This document shows positions 1-64,000 of a stretch of DNA of 64,000 bases, piece after piece. The DNA is from Utricularia gibba (Eukaryota; Plantae; Magnoliophyta), in contig NEEC01000008.1 of the NCBI GenBank assembly GCA_002189035.1, positions 1,302,001 through 1,366,000 of the forward strand, in the 5' to 3' direction. The translations under genes and the position numbers were made by a program. The notes beneath the pieces are model-generated. The model was not told where the DNA came from. It saw only the letters and a program-made list of their open reading frames with translations, and made no database searches. Position 1 is the first letter of the stretch, and every line of letters begins with the position of its first letter.

Positions 1-2
1 GG

Positions 3-572
3 AAGAGGAAGAAATTCGCCTTCCTGTTCAAGCGGCGCGATTCGGGGATCTCTCCAGAGGATTCCTCCCGCGGAAAATGGACTACGTGCTCGGAGTCCAG
101 TTCTGTGGCGAAATCGAACTCATTCGTGGGAACGGAGGAGTATCTGGCACCGGAAATCATCCTCGGCGACGGCCACGATTTCGCCGTCGATTGGTGGTGC
201 CTAGGGGTCGTGCTCTACGAGATGCTCTACGGTACGACGCCGTTTCGAGGAGCTAACCGAAGGGACATCTTCAGTCGAATCCTCAAAAAAGCACCGGATT
301 TAACGGGGAACGCGACGCCGTTAAGGGACCTCATCGGTAAATTACTGGAGAAGGATCCCAGGAAAAGGATCGACGTTGGGGGAATCAAAAGGCACGAGTT
401 TTTCGAGGCGGTAGATTGGGGTTCAGTTACTGAAATGCCCAGGCCGCCGTTTATTCCCGAGCTAACAGACGTCGAGGTCATGATGGGAAATAAGGAAATA
501 AATGTGGAGACTTTCGTCCACGAGGTGTTCACCCTTGACAACATGACGGAATACCAACGACCTATGGGCTAG
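3..572 (+). CDS. UCN: AGC2-subfamily Ser/Thr kinase, UNICORN/UCNL-like; 3' part only (frame open from the window start)
   Basis: Motifs SNSFVGTEEYLAPEII, GHDFAVDWWCLGVVLYEMLYGTTPFRG, LLEKDPRKRI and a C-terminal PPF motif. The GDGHDFAVDWW..TPFRG.NR stretch matches UCN/UCNL as I recall them. Frame is open from position 3 to TAG 570-572. Confidence 0.8.
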   Translation, partial: KRKKFAFLFKRRDSGISPEDSSRGKWTTCSESSSVAKSNSFVGTEEYLAPEIILGDGHDFAVDWWCLGVVLYEMLYGTTPFRGANRRDIFSRILKKAPDLTGNATPLRDLIGKLLEKDPRKRIDVGGIKRHEFFEAVDWGSVTEMPRPPFIPELTDVEVMMGNKEINVETFVHEVFTLDNMTEYQRPMG

Positions 573-1633
573 CAGTGATAATTCAGCCCACCCAAGATAA
601 CAACGAGGGCCCTCTCCACAAAAAGGGGAAAAAATGATAAAAAAAAAGAGGAATATGCTTTTTTTTAGCATATGTTTGTAATTACTACTATTTTACTGTC
701 GTTGAACTTTTCCTTCATTCTAACTTCATGCATAGAAGAAGATTTCAGCTTATGCAGTTTCCGCAGTAATGCAACGCACGTGCTTTTAGTAATTAATGAA
801 GGGTATCTTTGATTTGAAATGATAATTGATTAAATAATAAAATATATTAAATAAGATATTCATACTTTAGCACACATATTTATCAATGTATATGTAAAAC
901 AATAATATATTTCATTAATTTATTTAAAATAAATATACCAAAACTTGTATAACTAAAAAAATTATATGAAATGATACAAATTTAAAGAATAAATTTACAG
1001 ATTTTTAAAAAATCCCAATTAAAGTGGTAAAAAAAATTACAAATGTGGCTATGGGAGGAGTGCGCATCTTGGGATTTTTGAACAATGTTGGGCATCTGGT
1101 GCAGATAAGTGACGGGAGGGGGGCCATTGAATGGAGAGCATCTATTTCTAGGTGGGCATTAAGTGAGCGCCCACGGGACAATTCCACCTCTGGACTCCCA
1201 TTCTTCAATGCGTCAACGACTCCTCTCTTTCCTCTTAATGTCATCACCTCTTCCTAATAAATGAATCCTGCTGCCACGTCTTTCCATGCACTTACCACTA
1301 ATCTCAAGTTCTAATTTTAATAGTATTTTTTTATATTGTAACGGCCAAGAATCGTCGTCTCCACACACCAAGGATGCGATCGGACTGATCTCCCGTTCCC
1401 TGACCATCTGATAGCATAAACAGAAAAACAGAATTAAAATATAATTGATTAGTAAAATTAATATGAAGAAATAGTTTTGAAATAGAGGATTGAATGAGTT
1501 ATGCAATAGAAATCATGAATATGTCTATGAAATAGGTATTGTTCTTTTTATTCTTTTTTTCTATTTTTTACATATAAATATACATATTTTTTTAAAAAAA
1601 ATGATATTAAAAATATTGTGGTATCTAAAGTTA

Positions 1634-1676
1634 GGCCCACCTGGCTGAGCCCAAACAAACCAGCGGCCTGGGCCCT
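1634..1676 (+). promoter_or_regulatory. Site II (TGGGCY/GGCCCA) cluster, likely the ancestral DHDPS promoter
   Basis: GGCCCA, AGCCCA and TGGGCC within about 45 bp, upstream of the DHDPS remnant. Confidence 0.45.
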
Positions 1677-1783
1677 AGGGCACACTTACGAATGAAGAGG
1701 AAGATCTTTTCGTGCTCCCGGGCTTTTCTATGGGGGTTGTTTCTCGTTGGATTTCTACTGTCCAGATACCTCTGATTCCTGGA

Positions 1784-2374
1784 ATGGCGATAGCCATTGG
1801 TTTCTGCTCTTTCAAGGCTACTCGTCTGTTGCTTTGTCCAGTTAGCTTCGTCAATGCAAGAATTTTTTTGGTATGTTTTGGAGCAGCCGCTCGGTGATGT
1901 TGGTATATTGATACGATTAGCTTATTTTGGGTTGTTTTTGTAGATATGCCTGTTCATATTTGTAGCTGCTTGCTTTTGTTGCTTTGTAGAATATTTAAAA
2001 TGGTATCCTGTATGTGAGATGGTTCCTCGTGTTTGCAGAGCAAATGCTGATGCGATAAAGGCCATTAGATTGATAACTGCGACCTAATCTCCGTATCTTC
2101 CAGATGGAAGATTTGACCTTGGGGCCTATGATACATTGTCGGGGGCACCACTGGCGAAGGCCAACTAATGAGCTGGGACGAGCATATTATGCTGATTGCT
2201 CACACAGTGAACTGTTTTGTTGGACATGTCAAAGTCATTGGCAACATCGGTAGCAACTCAACCAGAGAAGCTATTCATGCTACAGAACAAGGCTTTGCTG
2301 TTGGTATGCATCCAGCGGTGCACATCAACAATTATTATGGGAAAATCTCGACAGAGGGTATAGTTTCCCACTTT
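1784..2374 (+). pseudogene. DHDPS: Dihydrodipicolinate synthase (DHDPS/dapA) pseudogene fragment, 3'-truncated
   Basis: After acceptor TTTGCAG (2038) the sequence reads [32 protein letters not shown], frameshifts, then reads [62 protein letters not shown]. This matches plant DHDPS. In-frame TAA at 2085-2087; about 13 codons missing at 2135-2138; homology stops near 2374. The putative transit-peptide exon from ATG 1784 is less certain. Confidence 0.9.
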
Positions 2375-2535
2375 GCTGTTGGGATTCGACTTAAGATTTT
2401 TTTTTTTATTTTTATGGAAGAAAGTTATGAAAATAAGCGAAGGATAAGTTACTTCGTGTTCAGTAGCTTCACTGGCTTGTGTGTTTCAGGAAACGGGAAT
2501 TAGGGTTTGGAATCTTTCCCTTTTGGTCCTGCGTA

Positions 2536-4090
2536 ATGAGGACTGCCGGAATATTCGCCGGCATATTTCTCTTGCTGGCGCTTTACTGCGCCGTCGACCC
2601 ATTGAATCACTCCGTCATGTCGAGATTTCCTGGATTTGAGGTGCTTGAGGTGCAGATGCCACCATGGTCGGAAATCCCAGTTGCCAGTGACTCCGAAGAC
2701 GCTCTGCAGAAATCAGAAATCAAGTTCTTGAATCAAGTTCAGGGGCCCGAGAGTTTAGCCTTTGACCCAAGTGGCCGCGGACCGTACACCGGCGTTGCTG
2801 ACGGTAGGATTCTCTTCTGGGATGGACGGGAATGGATTGTGTTTGCGTATACTTCAGCTAATCGGTAAGATTTTTTCGCAAGATCCTCTGAATTGACATG
2901 GATAGCATTCACTTCTTTCCTTCATTGATCATTCCATTGGAGGGTGTAAGTTTGCTGTCTTTCTCGTATGGATGGATGCCTTGTTGTTTTTGGATTTCTG
3001 ATGAAGGTTATCAATTCCCTGGAACACCTTGGATTATCTCATGGAACTGGATTGTTTCTTGTACCCATTTCCTGGCAGCTCCGAGGGACTTTGCGACCCG
3101 AAATCAACAATCATCGAGTACGCCGAAAACGAGCACATCTGTGGCAGGCCTCTGGGTCTGAGATTTGACAAAAGAAATGGCGATTTGTATATAGCCGATG
3201 CATATTTCGGGCTTATGAAAGTCGGCCCTGAAGGCGGACTAGCCACTTCCCTGACTACTGAAGCAGAAGGTGTTCCCCTGGGATTTACGAACGACTTAGA
3301 CATTGATGAACAGGGGAACGTCTATTTTACCGATAGCAGCACCACCTACGGGAGGAGGTCGTGTTTATTCAAGAGATGCCCGGTGGAACCAACACCATTT
3401 GTTACTAACAAAACTTTGTTTGTTTCAGGAACTATTTACAAAAGTTTTTGACTGCAGAGGATGATGGAAGACTCCTCAAGTACAATCCCACAGCAAAAGA
3501 GACCTCTGTTCTGGTACGAAATCTTCAATTCCCAAACGGAGTGTCTCTCAGCAAGGACGGTTCTTTTCTTGTGTTCTGTGAGCTTTCTACTGCCAGGTAC
3601 ATCCTTATATAACGGAATCCAAATCTCGTGCTGACAATGACCTATCTCTCATGTACCTCTGTATCTAAACCGGATTAGGTTGATCAAATATTGGCTAAAG
3701 GGTGAGAAGACTGGAACTTCCGAAACCATAGCCGCGTTTCCTGGTTTCCCAGACAACATCCGGATGAACAAAAACGGTGACTTTTGGGTGGCAATGCATT
3801 GTCGTAGGAGGTGGTACACTCATCGCTTGTGGCAGAGCCCCATGCTCCGGAAGCTGTTGCTGAAGCTTCCCGTCCTGGGAAAGATCCATTATCTGATTCA
3901 TTTAGGAGGCCGGCATCACGGAATGGTTGTCAAGTACAGTGATGAAGGTAAGATGCTGAGGATTCTAGAAGATAAGGAAGGGAAAGTTGTGCGTGCAGTG
4001 AGCGAAGTGGAGGAGAGAGATGGCAGACTGTGGATGGGGAGTGTTTTGGAGCACTCCATTGCTGTGTATCACCTGGATTCCGATCCATAA
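2536..4090 (+). CDS. SSL3: Strictosidine synthase-like protein (SSL3-like), copy a; exons 2536-2864, 3079-3357, 3429-3596, 3679-4090
   Basis: VQGPESLAFDP.GRGPYTGVADGR, CGRPLGLRFDK, FTNDLDID, NLQFPNG.SLSKDGSF, GFPDNIR, VSEVEERDGRLWMGSV. GT-AG junctions keep the frame; no lesions seen. Confidence 0.93.
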
Positions 4091-4300
4091 AGACTACAAG
4101 ATTTCATCTTCTTCCCACTGCTGCTGCTGTAACATGATCTGCTTCCCTCTTCAACGTTGCAGATTGATTTGGCGAAGCGCTGCTGTAACATGGATTCGCT
4201 TGAACCTCTTTTCCTGAGAAACTTCGAAATTAACCAGAAACCCTAAAAAATTATAATTCCACCGAACATCACTATTTTTTTTATTATTTTTCTCTAGGAA

Positions 4301-6010
4301 TTATCCATCGTCCTTCAGAAAGCTCCGGTGCACATTCTTCAACTGAAACAACGAGAAAAAAGAAACACAGAAGCGAAAAGCGAGCACAACCACAACCACA
4401 ACCACATCAGTCTCCTGTCTTTGAACTTCAACGAAAATAAGAGCAGTTGCAGCAGGCGCCACGAAGCGCGCAAGGAAAAGCGTTGTTTCTTCCCTCAGAC
4501 ATGATCCAAGCTACCTAAAATGCGTATCAGAGCTCTCTCTCTCTCAACACTGTTGAGGGTAAACAACAAATGATTAGAAGCGGCATGTAGTCAGAATTTG
4601 GAGGTGTGTAAGAATCGTGGGATTATCAGCATAAACCTAGATATTCCTGTTTTCAATTTTGACACAGTATAAACGCAGCACCTAAAAACAGTGTCCAAAT
4701 ACCGGGACGATCACGTACTTGGAATCCTTGGTGTTGAAGAGATGGGATGGAGCTCTCCATGTTGACAGAGAACAGCTTCGCGCAGTGCCCACATCTCACG
4801 GTTACAATCGTGAACATGCTCCCCCACGGAACACTCACCTGCTCCAGTCGAACCAATATAAAAACCCTAAACCCCAAAACACTGTTCCCAACTAAAAACC
4901 CGAAACCCCAAATAGTGAGTGTAAGTAAAACGCACACCACTTTATTAGTATTATGTGATTCATCTCCGAATCATCACCTAGTGGTTGTTGGTGGTTATTA
5001 CACACATATTATATACAAAAGCGTGCATTCATTATCATCACGTCTAGTGGTGTGCATGTGCATGACTTTTTCTGCTGGTCAAGACACCATTTCCGATGAT
5101 CACTTTATCTGAAGGTCTGTGTGAGGGAATGGATGATGATGATAAAACAAGGAGGGAATGAATAAATGCTGCAGATCTATCGAGCACAGATGTTTGCAGC
5201 ATCTCTAGGGTCTGAGAAATAGGAAGGAAATCTACATGAATGAATGATTTTATCAAGAGGAAGAGGAGGGAGAGAGAGAGAAGACAGTGACTGGACATCA
5301 AGAGGATCGATCAAGGGGCCATTGAGATGAAGAAAGAATCATCTATCAGCCTGCGCCATATCTGCATTTTTCGTTAAAGCTTACCCCTTTTTCAAACATG
5401 GGGTAAAGTGAAAAAAAAAAAAAACACAACATGGGATTTCACAGCGATTCAGCTCTGAAAGAAAAAAGAAACAGTTATTCTTGGTCAAGGAAAATGATTG
5501 AGGATCATGGATGTGCTTCAGAAACTACGTAGCACAGAATTTAACAAGATTCCCAGAGTGTTGAATTGAGAACTAATCACAAAAATGAATAGATATAATG
5601 CTAGTAATCTATTTGTTAAGTTTGAAATACGCAAAGCTTATCTAGTAAACTGCAACGGAATCATCAGATCTATCCGATCATGAACTCAAAAAAGAACAGA
5701 CTAAAAACCGCACGGTCACTCCTGGTTTCTAGGGTTTTTGGAACAACAGAAAACCATAGCTAACACAGATGGTTCAGATCTTTTTTGTTTTCTCCAGGGT
5801 GAGAAACATGAAACATCGCTCTGTTAACAAGAATGAATCGGATTCAAAAAGGACTATTTTTGTGTTCTCTCACAGGATTAATTCTCTGTGTTCTCTATCT
5901 CACGTGAAGCTTTAAAAAGTAATCGGAAGAAGAAGAATTACCGCGAGAACAGTGTTGCAGAAGCCGCAGTAAACATAGCAGACTCGTTCCGCGGTTATTT
6001 CCTTGGACAT
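4301..6010 (-). CDS. Truncated YABBY (C2C2 zinc finger only, no YABBY domain); exons 6010-5942 and 4838-4719, putative terminal exon 4342-4301
   Basis: Exon 1 [23 protein letters not shown]|GT; exon 2 AG|[27 protein letters not shown]...FQ|GT. No [19 protein letters not shown] or WAHFP exons found before the convergent SSL copy a. The terminal exon (LKNVHRSFLKDDG*) is inferred from a strong U-rich acceptor. Could be a pseudogene. Confidence 0.75.
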
Positions 6011-7565
6011 TCTCAGCTCCGAGATCTCTCTAAACTTCCCACGTATGTTTTATGACCCAAAGAAACTGAAGCTTTTCGTTTAGAACCTTTCAAACTCTGA
6101 ATCAGACCCTTCAGAAGAGCAAGGCGAATTCTTTCAGCTCCGAGACAGATAAGAAATGGAGGAAAAGAAATATATATTTATATATAAAGCAAATGGATAC
6201 AAGTATGTGTCAAGCAAGTGTATGTATAGGTTTCAGAAGTTAGCATTTAGCGCACAAGTGGTCATTGTTGTGCCACACACTGATGCATTGTGTAGAGTTT
6301 GAGATCGATGAGGGATCAGCCCACATTTGGAGCACATCGGACCAGGAAAAAGGATCCATTCTCCAGCATTTTCTGTGGTAAATATCGCATACCATCCCAT
6401 CGCTTTGACCCTTTAAATCCCTTGAATTCGAAAAAAAAAAAAAATACAATTTTAGTACATCCGGTTGGAAACCCTCGTTTTTTTTTGTGGTGATAGGAAA
6501 TATTCCAATAATCATTACTAGATGTTGATAGTATATTTTAGAAGATTTGTGTTCAAGATTACATATAAATCATTGTTTAATTAACTAATATATATATATT
6601 AATCGTATACGGTTATACTATTCACATATTTATTTTTGACCATGTGAATAGTATAGTCTGATCATTTGGGCTGGGCTGCATAATCTGATCAATTTACAAA
6701 TTTATTACACTCATCACATGATTTCACAAGTGGAGGGGAAGGTGAGGGAAGGTTAATTGTATGTATACCATAATATGTTTTTTCATTTATACTCTATTGA
6801 TTATTATATATTATACTTATATTCTAATATATCAAATACATAATTTTTTATATAACTTATAATTAATTATATACATACCCAATTTCATTATATTTAAATA
6901 TACTAATACTCTATTATTAAACGATCTATTAATAGTCAAAAAAATAATTTATTTGAATTATTTCTATTTAAATAAATATATTATATATAGTTAAAATTGA
7001 AAGTATGTTTGTTTTCTAGGTCTATAAATGTAAAAGAAGAGTTTTCAAAAAAATATAATTGAAAGTAAGGCAATGTCCACACTATGAGGACTTAATCGCA
7101 TACAATTTGAGGTCTACGAACTTTTTACAAATGACATATGATTATACAACTAATTAACATACATAATTTTCAGACATGTATGTTTGGAAGCGTAAATCCA
7201 CCAATCAAACGTGACCTTGTTCAATTTGGGAGTATAGTACGATTTGTACCCAATGACTATAGGGTGGGAAGATTTAGGGTTTACCACTAAAAAAATAAAA
7301 TACTTATTTAAAAAATACATGAGGTAGAAGTGACAGTCAGCACCTTCATGTATGAAACGTCGTCGTATATCCGGGTTCCAGTCATGTGAACAAGGGTTGC
7401 AAGTTCATTTGGTGCAGAGGTTGGCAATTCTTGTGTTTTGAATTGTCTTTTATACACATGTTTCCTACTTCACCATCGTCAACAACATTTTATTCCGGTA
7501 ATAAACAGTGCAGAGTTCACCTGTTCACAAAGAAGACGATGTTCTGGAGATCTAGAAGGTTAGCT

Positions 7566-9088
7566 TCACTCTAACTGATAAACAGCAATGAACTGAGTTA
7601 ACACGCTCCCCATCCAGAGCTTCCCGTTCCTCTCTTCAACTTCACTTACAGCTCGAACCACTTTGCCTGGTTTGTCTTCTAAAATCCTAAGAATCTTTCC
7701 TTCCGGACTATACTTCACAACTACCGCGTGTACGGTGCCTCCAATGTGTATCAGATAATGGAGCTTCGGAGTGAGGGGGACCTTCAGCCATAGGTTCCGT
7801 ATGCTCGGGTGCTCGGCCAGGAAATGGGCAGACTTCGTCCTACGACAATGTACTGCAACCCAGAAGTCGCCATCTTCGTTTGTTCGAACGTTGTCAGGAA
7901 ACCCGGGTAGGATAGCCATGGCTTCCCTGGTTCCAGCCTTTTCGCCCTTCAACCAGTACTTGCTCAACCTTCAAGGGCAAAGTAAAAGAGAATGACTGAC
8001 CATTGCGGACATTGTTTGCCGATTGTGTGTACTATATATTACCTGCCACGAGAACCTTCACAGAATACAAGGAATGAGCCGTCCTTGCTGAGGGAAACGC
8101 CATTCGGAAACTGAAGATTTCGAACAAGAACTGTGGTTTCTTTAGTTGCAGGGTCGTACTTGAGGAGTCTCCCACTATCATCTGCAGTGAAAACCAGCTG
8201 CAGAAAGTTCCTGAAATGGTTTAGAATTTTCTCAGCTATCCATTCTCATGCATACTGTTGTCAAATGTATTCATCATTCAGGTCAACAAAAAGCAATGGT
8301 CAAATCAAACCTTCTTCTGTAAATGAAGCTGCTATCAGTAAAATAGATGTTCCCATGTTCATCAACGTCCAAGTCATTTGTAAATCCTAGAGGAACTCCC
8401 TCTGCTTCAGTGGTTAGTGGAGTCGCTAAGCCGCCTTCAGGCCCGACTTTCATAAGCCCGAAATACGCATCAGCTATATACAAATCACCATTCCTTTTGT
8501 CAAATCTCAGCCCCAAAGGCCTTCCACATATGTGCTCGTTTTTCACATAGTGAAAAATTGATGGTTTGTGATCACATAGCCCTTCAGAGCTGCATTTTAG
8601 GAACCATTTTTCAACAGCCAAGACAACAACAAGAAAACAGAAAGTGGTTTTCACACCCGGCATAATCTCATAGAGCATATAAGAAGTGTAATTGTGGCGC
8701 TTAAGCGGGCAATTGGAAGGATGCTTAGGGTTTCAGAAAGAGGATTGTTACCGATTAGCAGAAGTAAAAGCAAAATCAGACCACTTCTCCCCATCCCAGA
8801 AGATGACCCTGCCATCCGCGACGCCGGTATACGGACCACGGCCCATTGCGTCGAATGCTAAACTCTCCGGCCCCTGCACCTCATTCAAGAACTTAACTTC
8901 CGATTTCTGGAGAAGATTCTCAGAATCACTCTCAATCGGAACTTCCGACCAATCCGGCATTTCCGCTCTAAGCATTTTGTAATCTTGAAACCCCGACATC
9001 CCAGCATGGTTGAAGGATCCACCGCGCAGTAAACCGCTAAAAGGAGACATATTATCCCGGAAACAGCCCCCGCAGCAGCAGCTGACAT
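7566..9088 (-). CDS. SSL3: Strictosidine synthase-like protein (SSL3-like), copy b; exons 9088-8752, 8589-8311, 8210-8043, 7968-7566; -1 frameshift near 9013
   Basis: Same motifs and identical internal exon sizes (279 and 168 nt) as copy a. N-terminus MSAAAAGAVSGIICLLLAVYCAVDP joins FNHAGMSGFQDYK only if one T is added at 9013-9014 (likely consensus error). Confidence 0.9.
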
Positions 9089-12000
9089 CGCCGTTTCCAC
9101 CTAATCGTCAACTGGGGGGTTCTCTAGCTCACAAAAATCCCTAGAAATGGTGTACTGAATGAAGTAAACGGGGACGGGAGCTGCAACGCCGGTAAAACTA
9201 GCTTCCTTGCTCTCTCTCTGCCTCTCTTTATTTTTTTTTCTTTTTGTTTAGGTGGCAGAGCAGAACAGCCATACGGCGTGATCTAACTGCAGCGACCACT
9301 CCCAGCTACCCATCAACCTCCGTATGCCCCGAAGATCCATGGATGAGCTTGAGCCACATGACAGAAACGGACTTACCTCCATATCCAGTCACACTCACAG
9401 TGACTCTGTCACAAGATGGAAAGCCAAACCCAAATGTTTAACCAGACATTGGGCTACACTCATGGCCCAAAATATTCGAACTAATAATAGCCCAGCCCGA
9501 AACACTACATCAGCTCAAAATGCTCCTCCAAAAAACTATCCCATGCACGAAAAATGGCTTCTCCAAACAACATCAATCTCATTTCTTTCATTATTCTTTG
9601 GGATGCAATTTCCCTTAAAACTGCATTTTTCAGTTTAATTTAAAATATTTATATTTAAATAAGCGTATTGCATATACTCTATAAATACGTTTTTATAAAT
9701 ATATATTTAAAATTTATTATACTTAGTAGATGAGTTTATAATACATAGAAAAAAGAATTAAAACTTGTGTAATTAATAAAACTCACGTGACATTATTTTC
9801 GAAAAAAATATAATTGAAAAGATTTTACAATTATTTTCCAAACCACATTTATATTAAAAAAACAAGTATATCAAATAAACGTAATTCTCAATACACGTAT
9901 ACTTGGAAGCATAAACAAATATACTAATAAATATTATTTTTAAATATTCCTCAACACATTTTTCGGTCTATTAATGGTTTTGGATTGAATATTTTTATAC
10001 TGAATTAAATCAGATTGAATTCATTATTCAAATATTCCAAAAATACATTATTTAAATCGAACATTTCTAAATTCCAGAATGTTTAATTTTTTATAAAAAA
10101 TATTGAATTGTATCCAAAAAATCAAAAAATTAATTTTAGATTTTAAAACACTTCCAATAATTTTTCATATACATTCACAATCCTCCGTACGTTTTCACAG
10201 ATTGTACATAGTAATTCCGTATAGTGAAAAAAAATAAAATATGAAAAATATAACTGAATTAGCAGCATTTTTCTTTTATTGTGTGTGGTCGTTATCTTTA
10301 CAGATATTTAGTAATGTTGAATTCAATGTGCAAAATGGAAGCCGTTGGTTGAACCCCTTTTGTAATATGCTCATGTACGGACACTTGACCTGCTCTTTTA
10401 TTGTAAGAAATCGCTACTGTTGTAATAAACCTTTTTATGGTAATATCAGATATTTAATTAATTTTTTTATTTTTGAAATTCATAAAAGCATGTAATAAAT
10501 AGCGCGGTCGTTCTTTAAAAAAAGGAAAACGAGGTTAATGCACAAAATGGGAGAGAAAAGAAAGTCAAATTTTGAGGGGAGGGGGGGAGTAATAAATGTG
10601 TATGTGGCTGGAAATAATGTAAATAGGCGCATAGGGCTGCATAGTTGGTGGATGGAGTCTCCCCCACGTAATAATTGCCCAGAAAATTACATGTCAATGG
10701 AAATGGGAAAATGTCTATAAATAAATAATTTAAAATAAAAGGGGAACTTCTAACAACACGTCACGTGCGCGGGTGAATGTAATCGTCTGATGCTTCCTTA
10801 CCATATGCCTCACCAATCACGTCCTATTTCTCACACCTTTAAAATGACGATTCTATATAAATATATCTGATTATATAAAATAAATAAATTAATTTAAATT
10901 TAGAATATGATAAAAGTATTAAAACAAATAATTTCACATTGAAACTTAAAAATAAAATATTCAAATATATAAAAAATTTCAGATTAATAATAATCAATAA
11001 GATCTATTTTTTTTAATATGGTTTACGTTTTTTATATATTTAAACTTCACATATGTTCATTCTATCCATCCTTAATTTAAACAAAAATTTTTAATTTCAT
11101 ATAGATTATGATCTACAAAAAATAAATAAAATTAACCAAGAAATTATAGATACAGAATACGCCTTAATTGTGGTCTATTGGGGAGGAGCGTAGGATTTAA
11201 AGACCTCGGACACGAGCGTTGTACAGTTGGTCAAAGGAGATTGGCAATCAAGAGTTCGTTAAGCCAGAGGAGGACAAAAGGTAAAAAAAGACCAATGACC
11301 GCGGTGAATGGCGTCACTAGGGCATCTATGTCCTTGATTCTGTATTGATTAAAACCACATCAGACGGTAACTTTGTGTTGGCAGGGTAAATAAAACACAC
11401 ATTATTTTTACCCAGTCATTCAACCTACCTATCTCGAAATAGAGTCGAGTCTTAGATTGGTTAATAGGCTTAGATTGCAATAATATACACAGTTGACCAG
11501 CCTCATGGCATCTGGGGAGAAATAGAGCCGAACGAGGTTTCAGACATTTCGGTTTCGGTTCTTTCACTGGTTCTAACATTTAGAAAAGAGTACGCGAAAC
11601 CGGTTTGAAAATCAGAACCAAGAACCGGGCGATGTCGTTCACCGAGTTAGATTTCTAGCGGTTGATGTTTTGGGGTGTTGAGTTTAGGGTTTACTGCACA
11701 CACACTAATTCTTGCCCAATCAGACGACGGTCTGAAAACCTTCGTCCCACGCTTTTCTTCTTCATATGAGATCCTATCTTTAAAATTTCGATCAAAATAT
11801 AAGGTTGTTATTGAAATTAAGAATTCAAAGAGTCGGACGAACACTACATAAGAAATATGAATTATATTAATATTTTTCCAGATGTGAGATTAATTGTTCT
11901 AATAGTTTTTAGGACAACATTTACTAATGTTATAGATTTCTATCTTCAAAATAGATAACATTATTTTCTTCAATTCACCAAATTTCTCTGAAATTTTGGT

Positions 12001-13667
12001 TTTTTGGATCCAATCGGAAATTTTCCCAATTTATATCATTCGTTTTCAAAGCCTTTTCCCACCCGGTAGGGTGTGTTTTTTTTTTTTTTTTTTCTTTTTC
12101 AATGGGTTGCCTACGCATACATAGTCTACGAACACAACTTCTCACGCAGTGCTGAATAAAATAACATAAATGGATAGGTCCATTTGGGAAAACCAATCGT
12201 GTTTCTTAATTATTCCATAAACCCTATTCCGTACTAGGCGATCCACCAACAATCAAGCAAACGAGCCCACCTGAACATGGTGCAAAACACATTTGTTTAG
12301 AGAGCATGAATGTTCAGATCCAGTTTCTGATCTTTTCTAGAATTTACCTGAAGCATGGATTTGGGGGTTTCTGGTTGCTGGTTTGGGTATATGCATACAT
12401 CACATTTTATGAGAACTGCGACAAGTCGACAAGCCATGACGATGGATGATCAAAATCGATGCTAATGACAAGATTAGAGTTTCAAATCAAGATGGGATCA
12501 ACACAAAAAAGATTCCTGCTTTTTTTTTCTAGCATAAAAGTCCTTCTTGTCGTATTTGATAATTAAAAAACAAATTTTATAAAAATGATTACAAAAATTT
12601 TTTTAGTTATTATTTTTTTAAGAAAAAAGGTGCTTTTTAAAATATATTTTAAAAAATCAATTTTCGAGAAACAGGATCAAGTAAAACATAGCATAAGTTA
12701 ATTTGTTTTTCAAAAACTGAAAAAAAAAACACATTGAAACTTAATAAATAAGACGACTGCATTGATAGCCACCTAAATAGTGATAATAATTTTATTTTAA
12801 TTACACTTCAATGCAACCCATTTTTCTGCCAATCCTACACCGGGGGGTCACAATTGGAGTGATTTGGATTGGATTGAAAGCCCTACGAGTCAGTTAAAAA
12901 TAATAATAATAAAAAAATCACCCCCGGATATTACTCTTACAGTTTACCCCATTTTTACGGTTGTCTTTTAACCCCAAGACATTCCCAAGCCATCATCTTT
13001 TTTCGCCCCCCTCGCCCGCTGCAGCAAAAAGAGTAGCAGAAAATTAAATACACTTCTTCTTTTGTAAATGTAATCCTTTTCTTTCCTCACCCACTCATTC
13101 CATCATCATAGTGTTGAAATCGGTGGGCGACGGCCCCCTTCTCTGGCTCTTCTTTTACAACATATGATGTAAAATTCTTACAGACGAACATGTCGATTGT
13201 CTTGTAGGAGCATGGAGGTATTTTTCAATGCTAAAGAAAATAAGTGTTGAAGATACCACCCCAAAATTTCTACTCGCGACTGGGTGCACTGCACTACTCG
13301 CTTCTCAAGCTTTACCGACCAGACCAGTCCCATCTGCACATCTAATTACTATTCTCTCACCACAGAAAAGCTATAGGTACATCTATTTGTATCTACCATC
13401 TTCTGCCCCCACTTCTTCTTTTCCTCTCCAGGCTCTTCTTTGCCTTCTTCATTACAGGTCTTTCTTGATTTGAGTTTTCTTCGGATTCTCGAAAGAAAGA
13501 AAAAAAAAAGGCTTTGAGTGCAGAGGAAGAACAAGATCGATACTTAGTATTATTTTATATATAAAAAATAGAGGAGTGGAGAGTTGTTATGCTTCGTTTG
13601 TCTGTATACTGAGTGTACTGCGGGGTATGATCTGTTTCTTCTATTCTATTCTATTCCATCAGCTGAA

Positions 13668-16056
13668 ATGTCTTCAGAAATGACCACAGAGCGCGTTTGT
13701 TATGTTTACTGCGGCTTCTGCAACACCATTCTCGCGGTATTTTTTACTATTTTTTTAATTGAATTCTTCCTGCCTTTTGAGTGCTGTTGCGTCTGAATTT
13801 TTTCGTGTGTCTACATAAACTGGGATCTTCTCCTTCTCTACTTCTTCCTCCACCTTCGTTGCTGTTCCTTTGTAAATACTGATAAAGAAAAAGGTATGCG
13901 GTGAGGAAATCTATGGCGCTTGTTAATACACATTTATAGAATGCTTGAAAAAACCCTCTTTTTGGAAGTTGTGAATTTTCTGAGGAAATAGATCTATGGT
14001 TTCCGATTTGATATTCATGGAAAAAGAGAGATCCTTGTATTGGTGGGGTGGAAAGATGAAGAACCCTAGTTTTTTTTCATAATTGTAACTGTTAGGGGAC
14101 AAATGGGCAAAATAAAGCCCTAATATTCTCAAAAACGCTTTCCGTAATCAATTGATATCTGATGCAGCTGTGGTCTTCGTATTCAGTACAAGAATGTATG
14201 CCTCCCTTCGCCCAAAATATTGTTGTCTGAAAAAACTGGAACTCAAAAACGCACCTTCCACTTTGTGTTGGTTTGTGGAGAAAAAGCTTTGATCTGTGGG
14301 CACGCACTTACACTGTTTCTTTCTGGTTTCTGCTTCTGTGGGCTATTGAGTTCTGTGCTGTTTCAATAGCCCTAACTGTCAATTCCTTTTTTATCGTTTT
14401 TCACAACACCCAGCTTTTCCCTTCTCCAAGATCCTTCTGCGATGAATGCCTCTGTGTGTTTTACCGTCTGTAAAAAGTAACTTATCATGCAGATAGATAG
14501 ATTAGAATATGATACACCGTTGATTGGTCATTCTTACGATGAATTCTGCTCAAGTCAAGTCATTTTCTTGCTCTCTTTCCTCTCAATTCTCACGCTAAAA
14601 GAAAGAAAAAAAAAGGGAGTGGGAGAATTGATCAGTAGTGCTGTTGTCAGAACAGTAGAAAATAAGAGCCACTCGTGAATAAAGATCTTATCTATGTTGT
14701 AATTTGTTAAAAAAATTTGGGGTTTAGGGTTTTCTTCCCTTTTTTTTAACTTTATCACCAGTTTTCAATGTGGCTTAAGATGCTAATGTTGAGCAGGTTA
14801 GTGTTCCATGGGGAGCATGTTCACAATTGTGACTGTAAGATGTGGGCACTGCGCTAATCTCCTTTCTGTCAACATGGGCGCTTCTCTTCAGCCCCTTCAT
14901 CATCTCCAAGAATTCCAAGTATGTTTTCGCCATGGATCCATCTCTTGACCTTCCATTTTCACACACACTAAAGCAAGATTGTAAGTTGCAGCTTTGATTT
15001 TACCCAAAGCATTCCATCTTCCAAATTCCATGTTTCTCTTCATCTTCTTCCATGTATTAAGTTGCTAACACATGATTTGTCGTATCTCCAAGCTCCTAAA
15101 GCAGCAATCCATGATGGAAGCTGCTGTAAGAGAAGGTGCTTCCTCCTCCAAGTTCAACCGGTTCGGCTCCTTCCACCCGAATCCTCCGAAGATGATGCCG
15201 CCTCCTATCCGTCGTAAGTATCATCACAGTGCGTTTAACTCTTTCTGAATCACACCCTTGTCAAAGGGAAATCAAGTGTAACACAAATGGGGAGCACCAA
15301 CTCATTAATGTTAATCTTGTTGTTTTTATGGCCTGTTTTTGACTGTGACACTGCGGTGGATAACCTCTCAGCTGCGAACACTAGCTGCACAGCTCTAGTA
15401 CCTTCTGTGCTTCCCAATCTCCCTTTATTCACAAGCCTTTAAGACACCCCAACCCCCTCTCCCTCACACAGGCCTTGCCCGAACACCTAGATTCCTAACA
15501 TAGGATTAACCCTGGTTTGTATTGTGTCGCAGCTCCAGAGAAAAGGCAACGTGTTCCCTCGGCGTACAACCGTTTCATAAGGTATGTCGTCACCTGTTTC
15601 TCACGTGCTGATGCAGTTCTAACACGACAGGGATTCCTTATTGCACAGGGAGGAGATTCAGAGGATCAAGGCAAACAATCCAGAGATCAGCCACCGTGAA
15701 GCTTTTAGCACAGCTGCCAAGAACGTAAGTATTTTAAATTATAATAAATAAATAAATGCTCCCCCACTTGTAGCCATTCAGACATGATGATCCATTTATG
15801 GGTAACTTGTCCAGGTTTATTTATGTCGAAATAGTTATCTACATTAAATTGCAATTAATACGATTACGAAATATGATTTTTTTATTATTTAGGAAAAAAG
15901 GACACGATCAATTTTTTAAATAATCTTGAATTGCTTGTATGATTTCACATGCAGTGGGCCCACTTCCCCCATACTCACTTTGGAGATGGCAACAAACAAG
16001 GCAAGGACCACCTCCCAGTTGCAGGAGAACCAACCAGCAACGCCTTTGGTTGCTAG
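13668..16056 (+). CDS. YAB2: YABBY2-like transcription factor; exons 13668-13736, 14797-14918, 15093-15213, 15533-15581, 15649-15724, 15955-16056; -1 frameshift at G-run 14810-14813
   Basis: [16 protein letters not shown] / [14 protein letters not shown] / [16 protein letters not shown] / [25 protein letters not shown] / [17 protein letters not shown]. Canonical 49- and 76-nt exons. The DGNKQGK tail is YAB2-type. Confidence 0.9.
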
Positions 16057-16552
16057 AGAATTCAAAAACCCTATCGAAATCTAATGTTTTTTTTTCTTAA
16101 TTTAAATAAATAAAGCTATGTAGACATTGTATCATTTATCTTCTTCTTCTATATCGAGTTATTATGTAGCTATCAATGGTGGCGTAATAGGGTTTTCGCT
16201 CTAAGAACATTGAATGCTGAAACTGTGTTTTTGGAGGTTGAATGTCAGGCGGGATGGAAGACCCCCATTTGGCGCAATCATCTGATGTTAGAACGTGGAG
16301 TCCGTTCTGAGGCTGCAGTTTCTGGACTAGAACGCGATTACGATTACGATTACAACCCTTCATGGGGTTGTTGAATGAGAGAGGAAGCAGACGAGGAACT
16401 TGAATTCGAAGCTCTTTTGTTTGGTTTTTTTTCAACTGCAAGAATGGTGACACACGAACCCATACATGTGTGTGTGTGAGAGGGAGAGATATGGGAATCA
16501 GTGCCGAAGAGGGGATGAGCAGCAGTCCCCCACATCTTCATTCATTCATTCC

Positions 16553-16692
16553 ATTCTTCTTCTTCTTCTTCTTCTTCTGCTGCTGCTGATGCTGATTTGT
16601 GGACTATGAGATCTTTCTAATTTGGTATTCCAAATTTCAAACTTGGGAGGCAGGAAACCACGAGGTTTGTGTTGTGTTGTGTTGTGTTGTGT
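16553..16692. repeat. Microsatellite cluster: (CTT)n, (CTG)n and (GTGTT)n
   Basis: Visible tandem runs at about 16553-16590 and 16667-16692. Confidence 0.85.
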
Positions 16693-18655
16693 GTATGTGT
16701 CTGGGCGCTGCCACCCACCATGTGTTCCGTAGTAAATGAGATGAATGATTGGGCAATGATATGGTCCTTCCTCGAAACCAGAGTGGGGGTCTCACCACTA
16801 CTAGTAACTGAGCTGAAAGTGAGATGTCACACACTCACACTAATGCCATCTCCTCTTTCCAACCACACACCTTCTAAGATAATTACACACACAAACACCG
16901 CAGAGGTATGCATCCCATATCAGAATCAGGATATACAATTGACTCTCAGGATAGGCATCCAACTAGGCTCACTCACTTACTGATTTCCTTATGTTAGAAT
17001 ACAAAATCCAACATCAGTAAATAAAATTGAATTAATTAAATATATAAGAAATTATAAATTATTAATAATCGATTGTAACTAATCTTTTATAATATAATAC
17101 ATATTTATTATATACTTGAACTTCAAGTATAGTTACACCATACATCTAATTCTAAATTTCAACAATTTACTCCTTTTTATGGTCACACCCTAAATCCATA
17201 CACGCAAACGCGGCCACCCTAGTGGCAGAATAGCCCACCCCCTCAATAGATTTTAGCACAGAGATGGGCAGATGCTCAAGCATTCACATGGCTGCTTGTC
17301 TGCAGCTGCTGAAATTCCTATTATTTTTTGGAATAAAAAACTAGGGCGGCCTGTTGAAGGTGTGGTCCTTGAAAGAATATTTTTGGGTGGCGTAATTAGG
17401 ATTTTCATGCTCATATCAAATTAATAATAATAATAATAGTAGTAGTACTAATAATATGTCCGCATAATTGCCGATAAAAAATATGCATAACTTTTTTAAA
17501 AAAAATTATGTCCACTCAATTATTAGATCTCGGATGTTTTTTTTGGTCAGAAATAAGTGATATGATAAAAGTTTTATTAACAGCATTATTGATCACGTAT
17601 TTATTAAATAAATTAATATAGAATATTGTCAGAATGTTCATATTTACATATTTTTTAAAGAAATATACAAAGTTACATAAAATACTGTCAATATTTTTAT
17701 TATTGACAAAACTGATGATTAGAGGGATAGTATTATTTTTTTATATCATATGATTCGTTAAATCCATCTAAAACATTGGTTTGCATTTCATAATGAATAA
17801 TATCTTGATAATTAATCCATAACTTTTATATATTAATTATCACCAAATTAACGATTAATATATCTTATTTAACATAAATTGATCTTTGATGTGAGGAAGG
17901 ACTTTTACGCCAGTCCATTGATGGGGCAATTCGTCTGACTGGCTCGAATCGTGAGGCAATCTTAAAGTCATTGGGCCACGTTATAGAAATGTATTTGGGC
18001 CTTTAGATCCTAGACTATTGGGCTGCGCCAATTATTTTTCTTTTTACTTTATCTTGTTCTATTTAAGTATTTTAGAATTTTCTTTAATGTAAATATATTT
18101 CAAATGAACTATAAAAAATTAGTATTCTCAATTCTATTGATTTTTAAATTAGTTTAAATAACTTACAATGAAAGTGCATAAATAAACATAATAGTTCATT
18201 TAGGGTTCATAGAAGAGAATATACGGATTTATTTTTATTTGGAATACAAAAATCCTTGGTCAAATTATAAAAAAAATCCAATTCTTCTTTAAGGTTACTT
18301 TTATCCTTTGTTGCATGATTTCAATGAACTTTTTTTTTATTCACATATAATTTAATCAACCAATCAAATATATATATATATATATAATATTTAATTTCTT
18401 TACCAAAACCCTCCATATCAATCCAGAAAAACAGGTTCTTAGTGGATATTGTTATTGTTTTGACGGCATGCGGTGTATCAAATGCCTATCCCATGTCGAG
18501 AGATTCTGGATGTAATGAGACGCGGGCTCACAGCTTCCATACGAACGCTGCATCCAATTCCATCTTATCCCCATCTCTTTGGTTCCATTTCTTCCACAGC
18601 CATATCTTACGTCTGAAAAGACAATGCGACCGGCGTTGTAATAATAAACTTTGTG

Positions 18656-19578
18656 ACACGTGGAGTGTGATAACTTGGGTTGAACTATGAGATCCTCACA
18701 ACTAAACAAGTTGTCCGCAAGTACAAATCTTGCAATGGATAAGACTAGCAATTTAAAATGATTTTAAATTTCATTTAATTTTTTAAAATAAAAAGGGAGG
18801 GTGGGGTATGGAAGAACCAATGAGTTTAGGGTCTAGTATCAATAAGGTTCAAAAAAGCTCTTACAAGGAGGACTATGGTAATGAATCAAACTAGAAAGTG
18901 TCATTTATAACTGTGGTTGAGTTAGATCCTTCCAACATTCCATATATCGTGCTTGTAAAAAGCTTTAAAATGATATGTTGTGCATATTATATACCATGTC
19001 ATAATTAGTCGTTAAAATCACTACAATTTTGGTAATTAAAGAATGTGAACTCTTTCTTTTTACTGCTTGTGAATTTATGTATGTTTTTCTTTTAGATAAG
19101 TTAGAGAATCTAAGACGAATGAGGTTAGTGTGTTGATTGTAATGGAATATGTGTGCCATTCTGATTTAGAATAAGGGTGTGTTTAGTCGATTGGATTATG
19201 AGAGTTTAATAGGAGTATATGCTTGTTTAATGGGATTATAAGAACTTGACATACGGGTTGTAAATTACATCACGTTCGATTCCTATGTTTAAATAAATCT
19301 AAATCTGAATAAATTAAATCTTTAATATGTTAATATGTTAAACCAAGCATACGTAAGTGTAATGGGTTGATCTTGGAATCCTGAAATCGCCCAAGTGGAA
19401 TTTAAGATAAACGGAATAAACGATAATATCCTTGAGAATATATTGAATTGGTATCCATTTCAAGGGAGACCATGTGTTGTTACACGTGGCAGAAAACGGT
19501 AGAAGCTGAACTGTCCTACGTTCGTATTAGTAGACGCTGACGATGAGGAGACGCGTTCAACCCAAACGTTGACACGTG
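18656..19578 (+). promoter_or_regulatory. Three ACACGTGG G-box/ABRE cores in the upstream region of the FAF-like gene
   Basis: CACGTG at 18657-18662, 19483-19488 (ACACGTGGC) and 19573-19578, all in ACACGTGG context. Confidence 0.5.
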
Positions 19579-21999
19579 GAGCAACCTCAGGTATTGAGTG
19601 GCGTGGCTGTGATTCGGACGAAAGGTAATTGGTGTCCTTGGTACGTATGCAGATTCCGACAAGTGGGTAAAATAAAGTAGTGATCCTGGTACTTGATATA
19701 ATTAAGGTAATTAAAAATAATAATCAATATACCTTTTAAACATAGTTATATATACTATATTCATTTTGATAGGCCTATTTTTTTAATATACATGTGATTT
19801 ATAAAACATTTGTATAACATATCACTACTCCCTCTTGGTTGCTCCTCATGTAAGATTATTATCTAATTTATGTACGAGCAGTGGTGGAACATAATCCAGA
19901 AGAGAGGGTGGCCAATATGTTAATTTTCTCTTAATTATTTTTTTAAAAAATATATTAGTCATTAAAAAATTAAATTTCACATTCATGCATGGTGTCCAGT
20001 ACTTTCACATGCAAAATGAGACGGAGAAAGCTACCACCAGCGGGCACTAAACCTCGTCGCTCTTTTCTTATCCCCTATGCTCCACACAAGCCAAAAGTTC
20101 GACTTCAATACTATATAAGGATGTTTGATAATTGGGTATAGAAGTTTTATACTCAAGTTTACAAATATACCATTATTTGATTAACTATTATATGTATATT
20201 AATCTTATATGATCATATCATTTACATGTCCATTTTTTTAAACATATGAGTGATATACATAAATTGAGGAGATAATATTCATACTACTCACATACCCATA
20301 ATTTTATTTTCATATATCAAACGTTATATATAATTAAATATATACATACCTAATTATACTATACTTGAATATACTTATACCTTACTATTAAACAATATCT
20401 TGCATTGTTAAGAACATGTTCTAAAGTGTGTTCGGGGTAACATGCTTGAATTTATCAGTGAGAATCATGAGAAATTGGATGCCCGGATTTCGAATCCTCA
20501 ACGCAATTCGATCTCCTCCGATCCAAACTTGAACTTGCGAGGATGGGAGGGATATGGCAAGTTTCAAAGACCGTGTGATTGGGGTTGTCGGGTGTGGTTG
20601 ATATGTTGTGTCATTAGGTAAAGCAGAATAAAAGCATCAACGGGGAAAGGAGTGGAGTGGTATGGGTTTGGAGGGGGACAAGGAGCACCACACCATGGAG
20701 GCACAATCTCCACCCGTTCAATCCGAATATTACTTTCATTAATCGTCTTTCTTGTTGCTTTCCATTAGAATAACCCCAACAATAGTGGGTTACATTGTGA
20801 CATGCACTACTTGCCCCCTTTTGCTATACCGTTCCACCACCATATTGGAGGGTATGGTATGATATAATCGATTCTTATAATTTATAGTATGATCAAAAAA
20901 ATCATCTTTCATAAACAAAATTTTTTTTATAGTTTGTATGTGCTTGCGAGAAGGTTAAACACGATAATTTATCAAACCAAAGTGTTAACGAAACTGGTTG
21001 CAAAACTAACATGGAGTGCAATTGAGAGCCCCTTAATCCATAAGTCATATAGACAATGAAATTAATATAATAATTGCATATATTTTATTGTGAGAGGAAG
21101 AAAATGGGTTCCTATGTAGTACATTATTTCACCATCATGACCTTTATGGTGCCAGCTTGACTCCTTTGCCTAAACAAAAAGCTAAATGGTGGTGGTGGTC
21201 CAAAATCCTTTATTATATAGTAAGCTCATGAAATTATTTTTTAAAAATTATATTGAACTAATTACTAATGATGTTGATTGTTATTAATCAAGTTTATGTG
21301 GCCATGTTCATGTCTCAATTTGTAATCATAAATAAATTCGAGGACGAATTTTATCATACACATGAAATTGCGAAAGTATGGCTTAAGAAATTAGTCAAGT
21401 AATGAGAAATTTATACAAGTTCATGAGACAAGCTTGAGGGCCTACCCATTAGAAGTGTTGAATTAAGTAAAATATTTATGTATCTTTTTTTCAAAATAAA
21501 AACTATGAATTAAAATAATTAGATATTCAAAATAGATAATATTATATAAGTAAAATAAAAATCATAAAAACTTCACGTATCTTTTATATTTTATAAATCA
21601 AAAAATATGTCTACCAAATAGATTTAGCTTATGTTTTGAGGAACAAACAAAACTAACAAAGACGACGTTAGTGATAATGACGATGTGGTAAGCGTCACCA
21701 CTGGCTTCTTACTTAGCGTTTGTAAGAATAAGAGGAGGAAAAAGAAAGTTTGGAGATAATGGAATCACTGTCAGAAATTCGAAAAAATATACCGTAAAGA
21801 ATGTGAGAGTTGAAGGCGAAAAGGTTTGGTTCCATAGTGGCGTAAGCAGCGGTGTCCCCTTCTCTGCCTCCATAAATACTCCTCCGACTTACAATTTGGA
21901 GGCAACAAGCAGAGCACGAATCCCTCTTCTTCTGCTACCTTTCCCAAGTTTGCTGAGTTGAAAGTTTGGAGATCTTGATTTAGTTGTAGAGAAGCAGAG

Positions 22000-23234
22000 A
22001 TGTCAGCGGTGAAAGCCCTGATCTCTTTTCCTCCTTTGGAGGAGACGGAGATGAAGGAAAAGCAAGGATAGTTGCTATTCTGGGAGAAGAGAAGAGAAGA
22101 AATGGAGCTTCAATCAGAAGAACTCTGTCTGCTGATATGTCGTCCAAGAGTTGGCTTCAGGGGAATGGATTTTTTTCCCTGGTGAAAAGGAATCCAAACT
22201 CATATGCATCTGATTCTTCTTCATCTTCTGAAAGTGAGGAAGAATGGGAGAGAAGCCCATCTGTGGAAGATGTGTGGAAGAATATTGTTCGGGTGGGAAA
22301 GCCAGACAAAACAGAGAACTGTAGCTCTATGGTTCTGATCAAACAGAAGAGTGAGAGCTCTGTGCTTCCTCCGCCGTATGCTCATCCAATGGTTAGAAGG
22401 TCAGCGATGTACATGAGTGAGAAGAGTCTCCAAATGTGCACCGAGCCGCTAGGATCCGAAACCGGCGCCGACTGTTGCTTATCCTGCTACTCGTGTTCAC
22501 GAGTTTTCAACGGAGATGGAAGTGATAGGGAACGGGTCGCCGGAGGAAAACAGCGTTCACATTTTGTTAACAAGAAATCCCCTGTTCCGCCGCCGCTGAC
22601 CTCTGCTGCCGGCGCAGATGGGACTACTCTGTGCATCCAATCTCGACGGGAAAATGGCCGATTGGTGATGGAGGCTGTGTCACAAGCTCCCAGAAACCGT
22701 TTTATAACACAGCGTCGGGATGGGCGGTTGGTTCTCACCCTGGCACGTCCTGTTCCGACGGCTTCGGCGGTAGAAGAGGATGACTACCAAAGAGATGATG
22801 GCTCTGTGGAGGAGAAAAAAGGTGCAACTTTTGTGGTGAGCGGGAATCTCAACACACTACCAAGTGGGATTCACAAGTTGGTTGTCAAAAGGCTGGTGAC
22901 CATTGGAAACGAGAATCCCAAGTTGGTGACGGAAGCAGACCACAAGAATCTGCCATCCCCGACCCGCATGGCGCCGCTGCTGATCCCTCAGCCGCCGTCG
23001 AGGTCGCCTTCCTTCAATGCCTACGAGTACTTCTGGAGGAGCAAAAGCGCCGCCCCAACAACTCTCAAACGATCCTTCAACAACATCAGCGCCGGAAAAT
23101 GGAACCAGAATCGGGAATCCGTGGCGAATAAAGGAAATAGGGAAGACTGTTTTCTGCCATATATGAAGAAGGGGTGCAGGGAGACAAGAACAACAATACT
23201 CTTCTGGGAATCAGATTGCATACCAACTTGGTGA
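22000..23234 (+). CDS. FANTASTIC FOUR-like protein (FAF domain; EAR1/At5g22090-like), single exon; -1 frameshift at 22066-22067
   Basis: SEKSLQMCTEPLGSETG and PPPLTS..RRENGRLVMEAV..RRDGRLVLTL (FAF domain). Adding one G at 22066 joins ATG 22000 (…EKQGIVAILG…IRRTLSAD) to MSSKSWLQ, giving the typical FAF-like N-terminus. Confidence 0.85.
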
Positions 23235-26009
23235 AGGAATTGGCCCATGGATCCCCATTTGCAGTCTTCTGGTGTAATAATTCAGAAATAACATGAGTGT
23301 AGGGCATAAACCAAAAATTCTTGTTACAAAAATAGAATAAGCGGATCGTAACTTTTTTTTTTTAAATGCCGAATGGCGTGCAATCACCTATATTCGCTAT
23401 AGTGGGCTTTGAGTATTGGGCGCGGCCCACTCTGAACAATTCATGGATTCTGGTTGTTCCTGGGCCGTGTATTTCGTGCCGGGCCGGCTCAAGCCTACTT
23501 TTACATCTTGCAAACTTTTGCAAGAAAACGAATAAGTTACTAAATATCAACCATTCGAAATTTAAAAACATTGGGAATTAATTGTTTCATATTATTAAAA
23601 ATACTATAAGAGTAAAATCATAGGGATCATTTTTATAAATTTGATAAATATTAGAGATCATGAAGTACCCAATTTTCAAATTTTGAATATATTAAATTAA
23701 GTTCATCGTTTAATTTTGTCTTTGTTGATTATTTTTATGACTCCGTTTACAAAATGGTAACAATTTTGTATTTGATTTCTAATTATATCATTCTTTTGAA
23801 AATCAACTTTATGTAATTAATATTCGTACTACATACTTAAAATGTTTTATACTTTATTTTCTTTTAAAATTTATTGTAAAACAACATGCATCAATTTTTA
23901 GTATCATTACTAGGAAGATTATTATTCTTGCGTTTGATGTTTTGTGTATTATTATTTTTTTCTTCTTTTTTTCTTGACTTTCTTTTTCTTGTTTCTTTTT
24001 TTATGGAACCCAATCCATCAAAGTTTTGTCCGAGTCTAAGATCTTATCGAGAAGTTTTGATCCTGTGGACCAAGATATCCAGAAACCTTTCTTGTCAAAA
24101 AGTGGAAGCAACATATTTTATTTACTAATATATTGGGAGAAGTTTGGGCTGAACCTTGACTCGCATTTGAAAAAAAAAAATTTAAATTGAATTTTGCATT
24201 TTATTCAAAACCCTTGTTCCATCCTTGTACCGCCCCCTTAGAAGATGCTCCAAGCTTGGCCGCGGGTGCTGTAGGTCACTAGTTTTGCAAAAGGGTGTGT
24301 ACTGTGTAGGGTATGATTTGGTCCCTTGGCATGCTGTGTGTGATGCATGGCCTACCACCTCTCGGACCCCAACGCAAACACGACCATGTACTTGTGCTTG
24401 CCACATCAAAAATATTTACCTTCCCAGTTTTACAAGGTGGTTAAACAGAGATCTTTTTTTTTCTACCAGGGAGGGTGAAATGGGGCTTTTAAGAATGTGT
24501 TACATGTAAAACAAGAAGGGGCATCAGATTCTCATACTGGTTCAGTGTGAAAGGTGGTTTCTGAATGTCAATGGTGTTGATCGCAGTGTCCAGTTGTCGT
24601 CGCAGAAGACTCCAAGGATTCATGATTGAACTGGAAGCGTCCACAGGGATTCATGTTGAAGATCTCTTCTTTCTGTGTTTACTGTGCAATCTGAATTACA
24701 CCGCTTGCTCAGCTGTGTTTTCTTCTCCCAAGTTACGAGTTTTGAGTGTACTTTGTGTTGAATTGTGATGTGGGATAGTGATTTTGGACACAGAATGGGC
24801 ATCCCATACCCACATACCTGCACTGTTCCTGTGTTTGTGAGATTCAACATGGCAATCTCAGGTCTGTTTGTTTCAGGGAACACAACGGGACAAGTCAATA
24901 TTCTCAAGCTCTCTGGGGATCCACGGCTTGGATGTTTGCGGTGAGAGACAAGGCGCTATGTCTTTCGGTCGTATCTTTTGCTTTTTGCAATATTTGTTTG
25001 GTGTCCCACATTCTTTAATTAATGCTAATCATTAAATCCACTTACACATTTTAAACACTCCATGATTGTTTCTCACGAAATCACCCACAAACTTTTTCAC
25101 TTGCCTCTGGTAAAAGTAAAGGAGAGTTACCCTCATCCTTGTTCCAGTCCCCGGTTTTACCCTTAACTGAGTTGAGGACCCTAGAACTTGAACATCTTCT
25201 GCTGTCACCTACTTGAGAGGGGTGGATGTTGACTTTCAGAAAGGCAGTTCAACATCTTTCATTTAAAATAGACATATTCTCGACCAAACTTGTACGTGTA
25301 CATGAACTAGAACAGCCATATGACAGAAGTCAAAGCCTTCTTTTAAGTTTAGCATCCATAGAAACCTATGTGTAGTGTTGTTTAATAGTGTGAAGTGTTC
25401 ATTTGTGAATGCATTCAATACCAGATGTTCATTTAAATACAAAGAAAACCCAGAATAGCTTTTTGGCAGCTCCAAGCGCTGCTGTGCGCGGCTACTATTT
25501 TTCTGAAATTAGTTGGAAAGGACTACCGGAACAAAGCCGACAAGATGGTCGACCCCCACCATCAGAGGCACGCTTTGTAATTTAAGAGCCTTTTTTTCCA
25601 CTACTCATTCTTTCATTGGTTAATCATCGTCACCAGTGGGAGAGCGTTTCTAGCGAAGTGCTCCGTTTCATCTCCCCTCTCAGCTGTAACGAAACAGGGG
25701 TATTCAAAGAATCATTCTTCCACCATTTCTACCAACTCCAACACATTTATATTTGGTAACACATTTTCACCAGTGTTTTCTCCTAGAAGCCGCGTAAAGT
25801 TCCTGTCTTTGGTCCTGCCCTCGAGCCTTTATTTGTGGGGTGAATTGATTCTGTAATTAGAATGGAAAAAGGTCTTCTTCTGGTTAGCTGTGAGCTTAAA
25901 GCGTGTGGGATAGTGTAAAACTGTGAGTGAGCTTTATCCACTTGAGCCAGGATTTGAATTCTTCGTTGCCGGTTCTCTTCATTTCTCTTTCTTTTTTTCT
26001 CATCTGTCA

Positions 26010-26114
26010 ATGACTTGGGAAACTGTGATAGCATGGAATTTGGATCCATTGAGGAAACGAAAAGGTGGCTTGAAAACAAAACAGGCTGGGCGTGGTTCTT
26101 GCAGAGGGAGTTAG
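26010..26114 (+). CDS. Upstream peptide ORF of LHW (34 aa, MTWETVIAWNLDPLRKRKGGLKTKQAGRGSCRGS), conserved-peptide-uORF type
   Basis: ATG 26010 to TAG 26112-26114, ending 134 nt before the LHW ATG. The C-terminal GL..KQAGRGS.RGS resembles the conserved uORF of LHW/LHL transcripts as I recall it. Confidence 0.75.
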   Translation: MTWETVIAWNLDPLRKRKGGLKTKQAGRGSCRGS

Positions 26115-26248
26115 GCTGATGTCTCTTGAACAAGCAAGAAGAAGAGGGGGAATGTTTCCTTTATTCCTCTGATTTCTGACCTCAGTTTTATTAGTGAAAA
26201 TTAGTTATCTTTTTAGTATCGCTGGAGAGTATTGCCATTTGATTTCAA

Positions 26249-29200
26249 ATGGGGTATTTTTTGAAAGAGGCTTTGAAGACTCTTTGTGGAGTCAACCGAT
26301 GGTCTTATGCTGTTTTCTGGAAGATCGGCTTCCAAAATCCAAAGTGAGTTCGTTCAAAACTTTCTTGATGGCTGTCTATGTATCAAGTCTGTGTTTCTTT
26401 CCATTTTTTTGTTGTTTACTACTTTACTCTAAACAAGACGAAACATTGATTCTCCCATCCATTCTCTATCCCACGTCAGGAGCTTTGATGTGACCTTAGT
26501 AGATATCGAAGCTGGGTTATTGATTTGTTTTTGCAGGTTTACTGTTATGTTTTAAGAATTACTTGTTAGGATTATGTCTAAGATTGCTTAGTTTGTTGGT
26601 TATCATTTACACCATTCGGAATTTATTGTTGTCCCTTTTTTCCTATCTCTTCACTGGCCTTCACTTTCCATGCTTGGAGTTACCCGGTTGGTGAATCCAA
26701 TTTATCTCTGAGAATCTTCTTGCATTGAAGAAATAGTTTTTATGCGTTTTTTTAGGAAGATACGCCCTTCTGTCCTTTTCGTGGAGAATCTACTTATTAT
26801 TTCCCTTGTGAGGTTTACATTTTCTTGTTTTTGTTTTCGGGATGTTTCATGCGTTTCTTCTTAACATGTCAAATACGCCAACTCTGTTATTGAGTACACC
26901 TGGATATTTTCTAGGCTTCTAGTATGGGAAGACTGCTACCATGAGAGTTCATCAGACCCGAGATTTTCGGAGTTCCCTGGAAGTTCTACTCTTGAAAATA
27001 TCTGTCATGAATCTCAGGATAGGGGGAGTTTGCATTTGCTTGTAAACAAGATGATGTTTAACAACCAAGTTATTGTTGTTGGAGAAGGGTAAGGCACAAC
27101 CGATAGAATTCCTGTCTTTTCTTCTTTAGATAATGGAAATATTCTTAAACTGCACTCTGGTTTTCTCAGATTAGTTGGAAAAGCTGCATTTACAGGGATT
27201 ACCAGTGGATCCTGTCCGAGGATTTTTATCAACAAAATCATCATCACGAGGTAAATATGACATCAAAATCTGCTAGATAGGCTTCTGAGCTGCTTATCAT
27301 GGATGCCTTCGTGATTTATTTCACCTCATGTTTTTGTGGCCTTCCAGGTTCAGAACGAAGTATTTCAGCAATTCTTAGGTGGAATGCAGGTGTAGTTTCA
27401 TGATTATCTTCGTTTTCATCCAAACCATGATTTGTGTACTGCTGAAAATTTACTCTGCTCTGTCGGTTGCACAGACAGTTGCGGTCATTCCTGTTCTTCC
27501 ACATGGAGTCATTCAACTTGGATCATTCTTAACCGTATGTTTCTGCAACATATTTATATTCACATAAAAATTGAACGCTTCCTTAACCAAAAAATTGAAA
27601 TTTGTCGATGATATTCATGTGCTGAAATTTCTGATTGTGGTGGTTTATGATCTTGCATTTCATGCTTCTAGATCCCAGAAAATGTTGACTTTGTGAATGA
27701 TGTGGCTGCATTAATACTACACCTTGGATATTTATCTAGTGGCCTTCCTTCCGAGAATTCTGCAAGAAATGGATATCCTCCAAGGCTTAATTTTTCGGTT
27801 TCCCATGGAGACGCAACCATAACTGGCTTGTCTAAGGAGTCCAACGTTTTTGACGCCCATTGTTCATTCAACTCAATGGATTGTTTTCCATACTCTCAGC
27901 AAGCTTCCCTTCTGGATCCATCACTGTCCACTGGCATCCAAAATGAATTGCTGCTTAATGGTGCTCTCTTTTCGAGATACCAAGAGTATCCTAAAATTGT
28001 TCCAGAGGTTAAGCTGAAGTGTTCTTCCTCACCCCACATGAATGGTAGTTCAGAAGCTAGGATGGAACAGTCTAACTCATGTTATGTCTCAGGTTCAGCG
28101 CTAGATATATCTTCTGCAGAGGACAGTTTCAGAAAAATACCAGCTGACTTAAATGCTGTACTTGGACGTGGCCTGAGCAGATCGGCCGTAGCATCTTCGA
28201 ATTATATGATGAATGCTGATGGACATAGCTTTTGTAGCCATGCTGCAGCTCCTGTTGGGATCAAGCCTGCAATGCAGACTTGCCACTCATTGAACGTTGC
28301 ACGTCCCACAGTGAATTCATTTCTGTCTAATGGCTCTAGTGCCAAACTTGATCACAGGGAGGAAGCTCTTTCATCAAATGGATTAAATGCCTCCAAGGTA
28401 GAAATGCTGTTTGAAGAATCATTTGCTCGGCCCGGATGCAGTGATGATCTTTTCGATGCTTTGGGGGCGGATTTCAAGAATAAATTGCTCAGTGGCTGCT
28501 GGAATAGCTCCCTGGAAAATGAACCGGTTGCTAATATGGAAGCCTCTGAGTATCGCTCATCTATGAAACAGGCCATGGCTTCACTAGATGCTAATAATGC
28601 TCACACAGAGAGCTCTGAAAATGGGTGTTTTTCCATCCCATCAACGGTGTTGAAGGTTCAAGCCTCAATGACAAGCGCAGACCTCAGCAGCTCTTGCAAA
28701 ACAACATTGACAACTATGTGTTGCTCCTTCGCTCCCAATCCTTCCCCATCTTATTGTCAGTCAGCTTCGTTTTCACATGGAGCTAGTTCTGTTTGTGGAT
28801 CACAACTGACTTCTTTCTTAGAAAGCAATCAGAAAGCAACCCAGGGCAGCAGCGTGTCTACAGAGTTCTCGAAAAAACCTTGTGTTGCAGGCAAAGCAAC
28901 TCGCAAGAGGCTTAAACCTGGAGACAATCCTAGACCAAGACCAAAAGACCGTCAAATGATTCAAGATCGAGTTAAGGAACTAAGAGAAATAGTGCCAAAC
29001 GGGGGAAAGGTAGTAACCTGAATTGAACTTTCCATCATGCATGCAGTTCACGTTATGTTCCATACGAATGCCCTTTCTATTGCAGTGTAGCATTGACGCT
29101 CTACTGGAACGCACCATCAAACATATGCTCTTCCTACAAAGCGTAATGAAGCATGCTGACAAGCTAAAGCAATCTGGGGAGTCTAAGGTGTGAAATCATC

Positions 29201-29852
29201 AGCCATTTGCTGCACAGATAATTTTGAATCATTCACCACTCAAACAGATACTTAATTCTATTACTTTCTGGAATGCAGATTATAAGCAAGAATAGCAGCT
29301 TGGTTTCAAGAAACAACTTCGAAGGAGGAACTACATGGGCATATGAAGTGGGCTCACAATCTATGGTGCCCCCTATAGTTGTGGAGAATCTACATCAACC
29401 CGCCAACTGCGTGTCGAGGTAATGCACCTCATTTTCTGACCAGAATCATATAGCAGAACTACTACCTCCATTACTAACACATGCAGGCCTTCTTCTGTTA
29501 CAGATGCTTTGCGAAGAAAGCGGGTTGTTCTTAGAGATAGCCGATGTAATAAGGGGACTGGGGTTAACCATCCTCAAGGGTGTCATGGAGACACGGGGTG
29601 ACAAGATATGGGCTCGTTTTGTCGTCGAGGTAGTGCTTCGACTTCTCCTCAGAACCAGAACCTCCATCATTTGTGACTGATGTTGGGCTCAAACAGGCAC
29701 ACAGGGACATCACAAGGATGGAGGTCTTCATCTCATTAGTCCACCTTCTGGAACAAGGCGCTGAAGATGGAGCTACACAGCCACATGGCTTCAGCAGCAG
29801 CACCAAAAACACGAACCCTGAACAACTTCACACGGTTGCACCAGACCCTTGA
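26249..29852 (+). CDS. LHW: LONESOME HIGHWAY-like bHLH transcription factor, 10 exons; -1 frameshifts at 27195-27197 and 29399-29401
   Basis: MGYFLKEALKTLCGVNRWSYAVFWKIG..KLLVWEDCY; TVAVIPVLPHGVIQLGS; KRLKPGDNPRPRPKDRQMIQDRVKELREIVPNGGK; CSIDALLERTIKHMLFLQSV; MLCEESGLFLEIADVIRGLGLTILKG. GT-AG introns throughout. Confidence 0.92.
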
Positions 29853-31337
29853 CACCGATCATGCGAAGCCGCCGGAGTCGGATCATCGATGTGTTGAGAG
29901 CGAGTGTCGATAAGTTCGCCGTGACGAACACATCTTCAAGGATTCCCCCCAGCCAAATAAGTGAAGGTCTCTGTTAGCTGTATCACATGCAATAGACAAC
30001 TATGCTTCTTTCCTCTGCTATCGCCATACGTCATAACACCTCAATTTTTTTTTATAATAGAAAGTAAGGGCCCCACATGGTCAACCGGCAGGTGGGTGCC
30101 GGGGAGAAATTGATTAAAAAGGTTTGAATAAATTAATAAAAGATTCCCACAACGTGGGCCTACGTGATATTGGGCCATGGACAATAATGATGATGGCCTC
30201 CTGACATCGAGCATCATCCTTAGCACATCAAGTGGCACCGCCCCTGCACAGTAACTTTCTTCCCGTTTCACTTCCTTCACGAAATATACATATTTTCGTT
30301 TCAATTTTTTCATTTTGAGTTTAGTTTGTGGACAATATTCCAAGTTACAATCAATATAAAAATTTTAACATTTAAATTTTAAAATTATGTTATAGGTTCT
30401 TTAATTTTTTTTATAAATAATTCAATACCAAATTTTTGAAATTATATTTAATCTCCTATATTATCAAAATTATTCGATTTTTATTTTTAAAATTTTTTTG
30501 AAAACTATTTGAATTTTTATTACATGGTTTGATAATTTAAAATATTTTTTTATAATTTTGAAACTTGAAATTTAAATTACTTATACTGACTTAAATTTGA
30601 AATTTTTTTATAATATTTTTCTCATTTTCTATATATATAAATTGTAAAATATTTATTTTATATACTTTTTGATAAATATAATGATATTTTAAATACATAA
30701 ATACATAATTAAAAGTGTCACCATACATCACAATCAAAAATATTTCATAAATCAAGGGGAATTATTAAAATATTTTAAATGGCAAAAACATTGTGAACTT
30801 TTTTTTATAAATAATTGATGATGTGAACCATTAAATCGCAATTCAAATTAATTAAACTGTTTATTTTAATTTTATATAATCTTTGAGTCGTTTTTTATTG
30901 GAAGTGATGTGAAGTTTTCAATAAAAATTATTAGTTATTTCCAAATGAACAATAATTACAAGTTTAAAAAAACAAATATCTATCACGTGCTTATCCACTT
31001 TTGTTTTTCAATAGACGTGCCAGCCTTGCTCTCTTTACAACCTTATGTTTCTAATCTCGGAAACATCAAATTCAACCACTTCCCAACTCCCAAGCTAACT
31101 GCCCGCATTTTCTCCTCCATTTTCCCAATATTTTAATTACAATTTACAATTTTTTCTATTCCTCCTGACCCATGGGCTTCCGGGTTCCTTTGAAGGATCC
31201 GACCCTAAATTTGGAAATAAAAAACCACTAGAAAACAAATATGCTGGAGCAGGTGTTTTGATTGCTGTTAGGCTCCAACTTGCGGAATTGTTTTCCAATG
31301 CATTAAATAACCGCTCCCAAACAGACCCATCCCAGGC

Positions 31338-31373
31338 GTGTCCATGTCCGAGTCCGTGTCCGGGTCCGCGTCC
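31338..31373. repeat. Six tandem NNGTCC hexamers upstream of the UGT
   Basis: gtgtcc-atgtcc-gagtcc-gtgtcc-gggtcc-gcgtcc. Confidence 0.8.
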
Positions 31374-31514
31374 CAGCCCAGTGTCGTGAACTCTCAGGCA
31401 ATCTTTTTTTATAAATAATAAGGTTGAGATGAGGAAGACGGTGCCCCGCCCCTATCCACCACTGGACAACGGAGAAGGGAGAAAGAAGAAGGTAAGCGTA
31501 GGGTTACTTGTTCA

Positions 31515-32892
31515 ATGGAGCACCGCCACGTGGTCATCTACACTTTCCCTGCTCAAGGCCACCTCAACCCGGCTCTGCAGTTCGCCTACCGCCTCAACTC
31601 CGTGGGCGTCACGGTCACCTTCGTAACCAGCCTCTCCGCCCGCGCCAAGATCGACAAGGACGTCGTCGCCGGCGCGCAGGGGAAGTTATTGAGGTTCGCA
31701 TACTACTCCGATGGCTTCGACGGCGGATTTACCTTCCGTGACAACATGGATAAGCTGAAAACGGAGATGCGTAGGGAAAGCACCAAGACTCTGAGAGAGA
31801 CCCTCGCGGCTGCGGAGGAGGAGGGCCTGCCCGTGACGTACGTAGTTTACACTCTGCTTCTGCAATGGGCGGCAGCGGTGGCGCGTGAGTACCACGTTCC
31901 GGCTGCTCTGTTATGGATCCAGCCCGCGGCGGTATTGGCGATTTATTATTACTACTTCAATGGCTTGGAGGTGGAGATCTCCTCCAAATCCGACGACCCG
32001 GATTGGAAACTTCAGTTGCCGGGTATTCCTACTCGTTTTCCCAACGGGATATTCCTTCTTTCCTGCTTCCTTCCTCCCTTCCCTGTTTCAGTTCTCGGCG
32101 CTGCAGAGCTTCAAGGAGCAAATCGATTTCCTGCATTCGGAATCCAATCCGAATATTCTCGTAAACACGTTCGACGAATTGGAGACGGAGATCCTCCAAG
32201 GCCTGGGAAACTGGAAACTGATCGGGGTCGGCCCATTGGTCCCTTACTCCATCATCGACAAAAAAGATGGCGTATTCGGAGAACCAAAAGAAGACTACAT
32301 CGAATGGCTGAGTTCCAAGCCAAACCACTCTGTAGTATACGTCTCCTTCGGGAGCTTGCTGTCTCATCCGAAAGAGCAGATGGAGAAGATAGCGAAAGGA
32401 TTGCTCACCACAAAAAGACCATTCTTGTGGATCATTCGAGATGACAAGAAAGACGACGATGACCACAAGAAAAAGCTAACGGAAGAGGTTCAGGGCTTCG
32501 GAAAAATCGTTTCTTGGTGCAAGCAGCTGGAAGTCCTCACCCACCCCTCTCTGGGGTGCTTCATGTCGCACTGCGGATGGAATTCCACAATCGAGAGCTT
32601 GGCGTGCGGTGTCCCCATGGTGGCTTTCCCTCACTGGACTGATCAAGGAACGAACGCGAAGATGATAGAAGACGTGTGGAGAGTAGGAGTAAGAGTGAAA
32701 GCAGGCGATGGAGGGATAGTTGAGGATGAGGAGATCAGCAGATGCATTGAACTGGTTATGGATGGAGGGGAAAGCAGCAGAGAAATGAGGTACAATGCTC
32801 AGAAATGGAAGGCTTCTGCAAGAAAAGCTGCCCTTGAGGAAAATGGGAGCTCTAGAAAAAATCTCATGGAATTTGTAGGGCATTTGTCTTGA
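31515..32892 (+). CDS. UDP-glycosyltransferase, UGT75-like, intronless; two -1 frameshifts at about 32036-32085
   Basis: FPAQGHLNPALQFA, YSDGFDGG, VVYTLLLQWA..VAREYHVPAALLWIQPA, and PSPG box WCKQLEVLTHPSLGCFMSHCGWNSTIESLACGVPMVAFPHWTDQ. The bridging SQRDIPSFLLPS lies in the third frame. Confidence 0.9.
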
Positions 32893-33651
32893 ATAATCAT
32901 TCTACTTTTACTTCCTTTTATTCACAATTCAAGAATTATATTTCATAACTTGTATGGAGTTTTAGTTATGTGATTTAAATTTTAGATACATTTGATAGAT
33001 AGATTTAAATAAAAAGTTAGTACAAAGTATTAGAAGTTTACTATAAAGCACTTTCATTTCTTTGTTTTCAATGATAAAAAGTTTAAATTTATCTAAAAAT
33101 AATTTTTAAATTAAAATATTAATTTAATTTAAAACTTATTAACAACCATCCATATTAAATAAAGCATCATTAATTTAAAAAGGTTGGTTTAAATATTCCT
33201 AACCTGAAGGTGCTAATTGACTTTAGTATGCTTGTAGACCTTGATAGGGTGTATGTAAAACATGTTTATATCACTCCAAACAAGTATATGCTCTATTTAA
33301 TAGATGTGATATGATTTTTTAAATAATTATTTTTTTAAAGTTATTGTCTAATGTAAGTTTTATTAATCAAAAAAATTATTGAAAGATGATCTTATGTTAG
33401 TCTTTAGAAGACATTTACTATGATTAAAACGATAGAAATATTGTGATATATTTCAAATCTTTATTATGCTGATATATTTATTTTAAATATATCTATAGCT
33501 GCAATAATAAGATTATAAACATATCTATGTAAATTTTATTTATCAAATTAACTATTAATTATTACATAAGTAGTGATTATTTAAATATAAATAATTAAAC
33601 TTTATATCAAATGTATTTGAAGTAAAATTCGATCTTCCGACGTGAACTGAT

Positions 33652-33776
33652 TGGGCTGGGCTTTAGAAATGTGAGCCTACGGTAACTTACTGAAGCCCAA
33701 GAAAAAGATGGACAGGCTGCGATAATTAAGGCCCATAGTTCAAAAGACAAAGAGCTGAGATAAGGCCCCAGGCCCA
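33652..33776 (+). promoter_or_regulatory. Site II cluster with no recognised adjacent gene start
   Basis: TGGGCT at 33652 and 33657, AGCCCA at 33694, GGCCCA at 33730 and 33771. Confidence 0.4.
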
Positions 33777-35823
33777 AGCCGCTCAGACGGGTGGGGTTAT
33801 CTTCTTCTACCTTCAGCCGAAACAGCTCATCTTTGGCTTCGATTTTTTTCCCTGTTCCAGCTCCAGGTCGTAACAAAATCCCATGAGGGAATCTTCGAAA
33901 CACGTAAAACGAAAGGAACCTGACAAAACAGGCCCCGAATCGCCCAAAATGCCTTCGCAGGAGCTTCACAAGAGATTCCTTCTCTAGCAACTGTTTCTTT
34001 GAAGTGGCAGCGAGGATTTACTCATCTTCTTCGCTAAACCCAAAATCAGGAACTCAGCATGCGAGTTGCGAAGCGCGGAGGAAAAGGTTGTTTATTAAGT
34101 TTCTAAACAAGGGCATTTTGCACCCAATGCCCATTTCAGTCGAGAGTCACCGTTCTCAGTTTCCGGTGGACGCCGTCGTCTGCAATTTCCGGTCGCCCAA
34201 TCCACATCCACGAATTCTGGAATCCCCAAGTCAATGTTTTTGAAACATAGTTCATTATTTCGTTTCAGATCTGTGAGTAATTGAAAAAGAATGAATTTTT
34301 ACCGAGGCAGTAAAATCAACGACATATTTCAAAAGGGCTACAAGCTTACAGCAGCTATTTATTGGGTAGAATTAAAAAAAGGGGTGAATTTTAAAGGGAA
34401 GGGCAGAGAGAGATCTGCGAAAGTGAGGGGAGGTGGGCAGCGCAGGATGTGTCGCTTTCGCTCCCGTCTGTATATGCCGCGAAATCCGGACTCCAGCCTC
34501 AGCCCCCAGTCCCACCTCCCGTTGTAGTTACTGTAGAAAACGATGGGATAAGTGAAACCATGGGAAGCAAAGTCCGGCCCTTCAAACGGAAGGGAAACTG
34601 TCACGGAGGCAGAGGCAGTGTGAAAAAGGTTGGTGAAGCGTATTATTGTGAGCATTATTAGAGAAAGGGTTGTCTTATCTAAGCGGCATAATTGAATGGG
34701 CATCTTATCTTTCCATCCATCTCTAGGTAACTTTTGCAATTTTGACAGTGGAGAGTCAGTGAAATAATTTGTGGTTAGGGTGGTGTCATCTACTGCGACA
34801 TCCATTCTCCAGTTCACTGTGTTGTCGCTTGGTTTAGGTAACATACCGCTGGACGCATTGCACTTTCATTATTAGATGCTGTTGCATTCCATCGCAGCAC
34901 TCAACCTTCTGCACTTCTCAGAGAGCTGTAGTAGCAAGTGGTGTAGTCACTTCCAAAGGAGACAAAAGGAGCCCTCGACCAGACTCCTCAACAAGGACTA
35001 TTCGGCCTCAAACAGTTGATCAAGTGGTGAGTTTTATGAATTCAGATGGACTTGGAAACTTACATGATGATGGAAATACATGCTCATTATTGAGGGGGTG
35101 GGGGAGTGGAGTTTGCAGTATGTGGGGGAAATGGGAGGAGCATCTGGGTTGACCCTGTGCTGAGCGCTCCCAGCTCACGTCGTCTTGTTTTTCGTGATAA
35201 AAAAACAATCTTTTCTTGGGGTGATGTTGATCCGCCTTTATGCATAAAATATTGCTTTTATCTCAAGGGAGACCAATTTCGTTGAGACATGAGTGGGTGA
35301 TTCGGCGTCATCAAATTCCTTTTTCTACGTCACTACAAAACAATACGGAGAGATGGAAGATGGAGCTGAGCTGAGCTCAGAAGTGAGAACACAGCAGCAC
35401 TCCCCACATTTCCCTTCACTCCCCTTCCTTTAAATCCTCCATTTTTCTCAGATCTTTGCTTATGCTCTTCTCCACCCAAATGCAAGCTTCCCTTTCCTGC
35501 TCTCTGTGTTGATTCGAATCTGGGAAATGGGCTCTCCGGAGACCTCTTTTTCTTTTTGAGTATCACCATATGACCCATGTTTTGATTTCCTGGTTTCCAC
35601 TACAGGGAAGCTGTGAACTTCTCCCACACTTCGCTGAATCCCAAGTCTAAAAAAGCTCTAGTTGTTGTTGCTGCTGCTCCCGTGGTATTTTTAGTACTAG
35701 GGCTGGGGTTGTTCTAATCGCTGCTGAAACTGTACCCACTGCTCGCTTTCAGGGGCCAATGTTATGATCAGTTTGGGAGATTCGTGCAGAGTATGAGGAA
35801 ATCATGGAGATGGGAGGAGGGAA

Positions 35824-36920
35824 ATGAAGGTAAGGCAAAGATGGCGCCCTGAAGAAGATGCATTGCTTCGTTCATATGTTAAGCAATACGGACCCAGAGA
35901 CTGGAATTTGGTATCTCAGCGTATGAATGTCACCCTCAACCGTGACGCCAAGTCTTGCTTAGAACGGTGGAAGAATTATCTGAAGCCTGGAATCAAGAAA
36001 GGGTCATTGAGTGAGGAAGAGCAGCGCCTTGTGATTCATCTGCAGGCTAAGCACGGTAACAAATGGAAGAAAATTGCGGCTGAGGTCCCCGGCCGGACGG
36101 CGAAGCGGCTGGGCAAGTGGTGGGAAGTGTTCAAGGAGAAGCAGCAGAGGGAATTGAAGGAGAGCAACAAGAGTGTTGAACCCATTGAGGAGAGAAAGTA
36201 CAATCGCATTCTCCAAAGTTTTGCTGAGAAGCTTGTGGAGCAGGGTAACCTATTGGCCGGAATTACAATGCCGATGCCTCTTACAAACGGCGGATTTATT
36301 CACTCCGATCAGCCGGTGCCTTCTCCTGTGCTTCCTCCGTGGCTTGCTAGCTCCAGCTCTAGTTCAATCACTGCTAATGTTAGACCCCCATCACCATCTG
36401 TAACTCTGAGTCTTTCACCCATAACTGTCCCACATGCACCTCCAATTCCTTGGCTGCAAGGAGATAAGGCAACGGAGAGTACCTCTCACAGTCTGATCAG
36501 CAACCTTCCTTCAACTGGGATGGTTAATCCCTTGGCTGTGCAGAATACCCCTCTCCTCTCGGAGATTGTTGAATGCTGCAGGGAACTGGAGGAAGGGCAT
36601 CAAGCATGGATGGCTCATCGCAAAGAAGCTGCGTGGAGACTGAAGCGTGTAGAGCTGCAGTTGGAGTCTGAGAAAGCAAGCAAAAGGAAGGAGAAAATGG
36701 AGGAAATAGAAGCTAAAATAAACGCCTTGAGGGAAGAGCAGAAAGCTACATTGGATTGGATCGAAGCTGAGTACAGGGAGCAGTTGATGGGCTGAGGAGG
36801 GAGGCGGAGGCTAAAGAACAGAAGCTCGCAGAGCAGTGGTCCGCAAAGCACCTTCGCCTAATGAAGTTTCTTGAGCAGATGGGGGGCGGAGGCATTGCTT
36901 CCGGAACAAGTGGAAGATGA
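35824..36920 (+). CDS. AS1: ASYMMETRIC LEAVES1/PHANTASTICA/RS2 R2R3-MYB; -1 frameshift at 36789-36791
   Basis: [81 protein letters not shown] and [20 protein letters not shown]. One added G restores [31 protein letters not shown] to TGA 36918-36920. Confidence 0.95.
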
Positions 36921-37533
36921 AGCTCCATGCCAGACAACTGTTCTATTGAGCATAGAGATAATGTATGTCTATTTAGCAATTGGAACTAATGTACCAGCCT
37001 AAAGTTTCTATCTTTCTCGCAGGACTGGGCAATATTGCATTATGACTACGTACCTGTGTTACTGTACTCATCCAGTTGATACGCAGACACTGGTGTAACA
37101 TAAGGAAACATATTAGGAGAGTGATCTGCTATTTTACCAAGGATCTTTGTAGTTCCCGTGTCTGAGTACAACACATATCTGCCTCCAGAAGAGAGGATTT
37201 ATTTCATAGAACAGTTATCCTTGATGCATTTCCAAGTCATAATCTACTCGTATTCGAAATGCTCCTGTACATGTCTATCACAGCGTTTGAAAAGAATGAT
37301 GTATTAACAGATGGTGGGGGATACTAAACATGCTCCGCAACTTCTCCAGCACACAGGTAGATTCAGCCAGCAAATGACATAACTGACGGCTGAAGGGAAT
37401 GCACTTCTTTTTGAAATCTCTATAACTGACAAACAAAATTATAAAGTAAAAAAGCAAGCGGAGAAAATGAAATGGCTCCAAGTTTTCAACGACAAGCAAA
37501 TTCAGCGGGGTATATGCGTCAAGAAGAGTTACC

Positions 37534-40500
37534 TCAGCGCCTTTTTTGGCGTGAATATACATATTTCATTACAGGAGGAACTTGGTCCATTTTCCCAGAT
37601 TTTGGGTCATTATCAGAACAATCCTGCTCCAGGTCACTGGAAAAATTAAGCTGCTTCTCAACAGATTTGATAACTAAGGTTCTTTCAAAGTTCAATCTGT
37701 ATGAAGGGGACAAGTTGAATGACTTGCTGCTGCTCAACTCATCGTCCATTTTTCGGTCTGAAGATAAAGCATTTCTCTGCAACTCAGTATTCTCAGAACT
37801 GTTATTTTGCTGAAGCTCAGCAGTGTTCTTAGAACCGTCATTATGCCGAATGTCAGCATTACATGCGACATTTTCCTTGGGTAACTGCACAGACTTTCGC
37901 TTTCTAATGATGGAGGGGGTGTTTTGAAAGCTTTTTGCAGCCATCCGGAGAAGAGATTCAGGTGTTTGAGCAAATAAGCTTCTACCCTTTTCACTTGGTG
38001 GTGTAAAAAAAGCTTCAGAAGGCGCTTCAGTATCCATATCTGCTTCAGAGTGCATCATAGATGTACTTGGCAAATTTGATTGTTGGATGCTGCAACTGTC
38101 TGATGTAGGTGGCTCATAGTATAATGTCCTACACGGTGATGCACCATTATTATACAATGCTCTGGACGCAAGACTTTGATCAACTTCACCATATATACCA
38201 AGATTCTCAGATGAACATTCATTACTCATACGAGTATCCACTGAATTTAAAAGTAGCCTTCCATGTTCGGACGCATTGTGCAGCATGGCCGTACTTGAGT
38301 AATGAGACGTATAATCATGAGATCTGACCACGAGTTCAGGCTTATGGTTCTCATTCCCAACATTACAAGCATCAGCAATTTCACCTGATGCGTCTTCATT
38401 TAAACAAACAAGTGGTTCTCCAGACAATGTCCTGCTGAGGATATCCCCAAAACCATTTTGATGAATATTTTTAGATTCTTCAGGAAGGTGCCCTGTAGCA
38501 AGATAGAAATCCAGCTTCTTCTTGAGAGAACTGTTCCAATGATTCTTGATTGCATTGTCTGTCCTGTAAAAATGAAAATCCGGCCTCAACCTTCTGGCAA
38601 ATGCAAATTGAATACTTGTCTCAACAGCTTGATTATAGAACACTTAATCATAACCTAGAAAATATAGTTCTATAACAAAAATAAACCAAATAAAGCAGCA
38701 TAGTTCGCTTCATCCTGATGACCAGATTAAATAGTCAAAATCTTCATATCCACTTATACATCTGACTAAATATACCAGCATGGTTTTTAGTCTTGGTTTG
38801 AAGTTTCTCCAAAATCAAGAAAAACAAACATGTTCCGAACCTAGTGCAAAAGTTCAGGATCTATATGCAGTTCTCAATAGGACAACCTTAGTTCCAAGAG
38901 TGATGATAAGGTTCTTTATATTGCTCATATTGGTGCAACTCTTACGTTGCAAGTACTATACTGTTATTGGTAGAAAAGAGTACCTTCCAGGTAAAAGCTT
39001 TGCTAATTCAGCCCACCTATTACCATGAGTACGATGAGCACTAAGCAAGGTAAGCTCCTCATCCAAACTCCAAGCGTCCTTCTTGATATGAGGATTCAAG
39101 TGATTGTGCCACCTGAGAGATTCAGAAAAAACAATGTAACGCTTGTTTTCCATACAAAGCATGCGAAGCTGAACCAAAAAACCATTTTCATACATTTAAT
39201 AAAAAACGCTTCATTGCACAACGTTAGATAACAATAATCATACTTACTAGATCTTGATGGCATGCATTTATTTCAAAAGGGCTACAGTAATACTACCTTT
39301 CTCGGCACTGTTTCCCAATCCGACCAGGCAATGATTTTGCTATGACAGACCACTTTGTTGGTCCATGCTTAGTTACAAGTTCCCTTATTTTCTCATCCTC
39401 CTAGAAAAGCAATTAAAGTTCACATTCAACCAATGCGCTCATTCTGACAAATAATTTGGTAAATGAACTGAATCAACACCCGAATACCTCTTGAGTCCAA
39501 GGACCTTTAATAAGCTCTGGATTGAGAACCTTTTGCCATCGATGCAAACACTGCACTTCTGATCTATCAGGAAAAAACTCCGCTGCATGCTTATAGTCTG
39601 AGTATATGGAGCATAAATACGAAAAGAAGTGGATGAATCAAATGAAGTGATACCTATTTTCTTCCAACTCTTTCCACGAAATGCTTCAACTGCTTTTTTT
39701 AACGTATCATCCTAGAGACAAAGGAATACATCATATGAAATTTATGAATGTTCCCTTCAAAATTCATCAAATATCATCTCTCAAGCTATTCTTTTATTCA
39801 CTTTATTTAAACCTCTGCAAATTCATATGCTGCAACAAAGATAATTACCGAAAAGCCCTACCTCCTCGGGAGTCCATCCTCCTTTCGCTCTTCGAATTGG
39901 GCCTGTGGCTCTTCTGCAGAAATAAAGGAACAGCTGGGATCATAGGGCATCAAGATTTATCAGTGATTCATGTTTATCATAAAAAACTATTTCTGGTTAT
40001 CTATATGCCACATGAATTCCAAAATTAATGCAACTTTGCCATGAATTATGGAAATCACAGCTACAACCTGTCTTCATTGAGAAATACAGCACCACAATTG
40101 AAAGTGTATCAAGTTTCATTGAATGATATAACAATTTAAAACAATTCCATAAATGAAATAAGAGGACAACACCCAAAAAATTTGGAATCAAATCTAAACA
40201 CCTAGCGTTCAGATTCACTAAAATGAAACACGATTAAGCCACTGAATGCGACTAGCTGGAGTTAAATACCTAATACACTTGTGCGAACGTTAGTGACAAC
40301 AGGATTTGACATACTAAAAAATATCAAAATAAAATCAATAAACTGTATCCCACTTCAAATAAAATCTGAAAACACAAACAAGAATAGTAACGGTCCAGTC
40401 AGGCCTGCATGCTTGGTTAAGTGCGAAAATCAATACCTTCGTGAGGGAGAAGTACTTGTAGGACTACTAATCCCTGGTGATTTAAGCAGGCCACTGTTCT

Positions 40501-40576
40501 CTGAAACAGACGAGCTTAGGCTAACGGCCGGTTCCTTTCTCTCGAGGTAAAAATCATCAGACTTTACCTCAGCCAT
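37534..40576 (-). CDS. MYB3R: Three-repeat MYB (MYB3R, MYB3R3/5-like), multi-exon
   Basis: Spliced exons give [120 protein letters not shown]. C-terminal SVEKQLNF. Confidence 0.9.
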
Positions 40577-40782
40577 CAGCAGCTATTCATCAGCCTTCAG
40601 AGAACCCAAAATCCAAACTTTTCAATATTCATTCCAATAAAATCACTACAAGAAAACTGTAACTAGATGAAAAAAAAACTAAACCACGTATAGATCTAAA
40701 AAGGAAAAATGAAAATTAGCACAAAAAAGAAGCCGAATTTAAGAAACGCAACTGCAGAACCACGGAAACATCAATTAACATG

Positions 40783-41147
40783 AACGGAACTACAAAACAA
40801 ATCAGACCGTTGACGTAAACAAACACAGACTCCTCCAACAAAAAATACTCACAATAATTCAATACGCTTGAAATCCCCCAATTCAAGTATCAAGCGCCAC
40901 CAAAGCCTTTAAGCCTTGGAAGATAAAACTATCGCAGAATTCGGCGAGGGGGAACCGAAGCCTTACCGAGGCGATGAGTCTAACGAATATTTTGTTGGTA
41001 ATTAAAATTGTTTTTTCATTTTCTTTGTTTTTGAGGGTCTGTTACGGCACCGTTAAAAGTTGTTGGTTTTTCGTATGGGGAAAAACTGACGGTCCAGTAA
41101 CGCCGTGAGCATGACCGTTAGGGACATTAAGTTTGAACCTGAAACGG
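40783..41147 (-). promoter_or_regulatory. MSA (mitosis-specific activator) element cluster in the MYB3R 5' region
   Basis: AGACCGTTG at 40804-40812; TGACCGTTAGG at 41112-41122 (= CCTAACGGTCA, fits YCYAACGGYYA); further AACGG/CCGTT cores near 40783, 41050 and 41143. Confidence 0.6.
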
Positions 41148-42491
41148 TACTGTTTTCAGCGGCCCAATTCGGCCAAATCTTCTCCGAACCAAGTAAAATG
41201 ACTATTGAACCCAAACGATGCGGTCCAGATGTTACCCGAATACTGGTAACCCTAAACCCAGACAGGGGTGTATACGTAAATTCCCGCCTCCTTCTTTCAT
41301 AGTCGTTAAGGAAAAAGAAGATTTGTTTGTTATCGTTTGTTTTTAGATTTAGATACTGTAAGATTCTTCTTTTTTTAGAATTGAGGATAATATATATTTT
41401 TAAATAATAAAAAATATTTTGAATAATAGGAAAGAGAGTATTGGGAAGAAGTGTTTGGAAATATTAGGTTAAATTTTCGGTTTTCGATTTGGACCCGAAT
41501 CCGGTTTTCTTGGTGTTGGGCTTGATCTTGGCCATAGCTCATAGCTCATAATGGGAAATGAATAAAAAAATGCAACATGAGTAATAGTAAAATATATTTT
41601 TCTTTTTTTTATTTAATTTCAACAATTATTAATTTCTACCACACATCTTTTATAATGATTAATACTACAATAATTCACAACAATCAAGAGGCGCTACTCA
41701 AGCCAAAATTCACTTGCCACGATATTGTGCAGGCGTCTGCAGGATTACATCACAGCAACAGTACTCCACCATTCACAGGAAAAACTTGCAAGCACAAGGT
41801 TTCATGATTTGATGGGCAAGCAGCGAGATCTCAATTTTCTAGTACCTGGATTGAAAAAGCTAGAAGAAGAAGCGGAACAGGAGTCTGATTTCTGGTATCC
41901 TGCATTTTATGCTGAACGCTACACAACGTTGGTTGGCCTTCACCAGCTTTATGAATGTGCTATTCTTTTGTCACATACAACACAAAATTACTTGCAGAAA
42001 CAAATGGAACAAGCACTCAAACAAAGGAAGTGTTTTCAGCATCTGAATGAAGCATACGTAGAAGATGAATTCTAGTTCGAGGCAGCAAAACTACCCACAA
42101 ATCATAGATAAAAGCCAGGGAAGCCAGTGTCAAGGTACTAGATCCCAAATTTAAAAGGATCAGAGGCAGAGATACCAGCGATGCATTGGTACAACATTCT
42201 GCATCACTTCTTTGATGAAAGAAGCAGACGACATTGTGACTTGCGAATGGAAACCAGTTCCAATGAGCAATAGTCTAGAAAAGCAGAAGCTTGCATACAT
42301 AAAAAGAACGCAATAAAGTATCCAAAACATTTGGAAGCATTGGCAGACATAATAGAATACTTCGCATTTCCATAAAGTAATCTTGAAAGGCTACAGAACC
42401 AGGCGAAGTAATTCGGAGAGGAATTACACCAAAAGCTAACCCTATTACGAGAAGAACTAACCCAACCCTACACAATCAATGACAATTTCGC

Positions 42492-43028
<537 letters not shown>

Positions 43029-43672
43029 CTTTCGTTTCTTCCGGATCCCAGTGACGAAAAATTTCAAATTTTCACTTTCGTAGGTATTCAAATGTTTATT
43101 TCCACTTCGAACCCGCGGGCCCGCGAATTTTTCGCAAACCGGCCTGCGCGGCTCGATGATTTTACGCGTATTTTCGAATTTATTAGATATTTCGTAAAAT
43201 TAATAGTTAAAGATAGAAAAATGGTTGCTATTAAAAAAGTTATATTTTATTTTAGAATACTAAATCGTCATTCTTTGAATTACTAATGATTGGGATAACC
43301 ATTGTATATCAGATACATACAATTTTGCCTATCAGCTATAACTATATTTTAAATATTTTTATTATTTAGTATTTGAATTGAAGATAATTAATTTCTATTA
43401 TTAAACAAATTAAGTATGTTTAATTGAAAATTAATTTTGTAAATATTTTTAAACAATTGTTGTCAAAACTAAACCACTAAATAACACGTGCCCTTGAACA
43501 TGCAAACAAGCTCACCCACTTGCAATATTTTGAATGAGCGGGTGATTAAATATAAAAGAAAGAGGAACGCCATATACTAGACATGGCGAGGACCCAAGTC
43601 CAGAATTCCCATGGGAGGAAAGCGTTCATTTGAAGGGAAAAGGAAGGGATGAAGTAGGAAACAATGAGCAGT

Positions 43673-44738
43673 TCAGTTAGCGCGGCTCTTGATAACATCA
43701 AGGCCCATTTCTGTTGGATCAGTGGCTTGGAGTTCAACTTGAATGCCATCCAACTCCCTTTTGAATCGGTCCTTGGAGCTCGCGTATATCATTTTGTTCC
43801 TGATCCTTGATGCGTCGGGGGACCTTATAGGGAGGGAACACATAAAGGTGAGTATCATGGTCATGGGAATTATGGAAGGGGAGATGCAGAAACTACCAAG
43901 CAATGAAGAAGATTCTGCTTTTCTGGCAATTCTCTGTGGTGACGAAGTCGAAATCGAAGACAGCATAACGGCATTCATCGGTGGGGAGACTTGCAGCCAA
44001 GTCCTCGTAGCCATTGGCTGGCTCACCGACTTTTTCGACAACCACTTGCTTCTGTTTCTCCTCGATCTTGAAGATGATGAATCGGTGTGTCCTCTTTGCT
44101 TTCAATTCCAAGAACCTCAGCTTGCATTCATCGTTCACAGCTATCCCAGATGCTGCGTTCGCCTGTGATGAAAGAAATCGATGTCAAAAGCGCTTTTGCC
44201 GCTGATAGTGGTTAACATCTTAACAAGCATCCAACCATAGCAAAGTAGGAGATAGAAATGTTTGTAAAAATGGTAAGTTGCCATCTTGAAAACAAACGCT
44301 TGAGTTGCCCAGAGAGTCACAAAACATAAAAAATATAAATCTTCTAATGTGACTTCAGGATCAAAGAGAACCAAAAGAAACTCCAGAAGAACGAAAAGGT
44401 TGCACAGCGAAATACGGATCACAAAACATCCCCTGGACCGGAGTTTCACTCACTACTAACGGAATCATCAACAAAACCGCATCTCTCACTGCGTACGAGC
44501 GGCTAGCAACAACCAGATCTTCCAGTTCCCCAATAATCTCCAAAACATCAACTCCAGGCATCATTATAGGAGAATCAGGAAGAATATCGAATAAAAAACG
44601 CATACGCGGTACAGAACCAAAAGCAAACACCTCCTAAACACAAACTGAGCAGGACAACACAGACATATACCGGATTAAAACGCTGAAGAACAAGAACAAG
44701 AAAATGGACGATCGAAGGGTTTACAGGAAGCTTACCAT
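43673..44738 (-). CDS. ADF: Actin-depolymerizing factor; exons 44738-44736 (ATG only), 44162-43897, 43823-43673
   Basis: [88 protein letters not shown]. Typical single-codon first exon. Confidence 0.96.
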
Positions 44739-46092
44739 TGTCTCACGACTCAAGACGGAGAAGACGATGGACGACCAGGTGGGTGATGCGTATTTGCGAA
44801 CGACAAGAAAGGGAGGGAATTTATATAGAAGACGCGACGGTTCAACAAGCGACAGAATAATTAAAATAATTTTATTCTTTTACCATAGGTTAAGCCGGTA
44901 AGGGTAAAAGTTTGTTACCCTCAGTTACTGGCGAGCTGTTGGCTTGGGCTGGAGCCGCGCACGCTTCACCTATGACTTAGGCGCCGGCCCATTTAGATCT
45001 TAACCACGAATCAGCAGAGTCGAGTTACTATGCATATTTAAAATATAAGCACTATGCATATTCAAATCTATATTTATCATAATTTGTAAAGTAAAAGAAT
45101 GTCGCAACTCATACAATATATATTTACATTGAACAATGTCTATCATATACATATTAAAAAAATATGTACTGATTTGAATCAAATTCAAATAACAAATATT
45201 TAAATCACACAAGTTACTTGAGTTAACTGGTATTCGTGTACAGTGATAATTTAAGTATTATAATTTATGATTTACTTAAATCTTATACAAGATAATGATG
45301 ACTTTTGCATTTAAGTTATGAATATCGTTAAAATTTTATAACGAAAAATAACACAATGACATTATCACTTCGTGCATATTAATTGCATTAATTACACCAG
45401 TTGAATGTATTAACGTTTTGCGATACAATAAACACAGTCAAGGTGATGACATGCATGTTACTATTAAAGACTAATTAAGCCGGCCCCAGCCGAGCCGAGC
45501 CAAGCCATTACACGTTTTACTTGGATAAACACCTTGTAATGAATGGGGCCCACCGTAGAGATTCGTCCCGCGTCAACTCTACGCGACACCTTAAACTTTT
45601 AAAATATTCCTTTTCGCCTCAGCTGATTCTTTTTCAAGAATTTTGAATTTATAAGAACCCGCCCCCTTATTCTTTCGATATTTGGAATCCACCCCCGCAT
45701 TCACGTTAATTCAAATAGAGTCCATAACCAATCTTGAGTACTAAAAATACTCGATAAAGAAAATAATTAGAACCAATTACGTCATTTAGGATTAAATGTT
45801 GCATTTTGATCAAATATTAGGGATCAATTATGACACTTAGTTAAACATAAATCCCATAATCAAAATCATGTAAAAGATGTAAATGAGAGAGAATCAGATT
45901 TTGAGGGATAAGACAAAAAATCTCAAACATCAATTATTTTTTAAATATTTAAATAAGCTTATATAAACTCAAATAAATTAAACATAAAATACAACTCTAC
46001 ACCACAATCAAATAGATGAATTAAAAAAGTAATAATTCTACTTTTAAATAACCTTTCACGATTTCAAATCAAGAAACAGTCCCTTCAGTCAA

Positions 46093-46157
46093 TGGGCTCA
46101 ACGTAGACAGTAAGTGGGCCTGCAATGGGCCCATCGATCTGTTTACCTCAATGGGCC
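46093..46157. promoter_or_regulatory. Dense site II cluster between ADF and HIPP
   Basis: TGGGCT at 46093; TGGGCC at 46115, 46126 and 46152. Confidence 0.4.
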
Positions 46158-47559
46158 GGCCTCTCATGGAAAAGAACGAATAAAATTCAATAATAATAAT
46201 AATAATAAAATATCCAGAAATGAAGATACGGTGGTAGATGTTGAATTTAAAGGTAAGGTAAGGTTGGTGGCGTGAAAATGCGTGGAGTAGCTGGAAAATC
46301 ATTGCGCACAAATAAATATTTCCGAGATATTTCAAAAGCGGCTGACCAAAAGGCACCTACCACCAACCCCATCTTTTTAATATTTGCCCCCCTTTTTCCC
46401 CATTCCAAATAGCCCTAATCATTGCTGGCTTTCCTTTGAATTGCAATCAGAATTGGGGATCCATACCATACCTGGATGCGAGTCGCGAGGGGAGACTCCG
46501 TCCGGGGCGATCGGCGCCCACGGGTGGGGGTGGGGCTGCGGCTGTGGGCGTCCCGTCCCGTCCCGTCGGCGGATTCATGTGATACTATTAAATGAAGGCG
46601 CGACAAGGGAGGTATGTGAGTGAGGATCCCAGCCCCCACAGCTACCTCTACCAATGAGCAGTTATGGCGCAAAGTAAACGTCTCCACTGTGCCCTCTCTC
46701 TTTCTCCATCTCTCCCTATTTTAAAAATTGATGTGAACCCATTAACCGGATCCTTCACAAAAACGATCTTATTTATATACATCAATAGTATGAATGATAA
46801 AATTTTCAACTTGATCAAAATAGTTATAAAGGTCATCTGGTATGCTACATTCTAAAATATTTAGAATCGAAAGAATAACAAACCCGTCAAACAAATTGGA
46901 GGTTAGAATTATTCGAAAAAGTACAATTTATGAACTGTATTAGGTTAATAGAGATTCTCCTAATCTTCAATGAAGATTAGTTGTATGTTTAAAGTGAATA
47001 ATATCGTAAAATAAAAAAGTTAATACCATCAGAATTAAATTCAAATAAGTCACAATGATAGAATAAAAAGGTACTCAATAAGTATATCGAGTGTCTAAAA
47101 AGATAAGAATGTAAGATTAAAAATCTTGTAACAGTATTTAACTTGATTATAATTGGAGAAGGGATGTGGTTAAATTGATGAATAATTAATCTATTACATG
47201 CTTGAGATAGGAGATTGGTTCGATTTTAAAATGTAGCTCGTATGCATTGAGCTTTTGATAAGGAAGTTACATCAGTTTTAGAAAAGTAGTGAACTATTGT
47301 TTTAGAAAGAAGGATAGATAGCACGTTTGGACTAATCGATTTATGGAAAAAGGAAGGGTTTAGGACAACATTATGGCACGTAGATGGATGCTACTAGACT
47401 AAGGTTTGGGTACCTGCCCCTACCACACTTATTATTAATGATAAATAAATGGAGAAAAAAGGACTAACAATTTAATAACCTAAAGTTTCTAGAAATACGT
47501 ACCCCAAACCCACTACCGTCTTCCAGTTTGCTCTGCCACAAGTGCGTCTCTTGCGCGCA

Positions 47560-48477
47560 ATGGGTTCTGAGAAGGTGATTTCTTTATCGTTTTTGACGCC
47601 TCGTCTTCTTGTTGTTTTCCTTCTGAGGCCTCTTTGAGGTGCGGTGCAGGTGACTCCGATGGTGGTCAAGGTTGATCTGCAATGCCCCACTTGCAAGAAG
47701 AAGATCAAGAAGACCCTCTGCAATGTGGCGGGTGAGTTTTTTTCTGTGAATGGGACTGTGTGTTTAGGGGGTATTTCTGTGTGTAATCGTCGGTGGGTGA
47801 CGGGGGTTTCATTATTCTCAGAGGTTCGGGATCAAATCTACGATGAGAAGAACAATCTCGTGAGAATTAGCGTGATCACTTGCTGTCCGGAGAGAGTGCG
47901 TGATAAATTGCGCTTGAAGGCCGGAAAAGTGATCAGGGACATCGAAATCGTGGAGCTCAAGAAACTGGAAAAGAAGGAATCGGCGCTGGTGGGTGAGGGA
48001 AAAAAGGCTGATAAGAAGGAATTGCCGCCAGAGAAACCCAAATTGGAGAAGAAGGAACCTGCGCAGGCGGATAAGGACTCCGCGCCGGAGAAAAAGGAAC
48101 CGGCGCCGGAGAAGCCGAAGCACAAGCCCAAGGAGGGTGAAAAGCCAGAGAAGGTAAAGGAGAAAGCGGAATCCGAGAAGCCCAGGGAATGGGTGAAGGC
48201 ATTGGAAGTAGCGGCGCCGGTGAGCGGAGTGCCGTCGGTGTTTCCCTACTCGGGGCCGACCTACGATGGCGGTTACGGCGGTTTTCACGGATACGGATAT
48301 CCGCAGCCGGTGTACGAAGGATATATCGGGCCGCAGATGGGTTACGGCCCGGGTCCAACTATGTATGGATATGGGGCCTTTTATAACGACTACGGGTACG
48401 GGTACGGGAACGGCCCAATGAACAGATCCGAACGCTACTTCAGTGAGGAAAATCCTACGGGTTGCTCCATCATGTAA
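47560..48477 (+). CDS. Heavy-metal-associated isoprenylated protein, Pi21-like (HMA, Lys/Glu/Pro-rich, Gly/Tyr-rich, CaaX); exons 47560-47574, 47650-47731, 47822-48477
   Basis: MGSEK|VTPMVVKVDLQCPTCKKKIKKTLC..DEKNNLVRISVITCCPERVRDKL; KKEPAPEKPK repeats; ends YFSEENPTGCSIM*. Confidence 0.88.
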
Positions 48478-48963
48478 AAGCATCATAGTTCCCTCGCATT
48501 TTTCTTATAAAAACATCAAATGGCCCTATGCTGTATTTGATTTAAAATACATAAGTTTAAGGTTTGGATTCGTGGACCTGCATTCAGTGAACCATCATTT
48601 GAGAAAAGAACTCGACAGGTCCGACCCGAACCCGTGCCTAGCTCTAACATGATTTCTAAGGAAAACTGATTGGAGTACCTACACCTGATCAAAAAAATCA
48701 TGAAATGTTTATATGAATGATTAACAACTTAATTCAACCACTATCATGAACAACTTGTGACTTACAATGATTTAACCATAGTTCAATCACGATTTTTCTA
48801 ACAATGTGCCTCATATCCAAGATCTATTGCAAGGACTTGTATACATTCATTAGAAGGGAATGCAAAACTTTGTATCCCAGCAGAGTGAGACAGAAGCATG
48901 AGCCAAATCAGCGGGGCTTATGCTCACTTTACCTTCGCTGTCAGCCAAGGGGTGCATATAAAA

Positions 48964-51317
48964 TCACCAGTCCTGCAGTTGAGAGGAAATGCTCTTCACT
49001 AAAGGGTGGTATTCTGTGTGTAGATATCTCTTTGCATCCTCCGAACCAGGCTCACCCAGCCACTCTTCGTATATACCTTTGATCTGTAAATTTTCGAATG
49101 GGCTGGGTGTCAAAACCTGGAAGTTCAGAATGTGTGTCATATAAATGTGGAGTTTGTAGGATCGTTATGATATGCAAGATTAAAAAGCTCGGTCTGCGAT
49201 GGCCTACGTTTTTGGAGTAGGCTGCTTCCAATGACTGGATCAGATCTTTAGGAGATTGGCCCGCCTTGGGTTTGATCTGACCTCCACCGTTCAAGCATCC
49301 TGCAAAGACAGGGGCAGGATGGTGTAAGCAGTGAAGGTTGAAGAGACTGGTTGGCAATGTATTTCGGCTGATTAATCCAAAAAATTATGAGAGTATAATA
49401 TTACCAGAAGGGCAGGCCATTACTTCCAGAAAGTGATAGTCACATTTTCCGGTTTTGATTTTCGTAGCTATGTTGCGCAGGTTCCTGAAACCATAACACA
49501 ACGCAAATCTCAACACAGTTTTACCATCCACCTGCAATGCGGAAATGAGAAGTATTATTCTCCCTGTGAATGTAACCAAACTACAAGTAAAAACATTCTG
49601 AATCGCTTGGCTCACCTCAAGGCTAACTTCACGAAAATCAGTGTTTTTCACAGTCTTGAAGTCGAGTGGCCCTTCAATTTCCCTTCCAAACAGGACTTTT
49701 GCCGCATGCCGAAATACACAATCTGCATATCCTCCGGAACTTCCACGAACGCCAAAGAGATGACCTTCTTCGTCAACATTTGATAAACTATCAAAGAAGG
49801 AAATATTTTAAGGAAACATTTTTAACTCCTGTGATATAACTTGAACTTTTCAGATTGAAAGAATGCATACAATCTTACATGTTATCTAACGGGGACTCCT
49901 CCAAGGAAGTGAAATCGACTGATAGTGACTGCATAAGCATTGAACATTAAATAGAATTTTAATACATCAGAAATGAAACTATATAGAAATAGCAAAACTT
50001 CACCTGAATCAGATCTAAAATCTCTCCTGTTGTCAAAACAGAATCTACTTCAGTCAATTTACCACCCCCAACATCGTCTTGAAATACGAAGTCCTCTCGA
50101 GAAGCCTCAAGCTTTTTGTCATAGCATGGCATGACAGTGACATGATAAATGTCTTCTTTCCTACAAGCAACCCACGAATAAGAAACCATACATATGTTTG
50201 TTTAATGCCATCGAAAAACATCCATTTTAATTTTATTCCAAGTCATTGTGATACGGTGCCAAAATTTCTACGTTGAAAGCAATCAACAGACTAAAAAGAA
50301 TGGGCAACCACCTGAGTTGCATCTTTTTCGATAAATGGTGTTTGATAACAGCTCCAATTGTTTGCTGTGGACTTTTCACAGAAGATATATATGGAAGAAT
50401 GTAAGATCCGAGTGTTTTTTCTGCATAGCATATCCAGCCTGCAAATACATATTGTGAAAGGTAAGATAAGCAACAACAAAACTTGCACATTTATCAAGTC
50501 TGATTCAGTTTCCACCCACTCCTATCAGACATACCTGGACATGCAGAAGAAATAATTGGAAGAGTTGGCGCTGGCCTCTCATAATCATATGAATTGCAAT
50601 TTTTATATCGTGCAACAAATTCATTACAACACTCAATAAGAGCTAAATCCCGGCTGCAGCTGATATCAAATATTGATTTTACGCCCAAGGATTTAAATAG
50701 TGTTGTGAGCTTTTTAAAGACCTGTGAGACATTAAACAAAAGGTTCATTTGGGAAAACGTCATGCAAACATTGAATCTCACTTACTTGAAGGGAAGAAAG
50801 GCCATGAAATACAGCTAGAGAAGCTCTAGACTGTGGTGACAGGGAGACAAAAACTGTTTTCCCTTTGCTGAGATTAGAGCAAAACTCATCTAAACTTTGT
50901 TTTTCAAGCAAAACTGTCTCTGCGGACGTCACACACCCACTGCATGGTATTAAAAATAAACGTTTAGCTTTAGCACTGTATATCTTATGTGCATAACACA
51001 TTCTGTGCCACGAAAAGTTGCGCCAAACTACGTAGTATAATCAGCTTTCAAAATCAAAGAGGTTACACACCTGCAGGCTAAGCAGTCCTTCAATGATATC
51101 TTCACAGGCTCATCTGTCACAGCCTTGGATGCAGTGTTCACTTTTACCGTTTTCTGAAAATATGCATATGAATTCCTAAATGATAAAGCACCAATCAATC
51201 CTAGCAGATTGCATATCACGAAAATTTTACCTCACTTTGGATAACACAACCTTGTGACGGCGATATATAATCATTCAGGTCCCCAATTCTCAGGGTGGCT
51301 GAGAATTTCTCCGACAT
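48964..51317 (-). CDS. NAR1: NAR1/GOLLUM cytosolic Fe-S assembly factor ([FeFe]-hydrogenase-like), multi-exon
   Basis: [25 protein letters not shown]; [27 protein letters not shown]; [14 protein letters not shown]; [19 protein letters not shown]; YGFRNL; [19 protein letters not shown]; LHTEYHP...LQDW*. Confidence 0.95.
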
Positions 51318-52066
51318 AATCTGCCGCTTGTCTAATTTTATGTACAATTATCCTACGTATTGAACCTGGCATACGATCAGAATCAGTGTAGCTCCACAAG
51401 GAAACTCATCTCTCCCAACTCAAGAAACAGAAAAATCCAGTATTGTAAAAATAAACTAGTGAAAAATAAAATAAAACAGGGATTTCAAATAGCTAGTCAC
51501 TCAAAGGAGCAAGCGAGCCATCAACCCTACCAATTTCTCGAAATCCATTCACCCGAAGTTTCATGCCCTTGGAATTTCAAGCAATATTTCACGCGAAGGA
51601 TTGAAAAGCAGAATAATCGTGCTTCAGTAAGCATAACAAACCTACGAATATAAAACGCCGATCACAGCCTCTGCTCTTGACGGCAACCAGACGGTGCGAG
51701 ACAACCGGGAAATCTCTCAAAATGGGCGCTTTTGAAAGAATCGTGATTTCGGGCTATTTAAAAGACGAGTAAAGTTGATTTATGGGCTGTTTATACATTT
51801 AAAAAAAATCGAATATAATTTCCAAATATTTTACATTTTCCTACATAAAAATATGTGATTAAATTAACATTTTTAAATTAAAAGTGATAAATTTGCCTTT
51901 TGTCCTCCATAATGAATTAGGGGCATGGTTTTCTGCCGTGTGTTTATATTTTAATATTATTATATTTTATTATAAAAAAAGCCAATGGCACACACGAAAC
52001 ATAAAACACCATAAAACCACGCCATACACAGACACCATCGGAGTCTGTCTGTCGCAATGTCATCCA

Positions 52067-52353
52067 TCACTCGGCTTTCTCAGCTGATTCGGCTCCGACG
52101 TCCGGCGTCGTCTCCGCCTCCTCCACTATTTCCGGTTCAGCTTTAACACCGGCTTCCTCCGGTTTAGCATCAGCAGCGACCTCCTCGGCTTTCTCCGATT
52201 CATCTCCGACCGGTGCCGCATCATCAATGACTTGCTTCTGAAGCTCTGCTTCAAGTGATTCAACCTGATGGAGGAGATCGGAGATTGCATTTGAAAACGA
52301 AAGTACACAACTCTAGAAGAGGAAAGTGCAGATAGTACCTCTGGGGTGGCCAT
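52067..52353 (-). CDS. 70-aa acidic Glu/Ala/Pro-rich disordered protein (Hev b 5/CCaP-like); exons 52353-52339, 52264-52067
   Basis: MATPE|GT..AG|VESLEAELQKQVIDDAAPVGDESEKAEEVAADAKPEEAG...AESAEKAE*. The in-frame splice and MAT.EV start resemble that family. Confidence 0.7.
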
Positions 52354-53542
52354 TTTTCTTCCTTCCTGTGCGATGATGGAGATGAAGAGACAGACCGACA
52401 TCAAAGGGTATTTATCAGTGAGAAAAGCGGTCAAGGGATGACGGGGGAAGAACGAATCCTGGAAAAAGTTTCATTAATGTCTCCGAAAAAAGCAAGATAA
52501 AAACAACACCAGATTCAGTGGTCTAAAAGCTAACTGGAAACATGTAAAAAGTCTTCATTTGAACGTTGAAAATTTGTTAAAAATTATTTTTTGGGAAATT
52601 TGTTTTTGAAAATAGAATTTTTCAAATGAATAATTTTTTAAATAAAAAATCAATAATATTTGATAACAAATTACTTTTGAAGCATTGACTTAGAATTCAA
52701 AAGGTTTGATTAGTAAAATTAAATTTATAATAGAGTAATGAATTATAACGCGTTTTATTTATGATTTTAAATAAAATTTATTATTTTTATTAAAATCCTT
52801 TAGAGTTTATTTAAATCTAATTATCTAGAATCAAACATTTAATAAAAAAATAATTCTTTTATATTATTTTTAATTAAATAAAAATAAATTAAGCTTTTTA
52901 TCCTAATTCTCTCAATAAATTTTGGGCAACTCAATCCAATTTGCTTCTCAATGGTACTTCTTTTTTGCTTCAATTATATAATTGCATTTTAATGGGCTTC
53001 TTATGATTGATTGTTTTTTAATTTAATTTTTCAATTGGAGTAAAAAAAAGAAAAAAAATATGGATTGGAGAAAATATATTCTGATTTGAGTTTTTTGGAT
53101 AATATAGAAATCTAGTCATCTTAAAAAAAACAAATTAATCAATTCAATATTAATTTTTTTAATTTAATATGTGAAATAAAAATAAAATAAAATCACATTT
53201 ATAAATTACCCTAGGGTTTATATTCACCGGTCATTTTTCAGTTTTCACCACCATTTTCTTAACATTCTCTCAAGTTTCTGTTCGAGGCCTTTTCTCCAAT
53301 TCTGTTTGAACTGCGTGTCTTCGAGTTCGGAAGTTTGGAACTGTTTTGTCTGTGGATAGCTGTGGGTATGAATTTTATTGCAGTAAGCGATTGCTCTGTA
53401 CTTGAGTAGTTTCATGTTGTCGAATAAATTCTCGCCTGAGCCGTGAAGCATGATACAATAGGCGTTGGGGTCGTAGAGAAGGTATTTGGATGTTGATGTT
53501 GTATGAAAAGTTCGAGTCTTGGGAAGGGTTAAGGGAATTTTG

Positions 53543-55758
53543 ATGGGGAATTCCGGTGGTAGGAAGAAGAAGCGTGGCGTTAGTTCAAACCAGAATCAGA
53601 ACCAAGATGAAGTTGCAGTGGAGGCTAATATATCTTCAGCTCCTATTGCGAACGGCGGTCAGAACTTTTACACGTCTGCTATTCTGCAAAAAGTGCATGA
53701 TGAAGGAGGGTAGCAGGAGATTTCAACAGAAGGATTACGTGGGTGCCCTTCAGCAGTACGAGAATGGCCTTAAGATTGCTCTGAGAATGCATCCTGATCG
53801 AGCAATCTTCCATAGTAACAGAGCTGCCTGTTTGATGCAGATAAAGCCTATTGATTATGAAGCTGTGATATCCGAGTGTACATTATCTCTTCAGGTGCAG
53901 CCAAGCTATTCCCGTGCCCTTTTGCGGAGAGCTCGTGCATATGATGCAATTGGAAAGCATGAAATGGCGATGCAGGATGTGCAGCTTCTGTTGGCTGGAG
54001 ATCCGAATCCTCGGGATGCGTTGGAGATTGAGAATGGCGCTTGGCCCTCACCAAGATGGACAGCAGGACCTTCGAAGCCGCCCATCTCCAGCAGCCCTTG
54101 GTGCCTCTGCTGTTGGGGCACCTATTCCTGGCCTTGGTCCGTGCCTGCCAGTTCGCCCTCTGTCGTCTAAGAAGTCTTCTTCATCTTCAGCAAAGGGGCA
54201 GTCGGCACCATCTCCGAAGTCAGAAAAGCTGTATCCCGTCCCAACGCCTGAAAATGGCCCTCAATCAAAAACAGAGATCCGAAAGTGTTCTTGAAACCCT
54301 CGAGTGGTTCTTCAGTACCAATTGTTTGTTCTGCACAGGTGAAGTTGCAGTACAGGCCGTTGAAACTTGTATATGATCGTGACATCAGGCTAGCTCAGAT
54401 CCCGGTGAGTTGCAGTTTTAAGGTTCTGCGAGATGTTGTTAGTGCACGTTTTCCAATGTCAAAATCAGTGCTCATTAAGTACAAGGACAGTGATGGAGAC
54501 TTAGTTACCATTACATGTTCAAATGCACTCAGATATGCTGAGTCCACAGTCGACAAAAATACTCCTAAAGACCTTGATTCTGATAAAGAAGATGCCTTTT
54601 CAGTGTTGAAGTTGCATATTGTTGAAGTTAGTCCCGAGCAAGATCCTCAGGTTCCAGAAGAGGAGTATGTGACGCCTCTAGTGGTTCAGGAACCTAAGGG
54701 AGATTAGAATGTTTCAAATTCCTCAACAACAGATCCTTCTGTGGATTCCGATGCTGCAAAGGCTGAGAAAATTGTTCAAAAAGCAGGGGCACCAGATGAC
54801 CCTGTCTTCAAGGAGGTTGAGATGGATGACTGGTTATTTGAGTTTGCACAGCTCTTCCGCTCTCGCTTGGTATTGACCCTGATGCTCATATCGAACCTCA
54901 TGAAATTGGGATGGAGATGTGTTCTGAAGCACTTGAGGATACCATTCCTAGCGAAGAGGCTCAAGGCCTCTTTGATAAGGCTGCTCTGAATTTTCAAGAG
55001 GTTGCTGCTCTAGCCTTTTTTAACTGGGGAAATGTGCATAGTGTGCCGCAAGAAAAATTATACCCATAAATGAATCAGTTAGCAAGGATAGTATGGTGGA
55101 GCAGCTGAAAAGTGCTTATGAGTGGGTGAAAGAAAGGTACAATCTTGCAAGGAGGAAATACGAGCAGTCACTATCTATCAAGCCAGACTTCTATGAGGGA
55201 CTTTTGGCTCTGGGACAGCAGCAATTTGAAATGGCGAAACTCCATTGGTCACTTGTGTTGGCTAAGAAGGAGAATCTTTCAGAATGGGATCCGTCTGGGA
55301 CCTTTAATCTTTTTGACAATGCTGAAGTGAAGTTGAAGGCCGCGACTGAGATGTGGGAAAAGCTGGAGGAAAAAAGACTCGATGAGCTTAAAAGTTCAAG
55401 TCTTAACAAGAAAGATGAACTGTTACTGAAAAGAAAGAAAAAACAGGGTGATCTTAATGCACAATCTAATTCCTCTGTGATTCCAGGGGAGATGTCTGCA
55501 GAAGAAGCAGAAAAGCAAGCTGATACTATGAGATCACATATTCAACTTTTCTGGGGCAACATGCTTTGTGAAAGATCCCAAATTGAGTGCAAGCTTGGCT
55601 TCCCAGGTTGGAAGTAGAATCTTGATGTTGCGGTTGAGCAATTCAAACTCGCAGGTGCCTCCCAAGCCGACATCTCATCTGTTCTTAAAAACCATTGTTC
55701 TAATGAACAAGCTATGAATAGAAGTGACAAAAATGTTGAAGATCACCCTACTAATTAA
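53543..55758 (+). pseudogene. CLMP1: CLUMPED CHLOROPLASTS1/PHOX2 (TPR + PB1) pseudogene
   Basis: MGNSGGRKKK; DYVGALQQYENG..HPDRAIFHSNRAACLMQIKPIDYE; ALGPHQ..SRPSPAALGAS; RPLKLVYDRDIRLAQ; EMDDWLFEFAQLFRS; DFYEGLLALGQQQFE; VLKNHCSN. In-frame TAG at 54705-54707 and 55615-55617; frameshifts near 53700, 54028, 54280, 54866 and 55040. Confidence 0.88.
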
Positions 55759-56935
55759 AGTATCCCAAAAAGGGACGACCTAAAGATTTGTTTCCCTCTA
55801 ATAGCTGGAACATATTCGTGGGGTGAGCTTCTCCCTCAAGATGATGATATTCTTGCAAGTTGCACATCAAGTGGTTTTTTCTGATCATGCAAAAAATGCA
55901 TCTGAATCGTGGACAAGTGCTGACTGTGGCCTTTTGGATAGGCTCAGATGTTCTGCAAAATCCATGACAACTGGTTGCTGTCATTTGATCTGCTTGGGAT
56001 GCAACCATTTCATGATGGAATAAGAAACATGGAAGCCTCTCCTTTTCCTGCTTACTGTTCACTCCAGCCTATGTTAAATGCTCCCTCCAGTAAAGCCATG
56101 TGATACAAAAGACAGGGGCCGAAGCGGGTGAAGGTAGAAACTAGAAACGGAGGATGCTGCTACTATTACCATTTGATGGGATCAGGGAAAGCTGGTGAGT
56201 TCACGTGGTGGTGGTTTTGATGATGATGATGATGATGGGGTATGGGGTTTAAGTTTGGTTGAACCACAAAACCGCAAGGAACAAAGACAAAAATGCCTCT
56301 GCTGCTGCTCCTCCTTCTCCTGCATCCCTTGTACTCTTCTCCTTGGATTCCCTCTTGCGTCCACTCCTCAGCCTTCTTATCCCTTCACCTTCACCATTGG
56401 AAAGCCGACTGTTTCTGCTTTTTATCACCAGCAGCTCAAAACTAGCTGCTTGTCACACATTCTGAACAGATTGTTTGAATGGGAACAGGCACATAAGCAT
56501 TGAATGCTGACACCGTGACCTGCAAATTTGAGACCATTTTTAGGCACCGCCAATGTGTCAACATTTTCATGTGTAAATGAACAGTTATATCACTGCTTTT
56601 CAAGCAAAATGGCAAAGACAAAGGGAGGCGCAGCGCAGCACCTTTTTTCTTTTACTGTCCAAATCTCACCCCCACTTCAAACTTTCTCCTTGTAATAATT
56701 GATACCAATTATTTGAAAGCCTTTCAAATTTCATAAAAAAAAAATTAAAAAAATCATTCTTTAAAAATAATAAATATTTCTATAATTTTCATTTTTTAGT
56801 AACTTTTTTTTTAAAAATAAGTTAATCTATATTATTATTTTATTAATATTTATTTATATTTTGAATAATTTTATAAAATAAATTCATTTAAATTCAAATC
56901 GTCCAAGCCACCACCTTTGTGGTGATCGTACACTT

Positions 56936-57029
56936 GAACCGGACACGGTGTCGCGTATGCGATGAATGATCCATGGAAGCGGACGCGGTGTCGCGTTTGG
57001 GATGAATGAAGTATAGAACCGGACACGGT
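56936..57029. repeat. Degenerate 40-bp tandem repeat (about 2.3 copies) with core GAACCGGACACGGT
   Basis: Units start at 56936, 56976 and 57016; an extra AACCGGACAC lies at 57045-57054. Confidence 0.85.
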
Positions 57030-58267
57030 CCAATTAAAAACCTAAACCGGACACTCCCCCTGCTTTATTTAGAATCTCCAAGAATAGGAGAGCCTCAAAC
57101 ATCTTCGATACTGGATCCGGTCTGGCAATAATAAAGACCTTTTCAGAAAATAATAATAATGTAATAATAATTAAAGCCATCCGGCACATGGCAGTTGCTG
57201 TCGGGCTTAGGACCGTTTTCCGGGGGGTTGGGGCCGTCATTAATTAAACAAGATACCACACTTCGCAATGCCCTTTTATTTTAAATATTTCCACACTATT
57301 TTTATTAAAAAAATACAGTTTTGGTAATTTTATATCTTTTTTTATTCAAAATCAGCAACTCCACATTTATTAGATCGGAATTCATGGTAAGTAAGGACAA
57401 TGGTGCTAGGCATAGCCTTTGACTGTACAGTCTAATTCTATTTTCGAATTATAGTGATTTTTTATGAATTGTTAGAAATCAGGAAAAAAAAAGGAAGTGT
57501 ACGGAAAGGGGATCTTTTTTTTATCATCTTTTTAATAATAAAAAAGGCAGAATGTTCTCCAAATGTGCATTTTTTTTAAAGAAAATGAGACATGAGTGAG
57601 GTGTGTGTCAACAAAATGGCACAGTACGGTGGGATCCAGGAAGCGTGTTGTCGTGTAAACAATGAATATTAGGGGGGAATTGTTTCCAAAAATAATTTTA
57701 TTATGAAATACGAATACTTAATTTTTTAAAATGAATAACAATTTAAAATTATGAAACATTTTTTCATATTAAAAATTGATTTGAAAAAATAAAATAATAA
57801 ACATTATAAAGTGAATAAAATATGGAGGAGTAGGGGTAGGATATGTAATAGAAGGGAGGGGAATATTATTGTACGAAAAAGTGAGCATTTATAGTATAAA
57901 TTTTTTAACTTAGTGTGTAATAGAGTGGTGTGCAATTTTCTAAATTTTAGTATTTTTGGATTATTTTTAATAAGTAAAAGAAAAAAAAATCTGGTTTGGT
58001 AATAAATAATTAGTTATTTTAAGAAGGAAAAAAAATGTTATCCTAAGCCCTTATTCACTCATGATTGATTTCAAGTCATCCCTTGACAGTTGACACACCA
58101 TACCATATATCTCTCTTTCTTTCTTTCTCTCTCTCTCTCTCTCCTCCTTTATTACTTCCTTCTCCTTCCAACCAAACAGAGACCTGCCCCAGTCCCCATT
58201 CCCCATCACTTTCCTCCTCCTTCGGCTTCTGCTTCTTCTATCTTCACGTCCGGGATTGCAGACCGCC

Positions 58268-59137
58268 ATGACAATGGAGCTTTCTCCGCAGACTTCTATG
58301 TCATCCAATTCGCCGGAGTTTGAGTTTAGTAAACTGTCCCACCCGCAGCCGAACCTTCTCTCGGCAGACCAGTTGTTTTCCGGTGGTTTTCTGCTCCCTC
58401 TACACAACCTCAATATCTCCAATGAAACGACTCCAGCGCCTGAGAAAGAGCCCTTGCCGGGGCCGGTGTTGTTTCAGGAGTCGCCGCGGCCGTCCTCCAC
58501 TTTCCCCTCTCCCGCTAGTTCTAAGAGATGGAGGCAGATATTTAGGAAGACCGGGAAGAAGAGTAGCCTGGATTTTGACAAGGATGTGGCAGGGGGGAAG
58601 GACAGGAAGAAGATTAACGCCGCCGTCGGGGTCAGCGTGGCGTCGGCGGAGCTTAATATCAATCTATGGCCTTTCTCTAGAAGTAGATCGGCGGGGACTG
58701 GCGGCGGCCGCCCTAGGACTGCGGCTGCGGCGGCGACTGTACGGAAAGTCAGCAGCGCCCCCTGTTCGAGGAGTAACTCAACAGGGGAGTCAAAATCGAG
58801 AAAGCCGCCGGCCAGTACGGTCACCGGCGTTCACTTGGGAAGAACCAGCCCCATCTTGAAATTCCGCCGGGGGGGCCGCCGGAGCACCCCCCAGAACGTA
58901 TCCTCCCCGAAAGCCGCCCCAGTTGGGACGAAAACGAAGGTATTAAATTTGAATGTCCCGATGTGCATCGGGTACCGGCAGAACTCGAGTTGCAGCCGGG
59001 AAGAAAACAGCCCGATCGACGCGGCCGTGGCTGCCGCAACGGATGCCGTGACGGAGGGCGCCGCCGTGGGAGGCGAAGAATTACGTAGAAGTAATTTATT
59101 GAGCATAAGGAACTTATTTACCAAAAACGTTTATTAA
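58268..59137 (+). CDS. Plant-specific basic Ser/Arg-rich protein, possibly MAKR/BKI1-like; uncharacterised
   Basis: Single long ORF with motifs I recall from an uncharacterised plant family: SSNSPEFEF, NLLSADQLF.GG.LLPL, SKRWRQIF, AELNINLWPFSRSRSAG, RKVSSAPCSRSNS.GES, VLNLNVPMCIGYR. Family label is tentative. Confidence 0.75.
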   Translation: MTMELSPQTSMSSNSPEFEFSKLSHPQPNLLSADQLFSGGFLLPLHNLNISNETTPAPEKEPLPGPVLFQESPRPSSTFPSPASSKRWRQIFRKTGKKSSLDFDKDVAGGKDRKKINAAVGVSVASAELNINLWPFSRSRSAGTGGGRPRTAAAAATVRKVSSAPCSRSNSTGESKSRKPPASTVTGVHLGRTSPILKFRRGGRRSTPQNVSSPKAAPVGTKTKVLNLNVPMCIGYRQNSSCSREENSPIDAAVAAATDAVTEGAAVGGEELRRSNLLSIRNLFTKNVY

Positions 59138-60880
59138 TTAAGTTTGGACCATGGACAGTTGTCTGCTGTCCTTTTTCTTCTTGTTTTTCCCGATATTTAT
59201 ATATTGTACACATAAGTTAATGTTAATTCCAAGTCGACCCCTCCAGTTCCGAGGTATGTTTTCAAAACCCCGGTCCCGAGCTCCCAACTCTGCGTGGATC
59301 CGGTTCAACACGTTTGCGGGGAAGGGGACCAACCACAATGACTCGAGGAGAGGAACTCCAGACCGCACCAATTGAACCGCCACCAAACCCGGTCCAAACC
59401 CGCTATACACAAAACCAAAGTAGTGTTCAGGAATATTTCTCCATATTATTTCTATTTTTAAAATAATAAAAATAATTTGTACACGGAACATAATTAATTT
59501 CTATTTTTAGTTATAGTAAAAATATTTTTAAAATCAAGTTATATAAACAGTAAAAATTAAAAATAACAAGATACCTATTTCTATAAATTATTTTTACTTC
59601 TACTTTAAATTTTTCGAAAATTAGAAATATTCAAGAACACTACCCAAGTCACACCTAATAAAACGTAGCACTAGTTATTATCATTCAAGTTGAATTTTGA
59701 TTCTTGGGGTGTATCCGTAGTAGCTCTTGTCAATGTATGATGCCCTACCGGCGTTGAAAATTGGGAGGATGGAGTGCCGTCCCATCGGAGATGAGACGAC
59801 CAGAACGTGGTGGTGGGAGACACCCACCATATGCACAAATTGGCTGCTTGTGTTGTTGACCGGCGGACCGGCTCGAGTTGTTCCCCATCTCTCCATTACC
59901 TTCTTCATTATGGTTTTGGAAAGTAATTTTAGGATCTGTTAAAAATTACATTATATTATATATTACATGACCATAGTTGATTAACGAAAACATAGTGATG
60001 TAGGGAGTTGTCATGTTGTAAGTTATGACAAATATTGATTGGAACACATGTTGTGATTGTAATTTAAATATTTAATCCGAGCCAATTTGCAGTACAAATC
60101 GAACTCAAATGTCCAACTAGTGGACAAATTATATTTTTTATACTGACTCATCTAATTTGACTCGATGAATATCGATTCATGTCCAAGTCGATTTTCAATC
60201 ATATCCAAATAAACCCATAAAGTATTTACCTATTCATGGTCACTCAAAATGTATTCTTCAAACACATAAAGTGGTATGATAGCTCAAAAAATATAAAATC
60301 ATAATTATTTAATGTGTAAAACCTCTTTTTTTTAAAAAAAATGAAAATATCAAAACGAATAATATTATATAAAAAAGGGGGGGGATTCTAAGGTTTAGTC
60401 GGGTAGATGGGGGGGAACTGGAGGAAAGAATCTTTTTATAGTATGAGGATGGGAAGAATCTGATAATAGAGATTGGGTGATTAGTGTGCGAGGGGGGCGG
60501 GGGGTGGAGATGGAATACGACATCGTACTGGGTGTGGAAGGAGGGGTTTCAGAGTAAAAGAGGGTTTGGTGTTGGGAATAAATTGACAAATCCAACACCT
60601 CACGGCGTGCCCCACCCCCACCTCCCTCCCCAATTATTCTCCATTATTTACAATACAATCAATTTTCACTGTTTTCAAAGATATAATACAAAATTAGTAA
60701 TATATTTTATTAATCAATATCTTATTCAATAAATAAAGAAATTTAATTCAAAAAAGCGAATTTATTTTTTTTAAAAAAATACTGTAATCATCCGTCATAA
60801 ACTGAAGGAAGAAAGAACCATCCATGACGGCCCAGTTGTTTATTTGGTACTTGCCCACTGGGTTCTGGATTGGTGCGGCG

Positions 60881-62287
60881 CTATTTCTTGGGGTACTCTC
60901 TTGCTCCAAAAATTGTAGACCCGATTCGAACATTCGTGCTGCCCATTTCGATCTGCAAAACAGTGGAGAATTTCGCTATGAAAAGATGATGACATTGTGA
61001 GAATCTGAAATGAGAAGCTAGGGAGGGGGATCATACAGCCAACTCAAAGTCACTAGACATGCCCATGGATAGCTCGCATTGCTCTTCTGGTATCTCCAGG
61101 GTCTTGCAGATCCCAGTTCTACACTCTGTGAGAGTCTGAAGCATCCCACAAGTTAGTGACCAACCAACGAACGCAATTCAAGCAGACAAGTTTGTGTGAC
61201 AATGAACAAGCTTGAGAAAGCGAGGATAAGGAGTGGCATGAACCTTGAAATTTTCAGGCGTAGAAGTGTAATCTGGCATTCCGATGGTCATCAAGCCACA
61301 GAATTCAAGGTTTGGACAGTTTGTCCTAACATGCTGGACAAGTTCCAAGCAACTTGCGGGTTCAACACCAGATTTCGCTGTTATTGTAAAGGGCAAAAGC
61401 ATTCTTATATTTTGGCTATATGCATAGACAACCCGCTACGATGCTCACAAAAAGGAAAGAAAGTTATGTGAAAAAAGGTTCCCTGAAAGTAAGGCATACG
61501 CAAGTTACTCACATTCTTCACCACTAGTGTTAACTTGGATCATCACTTTGAGGGGTTTTCGTCCAATGCTCCCGACTCCTCGGTTTAGATGATTTGCAAT
61601 CTGCGAAAAGAAGCAATAGTTAAAAGAATCAGGCCATTAGATGCATCTCATCCAACTTGGTAGTAGTCATAAAACGAAATGACAAGCCTTTTTACCTTCT
61701 CATCGTCCACGGTCTCAACCATGGCTAGATTTGGAACACCTGCAGAACACAGATGCGGAGCATCGTAATCATCTCATTCCAGAATTTCAACTAACATAAA
61801 AAATCACTCCAAAATCGAGTCATCCGTAGTAGTATCCGTGACACCTAAAAGACATTCGTATAGTAAAATGGCCAAGTGAATACTTAACAGGGCCTTCACT
61901 TTGTTGCTCTGCAAATTGCCGATAAAATGCCATTCTATGTCCTCCTCCAACTGCAGCCCACAACATGAAGTTGCGGAAAACGCGAGAGCGAGTAAGAAAG
62001 AAAGAGTTGTGACAGTGCAAAAATTGCTCTTCAATCGTTTACAAGGAAGCAGAGCAGCGAACCTGCGGAGCTTTTTCGACAAGTTCTTGCACGTAATTTT
62101 CGCCGAAATATCGGTGCCCCGCATCGTATACTTGGCGAATGAGTGAGATCGGTTTCGTTTTGCTCACAGCCACCACACGAACTTGATCCGTAGAACGGCT
62201 ACTCTTCTCGGCTGCCCGTTTAACCCGCTGCAATATTGATCGCAGCGCCGCCGCGGCGAGTCCATCGGCGGAGGAAACCGCGGCCAT
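60881..62287 (-). CDS. PLPBP: Pyridoxal phosphate homeostasis protein (PLPBP/PROSC/YggS), 7 exons
   Basis: [26 protein letters not shown]; [13 protein letters not shown]; [14 protein letters not shown]; [10 protein letters not shown]; [36 protein letters not shown]. Confidence 0.95.
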
Positions 62288-62534
62288 GACTGAACCTTCC
62301 GCAGATGGTTGATGGATTTCCACAATTCTCATTCAGTTCAAGATCGTTCATTTTCCATGAGTTATAGAAATCCCCAACCCTAGAATTTGTGTAATAATTT
62401 TAAGGATTTAAAAAATGTTAACAACGGTTATTTCGAGTTTATTATATTTATTAATTAATATATTGCGCTTAAAATTACAATAATAGTCTAATAGTAAAAT
62501 AAAAGGAATCAATAAAATAAAAGAATTCAATCCA

Positions 62535-63218
62535 TCAGCTGAAATACTGCGGGCATCTTCGGCTCCTATACTCCGGCAACATCGATCCATCAGCGCCAAC
62601 TCCGACGTCGCAATTTGCATGCATAATATGCCTTCTACTATCCCACGTCGAAATCTGAAACTTAATCTCCGATCTAATCTCAACTCTGAAAACAACTCTG
62701 CCATCTCCTATATCGGACAACAACCGGTGCCAAGTATCGCCGGATATACTCACGGCCGGGCCTCCGAGCTGCCCCGATATGAGTGTCGTGTTTTTGGGTC
62801 TCTGTAAAAAGGGAAACAGCACCGGCGAAGTGCCTAGTGTTTGGTCATTGTAGAATACAGTCACCTGAATTGAATCGTAGTGGATGGCGATGTTTTGGTT
62901 GGAGTTCCGGTCGGTGATGTTGTAGTAGATGACGGCGGTCTCCGGACCTGCGGCAGAGGATTGCGCGATTGCGGGGATAGAGAACTGGTCGACGTAGAAG
63001 CGAGGGCGGTGTGGGCGGAGGCTGAGCCAGATAATGAAGAAGATGAGGCCGATGACGAAAAGAACTACTAAGAAGATGGAGCATATTAGTTTGGAGATTC
63101 TAGTTGTGAGGCTTTCTCTCACGCGGTGGGCGTAGTGTTTGGCTTTCTGAAAGCTGCCGGTCTTCTGAGGTGGCGGTGGTGTCGAAGCGAGGACGGGTAC
63201 TCGGTTTTCCGACCACAT
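62535..63218 (-). CDS. NDR1/HIN1-like (LEA_2) membrane protein, intronless
   Basis: Transmembrane segment followed by WLSLRPHRPRF, NSNQNIAIHYD, PFLQRPKNTT, and C-terminal HIMHANCDVGVG.DG. Confidence 0.88.
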   Translation of the reverse strand: MWSENRVPVLASTPPPPQKTGSFQKAKHYAHRVRESLTTRISKLICSIFLVVLFVIGLIFFIIWLSLRPHRPRFYVDQFSIPAIAQSSAAGPETAVIYYNITDRNSNQNIAIHYDSIQVTVFYNDQTLGTSPVLFPFLQRPKNTTLISGQLGGPAVSISGDTWHRLLSDIGDGRVVFRVEIRSEIKFQISTWDSRRHIMHANCDVGVGADGSMLPEYRSRRCPQYFS

Positions 63219-63593
63219 TTTTCAGATGGAATGGAGCAGAATAGCGGCCGTGTAAGGTGCTTACCAATATGCTTAAATGAAAATGAAGATGAAGAATCTT
63301 CACTTTGAGTGTATGGTATGATTAGGGAAAGGCATCTTTCCAAAATCAGGTCAGAAGCAATGTTGCACCATGGAGGAAATGCGAATAAGCAGAATGGACA
63401 TACCATTAGAAGCCTCAAAGCACCAATCACAATGATACAGATATAATAAAGACGATAGGTGGTAAACGGAAATCACTCAGAAGAACTCATGGTGGTGGAA
63501 AGACATATCTTCATAATCTCCAGAAAGGTATTATGAACAGAAACACAATGGCAAGATGCCCAGGCAGAAGAAATTATTCACAATTACTGGGAT

Positions 63594-64000
63594 TTAGTAT
63601 CGTCTAGAGATCCGGGGCATCGAGCATTTGTTTTTTCTATCATGGAAAAGTCTGAGAATGATTGCAGCTGTTTCCTCAATGGCTCTTCCGGTAACCTCTG
63701 TAACCAAGAAGATCATACAAGGTGAGCAGGGAATGCCCAGGTAAGGAATTCAAGAGCAATGTTTGGAGGCTAACCGATAACAGGCCACTTGGGATTCCGC
63801 TGAAAAATCTTGGTAGCAAAATCCAGCTCCCGTCTAACATGATCCATGTCAGAGTAGGTGCTTCGCATTTCATCATTGAAGGATAAGCTCTTTGCCCTCG
63901 CCCTTCGGATTGTGTGCAGGACTACTGGGTTTATGGTCAGTGCAAAAACCTTCTCATTGTTCTCCTCAAAGAGGCTATCCGGCAAGTCAGCATTCATGAC
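63594..64000 (-). CDS. Pyruvate,phosphate dikinase regulatory protein (RP1/RP2), 3' part; exons ..64000-63775 and 63697-63594
   Basis: [44 protein letters not shown]|[34 protein letters not shown]. Confidence 0.92.

Follow-up and report, generated by a model that had tools for sequence, protein, structure and literature searches.

The locus examined here raises the question of whether a gene that carries the zinc finger of a YABBY transcription factor, and has lost the exons for the YABBY DNA-binding domain, is an expressed and selectively maintained gene for a small regulatory protein or the relic of a broken copy. It lies on the minus strand of a stretch of 64,000 nucleotides from Utricularia gibba (assembly GCA_002189035.1, contig NEEC01000008.1), which was analyzed as a whole and is hereafter called the window; all coordinates refer to its positions. 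A sequence-only reading of the window had proposed that this truncated YABBY gene encodes a candidate microProtein of about 76 amino acids (aa) and sits beside its parent gene.

To define the gene structure, contigs of four RNA runs were aligned on positions 300-6250 of the window (5951 letters). A spliced and polyadenylated minus-strand mRNA of approximately 624 nt was recovered in contigs of three runs from two studies (X1 and X2 from study P1, and X5 from study P2). The transcript starts at approximately 6146-6158, with contig ends at 6153 (X1), 6158 (X2), and 6146 (X5, where adapter-like loose letters follow). Exon 1 spans 6153-5942 in the RNA contigs and comprises the 5' UTR (6011..6153) and a coding part of 23 codons (5942..6010), whose translation begins with the ATG at 6010 and yields the first half of the C2C2 finger; a GT donor directly follows position 5942. 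The joint 4838|5942, present in the contigs of X1, X2, and X5, removes intron 1 (4839..5941, 1103 nt, GT..AG, skipped as CT..AC on the plus strand). Low-depth contigs at 4842-5245, inside this intron, look like unspliced precursor. Exon 2 (4719..4838, 40 codons), supported by translation and RNA contigs, encodes the second half of the finger and is bounded by an AG acceptor before 4838 and a GT donor after 4719. Intron 2 (4550..4718, 169 nt, GT..AG) is removed at the joint 4549|4719 in the same three runs, and the splice donors used are those of the two ancestral introns. Exon 3 (4258..4549) is covered by unbroken contigs over 4257/4262-4549 in X1, X2, and X5. It opens with TGT TGA (4549-4544), i.e., Cys64 and the stop codon (4546-4544), after which approximately 286 nt of 3' UTR follow. 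The poly(A) site is located at approximately 4257-4262: a loose stretch of poly-T precedes 4257 in the X5 contig and represents the poly(A) tail because the RNA is minus-strand, and the X1 and X2 contigs stop at the same place. With a transcript start, introns, and a poly(A) site of its own, the truncated YABBY is an independent three-exon gene that is transcribed, correctly spliced, and polyadenylated.

Most of the structure that had been read from the letters was recovered in the RNA, including the ATG at 6010, the intact exons 1 and 2 with canonical splice sites, and the junction between them. The proposed third exon had to be revised. It was thought to begin at a strong acceptor at 4343 and to add the tail LKNVHRSFLKDDG followed by a stop codon; the RNA contigs of all three runs join 4719 to 4549 and then continue unbroken, and the sequence of this tail (4301..4342, minus strand) lies inside the 3' UTR, with no separate exon for it in the RNA contigs. 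The start of exon 3 is thus moved to 4549, and the predicted protein is shortened from about 76 to 64 aa.

RNA depth over the truncated gene is 21-25, compared with 12-27 for the neighboring strictosidine-synthase-like gene SSLa in the same runs. In all runs, depth is zero in the intergenic or intron bins 897-1294 and 5275-5871, and genomic DNA carry-over is therefore negligible as a source of the RNA signal. The 5' UTR contains no upstream ATG, the start codon has an A at -3, and no ORF in the mRNA is longer than the 64-aa one, which begins at the first AUG. As the stop codon lies in the last exon, nonsense-mediated decay would not be expected under the general rule.

The predicted protein consists of 63 residues from exons 1 and 2 plus the Cys from exon 3, and includes the peptide LFSVNMESSIPSLQHQGFQC. 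Its residues 6-57 match the Pfam domain YABBY_N (PF24868) with 95.7 bits (E=1.2e-27), a score higher than that of the full-length paralog in the window. The zinc-finger cysteines, previously read as complete, are indeed all there (C11, C15, C18, C39, and C42), and nearly all finger columns that are invariant among 120 YAB2 proteins are kept. Compared with the same 120 proteins, five near-invariant YAB2 positions are replaced (N44K, L46F, G51E, Q55P, and D61G), among which N44 and L46, just after the last cysteine, are invariant or near-invariant in YAB2. The absence of the DNA-binding domain exons was also confirmed: the truncated protein has no Pfam match to the YABBY/HMG domain, and tblastn with the paralog protein against the window located no YABBY-domain exons downstream of the truncated copy to the window start, placing them in the paralog alone, at 15533-16056. 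With respect to membership of the YABBY transcription factors, the protein has the YABBY_N domain and lacks the YABBY domain.

The paralog, YAB-b, is a full-length YAB2-clade gene identified by tblastn, Pfam, and RNA at 13668..16056 on the plus strand, 7.6 kb from the truncated copy and on the opposite strand to it. Its exons (13668-13736, 14797 or 14802-14918, 15093-15213, 15533-15581, 15649-15724, and 15955-16056) encode 177 aa with both Pfam domains (YABBY_N and YABBY), and its best database match is Sesamum YAB2 (70% identity). The suggestion of a parent gene beside the truncated copy holds as far as adjacency is concerned, but the assembled YAB-b is not in frame at the canonical exon-2 acceptor; the G run at its codon 29, assembled as four G at 14810-14813, is 1 nt shorter than in the truncated copy.

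The two YABBY copies show 81% DNA identity in exon 1 and 80% in exon 2. Their DNA similarity is limited to these two exons and ends within 6-9 nt of the splice sites. Intron 1 of the truncated copy could not be aligned to YAB-b intron 1, and intron 2 plus exon 3 reached a local alignment score of 21 against YAB-b, compared with a shuffle mean of 21.8. Only low-complexity matches were observed when exon 3 was compared with the rest of the window, and when the promoters of the two copies were compared with each other. Divergence by the NG86 method is dS 1.02 and dN 0.12, and the 14 synonymous-only and 6 non-synonymous differences counted earlier over the first 50 codons were reproduced exactly with codon 29 masked. 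Given a dS of about 1 and unalignable introns, promoter, and exon 3, gene conversion cannot explain the similarity of the exons. Moreover, Y14, G16, and W28 are common only to the truncated protein and YAB-b (G16 occurs in 0/120 YAB2-like proteins), which indicates that the two copies are sisters within this lineage. The nearest database proteins are YAB2 proteins of Lamiales, the fragment being closest to those of Orobanche, Castilleja, and Genlisea. Similarity to YAB2, together with the residues in common with the adjacent YAB2-type gene, places the origin of the truncated gene in the YAB2 clade, and the gene is an old partial duplicate of YAB-b.

Further examination of the neighborhood provided some clues on how this duplicate arose. 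SSLa (2448..4261, plus strand; spliced RNA contigs, 395-aa ORF) is convergent with the truncated YABBY and has a poly(A) site at 4173 in X5. Its paralog SSLb (7569..9014, minus strand; tblastn) lies directly upstream of the truncated YABBY, and the dS between the two SSL genes is 1.66. In Erythranthe, an SSL gene is arranged head-to-head with YAB2, like SSLb(-)/YAB-b(+) here; YAB-b is therefore in the ancestral position, and the truncated copy is derived. In Sesamum and Erythranthe, YAB2 is followed by a ubiquitin-protease gene, but 16-32 kb of the window contains no such gene, so synteny extends no further than the SSL/YAB2 pair. Within 6-8 kb of the YAB2 loci of Orobanchaceae or Genlisea, no SSL gene was found. 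The gene order in the window is SSLa(+) YABt(-) SSLb(-) YABb(+), where YABt is the truncated copy. A single tandem or inverted duplication was rejected as the origin, as an ancestral SSL(-)/YAB2(+) pair cannot yield this order, and at least two rearrangements, one of which presumably deleted exons 3-6 of the truncated copy, would thus be needed. As for capture by a Pack-MULE, no transposon-type terminal inverted repeats were detected, and the sole long inverted pair (3947-4071 / 7576-7700, 74% complementary) corresponds to the 3' coding ends of SSLa and SSLb.

Selection on the truncated branch was analyzed in a codon alignment of exons 1 and 2 that contained both copies and the homologs from Sesamum, Erythranthe, Castilleja, Orobanche, and Genlisea, with the frame break of YAB-b masked with N. 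Using our own implementation of a GY94-type branch codon model on 63 codons whose synonymous sites are near saturation, we estimated an omega of 0.20 for the truncated branch (0.19-0.20 across sets) and 0.13 for the background, and the two values were not different (p=0.43). An omega of 1 on the truncated branch was rejected (2dlnL=8.14, p=0.004), as it was in two other taxon/topology sets (p=0.003-0.004; 2dlnL of 8.1-8.9 over the three sets). The profile interval for the truncated-branch omega is about 0.08-0.54, and the estimate averages the whole branch since duplication, so that a truncation in the last ~20% of the branch would fit too. In addition, the 189 nt of truncated coding sequence contain no indel and no stop, while the introns diverged past alignment. 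The purifying selection that the sequence-only reading had supposed is thereby upheld, with no disabling mutation on the truncated branch.

When changes were polarized by parsimony, the finger core (aa 8-43) of the truncated branch was found to have accumulated seven synonymous changes and one conservative replacement (I21V), a count that departs from neutrality (binomial p=1.7e-4). Its flanks have 5 synonymous changes and 12 replacements, which is neutral-like (p=0.26), compared with 6 synonymous changes and 2 replacements in the flanks on the YAB-b branch; core and flanks of the truncated branch differ significantly (Fisher p=0.011). A simple Poisson bound from the core counts limits any fully neutral phase to less than about 20% of the truncated branch. 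The finger core of the truncated gene was thus under purifying selection on the gene's own branch, and the fact that it was held while near-invariant flank residues were replaced fits a protein selected for its finger only. The combination of a constrained core and drifting flanks on the same branch does not fit a full-length YAB2 that lost its exons very recently, nor does it fit a dead copy.

The most serious rival, which we consider unlikely on balance, is that the locus is a gene relic that is still transcribed. The partial duplicate would have retained a functional promoter and splice sites and gained an acceptor and a poly(A) site by accident, the RNA and any peptide would be functionless, and the ORF would owe its integrity to recent truncation or chance. 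This reading would account well for a truncated protein without DNA-binding domain and nuclear localization signal (NLS), for the neutral-like flanks, for the replacement of the invariant N44 and L46, and for an exon 3 of unrelated sequence that gives one codon. It also agrees with the frequent occurrence of short YABBY_N-only gene models as annotation fragments in other plants, and with the result that a search that ran without close relatives found no ortholog of the truncated gene in other species; when the earlier 76-aa model was searched against proteins 42-133 aa in length, no candidate emerged either, a blank that is uninformative. However, the relic is difficult to reconcile with the core counts and the rejection of an omega of 1, with a coding sequence free of indels and stops between introns that can no longer be aligned, and with expression comparable to that of the neighboring SSL gene in two independent studies. 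Under the Poisson bound, a neutral phase is unlikely to have lasted for more than about 20% of the branch.

The reading that we rank first, tentatively and at somewhat less than an even chance, is that the 64-aa product acts as a trans-microProtein decoy for partners of the YABBY finger. This action is proposed on the basis of the missing DNA-binding domain and the retained finger. The predicted protein, if made, would be about 7 kDa and could enter the nucleus without the lost NLS, and in the absence of the HMG-like YABBY domain it would not bind DNA in the manner of a full YABBY. Its finger may occupy the contact sites at which other YABBYs, or cofactors such as LEUNIG-type co-repressors and TCPs, normally bind the zinc finger of full-length vegetative YABBYs, and the activity of YABBY complexes would be damped or redirected as a result. 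N44K and L46F may have tuned the choice of partners, and they could equally mean that the ancestral binding surface was lost. Overall, the data support the locus as a credible candidate for a zinc-finger-only regulator encoded by an expressed and selectively maintained gene. Of the original microProtein idea, the separate, expressed, and selected finger-only gene stands, while the size of 76 aa and the third exon do not.

For HD-ZIPIII, ZF-HD, bHLH, B-box, and MYB factors, microProteins that arose through duplication and loss of domains are established regulators. According to the microProtein concept, the trans type is formed by duplication and loss of domains (PMC5381583, PMC9638782). A YABBY microProtein was found neither in these two papers nor in a survey of cereal microProteins (PMC7534434) or other literature retrieved by full-text search. 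The predicted product shows several features of the trans class: it is small with YABBY_N as its single domain; it comes from its own gene, as described above, and is related by duplication and domain loss to a multidomain protein, the two-domain 177-aa paralog that holds the ancestral SSL/YAB2 position; and it is kept by selection (omega of about 0.2, as a whole-branch average over 63 codons). We therefore regard the truncated YABBY as a new candidate for the trans-microProtein class.

Two known systems offer the closest comparisons. The LITTLE ZIPPER (ZPR) proteins carry a leucine zipper with a firmly established dimerizing role, are conserved across seed plants, and have proven genetics. 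Like the ZPRs with HD-ZIPIII factors, the truncated YABBY is a small protein from a separate gene that has one interaction-type domain of a leaf-polarity factor family and no DNA-binding domain, and it is proposed to act through non-productive complexes, as in the trans-microProtein concept (PMC9638782, PMC5381583). Unlike the ZPRs, it relies on a C2C2 zinc finger whose dimerizing role is disputed, and it is known from the sequence and RNA of one genome. Similar to the MINI ZINC FINGER proteins (MIFs) of the ZF-HD family, which are counted among the known microProteins (PMC5381583), it is a zinc-finger-only derivative of a plant factor family with two domains, a finger and a DNA-binding domain. 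The finger fold and family are different (ZF-HD dimerization region versus YABBY_N), and the MIFs constitute a separate, conserved family; the truncated YABBY, by contrast, is a lineage-specific partial duplicate.

The premise that YABBYs dimerize through the finger is contested. For vegetative YABs, the finger was described as mediating homo- and heterodimerization as well as other interactions (PMC3520853, citing Kanaya 2001 and Stahle 2009). In contrast, CRC dimerizes via its YABBY domain, and its finger alone gave no BiFC signal (PMC6019494). The finger as the dimerization surface of YABBYs is therefore disputed between these two reports. The latter study also placed the NLS of CRC in the YABBY domain and observed that small truncated fusions still reach nuclei. 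As for cofactors, a YAB1 (CmYAB1) fragment without the YABBY domain was shown to bind a TCP, which the finger alone did hardly or not at all (PMC11445500).

If the finger-only protein is functional, it might also have a role outside YABBY complexes, such as nucleic-acid binding or contact with a new partner after N44K and L46F, as a neofunctionalized small zinc-ribbon protein that would not strictly be a microProtein; we judge this to be improbable. The evidence for selection would serve this reading equally well, and the unique substitutions in the motif that follows the finger, as well as the lack of YABBY-YABBY contacts by the CRC finger (PMC6019494), would be in line with it. So would the expression data. 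YAB-b is represented in the RNA runs with word shares up to 0.25, near its exonic fraction, and X1, X3, and X9 contain both genes; among the best four runs in study P2, the truncated gene is represented in X5-X8 and YAB-b in X10-X12 and X14. These data give a hint of partly different expression of the two genes, but the contrast is weak, as it comes from the best four runs per study and from coded tissues. On the other side, an isolated YABBY finger has no known independent partner or activity.

A function of the RNA only, e.g., as a regulator that is transcribed toward the SSL gene, is very improbable. Its 3' end does abut that of SSLa on the opposite strand, but the transcripts overlap by a few bases at most, and the large excess of synonymous over replacement changes in the finger is a protein-coding signature. 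Finally, the possibility that the gene is not truncated, with YABBY-domain exons outside the window or missing from the assembly and with a minor isoform as the short mRNA, is nearly excluded, for although 4.3 kb are visible downstream and position 4260 is not bridged by any RNA contig, the mRNA has its poly(A) end at approximately 4257 in X5 where the X1 and X2 contigs also end, no joint in the RNA contigs on 300-6250 connects exon 2 or exon 3 to any other place, the downstream DNA is taken by the expressed opposite-strand gene SSLa, and the window holds no YABBY-domain remnants besides YAB-b.

In its fullest form, the decoy reading would make this gene the first YABBY-derived trans-microProtein, a 64-aa decoy of a bladderwort in the Lamiales that tunes abaxial and lamina YABBY complexes; we regard this extended claim as unlikely. 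If true, the decoy would be a counterpart of the ZPR/HD-ZIPIII system in the opposite arm of the leaf-polarity network, in a plant that has remodeled its leaves into filiform organs and traps, and the abaxial and lamina-outgrowth programme would gain a layer of post-translational control. The host plant is a bladderwort, a system in which altered polarity-gene activity is known to switch leaf form (PMC7661387, summarizing Whitewoods 2020). Such a protein would also be a natural reagent for identifying what the YABBY zinc finger binds and whether it is a dimerization surface.

Besides these systems, the truncated protein was compared with other YABBY proteins in the databases. Its N-terminal 63 residues are homologous to those of full-length YAB2 proteins from Sesamum, Erythranthe, and Antirrhinum, with the same 1/2 and 2/3 exon boundaries. 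Unlike them, it has no linker, YABBY/HMG-like domain, or NLS, and its replacements at N44, L46, G51, Q55, and D61 are unique. Short YAB2 isoforms of 139-150 aa without the YABBY domain in Nicotiana and Populus are splice isoforms of full genes and belong to the cis type. YABBY_N-only models with the same domain content as the truncated protein occur in Helianthus annuus (94 aa), Cuscuta campestris (95 aa), Orobanche gracilis (62 aa), and Sphagnum (78 aa); none of these short models has been characterized, and RNA and selection evidence of the kind presented here exists for none of them. At least the Orobanche short model proved to be part of a longer locus, whose exon 3 lies 7 kb downstream.

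As assembled, the full-length YAB2-clade paralog of the truncated, zinc-finger-only YABBY gene (13668-16056, plus strand) carries a broken reading frame in exon 2 (14797-14813). The G run in this exon consists of four G in the paralog (14810-14813) and five in the truncated copy, and the outgroups are in frame; therefore, use of the canonical acceptor (14797) by the paralog would lead to a stop after approximately 34 aa. A cryptic acceptor (gttag|) located 5 nt downstream, which places the exon start at 14802, restores the frame, and the resulting product has CSM in place of VSVPW and a finger loop two residues shorter. The frame break may stem from misassembly of the homopolymer, or the lesion may be genuine. 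The exons downstream of it are intact and seem to be under constraint, with a fitted omega of ~0.05 that is not significantly lower than the background (p=0.20).

The truncated YABBY gene sits between two strictosidine-synthase-like paralogs arranged tail to tail, SSLa (2448-4261, plus strand) and SSLb (7569-9014, minus strand), which together span 2448-9014 and have diverged to a dS of 1.66. Their 3' coding ends form an inverted repeat of 125 nt with 74% complementarity (3947-4071 and 7576-7700). A single duplication of an ancestral pair, with SSL on the minus strand and YAB2 on the plus strand, cannot produce the observed gene order.

In intron 1 of the truncated gene, RNA contigs from runs X1 and X2 were found at 4842-5245 with a depth of 3-5x, as against 21-25x, and they are probably derived from unspliced precursor. 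One intron-1 contig contains an extra G after 5124. In the 3' UTR, two differences from the window were detected in further RNA runs, namely 4384 G>A in X5 and 4438 T>C in both X5 and X9, which are probably strain polymorphisms. None of the listed X5 or X9 differences falls in the coding exons; one unlisted mismatch is present in the exon-2 piece of an X5 contig.

YAB2-like loci of seemingly unusual structure were also observed in the parasitic Orobanchaceae Castilleja foliolosa and Orobanche gracilis. The locus of C. foliolosa (L003:6001-16413) has exons 1-3, and YABBY-domain exons were not found within 8 kb downstream. In that of O. gracilis (L001:8001-17793), the finger is missing its first Cys codon, and a distance of 7 kb separates exon 2 from exon 3 downstream of it. 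The YAB2-like gene of Genlisea aurea (L002:1070-2515) forms a long branch and encodes a very divergent finger (C11S, and RCERC instead of RCGHC), despite which the start of its YABBY domain is normal.

YABBY genes are generally considered to be absent from mosses, and it was thus unexpected that annotated proteins of Sphagnum species (P0145, P0276, and P0277), including 78-aa proteins and one of 144 aa, have a YABBY N-terminal domain.
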